Source: Gammaproteobacteria bacterium (GTDB taxonomy: Bacteria > Pseudomonadota > Gammaproteobacteria > Eutrophobiales > Eutrophobiaceae). Taken from it: a stretch of 64,000 nt of DNA. Under the pieces are notes generated by a model that was not told the origin of the DNA, ran no database searches, and worked only from the letters and a program-made list of their open reading frames with translations. Each line of letters starts with the position of its first letter. The first letter of the stretch is position 1. A program made the translations under genes and the position numbers. Shown one piece after another: positions 1 through 64,000 of this stretch. The stretch spans positions 7,192-71,191 of the forward strand of contig JANQJZ010000005.1 of NCBI GenBank assembly GCA_028281365.1. Reading direction: 5' to 3'.

Positions 1-157
1 AGCTGTGGCGGGCATCGCTGGCACCAATATGGAAACAATTCTCGCCTTTGTTTAACAGGTCTTTTAAAAAAACGATCTCGGGCTCAAACTTTTTACCTTT
101 CTTGTTCCTTATATAAGTACGTATGGCTGCGATGATTATGTTTATATTCGGTTTCAT
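1..157 (-). CDS. hypothetical protein, N-terminal part only (gene runs off the left edge)
   Basis: ATG at 155..157 (minus) opens a frame that stays open to nt 1: MKPNINIIIAAIRTYIRNKKGKKFEPEIVFLKDLLNKGENCFHIGASDARHS. Same strand and AT-rich composition as the neighbouring glycosyltransferase genes. Below the ORF-track length cutoff. No clear SD. Confidence 0.3.
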   Translation of the reverse strand, partial: MKPNINIIIAAIRTYIRNKKGKKFEPEIVFLKDLLNKGENCFHIGASDARHS

Positions 158-212
158 ATCAATTCGCTATTTTATAACTTACCAGGTTAATGACTCCCTG
201 AAATATCTTAAT

Positions 213-1148
213 CTATTTGCTTTGTTCCCACAGTGGTTTCCAGTCAAAAAAAGGCGGCAGTGATTCTTCTGATTGAAGATGTACTGCTACAGCCGGTATC
301 GGTGAAAACCCGGGAATATGATTAAACAGATAATTTGTCGTCTTTTTTTCAGAACCCAGATGTCGCTTTTCCTTGATACCAACATATTTTGTATTTTCAA
401 AATACTGCCAATATTGTTTTACAACATTTGAATGAGTGAGAAAGGTATGGGTAGCATTACTAATTGTTCGCCAACGCCTGTTCTCTCCTCGCAAAATATA
501 AGAAGGATAATAATATTGACTATAAATCAATTCATGCTCCTGGGGATGAATTAATATATGCGAGCCTGTTTCTTTATATACCTTACGATAGAAATAAACC
601 ATCTCGCTTATAGCTGAGGAAACATGCAGGTAATCATCTTCACAAAAATAGATAAGTGCTTCCCTGTCTTTTGCATAAGCAAAGTGCTCATGTAAAGATG
701 CCCCCTGTCCCGTTTCTTTAGTGGTTTTTATAAGCCACTCACATTTTAATTTATCACAAAGTTGATTTAGCTTGTCCAGTACGTCTTGATCTGAACGATC
801 ATCAAAAATAACCAGACTTATTTTCAGCCCGTTATCAGCTGCATGATTCACAGCCAGTACTAAAGAATGAATACACCTTATTAAATGTTCCTCCAGGCTG
901 ACCTTTGTTAATTCGCTGTGTATACCTCTGGTCCGTTTTTCATTAATACAGGTACGCAGGTATATTTCGATCTTATCTGTGTTGTCGCATTCAAAATCTT
1001 TATTGGAACTAAATGATTCATAAACTTTTTTCTGCGCTTCAAGATTATTAAAATTTTTTAAAGGTAATAAATTATATTGCGGGTGTCTTTTTATAGAATA
1101 CCCTCGCTTCTTTAAAAGGCGGTCCAGAATGCGTAATGCTTCATTCAT
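213..1148 (-). CDS. putative glycosyltransferase (GT-A/GT2-like), LPS/core oligosaccharide locus
   Basis: 311-aa ORF whose start overlaps the stop of the upstream GT9 gene by 8 nt (operon). Acidic FCEDDY (DxD-like) motif. Family assigned by pattern only. Confidence 0.5.
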   Translation of the reverse strand: MNEALRILDRLLKKRGYSIKRHPQYNLLPLKNFNNLEAQKKVYESFSSNKDFECDNTDKIEIYLRTCINEKRTRGIHSELTKVSLEEHLIRCIHSLVLAVNHAADNGLKISLVIFDDRSDQDVLDKLNQLCDKLKCEWLIKTTKETGQGASLHEHFAYAKDREALIYFCEDDYLHVSSAISEMVYFYRKVYKETGSHILIHPQEHELIYSQYYYPSYILRGENRRWRTISNATHTFLTHSNVVKQYWQYFENTKYVGIKEKRHLGSEKKTTNYLFNHIPGFSPIPAVAVHLQSEESLPPFFDWKPLWEQSK

Positions 1149-2049
1149 TTAAAAATGTCCTTATTGCATTACTAATATCATCAAAATTAATATTGCGCGC
1201 ATCATTCTGTTCACCCCGAAAACAAATTGAAGGAACACCCCAGGGTTTAAAACGTTCAGGACCGACCTGACTAAAAAAACTTATTGTCGGTGTCCTGACG
1301 GCACTGGCAATGTGCCCAAGACCGGAATCAGGACCGATATAAAGTCTGGTTCTTTCAAGCAATGCGGCTGCTTCCATTAAACTATTTCCAGTCGCATTAA
1401 CATAAGGCATTTTTATTTTGCTTGCTACCCGGCAGGTATTTTCATCTTCGGCTCCACCGCCCAGGAAAACAACCCCGGAAAAATCACTTGCATGCCGCTC
1501 AAGCAATTTTATAAATCTTTCAACGTTTAAGGTCTTGACCGGTTTATTCGGATCACCAACAGATAGCGCTAATAACTTTTGTTTATCTTTAAAACTATTC
1601 AGCTTCTGATCAGCATAATTTCTATCCCTGTCTGATAACCAGACTTTTGTTTCAGGTATTGGTCTGGCTTCGTGCAAACTGGCAATAACACCCATTAATT
1701 CTTCTACAGCATGCTCGCCATAGGGTCTGGATTTCCATTTTGTATATTTATTTTTTCCCCTTAATAAATAGGCAAGACCATCCGTTCGTAAATCCACAAT
1801 AATATCGTAACGTGTGCTCCACAATTTGAATATTAAATCAGGGACGCCTCTTAGAAATTTATCCTTATCTTTGAGATAAAGCTGTCTTTTATAGGGACAA
1901 TTTTCATACAGGCTTACGGATCTTCGATCTGTCACAATATCAAACAGCGCGTCAGGGTATAGGGCATGTAAAGACTGTAACACCGGCGTTGTCATTACAG
2001 CATCCCCCACTGAACTTAAACCAATAAATAATATATTCCTGGTCAGCAT
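1141..2049 (-). CDS. glycosyltransferase family 9 (ADP-heptose:LPS heptosyltransferase-like)
   Basis: 302 aa. N-terminal ILFIGLSSVGDAVMTTPVLQSL and C-terminal GPDSGLGHIASA motifs are typical of GT9 heptosyltransferases. Confidence 0.8.
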   Translation of the reverse strand: MLTRNILFIGLSSVGDAVMTTPVLQSLHALYPDALFDIVTDRRSVSLYENCPYKRQLYLKDKDKFLRGVPDLIFKLWSTRYDIIVDLRTDGLAYLLRGKNKYTKWKSRPYGEHAVEELMGVIASLHEARPIPETKVWLSDRDRNYADQKLNSFKDKQKLLALSVGDPNKPVKTLNVERFIKLLERHASDFSGVVFLGGGAEDENTCRVASKIKMPYVNATGNSLMEAAALLERTRLYIGPDSGLGHIASAVRTPTISFFSQVGPERFKPWGVPSICFRGEQNDARNINFDDISNAIRTFLNE

Positions 2050-2064
2050 CTATATATGGCACTG

Positions 2065-2466
2065 CTATTCATTATTGGTACCATAATCTTCATAAGATTT
2101 CTCTTCAATTAATTCGGACCCGGTTTTACTATTTATTACATGTTTAATTTTTGCCCGTTTATCATTACTAAAATAAACAGACCTCGCCAACGCAATAAAC
2201 TCCTTGTCAAATAATTGCAGTCTTTCTTTTTCCCTGATGGCATCTTCAATTTCCCAAAGCTGTTCATTGATGGCTTTTAACTCATCAATTTCATTTGCCA
2301 GTTCAGTATTAACATAAGCAGACTCTTGCCATTGCCCGGTTAAAACTGCTAATTCTTTATTAATATTTTCCAGCTTAATCGGATCGCTGATTCTTTCCGT
2401 TTTAATTTTCAAAATACTTATTTTGTCCAATAACTCTCCGACTGATATATCTATTTTAATGCTCAC
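2065..2466 (-). CDS. hypothetical coiled-coil protein (resembles DUF6165-type proteins seen in LPS loci)
   Basis: 133-aa helical ORF with ...LWEIEDAIREKE...FIALARSVYFSNDKRAKIK... Sits between mnmE and the GT9 gene. Family recollection is tentative. Confidence 0.45.
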   Translation of the reverse strand: MSIKIDISVGELLDKISILKIKTERISDPIKLENINKELAVLTGQWQESAYVNTELANEIDELKAINEQLWEIEDAIREKERLQLFDKEFIALARSVYFSNDKRAKIKHVINSKTGSELIEEKSYEDYGTNNE

Positions 2467-2481
2467 GCTAATTACTCTCTT

Positions 2482-3825
2482 TTATTTGCCAATACAAAAC
2501 CGTGAAAAAATCTCTCCCAAAATATCATCTGTGGTCGTTTTACCCGTTATCTCGTCAAAACCATTTAATGATTGTCTCAATTCTTCTGCAATGATCTCCA
2601 GACCTGAATTTTTTTCGATGGCTTCCAATGCCCGGTTTAAAGATTCGCTAATCCTTTTTATTGCATCAATATGCCGTTTTCGTGCAAAGATTATATCGTT
2701 TTCAGCCGATGTGTATTCAAGACTTTTACATATCTGTTGAATGAGTGTCTCCATCCCCTCTCCTGTTTTTGCGGAAACAAAAATATCTTTTTCATTTCTG
2801 ACAAGAGCTTTTTTATCACAAAGATCAATTTTGTTCCGCACAACAGTAGCTTTAACAAAGTCAGGGATCGATTTTGAAGCTTCTGTCAATTGTTGCTTAT
2901 CATCTTTACTTGCATCAATTACATACAAAACTAAATCAGCCATGTTTATCGCTTTATTTGTTCTATTAATCCCCTCTAATTCAATTTCATCCTCAGTGAC
3001 ATGAATACCTGCCGTATCTATCAAAGTAAACAGGTTGCCCTCCAGTAACACCGTTTCTTTAATAATATCTCGCGTTGTGCCTGGTCTGGCTGAAACAATA
3101 GCTGAATCATTCCTGCTCAAATAATTAATAATACTTGATTTCCCAACATTGGGCGGGCCAATGATTACGATCGATGGACTTTTACTTAAAACGCTGCCAG
3201 CCTCCGCTTTTTTTAACAATTCACTCAAGCAATTTATGCTTTCATTGATGGTATTCAAAACCGGCGCAAGCTTAATGCCGACATCTTCTTCCTCTGTAAA
3301 ATCCAGAGAAGCTTCGATCAAACTGCTGGCTTTAAAAATTTGATCTCTTAAATTCGATACCTGCCTGGAAAACACACCACTAAGTGATTGCATTGCTGAA
3401 CGCGCTGCTTTTTTAGATGAACTATCAATAAGGTCAGCAACAGCTTCGGCCTGAACCAGGTCCATCTTATTGTTCAAAAATGCCCGCTCGGTAAACTCAC
3501 CCGGTCTTGCTGCCCGCGCACCTAAAGAATAAATCTCGTCTAACAGGACATCTAATAATATTCTGTTGCCATGTAAATGGCATTCGATAACATCTTCGCC
3601 TGTATAAGACGCTGGCGCCTTGAAATAGATGATCATGCCCTTATCAATCAGGTCATTATTTGCGGCTTTAAATTCCGCATAATGTGCGAATCGGGGCGTC
3701 GGGTTTATACCGGTTAATTTTTCAGCGATTTCTTTACTGTTATCGCCGGAGATTCGGATTATACCGATACCACTGCGACCGGCTGCTGTAGCTATTGCGG
3801 CAATAGTATCCTTATTAGTAAACAT
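2482..3825 (-). CDS. mnmE: tRNA uridine-5-carboxymethylaminomethyl modification GTPase MnmE
   Basis: 447 aa. G-domain motifs GPPNVGKSS and DTAGI, diagnostic C-terminal CIGK. Canonical position next to yidC. Confidence 0.96.
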   Translation of the reverse strand: MFTNKDTIAAIATAAGRSGIGIIRISGDNSKEIAEKLTGINPTPRFAHYAEFKAANNDLIDKGMIIYFKAPASYTGEDVIECHLHGNRILLDVLLDEIYSLGARAARPGEFTERAFLNNKMDLVQAEAVADLIDSSSKKAARSAMQSLSGVFSRQVSNLRDQIFKASSLIEASLDFTEEEDVGIKLAPVLNTINESINCLSELLKKAEAGSVLSKSPSIVIIGPPNVGKSSIINYLSRNDSAIVSARPGTTRDIIKETVLLEGNLFTLIDTAGIHVTEDEIELEGINRTNKAINMADLVLYVIDASKDDKQQLTEASKSIPDFVKATVVRNKIDLCDKKALVRNEKDIFVSAKTGEGMETLIQQICKSLEYTSAENDIIFARKRHIDAIKRISESLNRALEAIEKNSGLEIIAEELRQSLNGFDEITGKTTTDDILGEIFSRFCIGK

Positions 3826-3838
3826 TGGTGTTTACCTG

Positions 3839-5494
3839 TCACTTTGCCAGGCCAGCTTTTTCCAGATTACGGGTAATCGCCCACTGTTGAGCTATGGAAA
3901 GGATATTATTAACTACCCAGTACAACACTAACCCGGAAGGGAAAAATGCAAAAAATACAGTAAAGACAATTGGCAAAATAGTCATAACTTTTTCCTGCAC
4001 AGGATCCAGTGGCGCAGGGTTAAGTTTCTGCTGTACAAACATCGTCACACCCATTAACAAGGGCAACACAAAATAAGGATCCGGTGCAGAGAGATCATTA
4101 ATCCACAATACAAAGTCGGCCTGTCTCAGTTCAACACTTTCTAATAAAACCCAATACAAGGAAATAAAAACCGGAATTTGTACCAGGATAGGAAAACAGC
4201 CTCCTAGTGGATTTATTTTTTCTTCCTTATAAATATCCATCATCGCCTGGTTCAATCTTGCACGATCATCCTTGTACCTTTCCCTGATAGATAACAGTCT
4301 TGGTTGAACTCGCCGCATGTTTGCCATCGAACGATAACCGGCTGCTGATAAACGATAAAATATAATCTTTAATAAAAGTGTCACCAATATAATTGACCAG
4401 CCCCAGTTATTTGTATAATGATTAATATAATCCAGCACCCAAAACAATGGCTTCGCTATAAACCAGAATATGCCGTAGTCAACAGTTAACTCTAAACCTT
4501 CTGCCAACTGCTTTAATTCTTTTTGGGTTTTTGGACCAAAATAAACACGATGATTAAAACCGGTACTATTTCCAGCTGATATATTCTTCGCTGGCGTTAT
4601 TGCACCAATAACATAACTTTTTTTATCCGGGTTAAGCGTGTAGTAATGATATTGGTCCTGTTTGGAACCCGGTATTAGTGCCGTAATAAAATAATGCTGG
4701 AGCATCGCTGCCCAGCCATTAACAATATCTAACGATAAGTTATTATCCTGAATATCATCAAAATCTATTTTTTCATAGCGTTTTTCCGGCGAAGAAATTA
4801 CTGCGCCGGTATAGGTATAAATAAATTTAGATCCATTTTCTGTTAATCCTGTTCTATTTATCTGGCTATATGCGCTGCCGGACCAGTTGCCGGTTGTTGA
4901 ATTTTCTATTTGGTACTCAACGTCTGCAACATATTTGCCCCTGTAAAATGTAAATATTTTAACGACGTTTAGTCCGGATTCTGATCTCCAGTAAAAAGGC
5001 ACTGTGATCTGGTCCGCTTTTCCAAGATCATAGGTTTCCTGATCTGTCATAAATTCCGTTTTATGATTTGCTGTTTCATTTTTACTTAATAAACCACCCT
5101 GCAAAAGATAAAAATCATTCGTTTCATTTCTTAATAAAACAACGGGTTTATTTAGACGATTTTTGTCAACCGGGTACTCTATTAAAGCAAGCCTTTGAAT
5201 GGTAGCACCGAGCATACTGATATCCAGATCCAGTACATCTGTTTTTACATTAACAACAGCGCCTGTTTGAGATTCTATCTCTGGTAAGGACTCAGTTGGT
5301 GCGGAAACTTGCTCTGTCTGTTGATCAATACTCTCTAAATCCGGCAGGTCTTCTGCAGGCGGTTCCTGTTCTATTAGCGAATGCTCAACAGGTTTTTCCT
5401 GATACTGTTCACCATAATCCTCTTGCCACGCCTGCCAGATCATGGTTAAGACAAGGCCGAGCGAGATTAATAAAATAAACCGTGTTGTATCCAT
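3839..5494 (-). CDS. yidC: membrane protein insertase YidC
   Basis: 551 aa. N-terminal TM, large periplasmic domain, conserved C-terminal core (...PLGGCFPILVQIPVFISLYWVL... FPSGLVLYWVVNNILSIAQQ). rpmH-rnpA-yidD-yidC synteny. Confidence 0.96.
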   Translation of the reverse strand: MDTTRFILLISLGLVLTMIWQAWQEDYGEQYQEKPVEHSLIEQEPPAEDLPDLESIDQQTEQVSAPTESLPEIESQTGAVVNVKTDVLDLDISMLGATIQRLALIEYPVDKNRLNKPVVLLRNETNDFYLLQGGLLSKNETANHKTEFMTDQETYDLGKADQITVPFYWRSESGLNVVKIFTFYRGKYVADVEYQIENSTTGNWSGSAYSQINRTGLTENGSKFIYTYTGAVISSPEKRYEKIDFDDIQDNNLSLDIVNGWAAMLQHYFITALIPGSKQDQYHYYTLNPDKKSYVIGAITPAKNISAGNSTGFNHRVYFGPKTQKELKQLAEGLELTVDYGIFWFIAKPLFWVLDYINHYTNNWGWSIILVTLLLKIIFYRLSAAGYRSMANMRRVQPRLLSIRERYKDDRARLNQAMMDIYKEEKINPLGGCFPILVQIPVFISLYWVLLESVELRQADFVLWINDLSAPDPYFVLPLLMGVTMFVQQKLNPAPLDPVQEKVMTILPIVFTVFFAFFPSGLVLYWVVNNILSIAQQWAITRNLEKAGLAK

Positions 5495-5724
5495 TATTGC
5501 TCAACTTTGTCTTGATACGGCAGCGGATCATAACCGCCTTCATGAAATGGGTGGCAGCGACAAATTCTGCGCCCGCCCATTACGCAGCCCCTAACAATTC
5601 CGTATTGTCTAATTGCCTCGGCAGTATATTCCGAGCAAGAAGGAATATAACGACAGCAAGGCGACATAAAAACACTTATATATCGTTGGTAAAACACTAT
5701 TAATTTCAGTAAGACTACGCGCAT
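5494..5724 (-). CDS. yidD: membrane protein insertion efficiency factor YidD
   Basis: 76 aa. [11 protein letters not shown] and [11 protein letters not shown] motifs. Overlaps rnpA by 10 nt. Confidence 0.93.
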
Positions 5725-6074
5725 TTATTAATTTTCTTACAATGTTTATCTAAAACCAGATCAAACTGTTTACGGTTAATGTTTTCAACAGGCTTTCTTA
5801 CCATCACGACAATATCGAGCCCTGTAAAAAGGTGTTTTTTATGTCTAAAACTTTCTCTTATTACACGCTTAATGCGATTACGATCTATAGATCGTTGTAT
5901 ATATTTCTTTGGAACAGCAAGACCCAGGCGTGCATATTCCCTATTATTTTTTTCAAACAAAAACAGAAAAAGATCATCAACAGAACGTTGCCTGGAAGAA
6001 AATACTTTTTGAAAATCTTTCGGTCTTCTCAGTCTGTATAAAGAGCGAAAGCTGGCCCCGGGAGAAGAAGACAC
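5715..6074 (-). CDS. rnpA: ribonuclease P protein component
   Basis: Basic 119-aa protein immediately downstream of rpmH (universal rpmH-rnpA arrangement). Confidence 0.92.
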
Positions 6075-6091
6075 GTTAATTTAACAATTAT

Positions 6092-6226
6092 TCAGGCAGA
6101 AAGCCGTTTTCTTCCCTTACTTCTGCGTGCCTTAATAATAAGCCTGCCCGAACGAGTCTTCATGCGAGCGCGAAAACCGTGGTTTCTCTTCCGCTTTAAT
6201 TTGCTTGGTTGATATGTTTGTTTCAT
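6092..6226 (-). CDS. rpmH: 50S ribosomal protein L34
   Basis: Not in the ORF track (44 aa). My translation is [44 protein letters not shown], the canonical L34 sequence. Confidence 0.95.
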
Positions 6227-6334
6227 GTTATCTAAGCCTGTAATTTAATTAGGCACTGCTAAAAGGCCGCATATGGTACTGTTGTGGTGGCAAAAAAGTC
6301 AATCAGAGCGAATGTTTTTGTCCGTTTTCTTAAT

Positions 6335-6343
6335 TGTGGATAA
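6335..6343 (-). promoter_or_regulatory. perfect DnaA box (TTATCCACA on minus strand) in the rpmH-dnaA spacer
   Basis: The plus strand reads TGTGGATAA, 64 nt upstream of the dnaA start. Consistent with dnaA autoregulation and/or an origin element. Confidence 0.7.
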
Positions 6344-6406
6344 CTTTTTTAATCAGGTATAAACTTCCCTATCTCTTCATTTTCTAAATCTCAACGAGGA
6401 TTATAA

Positions 6407-7765
6407 GTGGGCATATCCCCTTGGAAACGTTGCTTGGAGCGGCTCGAAGGCGAATTATCACCGCAACAATTCAATACATGGATTAGACCATTACACGCGA
6501 TAGAAAATGATCAAAGCATACGCTTGCTTGCACCAAATAGATTTGTCCTTGATTGGATTAATGAAAGATATCTCTCCAGAATTCAGGAGTTAATCAGTGG
6601 TACTGAAAACAGCCAGGAGATAACCCTAAAACTGGAAATCGGTAGTCGTAACCGAAATGAACCGGTCGTTGAACAGAACCGAACCAGGGATCGACAAACC
6701 GCTAGCCCGATCAAGAAACCTGTCAACAATAAGCCAAGTAAACACTCGAGTAATTTAAACAGTTCTTTTACCTTTGATACTTTTGTTGAGGGAAAATCAA
6801 ATCAATTAGCGCGGGCAGCTTCATTTCAGGTTGCGGAAAACCCTGGCGCGGCGTACAACCCACTTTTCATATATGGCGGTGTAGGCCTTGGCAAAACACA
6901 TCTTATGCATGCTGTCGGTGCTGCAATACTTGAACAAAAACCTAGCGCCAATATTGCTTATCTTCACTCTGAGCGGTTTGTCGCCGATATGGTTCGCGCT
7001 CTTCAACACAATGCGATAAACGAATTCAAACGACATTATCGTTCATTAGATGCGTTACTCATCGACGATATTCAGTTTTTTGCTGGTAAAGAACGATCCC
7101 AGGAAGAGTTTTTTCATACATTCAATGCCCTCCTCGAGGGACAACACCAGATCGTTTTAACATGTGACCGATATCCAAAGGAGGTCAATGGACTTGAGGA
7201 GCGTTTAAAATCGCGGTTTGGCTGGGGCTTAACCGTATCGATAGATCCCCCTGAACTGGAAACGCGGGTTGCCATCATCCGCAAGAAGGCACTGCAGGCG
7301 CAAAAATATCTTCCGGACGAAGTCTCTTTTTTCATTGCTAAACGTTTTCGATCAAACGTAAGGGAATTGGAAGGTGCGCTTAACAGGGTCATCGCCAATG
7401 CGAACCTTACAGGTAACCAAATATCGTTAGATTTCACCCAAAACGCGTTACGTGACTTGCTCATAATCCAGGATAAGCAAGTAACTATTGAAAACATTCA
7501 AAAAACTGCTGCAGAGTACTATAAAATCCGCGTAGCTGATTTATTATCAAAACGACGCAACCGTTCAATTGCCCGGCCCAGACAGGTTGCTATGGCTCTA
7601 TCAAAAGAACTAACGAATCATAGTCTGCCCGAGATAGGTGATGCCTTCGGCGGGCGTGATCACACTACTGTTTTACATGCGTGTAGAAAAATTCATGAAT
7701 TAAGAAAAACAGAACACCGTATAGAAGAAGATTACGTCAACCTGATAAATACATTAACAAGCTGA
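6407..7765 (+). CDS. dnaA: chromosomal replication initiator protein DnaA
   Basis: 452 aa, GTG start. AAA+ Walker [12 protein letters not shown]-terminal DNA-binding helix region ...[16 protein letters not shown]... Confidence 0.97.
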
Positions 7766-7840
7766 AAATCATTTGTGGAGAAAGTGTTGAATAAATTAAA
7801 AAAGAATTTCATTAACATATTATCAACAAGTGATTACTGT

Positions 7841-7849
7841 TTATCCACA
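7841..7849 (+). promoter_or_regulatory. perfect DnaA box TTATCCACA in the dnaA-dnaN spacer
   Basis: Exact 9-mer. Flanked by near-boxes TTATCAACA (7820..7828) and TTCTCCACA (complement of 7774..7782). Confidence 0.7.
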
Positions 7850-7850
7850 A

Positions 7851-7954
7851 GTATTTTTCGTATTATTTTTTACATAACTTATTGATATTATTATATTTAT
7901 TTTGTTTTTAACATGTTTTTAAATTACTAATAGTAATAATAAAAAGGTATATAT
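7851..7954. other. extremely AT-rich tract (candidate DNA-unwinding element and/or dnaN promoter region)
   Basis: Hand count gives 13 G/C in 104 nt (about 12% GC). Lies directly after the DnaA box and ends at the dnaN start codon. Confidence 0.5.
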
Positions 7955-9055
7955 ATGAAATTTAATATAGATAGGGAAACGTTATTACCCATCCTTCAAA
8001 GCGTAAGTGGTGTTGTCGATCGTCGCCAAACACTACCGATCCTTTCTAACTTATTAATCAATATACAAACCAATTCTCTATCAATTACTGCAACTGATAT
8101 GGAAGTTGAGTTAATTGTTAATCTGGATATCGCAATGGAACAGACTGGTGAAATAACAATACCGGCCAGAAAGTTGTTTGATATATGTCGTGCTTTACCG
8201 CAGGAAGCAAAACTTGAATTTGAGGTAAAAAATGATCGTGTATTAATTAAATCGGGTAAAAGCAGGTTTACATTAGCCAGTTTACCCGCGCAGGAATATC
8301 CTGTTATCGATATCACCGACAATATTGCCTCATTTAAGATAAAACAAAAGAAACTGGAGAGCTTGCTGGAAAACACTCAATTTGCCATGGCCCAGCAAGA
8401 CGTGAGGTACTATCTTAATGGGCTGTTATTAGAGATTTCTGCCAGCACGTTACGTGCAGTAGCAACCGACGGCCATAGATTGGCGCTTGATGAAACTGAA
8501 ATAGAAACATCATTACAGGATACGATCCAGATTATTATCCCGAGGAAGGGCATAACAGAACTGACACGTCTATTGACAGATGATGATAGTGAAATAGAGA
8601 TAGAGGTGAGCACGAATCATATACGTGTAAAAAACAGTAATTCCTGTTTCACCAGTAAATTGATAGACGGCAAGTTTCCCGATTACCAGAGAGTCATACC
8701 TGAATTGAGTGAAACGCCGGTATTAGCACAGCGTGAAGACTTAAAAAGCAGCCTAACCCGGGCATCAATCCTGTCTAACGAAAAATATCGTGGTGTCAGG
8801 ATTATTTTGAGCCCGGATAGTTTAAGAGCACTGGCACATAACCCTGAGCAGGAAGAGGCGGAAGAAGAGCTTGAAGTACAATACCAGGGAGCAGAGATAG
8901 AGATAGGTTTTAACGTGTCTTATTTGCTAGACACCCTTTCTATAATTGATAGCGAAACGGTAAGACTTAGTGTTTTAGATCCAAACAGTAGTTGTTTAAT
9001 ACTTCCAGAAAATGAGTCTCATTCTCGATATGTTGTAATGCCTATGCGACTCTAG
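7955..9055 (+). CDS. dnaN: DNA polymerase III subunit beta (sliding clamp)
   Basis: 366 aa. Typical MKFNIDRETLL...VVMPMRL termini. dnaA-dnaN-recF-gyrB synteny. Confidence 0.97.
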   Translation: MKFNIDRETLLPILQSVSGVVDRRQTLPILSNLLINIQTNSLSITATDMEVELIVNLDIAMEQTGEITIPARKLFDICRALPQEAKLEFEVKNDRVLIKSGKSRFTLASLPAQEYPVIDITDNIASFKIKQKKLESLLENTQFAMAQQDVRYYLNGLLLEISASTLRAVATDGHRLALDETEIETSLQDTIQIIIPRKGITELTRLLTDDDSEIEIEVSTNHIRVKNSNSCFTSKLIDGKFPDYQRVIPELSETPVLAQREDLKSSLTRASILSNEKYRGVRIILSPDSLRALAHNPEQEEAEEELEVQYQGAEIEIGFNVSYLLDTLSIIDSETVRLSVLDPNSSCLILPENESHSRYVVMPMRL

Positions 9056-9058
9056 TTG

Positions 9059-10138
9059 ATGCTGTATATCGATCAGCTTAAGGCAAGCGCAGTACGTAAT
9101 TTAGTCGATCTCGATATAAAACCGGCCAAGGGCCTTAACTTATTCTACGGTCCAAATGCGAGCGGCAAGACTTCAGTATTAGAAACGATATTTCTTTTAT
9201 CACGGGTAAAGTCATTCCGTAGTAAACGTATTGCTGACGTAATACAAAAAGGGGACAAAGTATTACAGGTTTATGCCGAAGGCAGCAATGGAGAATCAAG
9301 ATTTTCCGCAGGTATAGAAAAGGGACACGGCATTACCCGATTAAAATTTGATGGTGAGATGGTACTAACAGCATCTACACAAGCAAAAAAACTACCGGTG
9401 TATATTTTAACGCCGGAATACCAGAGCTTATTTACAGGGACACCTAAAGATCGCCGGCATTGGCTGGATTGGTCGATGTTTCACGTGGAACATGGCTATT
9501 TACAAACATGGAAAAGCTACAGCCGAGCGCTACGCCATAGAAATGCATTGTTAAAGTCAGAACGATATCTGAACTCAAGCGAGATGTTGGGCTGGGAAAG
9601 GCTTATGCAAGAAGAGGGACAGAAGATAGATCAGATGAGACATGCGTATATAAAGGAAATTAATGATTTATTAAATTCTAAATATCTGCCAACAGTTTTG
9701 TCAGCTAATGCCAATGTCTGTTACCAACGAACAGAATATATTGCTGCGGGCCTGGACCATATGCTGGCAAACAGCCGGGAGGAGGATGCTAAAAGAGGTT
9801 ATACGCTATATGGGCCGCATCGTACGGACATTTCTTTCGCCTGTGATGAGCATGACGTGGCCAAACATTTATCAAGGGGACAAACCAAGCTGTTTGCCGC
9901 AGCCTTGATATCCGCACAAATAGCCAATCTCAGAAACAGGGGCATAAATGCATTAATCCTGGTAGATGATCTGGATGCAGAACTTGATGACGATGCTACC
10001 CGGAAGATGTTGGATTTGTTACTAGCGAACGGTTCTCAGGCCTTTGTTTCATCATTGAATAGAAAAGACTGGTTCGGGGAAACCAATAACGCGTTGTTTC
10101 ACGTGAAACACGGCAAAGTTAAGAAAATGATAGAATAA
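9059..10138 (+). CDS. recF: DNA replication/repair protein RecF
   Basis: Walker A GPNASGKTS and signature-like LSRGQTKL. The ATG at 9059 is preferred over the adjacent TTG at 9056 given in the ORF track. Confidence 0.94.
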   Translation: MLYIDQLKASAVRNLVDLDIKPAKGLNLFYGPNASGKTSVLETIFLLSRVKSFRSKRIADVIQKGDKVLQVYAEGSNGESRFSAGIEKGHGITRLKFDGEMVLTASTQAKKLPVYILTPEYQSLFTGTPKDRRHWLDWSMFHVEHGYLQTWKSYSRALRHRNALLKSERYLNSSEMLGWERLMQEEGQKIDQMRHAYIKEINDLLNSKYLPTVLSANANVCYQRTEYIAAGLDHMLANSREEDAKRGYTLYGPHRTDISFACDEHDVAKHLSRGQTKLFAAALISAQIANLRNRGINALILVDDLDAELDDDATRKMLDLLLANGSQAFVSSLNRKDWFGETNNALFHVKHGKVKKMIE

Positions 10139-10147
10139 GCGGTTTAA

Positions 10148-12571
<2,424 letters not shown>

Positions 12572-12580
12572 TTACTTTAT

Positions 12581-13231
12581 TTATGCTTTAGCAACGGCCC
12601 AGGCTTCTATCTTTTTATCGCCAGTAGGGTTAATCATTTTTGCAAGCTCGTTGATCGTTGCCCCGGATGTAATGACATCATCAATAATGGCAATATGATC
12701 CGGCAACGTTGCACCGTTAAATGAAAATGCGCCAATGATGTTCTTTGATCTTTCTTTGAAGCTTAAGCTGCTTTGTGGTGCAGTATTTTTTATGCGTTTA
12801 CAGGATCGATAATCGGTTTTTATATTTAGGTGCTTCCCCAGTTGTTTTGCCAGTTCCAGAGATTGATTATAGCCTCGCTGTCGTTGCCTGGATTTATGTA
12901 ATGGTACCGGAATAATCAAATCGGGAAGCTTGTTCGAACGCAGTAATTGATCAACTATCAATCTGGCAAAAGGCCTGGCTAATCCAATACAGTTTTTATA
13001 TTTGAATAATCGGATTAAATGGTCGGTTGGGTATTGATAATGAAGCGGTACAATTGTCGATGAAACCTGCGGTGGTGCCTTTAAACAGTGTCCGCAAATG
13101 AGTCCACCAGGACTGACGTTAGCACAAACAGGACAGCCGTTATCCTTGATAAGCAGGTCTTTTTCACAAGAACAACACCATGCACTCTCTGCTTCAGCTG
13201 AACACAACATGCAAATTGTTTTTATAATCAA
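12581..13231 (-). CDS. ComF-family protein (zinc-finger plus phosphoribosyltransferase domain)
   Basis: 216 aa. Cys-rich N-terminus (CxxC repeats) and PRTase motif IIDDVITSGATINE. Confidence 0.8.
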   Translation of the reverse strand: MIIKTICMLCSAEAESAWCCSCEKDLLIKDNGCPVCANVSPGGLICGHCLKAPPQVSSTIVPLHYQYPTDHLIRLFKYKNCIGLARPFARLIVDQLLRSNKLPDLIIPVPLHKSRQRQRGYNQSLELAKQLGKHLNIKTDYRSCKRIKNTAPQSSLSFKERSKNIIGAFSFNGATLPDHIAIIDDVITSGATINELAKMINPTGDKKIEAWAVAKA

Positions 13232-13252
13232 TGTTTTACCTTCCCTGGTTAG

Positions 13253-13285
13253 TTGTTAACCTTTTATGATCTAAAAAGTTTACAA
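13253..13285. promoter_or_regulatory. putative BirA-binding biotin operator (bioO-like inverted repeat)
   Basis: TTGTTAACC-N16-GTTTACAA is an imperfect palindrome. It closely resembles the E. coli bioO half-sites TTGTAAACC...GGTTTACAA. Lies 73 nt upstream of the bioB ATG. Confidence 0.6.
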
Positions 13286-13357
13286 TTACAAATACGATTC
13301 ATTGATGTTAAAGCATATCTTCAAAAGCGAACTAATAGCAAAGGCCGTGTTATAGAC

Positions 13358-14314
13358 ATGACAGAAATTATTATCAGGAATAATTGGACTAAACAAGAAG
13401 TAATGGAATTACTAACGTTGCCTTTTAATGATCTTGTTTATAAGGCTCAACAAATACATCGACAGTATTTTGATCCCAATCATGTTCAATTAAGTACATT
13501 AATGAATATTAAGACGGGTGGATGTCCGGAAGATTGTGCTTATTGTCCGCAAAGCGCACATTATGATACAGGTGTTAATGCGGAAAAAATTTCTAGTCTG
13601 GACGATGTTTTAAAACATGCAAGGACGGCCCGGGAAAAGGGTGCAACACGTTTTTGTATGGGCGCAGCCTGGCGACAACCTAAACAACGCGATCTCGAAA
13701 AGGTTATAGCGATGGTTGCAGGTGTTAAGGATTTAGGTATGGAAACCTGTGTCACCCTGGGTATGTTATCCGGGCAACAGGCTAAAGATTTAAAGTCTGC
13801 TGGCCTGGATTTTTATAATCATAATCTTGATTGCTCCCCCGAGTTTTATTCAAGCATTATCTCGACACGAGATTACCAAGAGCGGCTTGATACGCTCGAA
13901 TATGTTAGACAGGCCGGTATTAATGTTTGTTGCGGCGGTATTATCGGCATGGGAGAAGATCAGAATGATCGTGCCGGTTTGTTGTTAACGTTAGCTAATC
14001 TACCCAAACATCCCGAGAGTGTGCCCATTAATATGTTGGTACATGTAGAAGGCACCCCGTTAAATAATGTGTCTGTTCCTGACCCGATTGATTTTGTCAG
14101 AATTATTGCTGTAAGCAGAATTATGATGCCTGCCTCATATGTTCGTTTGTCTGCGGGTAGAAACGAGATGACCGATGAGATGCAGGCGCTTTGTTATCTG
14201 GCAGGGGCAAATTCAATATTTTACGGCGAAAAATTATTAACGACAGACAACCCTCAATTAGCAGAAGATCAAAAACTATTTCAACGTCTCGGCATACACT
14301 CTTCACAACATTAG
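13358..14314 (+). CDS. bioB: biotin synthase
   Basis: Radical-SAM [10 protein letters not shown] motif. The ATG at 13358 ([15 protein letters not shown]...) is preferred. The ORF-track TTG at 13253 lies inside the operator palindrome. Confidence 0.95.
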
Positions 14315-14334
14315 TGTCCGTTCATAAATAAAGT

Positions 14335-15510
14335 ATGGGCAGGTTTATTTTGAATATCGACGATGAAATAAATTGGCGTAAGTCAAAAGGACTATACCGT
14401 AGCCGAAGAATCATTGAGTCTGCACAAGGCCCCACGGTGTTAATTAACGATCAGGAATATTTAAATTTTAGTAGTAATGATTATCTTGGTTTGGCGAATA
14501 ACCAGGAGTTAAAGGACTGTATGATCGAGGCAGTAAAAACTTTTGGCATAGGTGCAGCATCATCTCAATTAATCGTTGGTCATTTTAAGGCACACGAACA
14601 ATTAGAAAAAAATCTGGCAAAATTTTTAAACCGTGATGCGGCACTGGTTTTTTCTACGGGCTATCAGGCGAACCTGGCTATTGCTTCAGTATTAATAGAT
14701 TCAAATACTGTTATTTTGCAAGACAAACTTAATCATGCCTCTTTAATAGACGCCGCATTACTATCCAAAGGGAAACTGGTCAGATATAAACACAGAGATG
14801 TTAATCATTTGTTAAGGTTACTGGAAAAATACAAGGACAAGGATTTAATCGTTATGACTGATGGTGTCTTTAGTATGGATGGTGACCTGGCCCCGCTGGA
14901 AAAAATCAGTGATCTTTGCAAAACGTATAATGCCTTGCTTTTGGTTGATGATGCACATGGTTTAGGTGCAATAGGTGAGACCGGTGCGGGCCTGCTCGAA
15001 TGTTTAAACCTGAACCAGGAACAGGTCCCTGTTTTAATTGGAACGTTTGGCAAGGCATTTGGCGGCGGCGGCGCCTTTATTGCGGGTAATAACAAGTTAA
15101 TTGATATTTTTATTCAAAAGGCGAGATCTTATATTTATACAACAGCCCTGTTGCCGGCTGTGGCTGTAACGGTGGACCGATCTATTGAGCTTGTTAAAGA
15201 AGCATCGGGGTTAAGACAAAACCTGAAGTCATTAATAAAATATTTCACAGACAATATAAAACAGGTCAACTATTCTTCCGGCGTTAGCAACACACATATA
15301 CAACCAATAATTATTGGAGCGGCGGAAAAGGCAAATAATATTAGTAATTATCTTTATAACAATAAAATTATTGCTACCGCTATCAGACCACCAACAGTAC
15401 CGGAAAACACTTCCAGATTAAGGATCAGTTTAACGGCGAAGCATACAACCGCACAAATCGACTCACTACTGAATACGATGAAGCAAATGGATTGCGCAGC
15501 GGCGCTATGA
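14335..15510 (+). CDS. bioF: 8-amino-7-oxononanoate synthase
   Basis: 391 aa, PLP-dependent fold. DDAHGLG and PLP-lysine context GTFGKAFG. Position in the bio operon. Confidence 0.93.
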   Translation: MGRFILNIDDEINWRKSKGLYRSRRIIESAQGPTVLINDQEYLNFSSNDYLGLANNQELKDCMIEAVKTFGIGAASSQLIVGHFKAHEQLEKNLAKFLNRDAALVFSTGYQANLAIASVLIDSNTVILQDKLNHASLIDAALLSKGKLVRYKHRDVNHLLRLLEKYKDKDLIVMTDGVFSMDGDLAPLEKISDLCKTYNALLLVDDAHGLGAIGETGAGLLECLNLNQEQVPVLIGTFGKAFGGGGAFIAGNNKLIDIFIQKARSYIYTTALLPAVAVTVDRSIELVKEASGLRQNLKSLIKYFTDNIKQVNYSSGVSNTHIQPIIIGAAEKANNISNYLYNNKIIATAIRPPTVPENTSRLRISLTAKHTTAQIDSLLNTMKQMDCAAAL

Positions 15511-15511
15511 T

Positions 15512-16240
15512 ATGGATTGTTTGATGCTTCATGGCTGGGGGATAAACCATACCGTCTGGAAAACATTCAGCAGCAGATTAACCGGTTTTGATAAAATAAT
15601 TAATCCTTGCCTTTATGATATGGCGGATCAAATAAATGACAGTTCATTAATGTCTTTGGCAAATGAAACTGGCTCGAACATAAAAAATGATTGTGTTGTA
15701 ATCGGTTGGTCGCTAGGTGGGTTAATCGCTTTATATCTGGCAACAATGTTTAAAAAAGTAAAAGGTGTTGTTTTTATCACGTCGACACCAAAGTTTGTAA
15801 ATAATGGTAATTGGTTGTTTACGATCGATATTTCCGATCACCGGGATTTATATAGAAACTTGACAGAAAATCATGATCAGGCTGTCAAGTATTTTTCACA
15901 ATTGATCGCCCATGGCGACACCTCGGCAAAACAAACGATTAAATATCTGTCTTCCCATTTAACCAAAAGCAAATATAACAATACGCTGCAATTCTGGTTA
16001 AATGAGCTCGAGCAGTTAGATCTAAGGCAACAGTTTTGTAAATTATCTATCCCGGCATTGATATTGTTGGCAAATAATGATGCGTTGATAAAGCGAGGTA
16101 TTTCCGATCAGCTTAGAATATTAAACCCTGATCCTGGAATTAAAAACCTGCCTGATTGTGGTCATGCTCCATTCATTAGTAAGGAACGGGAGACCACAAA
16201 ATTAATCAAGGATTTTATAGATGCAGAATTCGATCGATAA
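15512..16240 (+). CDS. bioH: pimeloyl-ACP methyl ester esterase BioH
   Basis: Alpha/beta hydrolase with HGWG and nucleophile elbow GWSLGG. Located between bioF and bioC as in Pseudomonas bioBFHCD. Confidence 0.85.
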   Translation: MDCLMLHGWGINHTVWKTFSSRLTGFDKIINPCLYDMADQINDSSLMSLANETGSNIKNDCVVIGWSLGGLIALYLATMFKKVKGVVFITSTPKFVNNGNWLFTIDISDHRDLYRNLTENHDQAVKYFSQLIAHGDTSAKQTIKYLSSHLTKSKYNNTLQFWLNELEQLDLRQQFCKLSIPALILLANNDALIKRGISDQLRILNPDPGIKNLPDCGHAPFISKERETTKLIKDFIDAEFDR

Positions 16241-17129
16241 CGACTATTCCATAAATACAAACCAGGTCAGGTATTCATTCAACTCTTCCGCTGAAGACTA
16301 CGATGCATTTTCTGTTCTGCAGCGTACGGTATCCGATCGTTTAATAGAAGGCTTCGATGAAATAAGCGTAAAGCCTTCGTTTATATTAGATCTGGGATCA
16401 GGAACGGGTTATGCGACCAGAAAATTAAAAAAACTTTTTAAAAAGTCTTTCGTCTATCAATTAGACATATCAGACCAGATGTTAAAGCAATCGAAGCGCA
16501 AGCCGGCATGGTTTAAAAAAAATTATTTAATATGTGCTGATGCCATGCAAATACCGTTACCGGATGATTCAATTGATATCGTTTTTAGTAATTTAATGTT
16601 GCAATGGTGTCATGATATTGATGTTGTGTTTGCCGAGGTTAATCGCGTATTAAAAATCGGTGGCGTATTTATTTTTAGCAGTTTTGGGCCTGACACATTA
16701 AAAGAATTGCGAGAAAGCTGGTTAAGTGTCGATGATAATGTTCATGTTAATGCGTTTATCGACATGCATGATATCGGTGACTCGGTAATGAGGAATGGTC
16801 TGGATGCTCCGGTATTAAGTGTTGAGCATGTTGTATTAACCTATGATGATTGTTGGCAGTTGATGCACGAATTAAAAAAAATTGGATCACATAATATTAA
16901 TAGTGGCCGTAGAAAAACCATGACAGGAAAAACACGGCTACAAAAAATGATTCACAGTTATGAATCCTTTCGGCAGGAAAATAAGTTGCCCGCGACCTAT
17001 GAAGTCATCTATGGACACGCCTGGCAAACAGGTAAAAAGGCTAATGTAAAGATGCAAGCAGGTACTCAATATGTACCGCTTAATGATCTAAAACAAAACA
17101 TAAAAACGCACAAACCGGGTAAAGCATGA
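16221..17129 (+). CDS. bioC: malonyl-ACP O-methyltransferase BioC
   Basis: SAM-binding motif ILDLGSGTG. Operon position. Overlaps bioH by 20 nt. Confidence 0.88.
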   Translation: MQNSIDNDYSINTNQVRYSFNSSAEDYDAFSVLQRTVSDRLIEGFDEISVKPSFILDLGSGTGYATRKLKKLFKKSFVYQLDISDQMLKQSKRKPAWFKKNYLICADAMQIPLPDDSIDIVFSNLMLQWCHDIDVVFAEVNRVLKIGGVFIFSSFGPDTLKELRESWLSVDDNVHVNAFIDMHDIGDSVMRNGLDAPVLSVEHVVLTYDDCWQLMHELKKIGSHNINSGRRKTMTGKTRLQKMIHSYESFRQENKLPATYEVIYGHAWQTGKKANVKMQAGTQYVPLNDLKQNIKTHKPGKA

Positions 17130-17818
17130 CAAAAGGGGTTTTCATTACCGGTACTGATACCGGTGTAGGCAAAACCAGATTCACCCTTGGCTTAATACAT
17201 GCCTTGAAGAAAAACGGGATTAATGTGTCTGGAATGAAACCAATTGCTAGCGGTGCGCAGTGGGTTAATGGTGCATTAATTAATGAAGACGCCAATTTAA
17301 TAAGGAATAGTTGTAATAATGTCCCGCCCTATGAATTAGTTAACCCGGTCGTGTTTGAACCGCCAGTTGCGCCGCATGTTGCCGCCAGGCAAGCAGGCAT
17401 GGCAATTGATATTAAGCAGATTGCTGATAGTTATGAAGCACTCGCTTCGCAGAGCGAATTTGTCGTTGTAGAAGGAATCGGGGGCTGGCGTGTTCCGGTC
17501 TCGGACAATGACACGTTGACAAAACTTGTCCAGACCTTGGGAATACCGGTGATATTAATAGTCGGTCTAAGGCTTGGCTGTATAAATCATGCATTGTTAA
17601 CGGCGGAAGTGATAATTGCCGACGGTGTAAAATTATCAGGTTGGGTAGGAAATTTGCTCGATAAGGATTATTTATACAAACAGAAAACAATTAATACCTT
17701 AAAACAAAGACTTACATGCCCTCATATTATGGATCTGGACTATCTGGTCGATTTTTCTCCAAATAATTTGATTGGTCAGAAGTATATAAAAAGTATCCTG
17801 GAACAGCTTGATATGTAG
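17126..17818 (+). CDS. bioD: dethiobiotin synthase
   Basis: P-loop GTDTGVGKT. 230 aa. 4-nt overlap with bioC. Confidence 0.93.
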   Translation: MTKGVFITGTDTGVGKTRFTLGLIHALKKNGINVSGMKPIASGAQWVNGALINEDANLIRNSCNNVPPYELVNPVVFEPPVAPHVAARQAGMAIDIKQIADSYEALASQSEFVVVEGIGGWRVPVSDNDTLTKLVQTLGIPVILIVGLRLGCINHALLTAEVIIADGVKLSGWVGNLLDKDYLYKQKTINTLKQRLTCPHIMDLDYLVDFSPNNLIGQKYIKSILEQLDM

Positions 17819-17931
17819 GACAAAGTACGGCTTGCATCAGATGGTCAATATAAGGCATATTGTTATACCTAGAGCCAGTTTATAATAATTACTGGTAGTA
17901 AAAGAATAAAACTAAATACAAGAGGGTTTAC

Positions 17932-18408
17932 GTGATTTTTTGCCTGGATGAGCCTGAGGGGGCAAAAAGAGGCTTTTTGGTTACACCTAACAAGGCCATG
18001 CCGTGGCATCAGTTAGTTTGCATATATTGTATTATTACAGGGTTCACACTAGGCGTTGCACTGGCATTCTTCTTTCAAGGGCTAATACTCATTCTTCCTT
18101 TTGCAGGCTTGGAATTGTTAGCGCTTGGTACAGTTTTATATATTAGTGCCTGGCGTGGCGGGGTGCGTGAAGTAATCAGCATCACTGATGATAAAATTAA
18201 GGTGGAATCCGGTCGTAACGAGCCGGAAACCAGTTGTGAATTTGATAGAACCTGGACGCAGGTCGTATTAGAACATTCATGGCATAATTGGTATCCCAGC
18301 AAGCTGTATATTCGTTCGCATGGGAGACAGGTAGAAGTCGGGCGTTTTTTAAATGAGGAGGAGCGCCGGGGCCTGGCGAAAGAATTACGAAGAGCAATAA
18401 CAAAATAA
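17932..18408 (+). CDS. DUF2244-type integral membrane protein (cytochrome oxidase-associated)
   Basis: 158 aa with two adjacent TM helices and a C-terminal ...GRFLNEEERRGLAKELRR pattern. Conserved position directly upstream of coxB. GTG start is uncertain. Confidence 0.6.
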   Translation: MIFCLDEPEGAKRGFLVTPNKAMPWHQLVCIYCIITGFTLGVALAFFFQGLILILPFAGLELLALGTVLYISAWRGGVREVISITDDKIKVESGRNEPETSCEFDRTWTQVVLEHSWHNWYPSKLYIRSHGRQVEVGRFLNEEERRGLAKELRRAITK

Positions 18409-18464
18409 GATTATTAGAGTATTTATAAAAATATTAATTACCTATCAATACTGAGGAAAGTTGT

Positions 18465-19628
18465 ATGTCTTTCAATAAACTAAAACAGACTGTGCTTGGG
18501 TTGATTGCAGTTTCATTATTGTTGGTGAGTGGTGTTGTCAGCGCGGGATATGGCGATACGCTTAATTTGATCGAAGGTGTTACTCCAACCAGCCAGAAGG
18601 TCTATGAATTACACATGATAATCCTTTACATCGTTACGATCATTGGTATCGCGGTGTTTGGTGTTATGTGCTGGTCAATCTATCACCACAGAAAATCCCG
18701 TGGCGTGACGCCTGCTACGTTTCATCACAGCACAGCAGCTGAAATAACCTGGACAATTATTCCTATTCTTATATTGGTAGCGATGGCTATTCCGGCCACG
18801 AAAACACTTATCTTTATGGAGAAAACCGGTGATGCGGAAATGACGCTCAAGGTCACCGGTTATCAATGGAAATGGAAATATGATTATATGGAAGAAGGTA
18901 TTAGTTTCTTTAGCGCGCTGCATCCCGACCACAATGAAGTACGTAAGCAGGGCTCGGGTCTGGATCCAAATTCTGTCGATAATTATTTACTTGATGTAGA
19001 TAATCCTATTGTTTTACCCATTAATACCAAGATTAGAATTGTAACTACCGCAGCTGATGTTATTCATGCCTGGTGGGTCCCTGCTTTAGGCTGGAAGCGT
19101 GACGCAATCCCTGGCTTTATTAATGATAACTGGACTTATATCGAAGAGCCCGGGGTTTATCGAGGTCAGTGTGCCGAGCTTTGTGGTAGAGATCACGGGT
19201 TTATGCCTATTGTTATTAATGCCGTATCAAAAGAAGAATACGTAGCCTGGGTAGAGGAGAAAAAAGCAGAGCAGGAAGCTGCAGCAGCCAGTGCAAGCAA
19301 GACGTTTACCAAAGACGAACTCATGAGCAAGGGCGAGCAGATATACGGAACACAATGTGTAGCGTGCCATCAAGGTGAAGGACAAGGTATTGAAGGAATG
19401 TTTCCTGCTCTTGTAAATAGTGCAATTACTACCGGTCCTGCGGCAGACCATATCGATATTGTCTTGAATGGCAAAAACCTGATGCCGGCATTTAAAGAAC
19501 AGTTAAATGATGCAGATCTTGCTGCTGTCATAACCTTTGAACGAAATAAATGGGGTAATTATGAGAGTACAACAGGTAATGGCCATACGGATGTAGTGCA
19601 GCCTGCAGATATTAAGGCAGCAAGATAA
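18465..19628 (+). CDS. coxB: cytochrome c oxidase subunit II with C-terminal cytochrome c domain
   Basis: Signal/TM N-terminus. CuA site HAWWVPALG...CAELCGRDHGFM. C-terminal haem-binding CVACH. Confidence 0.95.
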   Translation: MSFNKLKQTVLGLIAVSLLLVSGVVSAGYGDTLNLIEGVTPTSQKVYELHMIILYIVTIIGIAVFGVMCWSIYHHRKSRGVTPATFHHSTAAEITWTIIPILILVAMAIPATKTLIFMEKTGDAEMTLKVTGYQWKWKYDYMEEGISFFSALHPDHNEVRKQGSGLDPNSVDNYLLDVDNPIVLPINTKIRIVTTAADVIHAWWVPALGWKRDAIPGFINDNWTYIEEPGVYRGQCAELCGRDHGFMPIVINAVSKEEYVAWVEEKKAEQEAAAASASKTFTKDELMSKGEQIYGTQCVACHQGEGQGIEGMFPALVNSAITTGPAADHIDIVLNGKNLMPAFKEQLNDADLAAVITFERNKWGNYESTTGNGHTDVVQPADIKAAR

Positions 19629-19680
19629 TTGAATACTTTTTTAGAACTTAATAATTAGAGAGTTAATAGAGGATAGACCT

Positions 19681-21288
19681 ATGAGCGAAGCAGTCATCCA
19701 CGATCACGATAGTCACGATGATCATCACGATCATAAACCAACCGGCATAGGCCGATGGCTATTTTCAACTAATCATAAAGACATCGGCACCATGTATCTG
19801 GTGTTTGCGTTAATCATGTTTTTTATTGGCGGCGCCATGGCCATGGTTATTCGTCTGGAACTATTCCAGCCGGGTATGCAATATGTCGATCCGCAGTTTT
19901 TTAATTCCATGACCACCGTGCATGCACTGGTCATGATCTTTGGTGCATTAATGCCTGCCGGTGTTGGTCTCGCCAACTGGATGATCCCGATCATGATTGG
20001 CGCGCCGGATATGGCGATGCCGCGTATGAATAATATGAGCTTCTGGATATTGCCGTTCGCGTTTACATTATTATTGTCTACTTTCTTTATGGCTGGCGGT
20101 GCGCCTGCTGGCGGTTGGACGATGTACCCGCCATTGGTCTTGCAACTGGATCACGGTTTTCCGTTTTTAATCTTTGCAGTGCATTTCCTGGGGATCTCTT
20201 CCATCATGGGCGCGATTAATATCATCGCGACAGTATTTAATATGCGCGCACCAGGTATGACGTTTATGCGTTTACCCTTATTTGTCTGGACCTGGATCAT
20301 AACCGCGTTTTTATTGATTGCTTCTATGCCCGTCCTTGCCGGTGCAGTAACGATGTTATTAACCGATAAATATTTCGGTACGGCATTCTTTAATGCGGCA
20401 GGCGGCGGTGACCCGGTTATGTTTCAGCATGTATTCTGGTTCTTTGGTCATCCGGAAGTATACATTCTGGTATTACCTTCTTTCGGTGTGATCTCGCAGA
20501 TCATCCCGACCTTTTCGCGTAAACCGTTATTTGGTTATGCCTCTATGGTGTATGCAACAGCATCGATTGCATTCTTGTCGTTCTTCGTCTGGGCGCATCA
20601 CATGTTTACCGTTGGTATGCCATTAACCGGTGAACTGTTCTTCATGTATGCAACGATGTCTATCGCAGTACCAACTGGCGTGAAGATATTTAACTGGATG
20701 GCGACCATGTGGAAAGGCGCAATGACATTTGAAACACCCATGTTATTTGCGATCGGTGTTTTATTTATGTTCTCAATCGGTGGTTTCTCTGGTTTGATGA
20801 TGGGTATTACACCGGTTGATTTCCAATATCATGATACCTATTTCATCGTGGCACATTTCCACTATGTCATCGTTCCCGGCATTATCTTCGGTATTATCGG
20901 TGGAGTTTATTTCTGGTTACCGAAGTGGACCGGTCATATGTATGACGAGACCCTGGGTAAATGGCATTTCTGGTTATCCACGATCTCGGTAAACATCTTA
21001 TTCTTCCCAATGCACTTCGTTGGTCTTGCTGGTATGCCGAGACGTATACCTGATTACAACGTGCAATTTACCGACTGGAACCAGATCATCAGTCTGGGCG
21101 GCTTTGCCTTTGGTTTAAGTCAGCTGATCTTTGTCTGGGTAATTATTAAATGTGTCCGTGGTGGAGAAAAAGCAACCGATCAGGTCTGGGAAGGCGCGCA
21201 TGGACTGGAATGGACATTACCATCGCCACCGCCATTCCATAGTTTTACAACACCGCCGCAGGTGACGGATGCAACAGCGCATTCATAA
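19681..21288 (+). CDS. ctaD: cytochrome c oxidase subunit I (aa3-type)
   Basis: 535 aa, 12-TM. WFFGHPEVYIL and HHMF motifs. Confidence 0.97.
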   Translation: MSEAVIHDHDSHDDHHDHKPTGIGRWLFSTNHKDIGTMYLVFALIMFFIGGAMAMVIRLELFQPGMQYVDPQFFNSMTTVHALVMIFGALMPAGVGLANWMIPIMIGAPDMAMPRMNNMSFWILPFAFTLLLSTFFMAGGAPAGGWTMYPPLVLQLDHGFPFLIFAVHFLGISSIMGAINIIATVFNMRAPGMTFMRLPLFVWTWIITAFLLIASMPVLAGAVTMLLTDKYFGTAFFNAAGGGDPVMFQHVFWFFGHPEVYILVLPSFGVISQIIPTFSRKPLFGYASMVYATASIAFLSFFVWAHHMFTVGMPLTGELFFMYATMSIAVPTGVKIFNWMATMWKGAMTFETPMLFAIGVLFMFSIGGFSGLMMGITPVDFQYHDTYFIVAHFHYVIVPGIIFGIIGGVYFWLPKWTGHMYDETLGKWHFWLSTISVNILFFPMHFVGLAGMPRRIPDYNVQFTDWNQIISLGGFAFGLSQLIFVWVIIKCVRGGEKATDQVWEGAHGLEWTLPSPPPFHSFTTPPQVTDATAHS

Positions 21289-21291
21289 ATT

Positions 21292-21420
21292 ATGAATGAT
21301 AACAACGAACCAACTGCTGCAGAAAAGGAATTAGCAGCAAAGAATATGCGACTGGCCATTATCCTCGGCTTGGTCGCATTAGGCTTTTATGTTGGCTTCG
21401 TATTGTTTTACTGGAAATAA
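21292..21420 (+). CDS. small single-TM protein between coxA and ctaG (possible cytochrome oxidase small assembly protein)
   Basis: 42 aa, not in the ORF track: MNDNNEPTAAEKELAAKNMRLAIILGLVALGFYVGFVLFYWK. Starts 3 nt after the coxA stop. Its TAA overlaps the ctaG ATG (TAATG). Confidence 0.55.
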   Translation: MNDNNEPTAAEKELAAKNMRLAIILGLVALGFYVGFVLFYWK

Positions 21421-21992
21421 TGCAAGCAGCGACCAGAACCGCAAAGAAATTAACACTCGTTGCAATAGCAATGTTTGGTTTTGGTTACGCATTGGTTCCC
21501 TTGTATGACGTGTTTTGTGACATTACAGGTATCAATGGCAAGACGGGTGAAATATCGCAGGCAGAAGCTGATTCTGCAACAGTTGATACTAACCGGTTAA
21601 TAACGGTTGAGTTTGATACTAATGTTAATTCTGCATTGCCATGGAAGTTTATAGCAGCGGAATACAAGATGAAGGTTCATCCTGGTGAAGTTGCTGAGGC
21701 AGTGTTTATTGCTGAAAACCAGTCTGACACTGCAATAGCCGGGAGGGCGGTGCCTAGTGTAGCACCCGCAAAAGCGTCGTTATTTTTTAACAAGACCGAA
21801 TGCTTTTGTTTTACCCGGCAGGTGCTTGAGCCTGGAGAGCGTAAGGAGATGGTTGTGAGATTTGTTGTTGATTCGGATCTGCCTGAAAAAATATCGACAA
21901 TGACGCTTTCATACACGTTTTTTGATGCACTGGATGGTGAAGAAGAAACAGTAACAGCTAACACCATCGGTGCTAATAATAGTAAAGGTTAA
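21420..21992 (+). CDS. ctaG: cytochrome c oxidase assembly protein CtaG/Cox11
   Basis: 190 aa. N-terminal TM anchor and copper-binding CFCF motif. Confidence 0.92.
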   Translation: MQAATRTAKKLTLVAIAMFGFGYALVPLYDVFCDITGINGKTGEISQAEADSATVDTNRLITVEFDTNVNSALPWKFIAAEYKMKVHPGEVAEAVFIAENQSDTAIAGRAVPSVAPAKASLFFNKTECFCFTRQVLEPGERKEMVVRFVVDSDLPEKISTMTLSYTFFDALDGEEETVTANTIGANNSKG

Positions 21993-22021
21993 TTATAAAT
22001 TTATAAAAAAGAGGAATAGTT

Positions 22022-22915
22022 ATGTCTGACTCACACGGCGCATACTTTATCCCGGAACCAAGTCGTTGGCCGATCGTTGGTTCAGTTGCATTGTTCATTT
22101 CATTTATCGGTGGCGGGATCATGTTGAATGGTTCCGGGTTTGGTACGTTTATACTCGGCCTGGGCATCGGTGCAGTCATTTATATGTTCTGCGGCTGGTT
22201 TTCTGATGTGATCCGTGAAAGCCGGGGCGGTAATTACAATAAGCAGGTCGACATCAGTTTCCGTTGGGGAATGAGCTGGTTTATTTTTTCGGAAGTCATG
22301 TTCTTTGCCGCGTTTTTTGGTGCATTGTTCTATGCAAGGGTTTTCTCAGTGCCTTGGCTGGGAGGAGAAGGCGCAAAATTAGCCACCCATATGTTTTTGT
22401 GGCCTGACTTTGAATCTGTGTGGCCTTTGTTGACTACACCTGACATGAGCATGGAAGGGATTGAATCTAAATTTACAGCAATCAAAGAAATTATCCCTGC
22501 ATGGGGCATTCCTGCTTTAAACACGGCAATATTATTAACAAGTGGGGCTACGGTGACTTTTGCTCACTGGGCGCTAAAGAAAAATAATCGTGCAGGACTT
22601 TGTTGGTGGTTAGCAGCGACAGTTGCGCTAGGTTTGATATTCGTTGTATTTCAAGCGTATGAATATGTTCATGCCTATAAGGACCTTGATCTTACCTTGA
22701 ATTCCGGTATCTATGGTTCGACCTTTTTTATGTTAACCGGTTTTCACGGTTTTCATGTGACGATGGGCGCGACCATGCTATTGGTTATATTAGGCAGATC
22801 AATGGCAGGCCATTTTTCAGCCAATGATCATTTTGCGTTTGAAGGGGTTGCCTGGTATTGGCACTTCGTTGATGTGGTCTGGTTAGGCCTGTTTGTTTTT
22901 GTTTACTGGATATAA
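22022..22915 (+). CDS. coxC: cytochrome c oxidase subunit III
   Basis: 297 aa, 7-TM. Conserved ...GFHGFHVTMG... and ...WYWHFVDVVW... motifs. Confidence 0.95.
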   Translation: MSDSHGAYFIPEPSRWPIVGSVALFISFIGGGIMLNGSGFGTFILGLGIGAVIYMFCGWFSDVIRESRGGNYNKQVDISFRWGMSWFIFSEVMFFAAFFGALFYARVFSVPWLGGEGAKLATHMFLWPDFESVWPLLTTPDMSMEGIESKFTAIKEIIPAWGIPALNTAILLTSGATVTFAHWALKKNNRAGLCWWLAATVALGLIFVVFQAYEYVHAYKDLDLTLNSGIYGSTFFMLTGFHGFHVTMGATMLLVILGRSMAGHFSANDHFAFEGVAWYWHFVDVVWLGLFVFVYWI

Positions 22916-22940
22916 CACCAAAGTAAATGTGTTTTGATAA

Positions 22941-22966
22941 AGGCGCTGCATGCAGCGCCTTTTCTA
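22941..22966. terminator. bidirectional rho-independent terminator between coxC and the DUF2909 gene
   Basis: Perfect GC-rich palindrome AGGCGCTGCA/TGCAGCGCCT, followed by TTTTC on the plus strand and preceded by an A-rich run. Confidence 0.75.
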
Positions 22967-22976
22967 TTTATGGTAT

Positions 22977-23195
22977 TTATTGTCCGAGACCGTGTGGTTG
23001 TATCCAGCCGAACACATAGCCAACAATTAAAGAAATAAACAGGATAATTGAAAGCGTGATCCTGAAGGTTAGTGAAGTAACAAGACGTTTGGATTTCGAG
23101 TCATCTTTAACTAAAAAGATTGCGCCGGAGGCAAGAGACATAATTATTAATATAAGCAAAATGATGATAAATGCTTTAAATAATACGGCGCTCAT
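22977..23195 (-). CDS. twin-transmembrane-helix small protein (DUF2909-like)
   Basis: 72 aa with two hydrophobic helices. A recurrent neighbour of aa3 oxidase clusters. Confidence 0.6.
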   Translation of the reverse strand: MSAVLFKAFIIILLILIIMSLASGAIFLVKDDSKSKRLVTSLTFRITLSIILFISLIVGYVFGWIQPHGLGQ

Positions 23196-23265
23196 TTAAT
23201 ACCTCAACAATTAATATTTGCAATATGACAGTATAACCAGCAATCTGTTGTAAGTATCGAAATAT

Positions 23266-24033
23266 ATGAACATAAACATAGGCAAAAGGTGTTTTAGTCC
23301 CGGACTACTCTCCAGTTTATTGGCGTTGATCTTTTTTTGTTTGTTTATTTCTCTGGGCTTATGGCAGTTGGATCGTGCTGAATACAAGAGAACATTATAT
23401 AAAGATTTTTTAAGCAGACAGAACGCAGCCGCGATAAATTTAAAAGAAATAGTGGAGACAAATGATTATAAAAAATATCTATGGCGTCATGTTATTGCTA
23501 TCGGCAACTTTGACGAAAGTGTTCAGATCATACTGGATAATCAGGTTAAACAAGGACAGCCCGGCTATTTTGTTTATACCCCATTTAATATAAGTGGGAG
23601 TAAGGATGTCTGGGCGCTGGTAAATCGTGGTTGGATAGCAGCCGGTCTGGACAGGAACAAACCGCCAGAATTAATAAAAACAAATTCCGCGATCACAATT
23701 AATGCTGTTATTAAGGAAATACCAAAAACGGGTATAAAATTAAAAGAAACTGAACCTGAAAAAATGACAGAAGAGATCTATCGGGTTGATAATATAAATT
23801 TAGCCGAGATAGAAAAGTTAATTGATAAAAAACTATTACCGGTAATTATCAGACTGGAGCCTGATGCTGATGCAGCTTACATAAGAGAATGGCGTGTCCC
23901 GGGATCAGGCGAAGAAGTGCATGAAGGTTATGCCTTTCAATGGTTTGCTTTTGCAGCAACATTATTTGTTATTTATATCGTGGTCAATACAAAAAAATTA
24001 AGTGAAGAAGATGGAAGAGAAGAAAAAGAATAA
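23266..24033 (+). CDS. SURF1 family cytochrome oxidase biogenesis protein
   Basis: 255 aa with N- and C-terminal TM helices. ...LGLWQLDRAEYK... and C-terminal ...YAFQWF... motifs. Confidence 0.88.
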   Translation: MNINIGKRCFSPGLLSSLLALIFFCLFISLGLWQLDRAEYKRTLYKDFLSRQNAAAINLKEIVETNDYKKYLWRHVIAIGNFDESVQIILDNQVKQGQPGYFVYTPFNISGSKDVWALVNRGWIAAGLDRNKPPELIKTNSAITINAVIKEIPKTGIKLKETEPEKMTEEIYRVDNINLAEIEKLIDKKLLPVIIRLEPDADAAYIREWRVPGSGEEVHEGYAFQWFAFAATLFVIYIVVNTKKLSEEDGREEKE

Positions 24034-24607
24034 ATTAACAATTATTTTAATTGTGATTGCATTTTTAAGCCCGGTTATTATTTCATGGTGGTATCTGAAC
24101 TTTACCGATGTATTAACAGAAGGCGATAAATCAAATCATGGTGAGTTAATTAGTCCGCCCAGACAAATTGCTGATCTGGAATTATTGGAACCGATTGCCA
24201 ATAAGGATTATCAGTTACATGGCAAATGGAGCATGATTTATGTTGCCGATACATGCGATGAAGTTTGTATTAATAATCTCCATCGCATGCGCCAGATACA
24301 TATCGCAATGGATAAACATTCGCTTAGAGTGCAACGGGTTTTATTTTTAACTGGCGATAGTAATCAAAACTTAACTTCACTGTTTGCTGATTATGCTGGT
24401 CAGCGAGTTATTAAAAAAGACAATGCAGGGATAAATAATTTATTACAAAATTTTCAATTAAATGAAACAGATGATCCGCTAGCTACGCACCGACTTTATA
24501 TTATCGATCCGCTTGGTAACCTGATGATGAGTTATCCGCCTGATGTTAATCCACGCGGAATAATGAAGGACCTTAAAAAATTATTAAAATCATCCAGGAT
24601 TGGATAA
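24002..24607 (+). CDS. membrane-anchored thioredoxin-fold protein, SCO1/SenC-like (CxxxC)
   Basis: 201 aa. N-terminal TM. ...MIYVADTCDEVCINNLHRM... resembles the SCO CxxxC copper-binding context. Sits between SURF1 and ctaA. Start (GTG 24002 or ATG 24011) is uncertain. Confidence 0.45.
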   Translation: MKKMEEKKKNKLTIILIVIAFLSPVIISWWYLNFTDVLTEGDKSNHGELISPPRQIADLELLEPIANKDYQLHGKWSMIYVADTCDEVCINNLHRMRQIHIAMDKHSLRVQRVLFLTGDSNQNLTSLFADYAGQRVIKKDNAGINNLLQNFQLNETDDPLATHRLYIIDPLGNLMMSYPPDVNPRGIMKDLKKLLKSSRIG

Positions 24608-24635
24608 GCACATTTAACCTGTTTGATATTATTTT

Positions 24636-25637
24636 ATGAACCCAAACCTGTCTTTACTTAATTCCTGCCGACTCGCTTGTGTGCTCGCCTTTGTCGTTAT
24701 TATTTTAGGCGCTTACACACGTTTATCTGATGCCGGCCTGGGTTGCCCCGATTGGCCGGGTTGTTATGGCAGGATGGTTGTTTCAGATGAAACGAAATAT
24801 ATTAATGCAGCCAACGAGGCTTATCCGGACAGACCGTTTAAAGAAGACAAGGCATGGAAAGAAATGATCCATCGTTATGTTGCCGGCACATTAGGAATTC
24901 TGATCTTGTTTATGGCGGCTTTTGCCTGGATGAAAACGATCAATACACATACTCGTCTATTAGCATCCGGACTATTGCTATTGGTCATCTTTCAGGCTTT
25001 GTTAGGGATGTGGACGGTAACATTATTATTAAAACCATTTGTTGTTGTTATGCATTTATTAGGCGGCATGACGATCATTAGCCTGCTTTACTGGATGATG
25101 CTGAGAGTTCAACTCGATAATAGCGGGATAAGTCGTCAGGAAGATTCATCGTTAACTATGTGGGCAGTATTCGGCCTGGTTGTGCTGGTATTACAGATAT
25201 CATTAGGCGGTTGGACCAGTTCAAATTATGCGGCCCTCGCCTGCCCGGATTTCCCGACCTGCCAGAGAGCGATCTGGCCGGAAATGGATTTTAAAGAGGC
25301 ATTTGTTCTTTGGCGTGGTCTGGGTATTGATTATGAAGGAGGTGTACTCGATGGTCCTGCTCGTACCGCGATCCACATGAGCCATCGCATCGGCGCGGTA
25401 ATTACATTTTTGACGATTTTGCTAATTGCCATAAAAATGATGGCTCAATCCATTAAAGCGATACGATTGACCGGCATTGTAATGTTGGTATTACTGATTA
25501 CCCAGGTTTCACTGGGGATCGCCAATGTCGTTTTTCATCTGCCATTACTGGTGGCAGTGGCGCACAATGGGGTCGCTGCGTTATTATTACTGTCCTTGGT
25601 GACTTTGTTACATCAAAGTATCCCTATAAAAAGATAA
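24636..25637 (+). CDS. ctaA: heme A synthase (COX15/CtaA)
   Basis: 333 aa polytopic protein. CPDWPGC and CPDFPTC cysteine pairs and conserved His residues (HR..A). Confidence 0.9.
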   Translation: MNPNLSLLNSCRLACVLAFVVIILGAYTRLSDAGLGCPDWPGCYGRMVVSDETKYINAANEAYPDRPFKEDKAWKEMIHRYVAGTLGILILFMAAFAWMKTINTHTRLLASGLLLLVIFQALLGMWTVTLLLKPFVVVMHLLGGMTIISLLYWMMLRVQLDNSGISRQEDSSLTMWAVFGLVVLVLQISLGGWTSSNYAALACPDFPTCQRAIWPEMDFKEAFVLWRGLGIDYEGGVLDGPARTAIHMSHRIGAVITFLTILLIAIKMMAQSIKAIRLTGIVMLVLLITQVSLGIANVVFHLPLLVAVAHNGVAALLLLSLVTLLHQSIPIKR

Positions 25638-25655
25638 TAAATCAGAGGAAAATTC

Positions 25656-26567
25656 TTGGATAATCGCCCGATAACAGACGCTGCTGCCTCGGTAAATTGG
25701 CAGGATTACCTGGCCTTATGTAAGCCAAAGGTCGTCTCGTTGATTGTATTTACCGCCGTGGTCGGTATGTTTCTGGCGACCCCGGCGATGGTGCCATGGG
25801 ATATTCTGATATTTGGCACTATTGGTATTGGCCTTGCCGCGTCCTCAGCGGCGGCGATTAATCACGTTGTCGATCACCGCATAGATTCAATCATGGCGCG
25901 GACGATGAAGCGGCCACTGCCAAAAGGAAATGTCAGTGTTATCAATGCCGTTATTTTTGCCTGGTTCCTGGGAACGATCTCAATGGGCATCCTCGCCTTT
26001 TTAGTCAATCCACTCACCGCCGGCCTGACGGCTATTTCACTGATTGGCTATGGTTTTATCTATTCGATGTTTTTGAAGCGTGCGACACCACAGAATATCG
26101 TTATTGGTGGCGCGGCTGGTGCGGCACCCCCGGTATTGGGTTGGACGGCTGTTACCGGAACACTGGATCCCAATTCATTATTATTGTTTCTGATTATCTT
26201 CGCCTGGACACCGCCACATTTCTGGGCCCTGGCTATCTATCGCAGAGATGATTATGCCTCGGTCGATATCCCGATGTTACCGGTCACACATGGTGTGGAA
26301 TTCACGCGTTTGCATATCCTGCTGTACACCATCGTATTATGTATCGTTACCTTATTACCCTATTTAACCTATATGTCAGGTGTCTTTTATCTGGTCTGTA
26401 CCTTGTTATTGAACGCAGGCTTTCTTTATTACGCAATTCGTATGCAAAAAGATCATTCTGATCGATTGGCAATGCAAACCTTCTCTTATTCAATTATCTA
26501 TTTGATGATTTTATTTGCTGTACTACTCATCGATCATTATATTCCGCTGCTTGCCAGCGTTCTTTAA
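25656..26567 (+). CDS. cyoE: protoheme IX farnesyltransferase (heme O synthase)
   Basis: 303 aa, UbiA-family. ...NHVVDHRIDSIMARTMKRPLP... motif. TTG start as in the ORF track. Confidence 0.93.
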   Translation: MDNRPITDAAASVNWQDYLALCKPKVVSLIVFTAVVGMFLATPAMVPWDILIFGTIGIGLAASSAAAINHVVDHRIDSIMARTMKRPLPKGNVSVINAVIFAWFLGTISMGILAFLVNPLTAGLTAISLIGYGFIYSMFLKRATPQNIVIGGAAGAAPPVLGWTAVTGTLDPNSLLLFLIIFAWTPPHFWALAIYRRDDYASVDIPMLPVTHGVEFTRLHILLYTIVLCIVTLLPYLTYMSGVFYLVCTLLLNAGFLYYAIRMQKDHSDRLAMQTFSYSIIYLMILFAVLLIDHYIPLLASVL

Positions 26568-26687
26568 AAGCCTACAGGTATACTGCCAGTCTACCTGGTA
26601 AATGTGCGTTAGCTCCATAAATAGTGCTGAAGGCATTGAACTGTGTGTCTATGGTCCGGTCTGAACGATTAGCTTAGGAGAAATAAT

Positions 26688-27206
26688 ATGCAACGCAGAG
26701 AGTTTTTAATAAAAACGAGCGGTGTATTCGGTACTGTATTGGCAATGGGCCCACAAGTGTTTGCTCACGAGGTCAACAAACAACTTAATATTACCCCTTT
26801 AAAAAAGTCCGACAAGGAATGGCGCAAACTCGTTAGCGGCCGTCAGTTTGATATCCTCTTTGAAGAAGGTACGGAACCACCAGGTTCAAGCCCGCTTGAC
26901 AAGATCTATAATGAAGGCACTTATATTTGTGCTGCATGTTATCTGCCCTTGTTTGAATCAGAAACCAAATACGATAGCGGTACGGGTTGGCCCAGTTTTT
27001 ATCAACCGATAGCGGATCGTGTAGGGACCAAGCTGGACTTAAAATTAATATGGCCACGTACGGAATACCATTGTGTTCGTTGCGGCGGTCATCAGGGTCA
27101 TGTGTTTGAAGATGGACCCGAACCGACCGGCCTGCGTTATTGTAATAATGGTCTTGCCTTAAACTTTATCCCAGCCGATCAACCGTTACCCGAATTAAGG
27201 GGATAA
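26688..27206 (+). CDS. msrB: peptide-methionine (R)-S-oxide reductase MsrB with Tat-type signal peptide
   Basis: N-terminus MQRREFLIKTSGVFGTVLAMGPQVFA (RRxFLK-like). Two CxxC zinc pairs (CAACYLP, CVRCGGH). Catalytic RYCNN context. Confidence 0.9.
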   Translation: MQRREFLIKTSGVFGTVLAMGPQVFAHEVNKQLNITPLKKSDKEWRKLVSGRQFDILFEEGTEPPGSSPLDKIYNEGTYICAACYLPLFESETKYDSGTGWPSFYQPIADRVGTKLDLKLIWPRTEYHCVRCGGHQGHVFEDGPEPTGLRYCNNGLALNFIPADQPLPELRG

Positions 27207-27211
27207 TAAAA

Positions 27212-27805
27212 ATGAAAAACCCCCTGTTCGCTGTAATGTTATACAGCATCTCCCTGCCATTGTTTGCCACAACAGACTCAGTGATCTTTGCTGGCGGTTG
27301 CTTCTGGTGTATGGAGCTACCCTTTGACAAACTTGATGGTGTTGTGCGTACCACTTCAGGTTATTCCGGTGGGCACACTGAAAACCCGACTTATAAAAGT
27401 ACGTCATCCGGTACAACCGGACACTATGAAGTTGTCGAGATCGAATATGATCCGGCAAAAGTCAGTTATGAAAAACTGCTGGATGTTTTTTGGAAGAATA
27501 TTGATCCATTTGATGATAAAGGGCAGTTCTGTGATAAAGGTCCGCAATACCGTGCAGCGATCTTTACCAAAAATGATGAAGAAAAAAAGTTGGCTATAAA
27601 AAGCAAGGAAGCATTACAAAAAAAATTAGGCAACAAGGTAACGATCATTACCGAAGTACTTCCAGCTAAAAAGTTTTATGCTGCAGAAGACTATCATCAA
27701 AACTATTATCAAAAAAACCCGCTACGATATAAGTACTATCGTTATGGTTGTGGTAGAGATAACCGTTTAAAACAAGTGGAAAAAATTGTTAATTCGGAAA
27801 ACTAA
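27212..27805 (+). CDS. msrA: peptide-methionine (S)-S-oxide reductase MsrA with Sec-type signal peptide
   Basis: Catalytic GGCFWCME motif preceded by the hydrophobic leader MKNPLFAVMLYSISLPLFA. 197 aa. Confidence 0.92.
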   Translation: MKNPLFAVMLYSISLPLFATTDSVIFAGGCFWCMELPFDKLDGVVRTTSGYSGGHTENPTYKSTSSGTTGHYEVVEIEYDPAKVSYEKLLDVFWKNIDPFDDKGQFCDKGPQYRAAIFTKNDEEKKLAIKSKEALQKKLGNKVTIITEVLPAKKFYAAEDYHQNYYQKNPLRYKYYRYGCGRDNRLKQVEKIVNSEN

Positions 27806-27806
27806 A

Positions 27807-27827
27807 CTGTATTTTTAATAAATACAG
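27807..27827 (+). terminator. weak AT-rich hairpin after msrA (possible terminator)
   Basis: CTGTATTT-TTAAT-AAATACAG, an 8-bp stem with no proper T-tract. Confidence 0.25.
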
Positions 27828-27869
27828 AATACAATCGCGGCTGTAAAATAATTCAAAAAAGGATGTCTA

Positions 27870-28796
27870 ATGCAGTCGATCATTTCGGTCAAAGACCTTT
27901 ATAAGACGTATGCTTCGGGGTTTCAGGCCCTAAAAGAAATTAATCTGGAAATCAGTCGTGGTGAGATCTTCGCCCTGCTCGGTCCTAACGGTGCCGGTAA
28001 AACGACATTAATCAGTATTATCTGTGGCATTGTTAATCCAACGAGCGGTGAGGTCTTTGCCGATGGCCATAACATCATTACCGATTTTCGCGCCGCACGA
28101 TCAAAGATCGGTTTGGTTCCACAAGAGCTATCAACCGATATGTTTGAAAGCGTTTGGGGTACAGTTAATTTTAGTCGAGGCGTATTCGGTAAATCTGCGG
28201 ACCCGGTTTATATTGAAAAGGTGTTGCGTGATCTTTCTTTATGGGACAAGAAGGATTCAAAGATCATGGCGTTATCGGGCGGCATGAAGCGACGCGTTAT
28301 GATCGCCAAGGCATTGTCGCATGAACCAACGATATTATTTCTCGATGAACCCACTGCCGGTGTTGATGTTGAGTTACGCCAGGACATGTGGGAGATGGTG
28401 CGCGGTCTTCGTGAAAGCGGCGTCACAATTATATTAACAACACACTATATAGAAGAAGCTGAACAAATGGCGGATCGTATTGGTGTGATCAATAAAGGTG
28501 AAATTATTGTCGTTGAAGATAAAACCAAATTAATGAAACAACTTGGCAAGAAACAATTAACCTTACATTTACAGAATACCCTAACAAGCATTCCTGATGA
28601 ATTAACCGGGTTTTCACTTGAGCTAACAGCCGAAGGTAATGAGCTGGTATATACCTTTGACACACAATTGGAACACACTGGTATCGCTGCACTACTAAGA
28701 AAACTTAATGAACATGGTATTGATTTTAAAGATCTCCATTCAAGTGAAAGTTCACTGGAAGAGATCTTCGTCAGTCTGGTGAGGACAAAACAATGA
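27870..28796 (+). CDS. yadG: ABC transporter ATP-binding protein (YadG-like, ABC-2 subfamily)
   Basis: 308 aa. Walker [10 protein letters not shown], signature LSGGMKRR, Walker B LFLDEP. Same length and layout as E. coli YadG. Confidence 0.85.
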
Positions 28797-29554
28797 ATAT
28801 TTATGCAATTAAAGCAATCTATCTTTTTGAGATGGCCCGGACCGCTAGAACACTAATGCAAAGTATCGCATCCCCCGTGCTATCAACCTCTCTCTATTTT
28901 GTTGTTTTTGGTGCAGCGATTGGATCACGTATGGGTGAGATCGACGGTATCAGTTACGGCGCATTTATTATTCCCGGTTTGATCATGTTGTCATTATTAA
29001 ATGAAAGTATTTCCAATGCCTCATTCGCTATCTACATGCCAAAATTTACCGGTACCATTTACGAAGTATTGTCTGCCCCGTTATCGTATATTGAAATCCT
29101 GATCGGCTATGTTGGCGCGGCCGCAACGAAATCAGTAATACTGGGGATTCTAATCTTGTTTACAGCGCGTTTATTTGTTGACTACGAAATTGCACATCCA
29201 TTATATATGTTGGGCTTTCTTATATTAACGGCCCTGACGTTCAGTTTGTTTGGTTTTATTCTTGGTGTTTGGGCAGACAGTTTTGAAAAACTTCAAATCG
29301 TACCGATGATGATCGTCACGCCATTAACATTTCTTGGTGGCAGCTTTTATTCAATTAACATGTTGCCGCCACTATGGCAAAAGATAACCCTGTTTAATCC
29401 GGTTGTATATCTAATCAGTGGTTTTCGTTGGAGCTTTTATGGTATTGCCGATGTTAATGTCATACTGAGTCTAGGCATGATTACATTATTCATGTTGATT
29501 TGTTTAACCACAGTATGGTGGATATTTAAAACCGGCTATCAATTAAAGGCCTGA
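28793..29554 (+). CDS. yadH: ABC-2 type transporter permease (YadH-like)
   Basis: 253 aa, 6-TM. 4-nt overlap with the ATPase gene. Confidence 0.82.
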
Positions 29555-29560
29555 TAACAC

Positions 29561-30007
29561 TTATTGATCCGGTACCTCTCCATACGGATACTTGTACGAA
29601 CCATAGCGAATAACGAGAATCGAAAATGCCAGGATCAAAACAGCAGCTGATATATAGATGATCCCGAGATCAGCAACATGGTTATTTTGAATATTACCAA
29701 GCAACATTCTTGTTAATGCTGTAATACCAACATAAATTAAAAATCGAACCGGCATATGATTAGTTTTAAAATAAATACCGACCATCGACAGTAATTCAAG
29801 ATAGATAAATAACAACAAAATATCTTCAATAGTGATATGACCATTAATGATCATACCGATAAATTCCGAGATGCCAGACCAGACAATGGCTGCACCAATA
29901 GCAAACAGAGTCAGATAGTGGGCACCATCAACCAGAAACCCACCAAAGTGATCGACATTACCTTTTAAAGGATTAGCTTGTTGTTCGCTAAGGCTGTTAT
30001 CAGTCAT
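29561..30007 (-). CDS. psiE: phosphate-starvation-inducible protein PsiE family
   Basis: 148 aa, 4-TM. Conserved ...LLLFIYLELLSMVGIYFKTNHMPVRFLIYVGITALTR... Confidence 0.8.
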   Translation of the reverse strand: MTDNSLSEQQANPLKGNVDHFGGFLVDGAHYLTLFAIGAAIVWSGISEFIGMIINGHITIEDILLLFIYLELLSMVGIYFKTNHMPVRFLIYVGITALTRMLLGNIQNNHVADLGIIYISAAVLILAFSILVIRYGSYKYPYGEVPDQ

Positions 30008-30033
30008 CGAGCTCCCCCATTTACTTTTCTCCT

Positions 30034-30062
30034 AATGTATCTCTGTTTCCGGATAATGACAA
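30034..30062 (-). promoter_or_regulatory. putative psiE promoter (TTGTCA-17-TACATT) with Pho-box-like direct repeats over the -35
   Basis: The minus strand reads TTGTCATTATCCGGAAAC...TACATT. Half-sites TTGTCAT (6/7) and CGGAAAC (5/7) against the Pho-box repeat CTGTCAT. A GGGGGAG SD precedes the ATG. Confidence 0.35.
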
Positions 30063-30120
30063 TGTCTATAAATTACTTTGTTTATGTTGCTTAAATTCCT
30101 AATTTTGCTAGATTTAGCCT

Positions 30121-31011
30121 ATGGATAATAAAGCTAAGAATGGTACGGTGTCTGAGGTAGAGGGAAAGGAATGCATTTTTTATGACGGTCACTGGATTCG
30201 TCATTACCAATCGAACACCAATACGCTTGTCGATAAGAAGAAAATGATCGACCAGCTAACGCGCAGGGTCTTTCATAATGTTGAACCAGGTATAAATACA
30301 CCAGGGTACCGTGTAGAAGAAATTCGACAGATCTTTGAACAGGAAACTAATCCGGCCAAGAAGCGGGTCAAAGGCGCAATGCTGGCTGGTGCACTGCTGA
30401 ATCGCGGTCGTGATATCCTGAATGCCATCGTTGAGCTTGAGGAAGCCGGCGTTAAAATCGAAACAAATAACGAATTACTTGAGCGGTGTGGTAAGTGTTT
30501 TGTCGAGGCTCTGGTACTTGGCGAAAATATCAAGTTGGCCAATGGAGATGAATCCGTGGCTGAACTCTGGGGAGAGCCATTCAGGGTGTTTTCTCTTCCA
30601 ATTGAGGAATTCTTTGAAAGTCGATATATCAAGATTGCACAAACCATGACCGAGATCGATCAGGTTACAGAAATAATGTTGACGGTCATTGACAAATCGC
30701 CAATTTTTGCTGACGCGAAAGATAAAACAATTGAACTAAGCAAGGCTTCAAAATTAGCTTGTGAAACACTGCGTAGTGATCCGGTCATATTCGAGGTTTG
30801 GCCACGTTATGTTGTTGCCAAGGAGTCGTTTGAAGCATTCAAGCCAAACATCGATAGCATTGCTGAAAATGGTCAACGACTTATTTATAAAGAAGGTTAT
30901 GAACTGATCAGGGAAGGCGGTTCTTTGTTGACCATGATGTCAAGTTTACGCATACCAATAGAAGATAGTGTTAAAAGCTATATCGATAAATGTAAGGAAT
31001 ACTCTGTATAA
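30121..31011 (+). CDS. hypothetical protein (no recognisable family)
   Basis: 296-aa uninterrupted ORF, predicted soluble and largely helical. Divergent from psiE. Confidence 0.6.
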   Translation: MDNKAKNGTVSEVEGKECIFYDGHWIRHYQSNTNTLVDKKKMIDQLTRRVFHNVEPGINTPGYRVEEIRQIFEQETNPAKKRVKGAMLAGALLNRGRDILNAIVELEEAGVKIETNNELLERCGKCFVEALVLGENIKLANGDESVAELWGEPFRVFSLPIEEFFESRYIKIAQTMTEIDQVTEIMLTVIDKSPIFADAKDKTIELSKASKLACETLRSDPVIFEVWPRYVVAKESFEAFKPNIDSIAENGQRLIYKEGYELIREGGSLLTMMSSLRIPIEDSVKSYIDKCKEYSV

Positions 31012-31085
31012 ATTCTTTAATTCAGTTAAAGAAAGATTGATATTACTTTTTTGTTCCGGAAGCCAATATATTGTTGAGGTTTAAT

Positions 31086-31751
31086 TCATGCGCTTTCGGC
31101 CGAGAGTGCCCTCATCATAACCTCAAGTGCCTGAACATAAGAGTTGTGCATCTTTTTATAAAATTCTTCAGCCATTAATTTTTTCTGCCATGAATCCAGA
31201 TTTGGAAACTCCGACATATCTACCTCAATGGCTTCGGCGGGATCGACAGTGGCCAATAAACAAAAGTCCGCAATGGATAATGTATCCCTTGCCAAATAAG
31301 TTGAATTAGCTAATTGATTATCAACTACAGTGAAGAAACGATTGATAAAATTTTTACCGTCTTCCAGTGATTGTTCATCTACTTCAACTTCGATAATAGG
31401 TGCAAGAAATTTATTAAACAAAACTTTGCCAACACCATTAGCCACGTGAATCGCAGTAAAGTCCAGCCACTTATCGATATTGGCCTGGCCCTCATAATCA
31501 GAGGCATAAAAGTCAGAGTCAAACTTGCGACAAAGGTATTTCATAATGGCATTACTTTCAAATAGCGTAAAACCATCAACATCAATAACCGGAATTTTGC
31601 CGGAAGGACTCATTTTTAAAAATTCATCCGTCTGTGTTTCTTCAGCAATAGGACTAATGCGTATAAATTCATAATCCTGACCCATGGCGTTCAAACAAAG
31701 ACGGACGCGATTGACAGGAAATGAAACGTCCAGACCGTATAACTTAATCAT
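31086..31751 (-). CDS. glutathione S-transferase family protein
   Basis: 221 aa. N-terminal thioredoxin-like GST domain (...SPSGKIPVIDVDGFTLFESNAIMKYL...). Confidence 0.85.
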   Translation of the reverse strand: MIKLYGLDVSFPVNRVRLCLNAMGQDYEFIRISPIAEETQTDEFLKMSPSGKIPVIDVDGFTLFESNAIMKYLCRKFDSDFYASDYEGQANIDKWLDFTAIHVANGVGKVLFNKFLAPIIEVEVDEQSLEDGKNFINRFFTVVDNQLANSTYLARDTLSIADFCLLATVDPAEAIEVDMSEFPNLDSWQKKLMAEEFYKKMHNSYVQALEVMMRALSAESA

Positions 31752-31777
31752 GCCTCTCCCCTTTTATTTAGTGTTTA

Positions 31778-32044
31778 TTATCGTAATTGGCTGTCTTTAC
31801 TGCCGCGACGGTTGAACAGTTGCAGGTCTTTTTCTTCGGAGTCATGTTGAGATTGGCAATCCACACACAGGCGTACGCCAGGAACCGCTTCGCGTCGTGC
31901 CTGGGGAATCTCAGCCTCGCATTCTTCACAATGCGTCAGGCTTTCACCTTTGGGCAATTGGCTGCGCGCGAGCTTAATCGCATCTTTGACGCTATCGTCA
32001 ATCTGATCCTGAACCGCTCCGTCTTTTGACCAACCCCCTGCCAA
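31778..32044 (-). CDS. ybiI: DksA/TraR-family C4 zinc-finger protein (YbiI-like)
   Basis: 88 aa. CEECEAEIPQARREAVPGVRLCVDCQ and C-terminal NRRGSKDSQLR align almost residue for residue with E. coli YbiI as I recall it. Confidence 0.8.
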   Translation of the reverse strand: MAGGWSKDGAVQDQIDDSVKDAIKLARSQLPKGESLTHCEECEAEIPQARREAVPGVRLCVDCQSQHDSEEKDLQLFNRRGSKDSQLR

Positions 32045-32093
32045 TATTCTTCTCCTAAAAGATTTAATTATAGATCAATCGACAGTTACTCTT

Positions 32094-32552
32094 TTAATCA
32101 TTAGTCACGGGTATATCAAAATGCAATATATCCTCCCGTTTGCCCAGCTTCGTATAAAGTTGGATAGGCGGGTCATCATCTTTATCAGCCTGTACAAAAA
32201 TCATCCAGGCACCACGTTCTCTGGCAATCGGTTTGAGATGTTCAATGAGTGCTGTGGCAACACCCTGTCTTCGGTATTCTTTATAAACAGCGAGATCATA
32301 GATATAGATTTCACTACGCGGCTGTTCAAACTTCCTTAGTTCATAAGCAGTCAATCCACCAGTGACCTTGTCATTATCCAGTGCAATCAATGCGATAAAC
32401 GTATCATCGCTCAATAACGATGTAATGTACTCATTATCTGGCCGGTTACGACCATAGTTATGCGGTTCATCAAAAACTTCTTCAAAACAATTGAGCAATT
32501 GATGGAATAAATTAACGTCGTTAATCGTGAGTGATTTAATGGAATGCGGCAT
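32094..32552 (-). CDS. GNAT acetyltransferase of the AAC(3)-I (aminoglycoside 3-N-acetyltransferase) family
   Basis: 152 aa. [26 protein letters not shown] and [29 protein letters not shown] match blocks of AAC(3)-Ia ([55 protein letters not shown]). Confidence 0.65.
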   Translation of the reverse strand: [152 protein letters not shown]

Positions 32553-32596
32553 ATGCTTCTTAATAGATCAAACGACATTCACCCTTTAATATTAAA

Positions 32597-33625
32597 TTAA
32601 TCGGAGGGAGTTTGTGCTTGTTTCATTCGGTGTTCCCAGCGTCGGCGAGCATGGCGGCGCATATTGGGAATGTTGTCGGTCTCGTCGATAATGGCTAGGC
32701 CGAGTATTGTTTCAAAGATATCTTCCATCGTGATCAAACCCAGCCACGTGCCGTACTCGTCATAAACCAGCGCCATATGTTGGTGTTCTTTAAGTAGTGA
32801 AGTCAGGGCTGATTCAGCTGAAAACGTCTCTTGGAAAATCTGTATCGGGTTCATCAATTCACTGATCGGTGTATTGGCTTCAGCATCCAGTAATTCGCTG
32901 CGGAACACAACGCCTTGAGGGTGTTCATCATCATCCAGTACCGGGTAGCGTGAGAAAGATGTTTCTCGCAATATCTCCCTATTATCTTCGGCTGTACTAT
33001 CGAGTCTGAAATATTGGCAGACTGTACGCGGTGTTAAGATGTTGTCCAGTTGTATCTCGTGCAAATCGAGAATATTCGCAATCACCCGCTGTTCATCTTC
33101 ATCCAGCATGTTGCGTTCACGGCCCAACTTGGTCAGCGCCTTGATCTGTGAGCGGATATCGGTCTTTGGCGACTCACCCCCCAGGGAACGCGTGATCATA
33201 TCAGACAGCATAATGAAGGGCTTCAGTATTAAGATCATGCCGTTCAGGATTGGGGGCAGAAATGGTGCCAGTTTATCCCAGTACTTTGCACCGAGCGTTT
33301 TGGGAATAATTTCAGAGAGTACCAGTACCAGAAAAGTCAGGATCGCGGATGAGACGCCCAGGTAACCATCACCAAACACGATACCGACCTGAGCACCGAC
33401 ACCCGCTGCGCCAAAGGTATGAGCAACGGTATTCAAGGTCAGGATCGCCGCCAATGGTTGATCGATACGTTCCTTTAGATTATTTAAACGCTTGTATAAC
33501 TTGGGTTGTGTTTCCCTGAGACTGACGATATAACTTGGCGTAATGGACAACAGGACAGCTTCAAGCACGGAACAGAGAAAAGATACACCGATTGCAAGAA
33601 AAGCGAACGCGATTAACAGGGTCAT
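32597..33625 (-). CDS. CNNM/DUF21 transmembrane domain plus CBS-pair protein (hemolysin-family, putative divalent cation efflux)
   Basis: 342 aa. N-terminal 4-TM DUF21 region (...SVLEAVLLS...), then a CBS pair (...ILTPRT...MEDIFETILG...). No CorC/HlyC C-terminal domain. Confidence 0.8.
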   Translation of the reverse strand: MTLLIAFAFLAIGVSFLCSVLEAVLLSITPSYIVSLRETQPKLYKRLNNLKERIDQPLAAILTLNTVAHTFGAAGVGAQVGIVFGDGYLGVSSAILTFLVLVLSEIIPKTLGAKYWDKLAPFLPPILNGMILILKPFIMLSDMITRSLGGESPKTDIRSQIKALTKLGRERNMLDEDEQRVIANILDLHEIQLDNILTPRTVCQYFRLDSTAEDNREILRETSFSRYPVLDDDEHPQGVVFRSELLDAEANTPISELMNPIQIFQETFSAESALTSLLKEHQHMALVYDEYGTWLGLITMEDIFETILGLAIIDETDNIPNMRRHARRRWEHRMKQAQTPSD

Positions 33626-33792
33626 AAGAAGCGTGAATAATTCCTTCGTGAAAACAAGGTTTCAATGCTACACAACATGATCAGGGTCGGCAATGAGTGG
33701 TTTGAATAGCGTGAACATAAATATGGTAAGAGATGTAAAACGCATTTGAATATTATTAATTCAAGAAATAAATCGATACTGAGCCTATTGAT

Positions 33793-34620
33793 TCAATCCT
33801 CTAGTTCATAAACCCTTTCTAATATATTATCTTCTACTTCTTTTACACCTTTAGGTGATATGAATATCACTTCATCGCTATTGTCGTATTCTATGAATCT
33901 GTCATCATGAAGAGGTTTTATAACAGATCTTTTAAACATTGACAGGTTTGAGTGTTCCACCCAATTAAAAAGATCTTCTATTAAAATTCCGTTATCTAAT
34001 TCAGAGTAAGCTAACAATAAAGCTTTCTGTTTAAAATTTAAATCTGTTCGTAAAATTCTCTTTTTACCTGCAACATTCCAAATGTCTGGAATATTTCTAG
34101 TTGCTAATATATCAACTAATGTCTGTGCTTCTTCTAAAGGAAGCTTGTAATATATTCTTATTAATTCACTTATTACCCAATCACAGTTTCTAATAATTGT
34201 TGCTAAGTCTATTTCGTTAGCTTCAATATCACCGCCTACATGACCAATACCTCTTTTTCCTCTTAATGTATAAAGAAATACAAGTGCTCTCGGAATAATA
34301 ATTCTAAGACTCTCATTTCCAGAGGATTTAGGTAAAATGATTAATTTTCTACATTCATCTGGAAAATTATTTATGTTTGATCCAAAAGGTATAAAAGTTC
34401 CCGTTAACTCCTGTTGTAAAAAACGTAATACAGATTCACAAAATTTTCCTGCGCTTAATCCAGCCGCATCATAAGAAGAATCATACTGGGCTTCTTTATA
34501 TCTATTTTTCAACTCTAGATATGAAGATATGACTTTATCTCGAAATTTTTTCGGAATGTCAGTTAATGCAGAATCTAAAAGTTGACTATGTTTTTGTGTA
34601 TTCGTATTGACCTTCGTCAT
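33793..34620 (-). CDS. hypothetical protein: HEPN-like helical domain (Rx6H) plus C-terminal winged-helix-like domain
   Basis: 275-aa ORF in a 28-32% GC islet. LRGKRGIGH (R120...H127, nt 34240..34263) in a helix-rich context. C-terminal ~80 aa has a wHTH-like pattern. Overlaps the upstream ORF by 35 nt. Confidence 0.6.
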   Translation of the reverse strand: MTKVNTNTQKHSQLLDSALTDIPKKFRDKVISSYLELKNRYKEAQYDSSYDAAGLSAGKFCESVLRFLQQELTGTFIPFGSNINNFPDECRKLIILPKSSGNESLRIIIPRALVFLYTLRGKRGIGHVGGDIEANEIDLATIIRNCDWVISELIRIYYKLPLEEAQTLVDILATRNIPDIWNVAGKKRILRTDLNFKQKALLLAYSELDNGILIEDLFNWVEHSNLSMFKRSVIKPLHDDRFIEYDNSDEVIFISPKGVKEVEDNILERVYELED

Positions 34621-35038
34621 TTTCGTTTCTGCTTAGCTTTTCTGCTCTTAATGCCCGTCCTAGAGATGGGGATAACTCGTTTGTTGTATAAGTGAAAGCT
34701 TTTTTGCTTTGGCAATGATCTTTAATGTCTTTAGTTGTTTTTGGGGTGTTGAAAAAGCCAGCAGTTATTAACTCATCTATCATTGCTCCAGGCCCAGGTC
34801 TACCAGCCACTTTTCGTTTAGCCTTCTTTTTACCAGTTTTTTTATTCTTTTTCTTGTTTGTTTTTTTTATGGGGTTTTTTAGTGGCTCTTCTTCGGGCTC
34901 TTCTTCAGTTTGAACAGATGGCCTCATTTTGAAAACTAACTCTACAATTTTTAGTTGAACAGCTTCCGATTTAAAAGAATTTACAATTTCAGCAAGTTCT
35001 TTTAGCTCTTGTTTTAATTCCTTAAAATTTTCAATCAT
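34586..35038 (-). CDS. hypothetical protein: coiled-coil N-terminus, acidic patch, lysine-rich tract, small C-terminal domain
   Basis: 150 aa from the ATG at 35038, which has a good SD (AAAGGGGAATTTATTATG). The ORF-track TTG at 35080 lies in the rpoH terminator T-tract. Contains EEEPEEEP then KKTNKKKNKKTGKKKAKRK. Confidence 0.55.
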   Translation of the reverse strand: MIENFKELKQELKELAEIVNSFKSEAVQLKIVELVFKMRPSVQTEEEPEEEPLKNPIKKTNKKKNKKTGKKKAKRKVAGRPGPGAMIDELITAGFFNTPKTTKDIKDHCQSKKAFTYTTNELSPSLGRALRAEKLSRNENDEGQYEYTKT

Positions 35039-35074
35039 AATAAATTCCCCTTTGTTAAAAGACTTTACTGTTAT

Positions 35075-35101
35075 CAACAAAAACGGCCCCGAAGGACCGT
35101 T
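35075..35101 (-). terminator. rho-independent terminator of rpoH
   Basis: The minus strand reads AACGGTCC-TTCG-GGGCCGTT followed by TTTGTTG. GC-rich stem with one G:U and a TTCG tetraloop, 37 nt after the rpoH stop. Also T-rich on the plus side. Confidence 0.8.
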
Positions 35102-35137
35102 TGTTGTTTTCGTTTTTCATCATCCTTGATACCTCGT

Positions 35138-35992
35138 TTAAATTGCTATCGCTTCCCGCAGTTTTTTCATTGCGTTGTTTTCGATCTGCCGGATGCGTTC
35201 TGCAGAGACGTTGTACTCAGCAGCAAGCTCATGCAAGGTTACTTTCTTTTCTGCTAACCAACGTTTGGCGATGATGTCTTTACTACGATCATCAAGTAAT
35301 GCGATTGCACTATGCAGTGCATGTTGGTTTTGAACGTCGTTTTGTGCGGTTTCGATCAATTCTTCCGGACCGGCACTTTTATGTTCAAGATAATAAGCGG
35401 GTGCCTGAGTTGATTCTTCATCATCGTTATCATCAGTATAACCATCGAATGATGCATCATAGTTGCTTAGGCGTTTTTCCATCTCCAGTACATCACTGGG
35501 TTTAACGCCTAAATCTTTTGCGACTTCATTGACCTCTTCCTGGTTTAACCAACCCAAACGTTTTTTAGATGAACGTAAGTTAAAGAATAATTTACGTTGT
35601 GCTTTAGTAGTAGCAACTTTAACAATGCGCCAGTTGCGTAATATAAACTCATGGATCTCGGCACGGACCCAATGCACAGCAAAGGAAACCAGTCTTACAC
35701 CGACATCCGGATCAAAACGTTTTACCGCTTTCATTAATCCTACGTTACCTTCCTGGATAAGGTCGGCTTGTTGTAAACCGTAACCGCTGTAACCGCGTGC
35801 GATCTTTACGACAAAACGCAGGTGAGACATTACCAGGCGACGTGCCGCTTCGAGATCGGTTTCTTCACGCAGACGACGGGCCAATGACTGTTCTTCTTCC
35901 AGAGTCAGAATCGGCACCTGGTTCACCGAAGAGATATAACTCTCAATCGAACCTGTCGGTAAGGCTACATTTAATTGTGTAAGTTGATTCAT
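35138..35992 (-). CDS. rpoH: RNA polymerase sigma factor RpoH (sigma-32)
   Basis: 284 aa. Sigma-70 regions 2 and 4 plus the diagnostic RpoH box QRKLFFNLR. Confidence 0.97.
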
Positions 35993-36055
35993 ACGTTTAT
36001 TTATTCCCTTATGCCTAAATCGGCTATTTATAATTGAATTTTAGCACTCTGGAAC

Positions 36056-36083
36056 TTTGAGTGCTAATTTTTGCAGAAGTTCA
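36056..36083 (-). promoter_or_regulatory. putative sigma-E (RpoE)-type promoter for rpoH
   Basis: The minus strand reads TGAACTT-N16-TCAAA (consensus GGAACTT-N16-TCAAA), about 65 nt upstream of the rpoH ATG. E. coli rpoH P3 is sigma-E dependent. Confidence 0.4.
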
Positions 36084-36118
36084 ACGCAGTTTTGGAGCTA
36101 AACTATTGAAATAATTAA

Positions 36119-37099
36119 TTAAACCGGCTCGATAGAAGCAAGATGTCGCTTAACCGAGATCCAGGAACCAAACAGACCTAGTGCAACCCCAATTAGTAAT
36201 AAAATCAATGAGTTAACAAAGCCAAGGCCGATCAACTCAAAATTACTGCCATATAGGTTGGTTAACTGCTTTACCGGGCCTTGCAGCATCTGCATGGAAA
36301 CGGTTATCAGAAGCCAGGCGATAATACTGCCGAAGACACCATACCAGAGACCACTATAGAGAAACGGTCGTTGGATAAAACTATCGGTGCCGCCAAACAA
36401 TTTGGTGATCTCAATTTCTGCTCGCCTGTTATAAATCGAGAGCCGAATGGTATTACCCACGATCAACAACACCGCAATGGCAAGTAATGTTGAAAGAATA
36501 ATAATAATCCGGTTAATGATATCGAGTATGAACAGTAAACGTTTGATCCACTGACTATCGTATTGCGCACTATCCACTTCCGGCATGGCTTCCAATTCAG
36601 TTATTAACTCATTGGTGATCTGCTCATTCATATTATCCATTGCCGGTTTGATCAGGATAACATTCGGTAACGGGTTTTCATCCAATGCATCCAGTGCTTC
36701 AGCAAAACCGGAAAGGCGTTGATATTCCGATAGTGCATCTGCACGATTAATGATGATCGTTTCTCCGATCATAATGTGTTTGTTTAGTTTGTTTGCAAAC
36801 TCGCTGGCCTGTTCTTCTGTTATCTCGGTTTGTAAAAATAATGTAACTTGTAATGATCCATCCCAACTGGAAGAAACGGTTCTTACGTTATCGAGTAACA
36901 GATAAAAACTGGCAGGTAACGCAAGTGAAATTCCGATTACAGCCGTTGTTAATAAATTACTGATCGGGTTTTTAACGTATTGACCAAGACTGAAAAAAAA
37001 TGCCTGTGCATGTTGTAACAGCCACATATCAAAACGACGTTTAAGTTCTGTTTTAAAACTTTTATCAGGCCGTTGATTTTTTTTCTTTGCCTGTTTCAT
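36119..37099 (-). CDS. ftsX: cell division permease-like protein FtsX
   Basis: 326 aa, 4-TM with a periplasmic loop. ftsY-ftsE-ftsX-rpoH synteny. Confidence 0.93.
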   Translation of the reverse strand: MKQAKKKNQRPDKSFKTELKRRFDMWLLQHAQAFFFSLGQYVKNPISNLLTTAVIGISLALPASFYLLLDNVRTVSSSWDGSLQVTLFLQTEITEEQASEFANKLNKHIMIGETIIINRADALSEYQRLSGFAEALDALDENPLPNVILIKPAMDNMNEQITNELITELEAMPEVDSAQYDSQWIKRLLFILDIINRIIIILSTLLAIAVLLIVGNTIRLSIYNRRAEIEITKLFGGTDSFIQRPFLYSGLWYGVFGSIIAWLLITVSMQMLQGPVKQLTNLYGSNFELIGLGFVNSLILLLIGVALGLFGSWISVKRHLASIEPV

Positions 37100-37773
37100 T
37101 CTTCAACAGGGGTACCGGCATGGGTCAGTATGCGGCCCGTCTTTAAAGTAATAATGCGTTTCTTTAAACGTTTGATCATATCCAGATCATGACTGGCAAT
37201 AAGTACGGTTACACCAACCTGGTTAAACTGTTCAAATAATTTCATCGTGTCCCAGGACAAGGCTGGGTCGAGGTTTCCGGTCGGTTCGTCAGCAAGCAAT
37301 ACGGCAGGCCGATGAACAACTGCACGTGCGACACCCACTCGTTGCTGCTCGCCACCGGACAGTGACATTGGGTAACTATTAATCTTTGGTAACAGACTGA
37401 CTTTATCCAATGCAGCTTGTACACGTTTACGAATCTCCTGGTGACGGTAACCGGCAATGACTAATGGTAAGCCAACATTGTCAAAGACGGTCCGATCATT
37501 TAATAAACGATGATCCTGAAACATAAAACCAATGTTTCGTCGGAATAAAGGAATACGTCGATTACGCACGCGTTCCAGGTTTTGTCCATTAACGATGATC
37601 TGTCCGCGTGAATGACGATCGATTAAAGCGACCAGTCGTAACAAGGTACTCTTGCCGGCACCGGAACGGCCGGTGACATAAACCATTGCGCCTTGTTCGA
37701 CGTGTAGATTGATATTTCTTAATGCTTCGTTACCGCCGGGGTAAGTCATGTGTACATTGGTAAAGCGAATCAT
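37096..37773 (-). CDS. ftsE: cell division ATP-binding protein FtsE
   Basis: 225 aa. Walker A GRSGAGKST, signature LSGGEQQR, Walker B LLADEP. Confidence 0.95.
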   Translation of the reverse strand: MIRFTNVHMTYPGGNEALRNINLHVEQGAMVYVTGRSGAGKSTLLRLVALIDRHSRGQIIVNGQNLERVRNRRIPLFRRNIGFMFQDHRLLNDRTVFDNVGLPLVIAGYRHQEIRKRVQAALDKVSLLPKINSYPMSLSGGEQQRVGVARAVVHRPAVLLADEPTGNLDPALSWDTMKLFEQFNQVGVTVLIASHDLDMIKRLKKRIITLKTGRILTHAGTPVEE

Positions 37774-38795
37774 GTGTCGCTCACCAATAATGCATCGATA
37801 AAGTCGGCGGCATTGAACGGTCTGAGATCATCGAGTTGTTCACCAACGCCAATAAACCGAATCGGGATCTTTAATTCATCTGCGAGTGAAAAAGCGATTC
37901 CACCTTTTGCCGTGCCATCAAGTTTGGTTAATGCGATGCCGGTTATACCGATCGCCTCATGAAATTGTCTTGCCTGCATCAGGGCATTTTGTCCGGTACC
38001 GGCATCCAACACTAATAACACTTCGCGTTGTATGTTGGCATCAAATTTATCACCAATGCGATAGATCTTTTTCATTTCTTCCATCAGGTTATCTTTATTA
38101 TGTAAGCGTCCTGCAGTGTCAGCGATAAGCACATCGGTATTATTTGCCCTTGCTGAATCAAGTGCATCAAAGATCACGGCACCGGAATCGGAGCCGTGTG
38201 CCTGGGCAATGACTTTAATATTGTTACGTTCACCCCAGACTTGTAATTGTTCGATCGCTGCCGCTCGAAAGGTATCACCCGCAGCCAACATGACCGATTT
38301 GCCTTCTGACTGTAGACGTTTTGCCAATTTACCGATGGTAGTGGTCTTGCCGACACCATTAACACCAACAACCAGGATCAGGAAGGGTTTGTTGGGTTGC
38401 TCAGGGATCTGTAACGGTTTCTCAACGGTTTCAAGTACAGAAAGCAGGAGCTGTTTCAGTTTTTCCAGCGGATTCTGTTTGGATTTATTATCTGTTTCTG
38501 CTTTTAGCAGTTGAATGACCTGATCAGTGGTTTTGATGCCGATATCGGCCGTGATCATCCTGTCTTCAAGCTCTTCCAATGTCGCCGTATCGATAGTTTG
38601 CTTCTTTATGCGGTTTAAAAGACCGCCGAAAAGACCGGAGCGAGTGCGTTGCAGGCGGTCTGAGAGCGTCGTTCCCTCGATTTTAGCTGCGGATTTTTCG
38701 TCGTTACTTTTTTTCTTTAGGCCAAACACAAAAAGTGAACTATTTAGAATGCTGTCAAAGTTGGGGTATCCTACCATTAGTGATATAGAACTCAT
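37770..38795 (-). CDS. ftsY: signal recognition particle receptor FtsY
   Basis: NG domain with GVNGVGKTTT, DTAGR and TKLDG motifs. Short N-terminal region. Exact start is uncertain; a GTG giving MFGLKKK... is an alternative. Confidence 0.93.
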   Translation of the reverse strand: MSSISLMVGYPNFDSILNSSLFVFGLKKKSNDEKSAAKIEGTTLSDRLQRTRSGLFGGLLNRIKKQTIDTATLEELEDRMITADIGIKTTDQVIQLLKAETDNKSKQNPLEKLKQLLLSVLETVEKPLQIPEQPNKPFLILVVGVNGVGKTTTIGKLAKRLQSEGKSVMLAAGDTFRAAAIEQLQVWGERNNIKVIAQAHGSDSGAVIFDALDSARANNTDVLIADTAGRLHNKDNLMEEMKKIYRIGDKFDANIQREVLLVLDAGTGQNALMQARQFHEAIGITGIALTKLDGTAKGGIAFSLADELKIPIRFIGVGEQLDDLRPFNAADFIDALLVSDT

Positions 38796-38861
38796 AAAGA
38801 GAAATACTCTCTATATAGCGTACATATAAATTAATTCCCTTAAATAACGTTAATAGCAATT

Positions 38862-40256
38862 ATGAAACAGTATTGGTCATCTTTAATAAGCATTGTATTC
38901 GGGCTGGCCCTGGTTATGCCGGTGCCGGTATTTGCCAAGGTACATGAATATCAGCTCGATAATGGACTGAAGGTATTGGTAAAAGAAGATAGTCGTGCGC
39001 CGGTCGTCGTGTCACAGGTCTGGTATAAGGTCGGCAGCAGTTATGAGCACGATGGAATTACCGGTGTCTCGCATGCGCTTGAGCATATGATGTTTAAAGG
39101 CACAGAAAAATTTCCAACGGGTGAGTTTTCCCGCATTATTTCCGAGAATGGCGGCCGGGATAATGCCTTCACCGGGCCGGATTATACAACTTACTTTCAA
39201 ACCCTGGAAGCTTCAAGGTTGGAGATCAGTTTTCAACTGGAATCGGATCGTATGCGTAATCTCCTGTTACCGGCGGACGAATTCCTGAAAGAGATCGAGG
39301 TTGTCAAGGAAGAACGTCGTTGGCGTACAGAAGATAACCCTACTTCTTTTTTATATGAAACAACGAAAGCGACCGCATTCCAGACCAGTCCTTATCGTTA
39401 CCCTGTTATTGGCTGGATGCAGGATCTCGATAATATGACTATCGAAGATCTGGGTGGCTGGTATAAAAAATATTATGCACCGAATAATGCAACGGTCGTC
39501 GTCGTCGGTGACGTTAAACCCGATGAAGTATTTGCCTTGGCAAAAAAATATTTTGGTCCGTTACCTAAAGGCGAACCGATTTCAATTAAAGTACTGGAAG
39601 AAGTCGAACAACAAGGCGCGAAACGGGTAAAGGTAAAACGTCCGGCAGAGTTACCGTCATTAATTATGATGTATAAAACACCGGTCGTTAAACCGGGTAC
39701 GGTTGATCAAACAGAGTGGGATTGGGAACCATATGCGCTGGAAGTATTGAGCGGTATTCTTGACGGCGGAGATAGTGCACGTTTTGCCAGTCGATTGGTA
39801 CGTGGCAGTGAAGTTGCAGCAGCAGCCAGTGCCGGTTATCAGATGGCTTCGCGTCTGGATAATGTGTTTAGTGTTTCCGGTACGCCTTCAAAAGATAAAA
39901 CAATTAAAGATCTCGAAGATGCGTTTCGTAAAGAGTTGGTTGATATGCAAACCAATCTGGTTAGCGATGAAGAATTGCAACGGGTAAAGGCGCAAGTTGT
40001 TTCAGCAGATGTTTATGAAAAAGATTCGGTTTTCTTTCAAGCCTATATTATTGGTGTTTTGGAAACGATCGGTTTGTCATGGCAACTGGCAGATAAATAT
40101 GTTGAACGAATAAAGGCAGTAACCGCAGAACAGGTTATGGCTGTAGCAAAAAAATATTTGGTTGAAGATCGCTTAACCATTGCGGAACTGGATCCATTAC
40201 CTTTGGGTGCGAAGAAACCAAGACGTGCCCCTACAGGAGGTTCCCGTGCACATTAA
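38862..40256 (+). CDS. M16-family zinc metallopeptidase (active subunit, HxxEH)
   Basis: 464 aa with a signal peptide. Inverted zinc motif HALEHMMFKGT. Confidence 0.88.
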   Translation: MKQYWSSLISIVFGLALVMPVPVFAKVHEYQLDNGLKVLVKEDSRAPVVVSQVWYKVGSSYEHDGITGVSHALEHMMFKGTEKFPTGEFSRIISENGGRDNAFTGPDYTTYFQTLEASRLEISFQLESDRMRNLLLPADEFLKEIEVVKEERRWRTEDNPTSFLYETTKATAFQTSPYRYPVIGWMQDLDNMTIEDLGGWYKKYYAPNNATVVVVGDVKPDEVFALAKKYFGPLPKGEPISIKVLEEVEQQGAKRVKVKRPAELPSLIMMYKTPVVKPGTVDQTEWDWEPYALEVLSGILDGGDSARFASRLVRGSEVAAAASAGYQMASRLDNVFSVSGTPSKDKTIKDLEDAFRKELVDMQTNLVSDEELQRVKAQVVSADVYEKDSVFFQAYIIGVLETIGLSWQLADKYVERIKAVTAEQVMAVAKKYLVEDRLTIAELDPLPLGAKKPRRAPTGGSRAH

Positions 40257-40281
40257 TAACCGTTTTTTATTGGACTTATTT

Positions 40282-41598
40282 ATGAGAATTTTTTTGCTAT
40301 TGCTGCTTGGTTTAAATTGGTCATTAGCACTCGCAACGCCGAACATACAGCATTGGAAAACTAAAAACGGTACACCGGTTTATTATGTTCACGCCCCGGA
40401 ATTACCAATGCTTGATTTGCAAATCGTGTTTGATGCCGGCAGTAGCCGGGATGGGAAATTGCCTGGCACGGCTGCGTTATTGAATGGTTTACTTGATCAG
40501 GGTGCCGATGGTCTTGATGCCGATGCAATCAGTACCGCTTTTGAATCCCTCGGGGCAATTTATGGCTCGGATGTCGGTTACGATTCGGCTTCAGTCAAGC
40601 TGCGCACGTTGACCGATGAAAAGCTTTTAAACAAGGCATTGGCAAACTTGCAACGGGTTATTGCAAAGCCTGATTTTCCGGAGGACGCATTGGAACGGCA
40701 GCGTGCACGAACCTTGATTGGTATTCGTGCCAAACAACAATCGCCCGGTGCTTTGGCACGGGATGCATTTATGAATGCCTTATACCAGTCACACCCTTAT
40801 GCAAATCCAAACTCGGGGACGGAAGAGTCTGTTAAGGCGATAAAGCGTGAAGATATTGTTAATTTTTATCAACAATACTATGTTGCAAACAATGCATTGA
40901 TCGCGATGGTTGGTGCTATTGATCGTAAGCAGGCAGAAAGTATTGCTGAAAAAATTACCACGACATTAAAACAGGGTAAGAAAGCACAATCACTAAACAA
41001 GGTTGAAGATTTACAAAAGTCGAATACGGTATTCATTGAACACCCTTCACAGCAAACACATATACTGGTTGGCCAACCGGGTCTTAAACGTGGTGATCCG
41101 GATTACTTTCCACTTTATGTTGGCAACCATGTTTTAGGTGGTGGTGGTATGGTTTCACGTTTATTTGAAGAGATCAGGGAAAAACGTGGTTTGTCGTACA
41201 GTGCCTATAGTTATTTTTCACCCATGCGTTTTAAAGGACCGTTTCTTGCCGGGCTACAAACAAAAACGGATCAGGTTGATGAAGCCTTATCGGTATTAAT
41301 GGAAAATATAAATTCGTTTATTGATAATGGGCCTACTGAAGAAGAATTAATTGCATCGAAGAAAAATATTACCGGCGGCTTTCCATTACGCCTGGATAGT
41401 AACAGCAAGATCCTCGGTTATGTGGTGATGATCGCCTATTACGGGTTACCGTTAGATTACCTGGAAACATTTAATGCCAATATTGAAGCAGTGACGATCG
41501 CGCAGATTAAGGATGCGTTCAAACGGCGTGTCACGCCTGACAAGTTAGTTACCATTCTGGTAGGCTCATCAGCAGAAAAACAGCAAGAAGGAACATAA
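40282..41598 (+). CDS. M16-family peptidase-like protein (no HxxEH, probable non-catalytic partner)
   Basis: The ATG at 40282 gives the signal peptide MRIFLLLLLGLNWSLALA. The ORF-track start at 40180 would overlap the upstream gene by 77 nt. A GTG at 40246 is another option. Confidence 0.85.
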   Translation: MRIFLLLLLGLNWSLALATPNIQHWKTKNGTPVYYVHAPELPMLDLQIVFDAGSSRDGKLPGTAALLNGLLDQGADGLDADAISTAFESLGAIYGSDVGYDSASVKLRTLTDEKLLNKALANLQRVIAKPDFPEDALERQRARTLIGIRAKQQSPGALARDAFMNALYQSHPYANPNSGTEESVKAIKREDIVNFYQQYYVANNALIAMVGAIDRKQAESIAEKITTTLKQGKKAQSLNKVEDLQKSNTVFIEHPSQQTHILVGQPGLKRGDPDYFPLYVGNHVLGGGGMVSRLFEEIREKRGLSYSAYSYFSPMRFKGPFLAGLQTKTDQVDEALSVLMENINSFIDNGPTEEELIASKKNITGGFPLRLDSNSKILGYVVMIAYYGLPLDYLETFNANIEAVTIAQIKDAFKRRVTPDKLVTILVGSSAEKQQEGT

Positions 41599-41602
41599 TA
41601 TC

Positions 41603-42151
41603 TTGTCTGCTCCCGGTAAGGTACGCATCATTGCCGGTAATTGGCGTGGCAGAAAACTTGAAGTAATTGATTGCCCCGGTTTACGACCTTCTCCAGACCG
41701 AATCCGTGAAACCTTATTTAACTGGTTACAACAGGATATCGTTGCGGCCCGTTGCCTCGATTTATTTGCAGGTAGTGGCGCAATTGGTTTTGAAGCATTG
41801 TCACGTGGTGCACGTGAAGTTGTTATGATTGAGTCAGATAAAAATCTGGTCGAGAATTTAAAACGTCAGGCCGAAAAGCTGAATAGTACGAATCATATCA
41901 TTCAGCAGGCAGAGGCTATTCAGTGGCTGACGCAACAAAAAAATGCATTTGATATTATTTTTCTGGACCCGCCTTTTGCAGAGGGCTATATCGAAAAATG
42001 TTGTGCATTGATTCGTGAACAATCGTTGTTAGCTGATAGGGGTATGATATATATTGAGTCTGAAAAAGATTTGGCAGCCCCCGCCGGTTGGACAATTAAA
42101 AAGCAAACCAGGGCAGGGGAAGTCAAGTCAGCGTTACTTGAGCTTGATTAA
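41603..42151 (+). CDS. rsmD: 16S rRNA (guanine966-N2)-methyltransferase RsmD
   Basis: 182 aa. ...RIIAGNWRGRKL..., SAM site LDLFAGSG, catalytic DPPF. Confidence 0.9.
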   Translation: MSAPGKVRIIAGNWRGRKLEVIDCPGLRPSPDRIRETLFNWLQQDIVAARCLDLFAGSGAIGFEALSRGAREVVMIESDKNLVENLKRQAEKLNSTNHIIQQAEAIQWLTQQKNAFDIIFLDPPFAEGYIEKCCALIREQSLLADRGMIYIESEKDLAAPAGWTIKKQTRAGEVKSALLELD

Positions 42152-42160
42152 GGGCACATA

Positions 42161-42637
42161 ATGATAACAGCAATCTATCCGGGTACTTTTGATCCAATTA
42201 CACATGGGCACTCTGACATAGTGACACGTGCTTCCAAAATATTTGATAAAGTATTATTTGCTGTAGCCAATAGTACAAGTAAACAAACTTTATTTGATCT
42301 TGAAGAACGAATCTCGTTAGCTAAAGGGGTTTTAAACAGTTTGCAGAATGTTGAAGTTATCTCTTTTGATGGATTAATAACTGATTTAGCGAGAGAGCAA
42401 AATGCCAGGGCAATCATACGTGGTATTCGAGCAGTTTCTGATTTTGATTATGAATTTCAAATGGCAGGGATGAATCGGGAATTATTACCGGAAACAGAGA
42501 CTATATTTTTATCACCCGCAGCTAATCTAAGTTTTATTACTTCCAGTCTGGTACGAGAAATTTCTGCCTATGGCGGTGATGTCAGTACATTTGTGCATGA
42601 GTCTGTCGTTAAAGCATTAAAAGAAAAACACTCATAA
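42161..42637 (+). CDS. coaD: pantetheine-phosphate adenylyltransferase
   Basis: 158 aa. GTFDPITHGH nucleotidyltransferase motif. Confidence 0.95.
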   Translation: MITAIYPGTFDPITHGHSDIVTRASKIFDKVLFAVANSTSKQTLFDLEERISLAKGVLNSLQNVEVISFDGLITDLAREQNARAIIRGIRAVSDFDYEFQMAGMNRELLPETETIFLSPAANLSFITSSLVREISAYGGDVSTFVHESVVKALKEKHS

Positions 42638-42643
42638 ATTAGT

Positions 42644-44329
42644 ATGTTTAAAATATATAAGTTTGTTGCTGTATTTTTCTTTTTCCTTTTTCCAGCTTCA
42701 GTTTTTACTCAGCCGATAAAACAGGCTGCTGTCGCGACAGCACACCCGATGGCGACACAGGCAGGTGTTGATATATTACAACAAGGCGGTAATGCCTTTG
42801 ATGCAGCAGCGGCGATAACGGCATCGTTGGCTGTTGTCGAGCCTTATGGGTCCGGTATTGGTGGCGGTGCGTTTTGGTTAATACACCAGGCAGCTAACAA
42901 TCAACAGATTATGATTGATGGTCGTGAAAAGGCACCAATGGCCAGTCATAAGGATATGTATCTGGATGAGTCCGCTAATGTTATTAAAGGCTTGTCACTT
43001 AATGGACCAATGGCCGCGGGTATCCCGGGAATTCCTGCCGGGATCGATCATTTGGTTAAAAAATATGGCCGCTTGACTCTAAAAGAAGTATTGGCACCGG
43101 CGATTCAACAAGCTGAAGCAGGTTTTCCGGTTACCGAACGTTATCAAAAGCTAATGGGTTTCAGGGGTGATGTAATAAGGAATTATTCTGAAGCTGCCGG
43201 GATCTTTCTTAAAGATAACAAAACACCTGAATTGGGTCAGTTAATTAAACAACAGGACCTGGCACAAACCTTAAGATTAATTGCAGCAAAAGGCAGTAAA
43301 GGTTTTTATACAGGTAAACTTGCTAAAAAAATGGTACGCAGTGTTAAACAACATGGTGGTATCTGGGAATTGGAAGACCTGGCTAATTATAATCTTGTCG
43401 AACGTGATCCAATCGTGCTTGATTACAATGGCATCAAGGTAACATCTGCTGCGCCACCATCTTCGGGTGGAATCGTTATGGGTCAGGCGTTGAATATTCT
43501 TGAAAACTTCAAGCTTGATAAAATTGATCCGATAACACGTAAGCATATCGTTGTTGAAGCAATGCGCCGTGCCTATCGTGATCGGGCTGCTTATCTGGGT
43601 GATGCTGATTTTGTTGAAGTGCCCGTTGAAAGACTATTAGATAAAGATTATGCCGCAGGACTTGCAATCACAATTAGTACCGAACATGCAACACCGAGCA
43701 GGGAATTAAGTGGAATTGCTGCGTATGATCCTGCCGGCACTAATACAACACACTTCTCTGTTGTCGATGCCGAAGGAAATCGTGTAGCAGCAACATTGAG
43801 TATTAATCTGCCCTTTGGTTCGGGATTTGTTGCTGAAGGTACCGGTGTGTTATTGAATAATGAAATGGATGATTTCTCGATTAAACCACTAACCGCGAAT
43901 GCATATGGCCTGGTTGGCGATCATGCTAATGCTATTGCACCGGGAAAACGCCCGCTGTCGAGTATGACGCCGACGTTTGTGGAAACAAATGATCGAGTAG
44001 GTGTGTTGGGGACCCCGGGCGGCAGTCGCATAATTAGCATGGTGTTATTGGCTGTGCTTGACTTTGCAGATGGTGGGGCGCCTGATTCGTGGGTAAACGT
44101 CCCTCGTTACCATCATCAATATCTACCCGACCAGGTTCAGTATGAACTGGGTGGCTTAACAATTTTTGAACAGGAACAACTGATCAGAAAGGGACACGAC
44201 TTAAGCGAAAAAAATCGCCGTTACGGTAATATGCAGGCAATCATGGTCTGGAAAACAAAGGATCTGAAATTTGCTGCCAGTGATCCACGTGGTGAGGGGA
44301 CTGCAGAGGTTATTTATTTAAGTAGATAG
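42644..44329 (+). CDS. ggt: gamma-glutamyltransferase
   Basis: 561 aa with a signal peptide. Autoprocessing/nucleophile context GTNTTHFSVVD. C-terminal GGSRII... and ...DPRGEG... Confidence 0.93.
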   Translation: MFKIYKFVAVFFFFLFPASVFTQPIKQAAVATAHPMATQAGVDILQQGGNAFDAAAAITASLAVVEPYGSGIGGGAFWLIHQAANNQQIMIDGREKAPMASHKDMYLDESANVIKGLSLNGPMAAGIPGIPAGIDHLVKKYGRLTLKEVLAPAIQQAEAGFPVTERYQKLMGFRGDVIRNYSEAAGIFLKDNKTPELGQLIKQQDLAQTLRLIAAKGSKGFYTGKLAKKMVRSVKQHGGIWELEDLANYNLVERDPIVLDYNGIKVTSAAPPSSGGIVMGQALNILENFKLDKIDPITRKHIVVEAMRRAYRDRAAYLGDADFVEVPVERLLDKDYAAGLAITISTEHATPSRELSGIAAYDPAGTNTTHFSVVDAEGNRVAATLSINLPFGSGFVAEGTGVLLNNEMDDFSIKPLTANAYGLVGDHANAIAPGKRPLSSMTPTFVETNDRVGVLGTPGGSRIISMVLLAVLDFADGGAPDSWVNVPRYHHQYLPDQVQYELGGLTIFEQEQLIRKGHDLSEKNRRYGNMQAIMVWKTKDLKFAASDPRGEGTAEVIYLSR

Positions 44330-44806
44330 TTAACTGGCAAGACCTGCACAGGAAAGTAATTTACTCCATCGAGTACTCATACCGAATTTTTTAACCAGCG
44401 TTTCAATTAATTTTCTGATATCAATGTCTTTATAGTTATGCTTGTTTCTGAGCATTTTTATGCTGGCACAGTCCGCTTCATGTTCATCTTCAGTTTTTAA
44501 TTTGAGATGTGCGCATTCGTGATAATAAATAAACTGTCTTGCTTTTTCAGGTAATCTTAAATATTCACTATCATCAATAATGATAGTTGGATAACCCAAC
44601 GGCCATTCAGCCGTAGCGACCTGAAAACCGACATAGCCGGAAACAATATTTACCTCAACCGGTTTATTTGTGTCCAGGTGTTCTGCTTTACAACTTAATT
44701 TATTACCGGATGTAGTCTCTGCAGTTGTAACGATCGAAAACAGCAGAGTAAATATAAAGCATACATATCTTAACAAGGTTAATATTAATGTTGGCATGTT
44801 GAGCAA
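44330..44806 (-). CDS. small secreted hypothetical protein with HExxH motif (putative mini zinc-metallopeptidase)
   Basis: 158 aa. Hydrophobic signal-like N-terminus. YYHECAHLKL followed by EDEHEAD. The start overlaps the mutM stop by about 20 nt. Confidence 0.5.
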   Translation of the reverse strand: MLNMPTLILTLLRYVCFIFTLLFSIVTTAETTSGNKLSCKAEHLDTNKPVEVNIVSGYVGFQVATAEWPLGYPTIIIDDSEYLRLPEKARQFIYYHECAHLKLKTEDEHEADCASIKMLRNKHNYKDIDIRKLIETLVKKFGMSTRWSKLLSCAGLAS

Positions 44807-45600
44807 TAAAATGTTGATCGTTGACCCAGGCGAATAGTCTTTATCGGTGTGTTGCAGTTAACACATGGTTCGTTTGCCTTATCGTAGACCAGTAATTCAT
44901 GTCGAAAATAACCCGGTTTCCCTTCACCATTAATAAAGTCGCGTAAAGTTGTGCCACCTTTTTTAATTGCCTTGTTAAGTACATCTTTAATTGAATTAAC
45001 CAGTTTATCGAATCGTGATCTGGATATTTTGCCGGCTTTCTTTTTCGGGTTTATCCCGGCCATAAATAAGGCCTCATTAGCATAGATATTACCGACACCA
45101 ACCACGATACGGCTATCCATAATAAAGGTTTTAATGGCCTGGCTTCGTTGCCGTGATTTTTTGAACAGGTATTCAGTGTTGAATTCCTTACTCAACGGTT
45201 CTGGTCCGAGATGCTGGATTAGCGTATGTTCGAGTGGATCCTGGTTAGTCCAATGTATTGAACCGAACTTGCGCGGATCACGAAACCGTAGCGTTGTTCC
45301 TGACTCAAATAATATATCGACATGATCATGTTTTTCATGTGCCTGTTTGTTATTTAATATCCTTAGACTGCCTGACATACCCAGATGCATGATCAAACAA
45401 CCGCTGTTAGTGTGAAATAGTAAATATTTTGCCCGTCGGTCAAGTTTGCGAATAAGCTGATGTTTAAGAGTACGTTTTAGGTTTTTGGGGACAGGCCAAC
45501 GAAGTTGGCGTTCCCGGATAATAATGTCTTTTACAGTTTCACCCACGACATAAGGGGCAATGCCTTTGCGTGTTGTTTCAACCTCGGGAAGTTCAGGCAC
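44785..45600 (-). CDS. mutM: formamidopyrimidine-DNA glycosylase
   Basis: 271 aa. N-terminal MPELPEVE, H2TH region, C-terminal zinc finger CVNC...CSTCQ. Confidence 0.96.
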   Translation of the reverse strand: MPELPEVETTRKGIAPYVVGETVKDIIIRERQLRWPVPKNLKRTLKHQLIRKLDRRAKYLLFHTNSGCLIMHLGMSGSLRILNNKQAHEKHDHVDILFESGTTLRFRDPRKFGSIHWTNQDPLEHTLIQHLGPEPLSKEFNTEYLFKKSRQRSQAIKTFIMDSRIVVGVGNIYANEALFMAGINPKKKAGKISRSRFDKLVNSIKDVLNKAIKKGGTTLRDFINGEGKPGYFRHELLVYDKANEPCVNCNTPIKTIRLGQRSTFYCSTCQH

Positions 45601-45604
45601 GGTA

Positions 45605-46498
45605 TTATTCGGAAGCTGTCTGTTCCGGATCAGTCGCTTCTTTTAATAACAGTTTTTCAGAATCATCACTACCCATGTGATATTGAATACCAAGATCTTT
45701 TCTGCCAAGGATAAGATGCGGTTCCGTTGCAACAATAACAAACTCAAATTCATTATCCTTATTCGTTATTATAACTGTAGCAGGCGTTTCCGGTTCAGCA
45801 TAACGACTGGCAGATATTGCCATGGCTGATTTCCAGTTAAATACGTAACGTTTTAGTTGCTCCGGTTTGATATCCTGCAGTGTTTCAAGCTGCCATTTGT
45901 CGTCGACAAGACTCAAGCTATTATCAGGAAATTGTATCGAACTGATTTCAAAATCATCAGGCAATAACTTTAGGGCAGCAAAAAATGCCGCGTTTGTCGT
46001 TAATTGCTGATATAAAAAATCGTTGGTTAGATGAACAACGTCATTAAACAAAACATAACGTCGTTGATCAATGGCATCGGTACCACCAAAGCGAAACTCA
46101 TGATCATTTAACTGCATAATGATGGCAGGTTCGGCAAGTCCAAAATGTTTGAGATCATGTTTCTCCGGATTTAACTGTCCGTGTGATTCGACATTTATCA
46201 TCCTCAACATCGCGTTGATACGCGCACTGTTTACTTTATATTGAAGAGGAGATTGCATGTACCAGACATTGTTAGTTTTGGTAAAACTAAAGTTTTCCAG
46301 GTTTTTTCTAATAATATCTATATTAGTGATTGTATCTTGATCGATTTCGGACAGGCGCGGTAATGGTTGTTCCTGTTTTTCTTCGGAAGACAACAGGATA
46401 ATTGAAAGTATTACTATTGCAGAAAGCAGACCGATATTGATCCAGGTTTTTTTATCCACTTTATTTTTTCTTACGCCTGATACCAATAGTAATACCAA
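45605..46498 (-). CDS. DUF4340-domain protein (accessory to the GldG-type ABC system)
   Basis: N-terminal TM anchor then a soluble domain. Conserved partner immediately downstream of GldG-like genes. The start may instead be the GTG at 46459, one nt after the GldG stop. Confidence 0.6.
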   Translation of the reverse strand: MVLLLVSGVRKNKVDKKTWINIGLLSAIVILSIILLSSEEKQEQPLPRLSEIDQDTITNIDIIRKNLENFSFTKTNNVWYMQSPLQYKVNSARINAMLRMINVESHGQLNPEKHDLKHFGLAEPAIIMQLNDHEFRFGGTDAIDQRRYVLFNDVVHLTNDFLYQQLTTNAAFFAALKLLPDDFEISSIQFPDNSLSLVDDKWQLETLQDIKPEQLKRYVFNWKSAMAISASRYAEPETPATVIITNKDNEFEFVIVATEPHLILGRKDLGIQYHMGSDDSEKLLLKEATDPEQTASE

Positions 46499-47834
46499 TG
46501 ACGATCAAGGCTGTGGGTAAGATAAACAATAAACATATACCAATAATACCAAGTACCGTTGTTGACATGTTTAATTGGGCATCACTGGCAACCTTTGGCG
46601 GTATGGATATAAACTCATCATCACTACTTAACCAGTTTATAATCCGTGTTCCAAGTTCATTATTGCCACTATTGGCAAGATAGGTGTTAGATAAAAAATC
46701 ACCATCGCTTAACACAATGATGCGCTGTTGAATTGTAACCAGTTCCTGTCCCTGTGGTTTCTCCAGTTCACGTTCCAGGCTAAGCCCTATGATTAGTGGC
46801 CCTTTTATATCAGCTTCCTCATTAAATTCTACAGCACCTTCGAGTACGGACGTTTCAACCCAGGTGTGATCACCGGTAGTCATGATCGGTTTGGCGTTCC
46901 ATTTATCCGTTTGCAGTAATTCGATTGCACCTGCCAATGGGTAGAGAGTAGTAAATTCAAAACCATCGGTAATTGCATGTGGCGCATATAGACTACTGGT
47001 AACCAATGCAATACCGGGATCATTAATACCAATTAATTGTCCGGCATAATCTATGACAGCACCATCATAAAACCTTATTGCTAACTCTTCTGCCAAAGCG
47101 TCAAGTTTATAAAGCGGTCCCGGTTCATGTAACCACAATAAATTTCCACCGGCATTGATATAGTTAAGTATTACTTCCAGTTCCCCGGGAAGATAATCAA
47201 TTCGTGGTCCGGCTATGATTAACAGGTTTGTATTATCAGGAATCGCTTGTGTTTCGCTTAAATTAATTGGTTGAGTGTGGAAACCCTGGTTCAGTAATTG
47301 TTTGCCCCATTCACCCAAATCATGATTTGCTTTTCCCAATATACTGCGTTCACCATGTCCTTCAACAAAGGCTATCCAGCGTTCCTGATTACGTGCAAGC
47401 CGTTGCAGGGCATTGGTAAAAATCTGTTCACTGTCTGATTTAACGTGCTCAGTGCGATTTTGATAGCGCACGATGATTTCACCATCAACACTGATACCCA
47501 GATTACGTACTTCATCAGGCACGGCATCAGGGTTAACAAAACGTAAAACAATATCAGGTTTATGCCGTTGATATTTGCTAATAAATTTTTTGATTGCATC
47601 ACGTAGTAATTGATTTTCACGTGCATATGAAGTGATTTCAATTGGATCAGGCATCTTTGCTAATAGATCGCGACTGGCTTCTGACAGGGTATGCCGACCA
47701 AATGAAGTCCAGTCATATTCAACAACATGTTTATTGCTCAACCATGCCAATAAACCAACGACAATCGTTAACAGGCAGATCATGACAATGCTGTTAAGGC
47801 GTGACTGCAATCGTGTTTTATCTGTAATAAACAT
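46461..47834 (-). CDS. GldG-family ABC-transporter auxiliary protein
   Basis: 457 aa. N- and C-terminal TM helices bracket a large extracytoplasmic domain. Follows an ABC-2 permease and ATPase. Confidence 0.7.
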   Translation of the reverse strand: MFITDKTRLQSRLNSIVMICLLTIVVGLLAWLSNKHVVEYDWTSFGRHTLSEASRDLLAKMPDPIEITSYARENQLLRDAIKKFISKYQRHKPDIVLRFVNPDAVPDEVRNLGISVDGEIIVRYQNRTEHVKSDSEQIFTNALQRLARNQERWIAFVEGHGERSILGKANHDLGEWGKQLLNQGFHTQPINLSETQAIPDNTNLLIIAGPRIDYLPGELEVILNYINAGGNLLWLHEPGPLYKLDALAEELAIRFYDGAVIDYAGQLIGINDPGIALVTSSLYAPHAITDGFEFTTLYPLAGAIELLQTDKWNAKPIMTTGDHTWVETSVLEGAVEFNEEADIKGPLIIGLSLERELEKPQGQELVTIQQRIIVLSDGDFLSNTYLANSGNNELGTRIINWLSSDDEFISIPPKVASDAQLNMSTTVLGIIGICLLFILPTALIVIGITIGIRRKKK

Positions 47835-47839
47835 GTTAA

Positions 47840-48586
47840 CTAACCGTGTGTCCTTTCTGCATCGAGTCGCCAGATACTTAATACAATAAAGAAAACACTG
47901 ACCAGGATATAAAAAATAACGTCAGCGGAATTAAATACGCCATTTAATAAACTGTTGTAATGATTAAGCAGGGATAGGTATGAAAAAATTTCGGCGGTTC
48001 TTTCAGATGCATTGGTCCCGGCAATATTAATTATCCATAATAAAAACAAGACACCAAATGTACTAATCGCAGCTATAGCCGGGGATTGCGTAAGTGAGGA
48101 AATAAACAATCCAATTGCCGCAAATGATGACATTAATAACAATAAGCCAATTAATCCCCCCGCTATTTGTCCAAGATCGAGTTGTGCACCAAATAATAAT
48201 GACGCAGGCATTAAACTAATCATTATTAATGCCAGACAGTAAAACGCTGTCATGCCGATGTACTTGCCCAGTACAAGTTCAGTAATGCTTATTGGTGACG
48301 AATATAAAAGTTTTATTGTGCCTAGCCGTCGTTCCTCGGTAATAAGGCGCATGGTCAATAACGGCGAAACCAGTAACATAATTACCCCGGCAATTTGATA
48401 CATGCCGGACACAACAACTTCAGTCAGTCCCGTCGCTGCAGATGCGGGTTGTAAATATTGTGACAGTAATAAATAAAAGAAAATGGCAATTAAAAATTGT
48501 ATGACAGCGAGTATTACCCAGGCCAAAGGTGACTTGAACAAACGACGCAATTCATTAACCGCTATCAACTTGATATTATTGATCAT
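47840..48586 (-). CDS. ABC-2 family transporter permease (GldF-like)
   Basis: 248 aa, 6-TM. 4-nt overlap with the ATPase gene. Confidence 0.8.
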   Translation of the reverse strand: MINNIKLIAVNELRRLFKSPLAWVILAVIQFLIAIFFYLLLSQYLQPASAATGLTEVVVSGMYQIAGVIMLLVSPLLTMRLITEERRLGTIKLLYSSPISITELVLGKYIGMTAFYCLALIMISLMPASLLFGAQLDLGQIAGGLIGLLLLMSSFAAIGLFISSLTQSPAIAAISTFGVLFLLWIINIAGTNASERTAEIFSYLSLLNHYNSLLNGVFNSADVIFYILVSVFFIVLSIWRLDAERTHG

Positions 48587-49545
48587 CCCTCATCCTCATT
48601 TAATTGAGCCTGGTTTTCACCATAGGTTAATTGCATGAAGATTGATTCAAGTGATGTGTCGTCAGCAATTAGTTTGAACAAGCCCCATTTTTCAGACACT
48701 GCTTTTTCTACCAGTGTGTCAAAGGCGTCGGTTTCAGGATCAAAGTTTATTTTCAGTGTGCTGTCAGTGGCGCTCTCCGCGGAATTAATTCCGTCAATTT
48801 CCAGTAATGCCTCTAATGCTGGCGGGTTACGCAACCCTATTTCGACACTGGCAGGTTTATCTGAATTCTCTTGCAGTTGTTCGAGTGATTGATCGAGAAC
48901 AATATTGCCCTGGTTGATAATTAAAACCCGATCGCACAGGCTTTGAACCTCGGACAGTATGTGTGTAGATAGAATGACACTATGGTCTTCTGCCAGCTCA
49001 CGCATTAATTCCCTGATTTCATGTATTTGAATAGGATCGAGTCCGGAGGTTGGTTCATCAAGAATAATAACCGATGGTGTATGTATAATTGCCTGGGCAA
49101 TTCCAACACGTTGTTTGTATCCTTTAGATAGATTCTGGATCAAACGTTTACCGACGTCTTCCAGGCCACAACGTTGTTTAGCCACCGTTATAGATTCGGA
49201 AATTTTCTGTTTATCGATATTTCTAAGCCTGGCAGCGTAATTCAAAAATTCATCAACAGTCAGGTCACTATAAAGTGGCGGTTGTTCCGGCAGGAAACCA
49301 ATATGTTGTTTGGCCAGGCGGGCAGCGGTTTGAATATCATGACCAACAATACTGACTGATCCATGACTGGCTGCCAGTGCGCCGGCAATAATTTGCATAG
49401 TCGTTGATTTGCCAGCACCATTAGGGCCAAGGAAACCGAGTATTTCGCCCCGGTGAACATTAAAACTCACATTTTCTATAGCACGTTGCTGGCCATAAAA
49501 GCGTGAAAGTTCCTGAACTGATATTAGGATCTGGTTATCTATCAT
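48583..49545 (-). CDS. ABC transporter ATP-binding protein
   Basis: Walker A GPNGAGKST, signature LSKGYKQR, Walker B IILDEP. The ATG at 49545 (MIDNQILISVQEL...) is preferred over the upstream GTG at 49587. Confidence 0.88.
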   Translation of the reverse strand: MIDNQILISVQELSRFYGQQRAIENVSFNVHRGEILGFLGPNGAGKSTTMQIIAGALAASHGSVSIVGHDIQTAARLAKQHIGFLPEQPPLYSDLTVDEFLNYAARLRNIDKQKISESITVAKQRCGLEDVGKRLIQNLSKGYKQRVGIAQAIIHTPSVIILDEPTSGLDPIQIHEIRELMRELAEDHSVILSTHILSEVQSLCDRVLIINQGNIVLDQSLEQLQENSDKPASVEIGLRNPPALEALLEIDGINSAESATDSTLKINFDPETDAFDTLVEKAVSEKWGLFKLIADDTSLESIFMQLTYGENQAQLNEDEG

Positions 49546-49646
49546 CTCTGCCACTGTCGCGTGTTGTTTTCGTGCGCAAAATTTCACTCTTCATTGCGCA
49601 GCTATTATTCTTATAACGTCATAACTTTCAAGTTTAATTCTGGATC

Positions 49647-51587
49647 ATGAAATTATTGGGCATTGATACCGGCGGAACGTTCACGGATTTTGTTTATTTT
49701 GATGGACAAGTGCTGCGCACGCATAAGGTATTATCAACGCCGGATGCCCCTGAGCGGGCAATTTTACAAGGTATCAGTGATTTAAATATCAGTTTATCTG
49801 AAGAGTTACGTATTGTGCACGGTTCAACGGTTGCAACTAATGCTGTGCTTGAGGGTAAAGGTGCCAGGACTGTTTATATCAGTAACCGTGGTTTTAAAGA
49901 TGTCTTGACAATTGGCAGACAAGCGAGAAAGCAACTCTATAATTTAACACCTGAATTAACTACGCCACCTGTCCCATCAAAAAATTGTCTTGAAACCAGC
50001 GGCAGAATTACTGCTAAAGGAGAAGTGCTTGAACCATTAACAGAGGCTGATCTTGAAGAGTTGAATATTGAATTGGAAAAATTGAAACCCGAAGCAGTTG
50101 CAATCAATTTACTCTTTTCTTATATCGATCCCTCGTTTGAAAATAAAATTGCTGACGCAATTGAAAAATCCTGTTTCGTTTCATGTTCATCGAAAATTTT
50201 ACCTGTGTATAGAGAGTATGAACGGGGTATTGCAACCTGGTTAAATGCTTATGTTGGGCCTTTAATGAAGGGTTATCTTAAACGCCTGCAAGATCAGTTG
50301 GGACAATCCGGTGTAAGCGTAATGCGCAGCTCCGGTAACACCTGTAATGCCGGGCAGGCAGGCGATGAAGCAGTCCACTTGTTGTTATCCGGTCCAGCAG
50401 GTGGAATAAAAGCGGCGCACCACCTGAGTAATTATATAGCTACTAGTAACTTGTTAAGCTTCGATATGGGTGGAACATCTACCGATGTTGCGTTAGTGGA
50501 CGGAGAGCTGGATATAACGGGTGAATCAGAAATAGCGGGTTACCCTGTTTGTATACCAATGATTAATATTCATACGATAGGTGCAGGCGGTGGATCAATT
50601 GCTTATATTGATGACGGCGGGCTACTACAGGTTGGTCCCGAATCGGCCGGCGCTTCTCCAGGCCCTGCCTGTTATGGACAGGGCGGTATATCTGCGACAG
50701 TAACTGATGCAAACCTTATTTTGGGACGGATACCGAAAGGCATAAGGTTGGGTGAATCATTGACGATTGATTTTACCAATGCGGAAGTTGCAATAGCAAA
50801 ACTCACAGAACGCCTGGGCCTGGCTTCAGATTGTGAAACGGCTGCTGGCATAATTAAACTTGCCAATGAGCATATGGCACAGGCCTTAAGGGTGATCAGC
50901 GTTGAACGTGGTATTGACCCCAGGGGATTTTGTTTAATGGCCTTTGGCGGGGCGGGTGGTTTACATGTATGCGAACTGGCAGAACAATTAGGTATGACAC
51001 AAGCTGTAGCACCGAACCATGCAGGCGTATTGTCAGCATTAGGGATGTTAGTTGCGAAACCGGGACGTCATATAACTCATACCATAGGCTGTCTGCTTAA
51101 GGACATCGATGAATATCAAATTGAAGAAGAAATAAATAAGCTGACCATTCAAGCCAGGCAGGCGTTAACCAGAGAAGGGCATAATACAGAGAAAACGATA
51201 GATACAACGGCCCTGGATCTCTGCTATCACGGTCAGGCACATACTCTGACGGTGCCATGGAGCGATAAAACAGATTGTGAGAACAGCTTTCATCAATTAC
51301 ATTTATCACGCTATGGCCACCGCCTGGAAACACCGGTGGAATTGGTTAATATCAGGGTTGGCATTGAGCTTGAGCAGGACTTGTCCTTAAACTTTGGAAC
51401 AAACCATGCAACTAATGATTTACAAGTTGATAATCAGGGCTCATTCTTATGGCGTTCCCAACTGGTAGCGGGTGATGTTATTGTTGGCGAGAGGATTATT
51501 TGTGATCCTGATTCAACTATCTGGGTTGCTCCAGGTTGGCAGGCTGTAAAAGATCAATTTGGGAATGTTGTTTTAACGAAACTATAA
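49647..51587 (+). CDS. hydantoinase/oxoprolinase family protein (HyuA-like, A subunit only)
   Basis: 646 aa. N-terminal ASKHA-type motif LGIDTGGTFTD and a second DMGGTSTD motif. Confidence 0.85.
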   Translation: MKLLGIDTGGTFTDFVYFDGQVLRTHKVLSTPDAPERAILQGISDLNISLSEELRIVHGSTVATNAVLEGKGARTVYISNRGFKDVLTIGRQARKQLYNLTPELTTPPVPSKNCLETSGRITAKGEVLEPLTEADLEELNIELEKLKPEAVAINLLFSYIDPSFENKIADAIEKSCFVSCSSKILPVYREYERGIATWLNAYVGPLMKGYLKRLQDQLGQSGVSVMRSSGNTCNAGQAGDEAVHLLLSGPAGGIKAAHHLSNYIATSNLLSFDMGGTSTDVALVDGELDITGESEIAGYPVCIPMINIHTIGAGGGSIAYIDDGGLLQVGPESAGASPGPACYGQGGISATVTDANLILGRIPKGIRLGESLTIDFTNAEVAIAKLTERLGLASDCETAAGIIKLANEHMAQALRVISVERGIDPRGFCLMAFGGAGGLHVCELAEQLGMTQAVAPNHAGVLSALGMLVAKPGRHITHTIGCLLKDIDEYQIEEEINKLTIQARQALTREGHNTEKTIDTTALDLCYHGQAHTLTVPWSDKTDCENSFHQLHLSRYGHRLETPVELVNIRVGIELEQDLSLNFGTNHATNDLQVDNQGSFLWRSQLVAGDVIVGERIICDPDSTIWVAPGWQAVKDQFGNVVLTKL

Positions 51588-51627
51588 CTATTTTGTATAA
51601 TGCAAATAATATGGGGTTTATATAATC

Positions 51628-52809
51628 ATGTTTAACGGTTTAATCGATCTTCCATGGTGGGGATACTTACTTGTTGTTTTGGGGTTAACCCATATTACTA
51701 TTGTATCAGTTACCCTTTACCTGCATCGTTATCAGGCACATAGATCATTAGAGTTACATCCATTAATAAGTCATTTTTTCCGTTTTTGGTTATGGTTAAC
51801 AACGGGTATGGGCACCAGGGAATGGGTCGCAGTACATCGTAAACATCATGCTAAAGTTGAATCCGAGGAAGACCCTCACAGCCCGCAAATAGAGGGTATT
51901 AATAAAGTATTATGGGAAGGAGTAGAACTTTATCGCATAGAAGCAGCAAAACAGGAAACCCTGGATCAATATGGACATGAGACGCCAGATGACTGGATTG
52001 AACGTAATGTATATAGCAAATATACATTTCTGGGTGTGACCAGCATGTTGTTTATTGACTTCATATTATTTGGTTTTCTTGGTGTTTCTATCTGGGCTGT
52101 ACAAATGATCTGGATACCGTTTTTTGCTGCGGGTGTTATCAATGGCGTTGGTCATTGGCGCGGTTATCGAAACTTTGAATCAGCTGATGCTTCAACCAAT
52201 ATTATTCCTTTTGGAATATTGATTGGTGGTGAAGAACTACATAATAATCATCATGCATTCGCCAGTTCAGCCAAGTTTTCAATTAAACCCTGGGAGTTCG
52301 ATTTAGGCTGGTTGTATCTTCGATTATTGAGTGCGTCAGGTTTTGCGAGGATAAAGAAGCTGGCACCCAAACCAATACTTGATAGTGATAACCCGTTAAT
52401 TGACTATGATACAGTCAGTGCGGTAATAACGAATCGCCTGCATATAATGTCAGACTATGCGCGTGAAGTAATTGGAGATGTATATAAACAGGAATTACAT
52501 AAAGCAAATGTCTCGCGTAGAAAACTGTTACGCAAAGGGAAAAAATTAATTAGTCGCGCTGATAATCTATTGGATAAAAACTCCCGGGAACGGTTACAAA
52601 CGGTTTTATCACACAGTGATAAATTAAGTATTGTTTATGAGTTTCAACAAAGCTTACAAAAGATCTGGCAGGAGAAATCCGCAAGTAAAGAATTATTAGT
52701 ACAACAGTTACAGGATTGGTGCCGGCATGCCGAGGAAACCGGTATAGAAGCGTTGGAAGAGTTTGCACTGCGGTTGCGTTGCTATACGCTTCAACCGATT
52801 CCGATTTAA
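51628..52809 (+). CDS. acyl-CoA (delta-9-type) fatty acid desaturase
   Basis: 393 aa. Histidine boxes HRYQAH, HRKHH and HNNHH. N-terminal TM pairs. Size and layout resemble Pseudomonas DesA. Confidence 0.85.
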   Translation: MFNGLIDLPWWGYLLVVLGLTHITIVSVTLYLHRYQAHRSLELHPLISHFFRFWLWLTTGMGTREWVAVHRKHHAKVESEEDPHSPQIEGINKVLWEGVELYRIEAAKQETLDQYGHETPDDWIERNVYSKYTFLGVTSMLFIDFILFGFLGVSIWAVQMIWIPFFAAGVINGVGHWRGYRNFESADASTNIIPFGILIGGEELHNNHHAFASSAKFSIKPWEFDLGWLYLRLLSASGFARIKKLAPKPILDSDNPLIDYDTVSAVITNRLHIMSDYAREVIGDVYKQELHKANVSRRKLLRKGKKLISRADNLLDKNSRERLQTVLSHSDKLSIVYEFQQSLQKIWQEKSASKELLVQQLQDWCRHAEETGIEALEEFALRLRCYTLQPIPI

Positions 52810-52816
52810 ATTATTT

Positions 52817-52972
52817 TTATTTAATCTTTGCTTCTTTATAAATCACATGCTTTCGGACAACAGGATCAAACTTTTTGATCTCCATTTTATCCGGCATGGT
52901 GCGTTTGTTTTTCGTCGTGGTATAGAAGTGACCGGTTTTTGCAGATGAGACAAGTCTTATTTTATCGCGCAT
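52817..52972 (-). CDS. rpmG: 50S ribosomal protein L33
   Basis: Not in the ORF track (51 aa): [51 protein letters not shown]. Lies 9 nt downstream of rpmB. Confidence 0.95.
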
Positions 52973-52981
52973 GATAATTCT

Positions 52982-53218
52982 CTAGATTGATTCGCCACGA
53001 GCACGGATATCTGCCAATACCGAATCGATACCGTTTTTATCAATAATACGCAGTCCTTTTTTGCTGACGCGCAATCTTACCCAACGACTTTCACTCTCAA
53101 TCCAGAATCGTCGTGATTGCAAATTAGGCAAAAAACGCCGTTTTGTTTTGTTATTGGCATGGGAAACATTGTTACCTGCCATAGGGCGTTTCCCCGTTAC
53201 CTGACAAACTTTAGGCAT
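52982..53218 (-). CDS. rpmB: 50S ribosomal protein L28
   Basis: 78 aa. [29 protein letters not shown]... is canonical L28. Confidence 0.96.
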
Positions 53219-53255
53219 GAATAATTCTCATCAATCTTGCTAAAAAAGAGCGCGG

Positions 53256-53284
53256 ATTGTACATAAATTAAGGGGTTGATCCAA
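53256..53284 (-). promoter_or_regulatory. sigma-70 promoter of rpmB-rpmG with GC-rich discriminator
   Basis: The minus strand reads TTGGAT-17 nt-TACAAT followed by CCGCGC, a stringent-control-type discriminator typical of r-protein promoters. Confidence 0.55.
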
Positions 53285-53324
53285 GTGCCTGGAGAAGTTT
53301 TGGCCGGGAATAGCGCTGGAAAAC

Positions 53325-53999
53325 CTATATCAGGCCTCGCTCGGCAAAGGAAACAGCGCCTGAGTCACCAATAATAAAATGGTCCAGAACCCGGACATCA
53401 ATCAAGGCCAGGGTCTTTTTTAATTCCCGGGTCAGATCGATATCTGCCTGACTGGGTTCAGCAATGCCGGATGGGTGGTTATGGGCGAATATAAGCGCAG
53501 CAGCATTGTGTTTCAGGGCAGTCCGGATGATTTCCCTGGCGTGGACCTGGGTACTATCAATCGTGCCGGAGAAATGTTTTTCAAAACCAATCAGGCGATG
53601 ATGGTTGTCCAGGTATAGGCAGGCAAAAATTTCATTTGGATAAGCGCGTAATTTTAGAGTGATAAACTCGCGCGTTTGCTCCGGGTTGGTAAAGGTTTGG
53701 CCGTTTTCAAGTCCTGTTTGCAGATAACGCTTGCCAAGTTCAATTGCGGCCTGGATCTGGACGTATTTAACAATACCGAGCCCTTTTATTTGGCAAAACT
53801 CGTTTTGATCAATCTCGATGAGTTGGCGTAAATTTCGATATTTGGTTAATAGCTCTCTGGCAAGGTCTATTGCTGAGGCACCTTCACGGCCGGTACGCAA
53901 AAAAATAGACAGAATTTCTGCATCAGATAAAGATTCCGGTCCCTTTTTTAGCAGCTTTTCACGTGGTTGTTCGTTTATAGGCCAGTCTGAAATCGTCAT
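53325..53999 (-). CDS. radC: RadC-family (UPF0758) JAB/MPN domain protein
   Basis: The ATG at 53999 (MTISDWPINEQPREKLL...) matches typical RadC N-termini. JAB motif HNHPSG. Confidence 0.9.
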   Translation of the reverse strand: MTISDWPINEQPREKLLKKGPESLSDAEILSIFLRTGREGASAIDLARELLTKYRNLRQLIEIDQNEFCQIKGLGIVKYVQIQAAIELGKRYLQTGLENGQTFTNPEQTREFITLKLRAYPNEIFACLYLDNHHRLIGFEKHFSGTIDSTQVHAREIIRTALKHNAAALIFAHNHPSGIAEPSQADIDLTRELKKTLALIDVRVLDHFIIGDSGAVSFAERGLI

Positions 54000-54088
54000 C
54001 GTAACACTCCCTGTTAACATTAATGTGTGTAAGTACATGCTCAATCTGTACGCCACTGAAGATAATAATAAGGTAAAATTGAGAAATT

Positions 54089-55303
54089 ATGTACCAACTA
54101 AAAGACAAACGAATCCTGTTAGGCGTTACCGGCGGCATTGCTGCCTATAAAGCTGCCGTATTGTTGCGATTATTACGTCAACAGGGCGCTGATGTCAGGG
54201 TTGTTATGACAAAAAACGCAACGGAATTTGTTACGCCTTTAACTTTCCAGGCATTGTCAAACAAGCCGGTCCATACAGATCTACTTGATGTCGAAGCGGA
54301 GACAGCAATGGGGCATATTGAACTGGCACGCTGGGCTGATTTAATTTTAATCGCTCCTGCCAGTGCAAACTTTATCGCGCGTTATGCGAATGGGTTTGCA
54401 GAGGACTTATTAAGTACACTCTGTTTAGCAGCAGATAGTGACGTTGTTATTGCTCCGGCCATGAACCAAAAAATGTGGTTGCATGAGGCAACACAGGCCA
54501 ATATTGACAAGCTTAAGGACCGCAGCGTAATAATTTTGGGGCCGGTTGAGGGTGATCAGGCTTGCGGTGAGATTGGGCCTGGGAGGTTACTGGAACCCGA
54601 AGGTTTAGTTGCCGAGGTTTCCAGGTTATTCCAGACTGATGTTCTGGCAGGTTCAAGGATAATGATTACAGCAGGCCCAACCCGTGAATTAATTGATCCG
54701 GTAAGATTTATTAGTAATCGAAGCTCTGGCCGTATGGGTTATGCGATTGCCAATGCAGCAATAGAAGCGGGTGCAGATGTAACAGTTATATCCGGCCCGG
54801 TGAGTATATCCTCTCCGGATAGAGCAGGTATAAAAACAGTCGTCTCTGCAAATGAGATGCATAAAGAAGTAATGAAATCTATCAATAATATAGATATTTT
54901 TATTGCAACTGCTGCGGTTGCTGATTATCGGCTAACAAATATATCTGAACAAAAGATTAAAAAATCCAGTGACATTCTGGAATTATCGTTAACAAAAAAT
55001 CCTGATATCTTGGCTGAGGTTGCAGCATTAAATAATGCGCCATTTACGGTTGGCTTTGCTGCTGAGACCGAGAACCTTGAAGAAAATGCTCAGGAAAAAC
55101 TTAAATTAAAAAATTTAGATATGATTGCTGCTAACCGGGTGGGTGGTGATATAGGTTTTGATTCAGATAATAATGCCTTAACAATATTTTGGAAGAATGG
55201 AAGACAAGAATTACAAAAAGCATCAAAGGAAAAATTAGCACGCAAACTAATTCACCTTGTTGCAGATCGTTATAATGAAAAAAATACAAATCAAACTCAT
55301 TGA
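54089..55303 (+). CDS. coaBC: bifunctional phosphopantothenoylcysteine decarboxylase/phosphopantothenate-cysteine ligase
   Basis: 404 aa. Flavoprotein N-domain ([10 protein letters not shown]) plus a CoaB C-domain. radC/coaBC/dut synteny. Confidence 0.95.
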
Positions 55304-55757
55304 TCAACGATTGGGAAAAGAATTCCCGTTACCTGATTATGCTACCGAAGGTTCAGCGGGACTTGACTTATGTGCTTGCCTTGGTGATGTGCTTGAATTA
55401 AACCCCGGTGAAACATCATTAATACCTGCAGGTTTTGCCATTTATATAGAAGATAAAGGATATGCTGCAATGTTATTACCCCGTTCAGGATTAGGGCATA
55501 AGCATGGTATTGTTTTAGGTAACCTCACAGGACTGATTGATTCTGATTACCAGGGAGAAATATTTGTGTCTTGTTGGAATAGAGGCAATAAACCGTTTAC
55601 GATTAATCCCGGTGATCGAATTGCCCAGATGATTATCGTACCGGTTGTACAGGCACAGTTTGAATTTGTTGAAGTATTTAATGAGACAAAACGTGGTGTT
55701 GGCGGGTTTGGCCATACCGGTTTGTCGCAGGATATAGAGGAGAGTGTTCATGGTTGA
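55275..55757 (+). CDS. dut: dUTP diphosphatase
   Basis: [32 protein letters not shown]... parallels E. coli Dut. C-terminal GGFGHTG. The ATG at 55275 is preferred over 55257. Confidence 0.95.
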
Positions 55758-58314
55758 AGGTCCAACAACTAATCGTCGATTCAGTCGACGGCAAATCAGA
55801 AATGCAATGATTGCAGGTTTTGCATTACTGATTATTGTTGTCATCGGTGGTGGCGGCTGGACTTTATATTCGAAAATAGCGTCCGATTCTGCCAAGGCAG
55901 AACAGCAGGCCAGAGAAGAAATGGCGCGTAATATTGCAAGCCAGATCCAATCCAGTCTGGCAAAAACAGTTTCGCAACTTTCAGATTTGGCAAAATCAGA
56001 ACAGACGGCAGCGTTATTCGAAAATGGTGATGACGAATCGTTGTCAAAAACAGCAGAGGAAAACCAGTCATTATTTGAATATGGTTTAAAGTTACGTTAT
56101 CTAAAACCCGGCGCATATGAGCTTGATAATGCTTCTGTTCCCCCTCTTAGCTATGGTTCATTAGATATGCTTAAAAAAGCAGAAACAAGGAGTAAGGTTA
56201 ATGCAGAAGTTCTTTTATTCGGCTCACCTAATCAGCATATAGTTTTGATTGAACGGGTTGTTGATGAAAGTTTTAAGCTAACAGGCTTTTTGCATTTAAG
56301 TCTTGATATTGCATTGCTTGAATCGTTATTGGCTGAAGTTGATATTCCCGGAAATGGTTATGCCGAATTAGTCCAACGTGTTACAGGTAAAGAGTTAGTG
56401 CTGGGTAAAATAGGTAATACAAATGCCAGACAGGGGGAAGCAACGACCGTTAGCGTTAATGATACTCGCTGGATCATTGCTTATTGGCCCGGGGGCGGTG
56501 TTATTAGCGCTGTAGGTGGAGGAGGATCTTTAGGATTACCAATGGTCCCGATAGTTGTTTGCTTACTTGTTGCGGGACTGGGCGCATTTATATTTATTAA
56601 GATCAGAGGCGGGTCATCATCCACGGATTCGGGTTCGACCTTAACTTATGAAGGCGCTGTCAGGGCAATTGCTGAGGGAGCACATGCCGGTGTTGAGCAA
56701 TTGATTCCACATTTGCCCAAAGGCGAGAGAATTACTGCAAACCTTAAGCCATTATCACAAGGGTTGAATGTTGATGATGCAACAATGATTGCTACTCCAC
56801 CAACTGCACCTTCAAAACCTAAGCCAAAACCAAAACCTAAACCAAAGCCTGCTGCAGAAAAAGTTGAAAACAGTGTACCGGCATCAGAAGCACCTGCAGA
56901 AAAACCTGTCGCAGAAAAACCGGTTCCAGAGAAACCGCAAATTTCTCCAGCTATCTTCAGAGCCTACGACATTAGAGGTGTTGTTGGTAAAAACCTGGCT
57001 GAAAATACGGTTTATGAAATTGGTAGAGCAATTGGGACCAAGGCACATGCAATGGGCCAACAAGGTATTGTTGTGGGTCGTGACGGAAGGACCTCAAGCC
57101 CTGATTTATGTGGGGCTTTAATTAAAGGTCTAAAAAGTACAGGTAGAGATGTTATTGATATCGGCATGGTGCCAACTCCTGTTTTATATTTTGCTACATT
57201 TCATTTTGAAACGGGTAGCGGTGTGATGATTACAGGTAGCCATAATGCGCCCGAGTACAATGGTCTGAAGATCATGCTTGCCGGTAACACGCTTAGTGGC
57301 GATGGAATTAAAGAACTCTACACGATTGCAAAGTCTGGTGAATATAGCAGTGGTCAGGGTGAATTGCGTAATACTGATATTTCCGCAGACTATGTCAGAC
57401 GAATTTCCGAAGATATTCCTGTAGCTTTAGGAAATTCCTTAAAAATTGTAGTTGATTGTGGTAATGGCGTAGCTGGTTTACTGGCACCGCAATTACTCAA
57501 TGCTATCGGTCATGATGTTGTAGAAATTTATTGTGATATTGATGGTAATTTTCCGAATCATCACCCTGATCCCAGTCAGCCCGAGAACCTGCAAAGTTTA
57601 ATTGCCAAAGTTAAAGAGGAACAAGCTGATATAGGTTTTGCTTTTGATGGAGATGGAGATCGTCTCGGTGTCGTTGATGGTGATGGCAATATTATCTGGC
57701 CTGATCGTCAATTGATGTTACTGGCTAAAGATGTGTTATCTCGAAATCAAGGTGCCCAGGTTATTTTTGACGTGAAATGTAGTCGATATCTTAAATCGAT
57801 CATTGAAGGATCAGGTGGTCAGCCACTGATGTGGAAAACCGGTCATTCATTTATCAAAAACAAGATGAAAGAAACAGGTGCTCCTCTTGCTGGTGAAATG
57901 AGTGGACATATCTTTTTTAAAGAAAGATGGTATGGTTTTGATGATGCAATGTACACAGCTGCAAGATTTATCGAAATCTTTGCCAACGCTAAAGCAAAAC
58001 CAACTGATATGTTTGCGGAATTACCGGAAGGAGCTTCAACCCCGGAATTAAGAATGCCATTACCGGAAGAAGACCATGCCGGCTTTATGGATTTATTGGC
58101 TGAGCAACTTGCCGTAGGTAACGCTGATGTTATTGATATAGATGGTTTGAGAATAGAATACAGTGATGGTTGGGGACTTGCACGACCATCAAATACATCG
58201 CCTTACATTATTCTCCGATTTGAAGGTGAATCAGAAGAAGTTTTAGATCGTATCAAATCAGAATTTCGTGCAGCGATCCAATTAATAAAAGCAGATATTG
58301 AATTACCTTTCTAG
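55744..58314 (+). CDS. algC: phosphomannomutase/phosphoglucomutase (AlgC-type) with a ~400-aa N-terminal membrane/periplasmic extension
   Basis: The C-terminal ~455 aa from [12 protein letters not shown] (nt ~56941) carry the catalytic [11 protein letters not shown] loop and FDGDGDR metal site. The N-terminal 400 codons are in frame with no stop and contain two TM helices and a (KP)6 repeat. Confidence 0.88.
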
Positions 58315-58332
58315 CGGACAGTAATTATTTAA

Positions 58333-59298
<966 letters not shown>

Positions 59299-59309
59299 CC
59301 AATATTATT

Positions 59310-59900
59310 ATGTCTACTTCTACTAAACTTAATAGACGACAACAAATACTCGAAGTACTGGCAAGAGAATTGGAAACAAATCCGGGTTTACGAATTACCA
59401 CTGCCAGTCTGGCAAGTGCTGTCGGTGTCTCTGAAGCAGCGTTATATCGCCACTTCGCCAGTAAGGCAAAGATGTTTGAAGCATTAATCGACTTCGCTGA
59501 AGAAACGGTGTTTGGCCTTGCCAACAAAATTATAAGTAATGAATCAAATGCGATAATACGTTGTGAAAAGATTATTCAGCTTATGTTAGGCTTTTCTGAA
59601 AAAAACCCGGGCATTACAAGAATATTAATTGGTGATGCCTTGCTTGGTGAAAATGAACGCTTACACGCAAGAGTGATGCAATTTTTTGAACGCCTGGAAA
59701 CTCAGTTACGCCAAATTTTGCGTGAAGCAAACCTGGGAGAGGGACCGCGGTCAATCAGCAATATGGAAGCCGCAGCAAATCAGATGCTGACCCATGTTGA
59801 AGGCAAGATGTCGCAATTTGTAAGAAGTTCTTTTACGAAAAAGCCCACAGATCATTGGGATGATCAATGGGCTGTAATGAAAAACGCTTTATTCAGATAA
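59310..59900 (+). CDS. slmA: nucleoid occlusion factor SlmA (TetR family)
   Basis: 196 aa. ...RRQQILEVLARELETNPGLRITTASLASAVGVSEAALYRHFASKAKMFEALIDF... is typical of SlmA. Confidence 0.88.
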   Translation: MSTSTKLNRRQQILEVLARELETNPGLRITTASLASAVGVSEAALYRHFASKAKMFEALIDFAEETVFGLANKIISNESNAIIRCEKIIQLMLGFSEKNPGITRILIGDALLGENERLHARVMQFFERLETQLRQILREANLGEGPRSISNMEAAANQMLTHVEGKMSQFVRSSFTKKPTDHWDDQWAVMKNALFR

Positions 59901-59907
59901 GTACGTT

Positions 59908-60534
59908 TTATTCAATCCCTTTCAATTTTTTAAAACGCTCAATATCAACAGCGTGCGCTTGTTTAATTACTTCTTGTTCAGCCCTTTTCTCGTCGATAAA
60001 GGCGTTATTGTTATTAATTTGACGCTTTAAAGATTCGATGTCTTTAAGTAATGCTTCTGCAGGGGATTTCCCACTTCTCTCCTGGGCAGCAGCGGAATTA
60101 ATACGTTTGTCCAGGTCCAGTTGAATCTTTTCAATTCTGGTCTGGGTTAGTTTTATCGTTGCCTCGAGCGCAGTAACCCGTTCATCACGCGCCCTTTCAA
60201 TATCTTCAATACTGGTAAAGGTTTCTAATAAAATTCGATCCTGGGTTTTTTTGTCCTCTTCCTTTTGTTTTTCTTCTTCTTCCAGTTTCGCTAAACGTTT
60301 TGCTTCCTCAATTTCTTCCTCTGTTTTGGCGCGTTCCTTTTTATCCCGGACCATCCCGCCTTTGCTCAATTCTTCATGGCCTTTTTGTGCAAATTCAGGC
60401 GGCACTTTGTCACCGCATTCTCTGACGCCTTCGTTATTAGTCCAGCATTTCATCCTGGCATGAACGGTTGCGGAAAGTGTTAAACCGCTTAGGGTAAACA
60501 GGACCAGTAAAGCGTTAATTACTTGCTTGTTCAT
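59908..60534 (-). CDS. DUF4124-like secreted coiled-coil protein
   Basis: The ATG at 60534 has an AGGAGGA SD and gives the signal peptide MNKQVINALLVLFTLSGLTLSATVHA. Cys-containing N-domain (KCWTNNEGVRECGD) then an E/K-rich coiled coil. Confidence 0.6.
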   Translation of the reverse strand: MNKQVINALLVLFTLSGLTLSATVHARMKCWTNNEGVRECGDKVPPEFAQKGHEELSKGGMVRDKKERAKTEEEIEEAKRLAKLEEEEKQKEEDKKTQDRILLETFTSIEDIERARDERVTALEATIKLTQTRIEKIQLDLDKRINSAAAQERSGKSPAEALLKDIESLKRQINNNNAFIDEKRAEQEVIKQAHAVDIERFKKLKGIE

Positions 60535-60595
60535 ATTTCCTCCTGACCGCAATGTTTTTATTTCTATACGAGTATAATATGCCTCTCGTCTCAGA

Positions 60596-61246
60596 TCATG
60601 CCTCAGATACACCATATTTTGATTTATAGGTGTTTATGGCACCTAGATGTTTCTGCAAATCATCATGTTCGGCTAAAAAATTAATAATCTGATCGAGGTT
60701 TACAATACTTATGACTTTGATTTTATGAGCTTGTTCCGTTTCCTGAATGGCAGACTGCTTTCCTTGCCCCTGTTCCTGCCGATCGACTGCAACAACCGCA
60801 GCCACGGCCTTGCCACCACCGGAATTTATAATATCAATGGATTCGCGGATAGAGGTACCGGCAGATATAACATCATCAACAATGAGCGCTCTACCATTAA
60901 TTTGTGCACCAAAAGTAATACCACCTTCCCCATGATCTTTGACTTCTTTCCGGTTGCAACAGAATGGGTAACTTATTTGATAATGATCATGATATGCAAT
61001 GGCCATTGCGGATGCCAAAGGAATTCCCTTATATGCCGGGCCATAGATAAAATCAAATTCCAGGCCGGAATTTCTAACTGCATCTACATAAAATTTACCC
61101 AGGCGTGCAAGACTTTCACCATCATTAAATAAACCACTATTGAAAAAATAAGGGCTGACTCGACCTGATTTCAGCGTAAATTCACCAAAACGCAATACCT
61201 GTTTTTCAATTGCAAACTCGATAAATTCTTTTTGAAATTGTTCCAT
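60596..61246 (-). CDS. pyrE: orotate phosphoribosyltransferase
   Basis: MEQFQKEFIEFAIEKQVLRFGEFTLKSGRVSPYFFN parallels E. coli PyrE. PRPP motif LIVDDVISAGTS. The ATG at 61246 is preferred over 61297. Confidence 0.95.
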   Translation of the reverse strand: MEQFQKEFIEFAIEKQVLRFGEFTLKSGRVSPYFFNSGLFNDGESLARLGKFYVDAVRNSGLEFDFIYGPAYKGIPLASAMAIAYHDHYQISYPFCCNRKEVKDHGEGGITFGAQINGRALIVDDVISAGTSIRESIDIINSGGGKAVAAVVAVDRQEQGQGKQSAIQETEQAHKIKVISIVNLDQIINFLAEHDDLQKHLGAINTYKSKYGVSEA

Positions 61247-61317
61247 GTGCTTCTTAACTATTTGGCAATTAGGTTTCTTGTGTATGATACATTGCAAAAT
61301 AAACAGGGGGTAGTAGT

Positions 61318-62091
61318 GTGAAAATAATCACGGTTAATGTTAATGGAATTCGTGCAGCATATCGTAAAGGGTTTTTTGACTGGATACCCGGGCAGAAGGC
61401 TGATGTTATTTGCATCCAGGAAACAAAGGCACAAATTGATCAGCTTGATAAGGAAATACTGCAACCAAAAGGGTATTTTGCATGTTTCAATGATGCAGTT
61501 AAAAAAGGCTACAGCGGTGTTGCAATTTATAGTCGTATAAAGCCCGATAAAATTAAAAATAAACTTGGTTGGACAGAAGCGGATGATGAAGGTCGTTTTC
61601 TTCAATTTGATTTCGGCAAATTAAGTATAGTTTCGTTATATCTGCCATCAGGTTCATCAAGTGAAGAGCGTCAGGCTATTAAGTTTGATTTCCTTGATCG
61701 TTTTATGCCGGTATTAAAAAAAATGCGTCGGCAAAGGCGTGAATTTATTATTTGTGGTGACTGGAATATAGCGCATAAGAAAATTGATCTAAAAAACTGG
61801 AGAGGTAATCAAAAAAATTCAGGTTTTTTACCCGAAGAACGTGCCTGGATGGATGAGTTATTCGAAGACGTGGGTATGGTTGATTCATTTCGCGCTATTA
61901 ACCAGGAGCCTGAACAATATACCTGGTGGTCCAATCGAGGTCAGGCCTGGTCTAAAAATGTTGGTTGGCGTATTGACTATCAGGTCATCACACCTGGTTT
62001 AAAAGAAAAGGTTAAGTCTGTTTCAATTTATAAAGATGAACGATTTTCCGATCATGCGCCATTAATTACTGATTATGATTTACAGTTATGA
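61318..62091 (+). CDS. xthA: exodeoxyribonuclease III (EEP fold), in the Crc-syntenic position next to pyrE
   Basis: 257 aa, GTG start. Catalytic-type residues present: QETK, GDWNIAH, WRIDY, SDHAPL. Confidence 0.85.
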   Translation: MKIITVNVNGIRAAYRKGFFDWIPGQKADVICIQETKAQIDQLDKEILQPKGYFACFNDAVKKGYSGVAIYSRIKPDKIKNKLGWTEADDEGRFLQFDFGKLSIVSLYLPSGSSSEERQAIKFDFLDRFMPVLKKMRRQRREFIICGDWNIAHKKIDLKNWRGNQKNSGFLPEERAWMDELFEDVGMVDSFRAINQEPEQYTWWSNRGQAWSKNVGWRIDYQVITPGLKEKVKSVSIYKDERFSDHAPLITDYDLQL

Positions 62092-62094
62092 TAT

Positions 62095-63141
62095 TTATAA
62101 CTGGTTATAAATATCTTTAAACCTGCCGAGTATATTATTCGCCTGTTCATTAGTTTCCCATTCGCCATCTGAATTCATGATGATAGCTTCTGTCTTGTCA
62201 CCGACACCGGTTAAACTGAGTTGATAGGGAATCCCTTCATCTTCATCGTCTCCCCAGAACTTTAATTTAGAAAGGAATCCTTCTTCTTTTTCACCTTCCG
62301 GTATGAAATAGAGAAAGTTATAAGTTCCTCTTTCCTGATCCTTTGATTCAATGGTATAGCCTGCTCTTAAAATTACGTTTTCAGTTTCCCGCCATGCGCG
62401 TGTAAATTCCTGTGGGATAGCCAGGTATGATTTTCCATCACCAATATCAACAATCTCCGCCCTTAACCTGGGGGCGCTTATCGTGTTACTAGCGGTGCTT
62501 GATGTAGCACTGGTATTGGTGTCGAATCCGGAATCTGCTACTGCACCATAAAAGTGAAGATTTAGTTCACGCAAGGTTTCTTTTTCCCGTTTGCTATCTA
62601 CTGAGGCGTCAAGCCATGTCCCCTCAGATAATTCCTGACGTTCACTGGACATGAACAGGATTGTCCCTCCCTCTTCATCAGCCTCTGCAAAGATCCGGTA
62701 TTTCTCTCTGGAGATTTCTCCCTGTTTCCAACCGGTTTCCATAACGCCTAATTCAGCATCATCAAGATCCATCTTATATCCTTTACTTGCCCAAAATTCC
62801 TGTAACCTTGGCCAGATATCCTGTATGGACCCCTTCAATGCCAACCATCTTTCATCTTCAGCCTCACCCGAACCTAAAACAACATTCCCCCGCCTTTCAC
62901 GTTGGTCGCGTTGACGTTGGAACTCACTTAATGTCGTCGATTCCGCTTCTCCAGGTATCGTTGCACGGTATTCACCCTCGGTTACAGTCAGGTCAGGAGG
63001 AACTTCCAGGGCAGGCAGGTCTTTACTTTTTTGATAGGCGGTACGTTTATCAGGCAGTACTTCATCGATCTTTGGTATTTTACTACAAGCAGTAATTACC
63101 AAGAGGCTAATAATCAGTAGGAAAATTCGTTGATTGATCAT
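62095..63141 (-). CDS. bamC: outer membrane protein assembly factor BamC (lipoprotein)
   Basis: Lipobox LVITAC. Blocks IWPRLQEFWASKGY and FTRAWRETENVILRAGY parallel E. coli BamC. Immediately downstream of dapA, as in the E. coli dapA-bamC operon. Confidence 0.75.
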   Translation of the reverse strand: MINQRIFLLIISLLVITACSKIPKIDEVLPDKRTAYQKSKDLPALEVPPDLTVTEGEYRATIPGEAESTTLSEFQRQRDQRERRGNVVLGSGEAEDERWLALKGSIQDIWPRLQEFWASKGYKMDLDDAELGVMETGWKQGEISREKYRIFAEADEEGGTILFMSSERQELSEGTWLDASVDSKREKETLRELNLHFYGAVADSGFDTNTSATSSTASNTISAPRLRAEIVDIGDGKSYLAIPQEFTRAWRETENVILRAGYTIESKDQERGTYNFLYFIPEGEKEEGFLSKLKFWGDDEDEGIPYQLSLTGVGDKTEAIIMNSDGEWETNEQANNILGRFKDIYNQL

Positions 63142-63147
63142 TTTAAT

Positions 63148-64000
63148 TTATATTACTCCTGCCTGTTGCATGGCGTTCGATACTCTGGATTCAGCAGATT
63201 TCGATAACCAGGTTAATGGAAGTCTGATTCCCGCCTGAATATAACCCAGTTTATGTACTGCCCATTTTACCGGTATTGGATTTGATTCGATAAATAATTC
63301 TTTATGTAATCCTGTCAGTGTAGCATCAATTTTTTCTGCACCCTCTTTATCACCTTGAGCAGCAAGTTTACACATATCATGCATCGCTTTAGGTGCAACA
63401 TTAGCTGTAACGGAGATAACGCCATCACCGCCGCCCAGTACAAAGTCTTTTGTCGTTTCATCATCACCACTTAAAAGCAGAAAATCTTCCGCTGCACCTT
63501 CACGGATCAGTTTAATTCGGCTTAAATCAGCTGTGGCCTCTTTTACACCAATAATATTATCAATCTTTGATAATCTAATTATAGTTTCCGGCAGCATATC
63601 ACAAGCTGTTCTGCCCGGGACGTTGTAAAGAATCTGGGGAACAGCTACAGTCTCTGCAACAGTTTTATAGTGTTGATACAGGCCTTCCTGTGTTGGTTTA
63701 TTATAGTAAGGCGTTACCAGTAAACAGGCGTCTGCACCTGCCTCTTTTGCGCAGGCAGTTAACGAGATGGCTTCTATGGTTGAATTAGCCCCGGTCCCTG
63801 CGATTACGGGAATCCTGCCATTAACAATATCCACAACCTGTTTTATAACATGGCAGTGTTCTTTTTCAGTCAACGTAGCTGATTCGCCAGTTGTCCCTAC
63901 GGCTACAATGGCATCTGTGCCTTGTCCAATATGAAACTCGAGTAGTTTTTCCAGTGCCTGACTATCAAGACCAGTATCAGGCTGTACCCCGGCGACCATT
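63148..64000 (-). CDS. dapA: 4-hydroxy-tetrahydrodipicolinate synthase (C-terminal ~283 aa; N-terminus beyond the right edge)
   Basis: ...AVGTTGESATLT..., ...YNVPGRT... and the active-site lysine context IIGVKEA. The frame is open to the window end. Confidence 0.95.
   Translation of the reverse strand, partial: MVAGVQPDTGLDSQALEKLLEFHIGQGTDAIVAVGTTGESATLTEKEHCHVIKQVVDIVNGRIPVIAGTGANSTIEAISLTACAKEAGADACLLVTPYYNKPTQEGLYQHYKTVAETVAVPQILYNVPGRTACDMLPETIIRLSKIDNIIGVKEATADLSRIKLIREGAAEDFLLLSGDDETTKDFVLGGGDGVISVTANVAPKAMHDMCKLAAQGDKEGAEKIDATLTGLHKELFIESNPIPVKWAVHKLGYIQAGIRLPLTWLSKSAESRVSNAMQQAGVI

Follow-up and report, generated by a model that had tools for sequence, protein, structure and literature searches.

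What is encoded by the two small genes that lie directly behind the rpoH terminator in a Gammaproteobacteria bacterium (Eutrophobiaceae)? The genes were analysed within a 64,000-nt stretch of DNA (assembly GCA_028281365.1, contig JANQJZ010000005.1, positions 7,192-71,191), to which we refer as the window. They form an islet of two minus-strand ORFs, gene A (34586..35038, minus strand), coding for a 150-aa partner protein proposed to be an antitoxin or regulator, and gene B (33793..34620, minus strand), coding for a 275-aa protein with a HEPN-like domain and a winged helix, the proposed RNase effector or toxin. The location of the pair, for which no promoter of its own was detected, also raises the question of coupling to the heat-shock sigma gene. 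We argue below that this self-contained two-gene islet was probably acquired horizontally as a conflict module of the toxin-antitoxin or abortive-infection type, and that it most likely codes for a HEPN-type toxin or defence effector that cuts RNA, together with a DNA-binding partner.

The end of gene A and the start of gene B overlap by 35 nt (34586..34620, minus strand), which is consistent with translational coupling. The ORF listing also allows a longer gene A from TTG 35080; because every homolog of A begins at the methionine of MI[EK]NF, ATG 35038 was taken as the true start. Direct reading of the sequence places a Shine-Dalgarno element AAGGGG (35047..35052, minus strand) 8 nt 5' of this ATG. 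The upstream boundary of the islet is the intrinsic terminator of rpoH (35081..35102, minus strand), a 9-bp stem with five G-C pairs and a 4-nt loop followed by a T-run, and the fall in GC content begins just 3' of it in 300-nt windows. A sequence scan revealed no sigma-70-like promoter between this terminator and gene A. Downstream, the islet is bounded by an AT-rich spacer 3' of gene B (33626..33792, minus strand), with a promoter-like TTGAAA-17-AATTAT site (33665..33637, minus strand) for the CNNM gene. The islet and its surroundings contain no MNT gene, integrase, transposase, tRNA gene, flanking direct repeat or tandem array; the islet has no match in Rfam, and no RNA component was found. 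The original prediction, made from the bare sequence, had described the two overlapping ORFs, the rpoH terminator, the lack of a convincing -35/-10 before gene A and the lack of an MNT partner, integrase, transposase or direct repeat, and our reading of the locus agrees with it on these points.

The composition of the islet departs from that of its surroundings. GC content is 0.30 over positions 33700-34600 versus 0.42-0.52 in the flanks (300-nt windows), and the span of genes A and B, at 0.321, is the lowest among all 1246-nt windows of the 64 kb (mean 0.412, sd 0.027, z = -3.4). GC3 is 0.19 in gene B and 0.27 in gene A versus 0.39-0.53 for rpoH, CNNM and ftsXEY. Among loci from other hosts, the pair is 7-15 GC points lower than its flanks in 16 out of 18. 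The pair was found at none of the 80 rpoH loci and four CNNM loci examined and is not linked to rpoH elsewhere, an absence that does not amount to a presence/absence polymorphism at the exact rpoH-CNNM junction. The CNNM relatives at ~85% identity are preceded by unrelated genes, and no rpoH in the metagenome set comes closer than 68% identity. The low-GC, acquired character proposed for the islet is thus borne out by windowed GC and GC3 computation, by the GC deficit at other loci and by the absence of the pair from rpoH and CNNM loci. These compositional and contextual marks of mobility are observed directly and support horizontal acquisition of the two-gene cassette.

The pairing of the two genes is conserved well beyond the window. 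An A-type gene was found upstream of B in 18 out of 18 bacterial loci, often beside defence or mobile genes, as expected if the islet is a two-gene module, and in loci with called genes the two overlap by 17-44 nt wherever both the start and the stop could be read. The layout, bicistronic and overlapping with the small component carrying a predicted DNA-binding winged helix placed first, is that of type II toxin-antitoxin systems. B is the more conserved protein (~62% identity across phyla versus 46% for A), and the N-terminal domain content of A differs between loci. The two proteins co-diverge (Mantel r = 0.74, p = 1e-4); this co-divergence is compatible with toxin neutralisation without being proof of it.

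In eight of 12 independent genomic contexts, at least one integrase, IS, RM, Abi, TA, TIR or Fic gene lies a few kb or less from the pair (a raw count without a background rate). For example, the neighbours include an integrase with Xis and AbiEii (L003), TIR_2 (L004), IS elements (L002, L005 and L009), PemK with an RM/KAP/AAA_15-DUF4276 island (L097 and L098), HpaII RM and Vsr with Fic (L101), and a HEPN-MNT pair located 2 kb from the module (L006-L008). No reverse transcriptase was found among the neighbours in the window, the Pfam-labelled loci or the scanned neighbours of L002-L005. Searches for the B family gave no phage records and no IMG/VR contigs, BFVD yielded nothing informative, and a single distant match was found on an archaeal plasmid; a phage or plasmid origin was rejected on these results. 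The lack of the family in sequenced phages and viral contigs, its near absence from plasmids and the four of 12 contexts without defence or mobile neighbours count against a conflict module.

Apart from noise, neither A nor B matches anything in Pfam, NCBIfam, PADLOC or PHROGs with E below 10. The protein models of PADLOC-DB 2.0 match neither of them, and three profiles searched against the PDB sequences yielded nothing meaningful, in line with the earlier statement that neither protein could be placed in a named family. B nevertheless belongs to a large family. We collected 752 homologs, the best at 60-67% identity, and the family comprises at least 1184 unannotated clusters at 50% identity. 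It occurs in at least five bacterial phyla, with hosts among Gammaproteobacteria, Binatia, Nitrospirales, Bacteroidota and Acidobacteriota, and extends into Archaea. In a wide alignment of 95 members that are 27-50% identical to the window's protein, E62, R123, H127 and D138 are invariant.

The N-terminal domain of B (residues ~20-172; 34105..34563, minus strand) is helical in the AlphaFold2 model (pLDDT 87.6). The predicted topology is that of the HEPN definition, with four long helices (h1 24-47, h2 51-73, h3 103-121 and h4 132-158) and an insert between h2 and h3 (residues 74-102, carrying a short helix); an extra helix spans residues 162-172. The motif R120-x6-H127 (RGKRGIGH; 34240..34263, minus strand), on which the HEPN assignment was originally based, forms the invariant core of the family, with R120 kept in 93 out of 95 members, H127 in 95 and the spacing of six in 92. 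In the model, R120 is the penultimate residue of h3 and H127 lies in the following loop, which is glycine-rich and of low confidence (pLDDT 56). The HEPN definition has a polar N, D or H directly after the motif arginine (PMC3710099); this residue is N in 87 and S in seven of the 95 members, and an invariant G121 in the window's protein and its close clade. An acidic residue conserved in helix 2, usually within Ex3[K/R], is also part of the definition (PMC3710099), and the corresponding element of B is E62-x3-R66 (ESVLR; 34423..34437, minus strand), with E62 present in all 95 members and E-x3-R in 65.

The only recurrent Pfam match of the family is Abi_C (PF14355), detected in eight of the 95 members. 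With the consensus N-domain it gave E = 0.0043 and 17.6 bits versus a gathering cut-off of 24, aligned on the motif, and with the window's own B it gave no match at E below 10. Foldseek recovered the HEPN protein 1ufb weakly, with a probability of 0.90 but at rank 34 and E = 0.29. The lack of a profile match at curated thresholds and of a PDB sequence match, the weak Foldseek matches to HEPN proteins, the glycine-rich, low-confidence motif loop and the glycine after R120 in the window's protein count against the explanation that we prefer. The placement of the motif, the E-x3-R element in helix 2 and the sub-threshold Abi_C matches on the motif nevertheless suggest, from sequence and model, that the N-terminal domain of B is probably a divergent HEPN domain with putative RNase activity, most similar to the Abi_C/AbiJ/SadR branch.

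The C-terminal part of B was identified as a winged helix-turn-helix (residues 176-254; 33859..34095, minus strand), followed by a C-terminal helix (256-273). Here the AlphaFold2 model and Foldseek, which matched MepR, MarR, BpsR and PefR with probabilities of 0.99-1.0, agree with the winged helix originally read in the last ~80 residues. A family-wide PADLOC match suggesting a CARF link was rejected, as the similarity is confined to this winged helix. A common origin of the winged helices of A and B was likewise rejected (hhalign probability 1.7%).

Protein A, with 29 homologs at 35-48% identity and an AlphaFold2 model of mean pLDDT 80, consists of three parts. The first is a helical hairpin (residues 5-38; 34925..35026, minus strand) formed in the model by helices 5-20 and 25-38, with the motif NSFKSEAVQLK and near-invariant N20, F22, S24, E25, V27, Q28 and L29. 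This hairpin is restricted to the short form of the partner; in the long forms it is replaced by a double zinc ribbon or other domains. The second is a disordered linker (residues 41-78; 34805..34918, minus strand; pLDDT below 50), in which an acidic patch EEEPEEEP (net -6) precedes a lysine-rich tract (net +14); its sequence is variable among the homologs and its basic character is kept. The third part, a winged helix-turn-helix of H-H-H-strand-strand topology (residues 83-149; 34592..34792, minus strand; pLDDT above 95), is constant, being present in every partner variant, co-diverges with B, and resembles the winged helices of PadR, Fur, MarR and linker histones in Foldseek. No NTase match was found for A in Pfam. 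The compact C-terminal domain of the original prediction corresponds to this winged helix, whereas its description of A as a lysine-rich coiled-coil protein did not hold, since A is not mainly coiled coil. Many RNase antitoxins carry acidic segments that mimic RNA; the linker of A is strongly basic instead, and this too counts against the preferred explanation.

Among known systems, B shares with the Abi_C branch (PF14355; lactococcal AbiJ and S. aureus SadR) the R-polar-x5-H arrangement, five residues being the commonest spacer: the SadR motif is RNEYGDAH, the B consensus RNKRGVGH and the window's motif RGKRGIGH. In SadR, an Abi_C RNase, mutants of the motif R, N and H lose both RNase and defence activity. 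Further similarities are the helical HEPN core, the defence and mobile-element contexts and the variable accessory N-terminal modules. However, Abi_C sits at the C-terminus of single-gene systems that carry AbiJ-NTD sensors, whereas in B the HEPN domain is N-terminal and precedes the winged helix, and a separate upstream partner gene is present in every bacterial locus examined. B also differs in its additional invariant R123 and D138 and its glycine-rich loop, in a score below the Pfam gathering threshold and in the lack of a PADLOC match. The type IX retron (Retron-Kva2) resembles the cassette in combining a HEPN nuclease with a winged-helix protein encoded separately; there, the HEPN protein alone is toxic, and the co-expressed winged-helix protein attenuates the toxicity by closing off the active site. 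The two differ in several respects: no reverse transcriptase or ncRNA was found here or in the related loci examined, their sequences show no detected similarity, the canonical Rx4-6H that B keeps is missing from the Kva2 HEPN, and the winged-helix protein of Kva2 binds HEPN through two alpha-beta domains in contrast to the hairpin, basic linker and winged helix of A.

The HEPN-MNT toxin-antitoxin systems (type II/VII; PF05168 with PF01909/PF18765) are likewise coupled two-gene systems with a HEPN RNase toxin, widespread, mobile and often found in defence islands. A, however, is a winged-helix protein and not a minimal nucleotidyltransferase, and B has no PF05168 match and carries a winged helix of its own. 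With classical type II systems (PemIK/MazEF), the cassette has in common a small gene with a DNA-binding domain located upstream of, and overlapping, a larger effector gene, faster evolution of the upstream gene, a patchy phyletic distribution and atypical GC content. In contrast to those systems, the putative antitoxin A has a +14 basic disordered linker and exchangeable N-terminal domains that add up to ~250 residues, the putative toxin B is a two-domain HEPN-winged-helix protein, and autoregulation and neutralisation are putative.

The best reading of these observations is that the cassette represents a new mobile HEPN toxin-antitoxin or Abi-type module, with presumed RNase activity, toxicity, neutralisation and phage defence. 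B would be the effector, in which a divergent HEPN domain is followed by a winged helix; by analogy with other HEPN RNases, it would dimerise and cut RNA via R120 and H127, with contributions from E62, R123 and D138. A would be the cognate partner, encoded upstream and translationally coupled to B, and its constant part, the basic disordered linker and the winged helix, may bind B and/or nucleic acid. With A bound in this way, the RNase would stay inactive and the operon would probably be repressed, whereas the variable N-terminal module may set the stability of the partner or its sensitivity to a trigger. Were A lost or displaced, B would be released to cleave cellular RNA, and growth would be arrested.

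An unlikely alternative is that the pair acts not as a classical addiction module but as a dedicated anti-phage sensor and effector, in which A senses the invader and activates B instead of just releasing it, an AbiJ-like architecture split over two polypeptides. The exchangeable N-termini of A would then recognise differing invader cues, and invading nucleic acid would be bound by the basic linker together with the winged helix. In a version of this scheme that we rate no higher, the histone-H1-like part of A could clamp the HEPN-winged-helix dimer on nucleic acid, with trigger binding turning on the Abi_C-type RNase. The swapping of the partner N-terminus (hairpin, double zinc ribbon with extra domains, or a third form) over a constant linker and winged helix fits this proposal and parallels the variation of AbiJ-NTD1-5 fused to Abi_C HEPN domains (PMC3710099). 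The neighbourhoods with RM, AbiE, TIR and KAP/AAA_15 genes also agree with it, and a +14 basic linker suits nucleic-acid binding better than RNA mimicry. On the other hand, a small, upstream, overlapping and faster-evolving gene is the classical antitoxin layout, and no copy in a phage or virus and no anti-defence context came to light; activation and release are indistinguishable in silico.

It is rather improbable that the pair is a non-toxic regulatory or nucleic-acid-handling unit. B would then act as a transcription factor of the winged-helix kind and use its HEPN-like helical domain to bind a nucleotide or another ligand, in the manner of catalytically inactive HEPN relatives such as MtlR; A would be a histone-H1-like DNA-binding co-factor, and the cassette would regulate or compact mobile-element DNA. 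Both proteins do carry winged helices, A resembles linker histones in combining a winged helix with a lysine-rich tail, the glycine-rich RGxGHxGG loop could bind phosphate, and the ~62% identity of B across phyla is unusually high for a toxin. Non-catalytic HEPN members also exist (PMC3710099), but in the families that this survey treats as non-catalytic, namely the NTase-fused ones and part of MtlR, it describes Rx4-6H as fully or partly lost (PMC3710099), whereas R120, H127 and E62 are kept in 93-95 of the 95 B members. Moreover, conflict modules typically take the form of such a stand-alone, promiscuously transferred, low-GC cassette with TA and RM genes nearby, and no conserved target genes lie alongside.

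A merely coincidental resemblance to HEPN, with the N-domain of B belonging to another all-helical fold (Fic/Doc-like or PCI-like) of unrelated activity, is highly improbable. In its favour, no HEPN profile scores above threshold, and the highest-ranking Foldseek matches over the full length of B are PCI and Fic proteins that end in a winged helix (9efq, 4rgl and 7cb8). These matches, however, have an rmsd of 14-23 A and probabilities of 0.2-0.57 and so reflect shared architecture and not a shared fold, and B lacks the Fic motif HxFx[DE]GNxRxxR; the Fic and PCI readings were rejected on the rmsd and the missing motif. In addition, three independent HEPN signatures coincide at the correct structural positions.

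Cas13, Csm6, many Abi systems and many toxin-antitoxin pairs all act through HEPN RNases, and each new branch of HEPN proteins has brought new regulatory logic and sometimes a new tool. Being invisible to Pfam, NCBIfam, PADLOC and PHROGs, the B family is labelled 'hypothetical protein' everywhere, and its recognition would improve the annotation of defence and toxin-antitoxin genes in environmental genomes. Should A and B prove to be a split sensor and effector, they would represent a new defence family spread over many phyla, as well as a new mode of HEPN control through a basic winged-helix protein. As a toxin-antitoxin or Abi-type module, the 1.25-kb cassette offers a compact test case for the control of a HEPN nuclease by a basic winged-helix partner with swappable N-terminal modules.

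Two overlapping minus-strand ORFs fill the interval between the rpoH intrinsic terminator and the CNNM gene side, as originally predicted: gene A (34586..35038, 150 aa) and gene B (33793..34620, 275 aa), which share 35 nt. The terminator, read in the sequence as a minus-strand stem-loop (stem 35102..35081, then a T-run), lies upstream of both. The mechanical ORF call of A reaches a TTG at 35080 inside the terminator hairpin (extension 35039..35080). This start was rejected as spurious, and the ATG at 35038, preceded by AAGGGG, was assigned because the homologs without exception start at the MI[EK]NF methionine. Windowed computation bore out the low GC content of the islet, with approximately 0.30 over 33700-34600 versus 0.42-0.52 on both flanks. 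The A+B span (0.321) is the minimum among equally sized windows of the 64 kb (mean 0.412, sd 0.027; z = -3.4), and third-position GC is 0.19 in B and 0.27 in A versus 0.39-0.53 in rpoH, CNNM and ftsXEY. A search of the window found the islet to be free of integrases, transposases and flanking repeats, as had been noted, and also of tRNA genes and tandem arrays. A second, milder GC dip (0.35-0.36) occurs at 29500..30100, upstream of a 296-aa ORF (30121..31011) that is followed by ORFs labeled, by eye only, as GST-like, small Cys-rich DksA/TraR-type zinc-finger-like and GNAT-like.

Only about 42 nt separate the T-run from the ATG of A, compared with longer upstream spacers of 57-417 nt in other hosts. 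No sigma-70-like promoter was found between terminator and ATG, in agreement with the earlier failure to recognize convincing -35/-10 elements. Read-through from rpoH into A is a speculative possibility.

Neither protein had been assigned to a named family, and this still holds: searches relaxed to an E-value of 10 gave no match for A or B in Pfam, NCBIfam, PADLOC or PHROGs, and neither protein matched any PDB sequence. B has 752 relatives in a 5.8-billion-protein collection, the best 60-67% identical and all about 265-275 aa long, which are always 'hypothetical' where the source gives a name; an exhaustive profile search delineates a family of 1184 clusters at 50% identity. In the AlphaFold2 model of B (pLDDT 87.6), residues 24-47, 51-73, 103-121 and 132-158 form long helices. 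An insert occupies 74-102, the glycine-rich loop at 122-131 is modelled with low confidence, and the anticipated C-terminal winged helix (176-254; Foldseek matches to MarR and MepR-type domains) precedes a terminal helix.

The HEPN fold is characterized by a four-helix core with frequent inserts between helices 2 and 3, a polar residue after the motif arginine, and an acidic residue in helix 2, mostly as Ex3[K/R] (PMC3710099). These features were scored across 95 aligned family members, only 27-50% identical to B of the window. The proposed R-x6-H motif is nearly invariant, with R120 in 93/95, H127 in 95/95 and a spacing of exactly six in 92/95. The residue after R120 is N in 87 of the 95 members and G in the window's own clade; E62 is kept in all 95, as E-x3-R in 65, and R123 and D138 are further invariant residues. 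The sole recurrent Pfam signal, Abi_C (PF14355, the HEPN domain of AbiJ), is weak and seen in 8/95 members; against the consensus N-domain it aligns exactly on the motif (E = 0.0043; 17.6 bits, cut-off 24). Foldseek also matched B to the HEPN protein TT1696 (1ufb) with a probability of 0.90 and a poor E-value. SadR belongs to Abi_C and has demonstrated RNase activity and a demonstrated role in defence against phages and plasmids. It loses both activities upon mutation of R, N or H, and its motif RNEYGDAH has the same R-polar-x5-H spacing as the B family. We conclude that the N-domain of B is probably a divergent HEPN domain, nearest to the Abi_C branch; it falls outside PF14355 as now defined.

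For gene A, 29 relatives were detectable, with identities of 35-48%. Its model opens with a helical hairpin (residues 5-38). In the disordered segment that comes next, an acidic patch (net -6) precedes a lysine-rich tract (net +14), and the protein closes with a winged helix at 83-149 (pLDDT above 95), which corresponds to the compact C-terminal domain described previously. Foldseek relates the latter to generic types (PadR, Fur, MarR, linker-histone), and profile comparison detected no kinship between the winged helices of A and B. The EEEPEEEP acidic patch is encoded by a perfect 12-nt tandem duplication at 34884..34906 (GGCTCTTCTTCG twice on the plus strand), pointing to recent slippage within this disordered region. 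Among the comparison loci from other genomes (L numbers), the partner is built of modules: its basic linker and winged helix stay the same, but its N-terminus takes three forms. A short hairpin is found in the window, L006-8, L011, L101 and L103. In L001, L003 and L009 the N-terminus is a double zinc ribbon (Pfam DZR) with about 200 more residues, and L002, L004 and L005 have a third type. The long partners (L001:4839-5990, L003:4902-6023, L009:6122-7201) start with CPxC...CxxC twice (DZR E = 7e-7), and the approximately 200 residues between DZR and basic linker have no family match. A Pfam search gave no match for third-type partners of about 300 aa (L002, L004).

That A and B form a two-gene module is upheld by an A-type gene upstream in 18/18 bacterial loci with a close B relative, representing about 12 independent contexts with the window excluded, and by co-divergence. 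Hosts include Binatia, Nitrospirales, Fibrella (Bacteroidota), Acidobacteriota and Bryobacterales, and the overlap is 17-44 nt in loci having gene calls. Pairwise distances between B proteins are mirrored by those between the A winged helices (Mantel r 0.74, p = 1e-4, the Pearson value being partly driven by three close pairs; Spearman 0.36, p = 0.0014), and conservation is higher in B (62%) than in A (46%).

The predicted acquisition of the module is supported by its GC deficit, as the pair lies 7-15 GC points under its flanks in 16/18 other loci, and by its absence beside rpoH elsewhere. The pair occurs in none of 80 rpoH and 4 CNNM loci examined, so its position behind rpoH is idiosyncratic to this genome. 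The host is an uncultured gammaproteobacterium whose CNNM protein is closest, among named relatives, to that of Pseudohongiella (65%). In four CNNM relatives (L012-L015, ~85% identity) the upstream gene differs every time (SBF transporter, aldo-keto reductase, aminotransferase, MCP); thus gene order around CNNM is fluid in the lineage, which limits synteny-based inference on the insertion site.

In L003 the pair lies between AbiEii and, on the opposite side, a tyrosine integrase plus an HTH_17 protein. Neighbors at other loci include a TIR_2 protein (L004), IS transposases (L002, L009), a HEPN-MNT pair (L006-8), a PemK toxin-antitoxin pair (L097), and HpaII RM with Vsr upstream and Fic downstream (L101). 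L098, from a sister strain of L097, adjoins an island of Eco57I/XamI RM, KAP NTPase and AAA_15-DUF4276. The two strains encode the same B protein (P0059) and are syntenic around the pair, differing just upstream, where L097 has catalase and LysR at the site of this island; the PemK toxin gene downstream in L097 is not called in L098. This difference marks a hypervariable defence hotspot adjoining the pair. No mobile or defence genes of these kinds were found among neighbors in L011, L099/100, L103 and the window. In L005 (Bryobacterales), an IS630-type transposase (minus strand, 4842-5927; Pfam DDE_3 + HTH_23/HTH_32) lies exactly at the junction between the A-type gene, ending at ~4826, and B, from ~6001. 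Because it sets the genes ~1.2 kb apart and takes the place of the native start of B, this copy looks like a disrupted module. The B family was not found in GenBank phages or IMG/VR, and on plasmids it is represented by just one distant protein, from the haloarchaeon Natronomonas. The latter (WP_011324391.1, 'hypothetical protein'; L096:4953-5825, N. pharaonis plasmid PL131), 27% identical to the B HEPN domain, keeps IRNNRDSVH and the E in helix 2 and differs in its C-terminal half; its locus has an ISH6-like transposase nearby and no A-type gene or other co-directional partner upstream.

Within the reach of sequence analysis, the original proposal of an undescribed HEPN-type module is supported, and a toxin-antitoxin or abortive-infection-type system is the best supported reading. 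Toxin-antitoxin logic is matched by the order and overlap of the genes, by their relative evolutionary rates and by their contexts. B would act as a HEPN RNase effector, and A, its translationally coupled cognate partner, would hold B in check and probably repress the operon via its winged helix; RNase activity, toxicity, neutralisation and a defence role are all putative. The closest experimental precedent for such a partnership is retron type IX, whose HEPN protein is toxic by itself and is kept less toxic by a separate winged-helix protein that blocks access to its active site. That system also requires a reverse transcriptase and msDNA, whereas Rfam searches and locus neighbors revealed neither an RNA family nor a retron reverse transcriptase or repeat array alongside A and B. 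An antitoxin that simply mimics RNA is a poorer fit to the strongly basic linker and swappable N-terminal modules of A, which may instead serve as a sensor, much as PMC3710099 describes variation among AbiJ-NTDs. The almost complete conservation of R, H and E, each at the right place in the structure of B, speaks against a non-toxic regulatory or DNA-binding pair. It also disfavours a coincidental HEPN resemblance of a Fic or PCI-like protein, as do the missing Fic motif and the poor geometry of the corresponding structural matches.

B represents a previously unannotated, widespread family of probable HEPN type, in which an N-terminal HEPN domain joined to a winged helix is an unusual architecture. 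HEPN conflict modules are common; the obligate, modular winged-helix partner is without counterpart among the named systems compared. The size of the family, its invisibility to current libraries and its peculiar partner make A/B a worthwhile experimental target.
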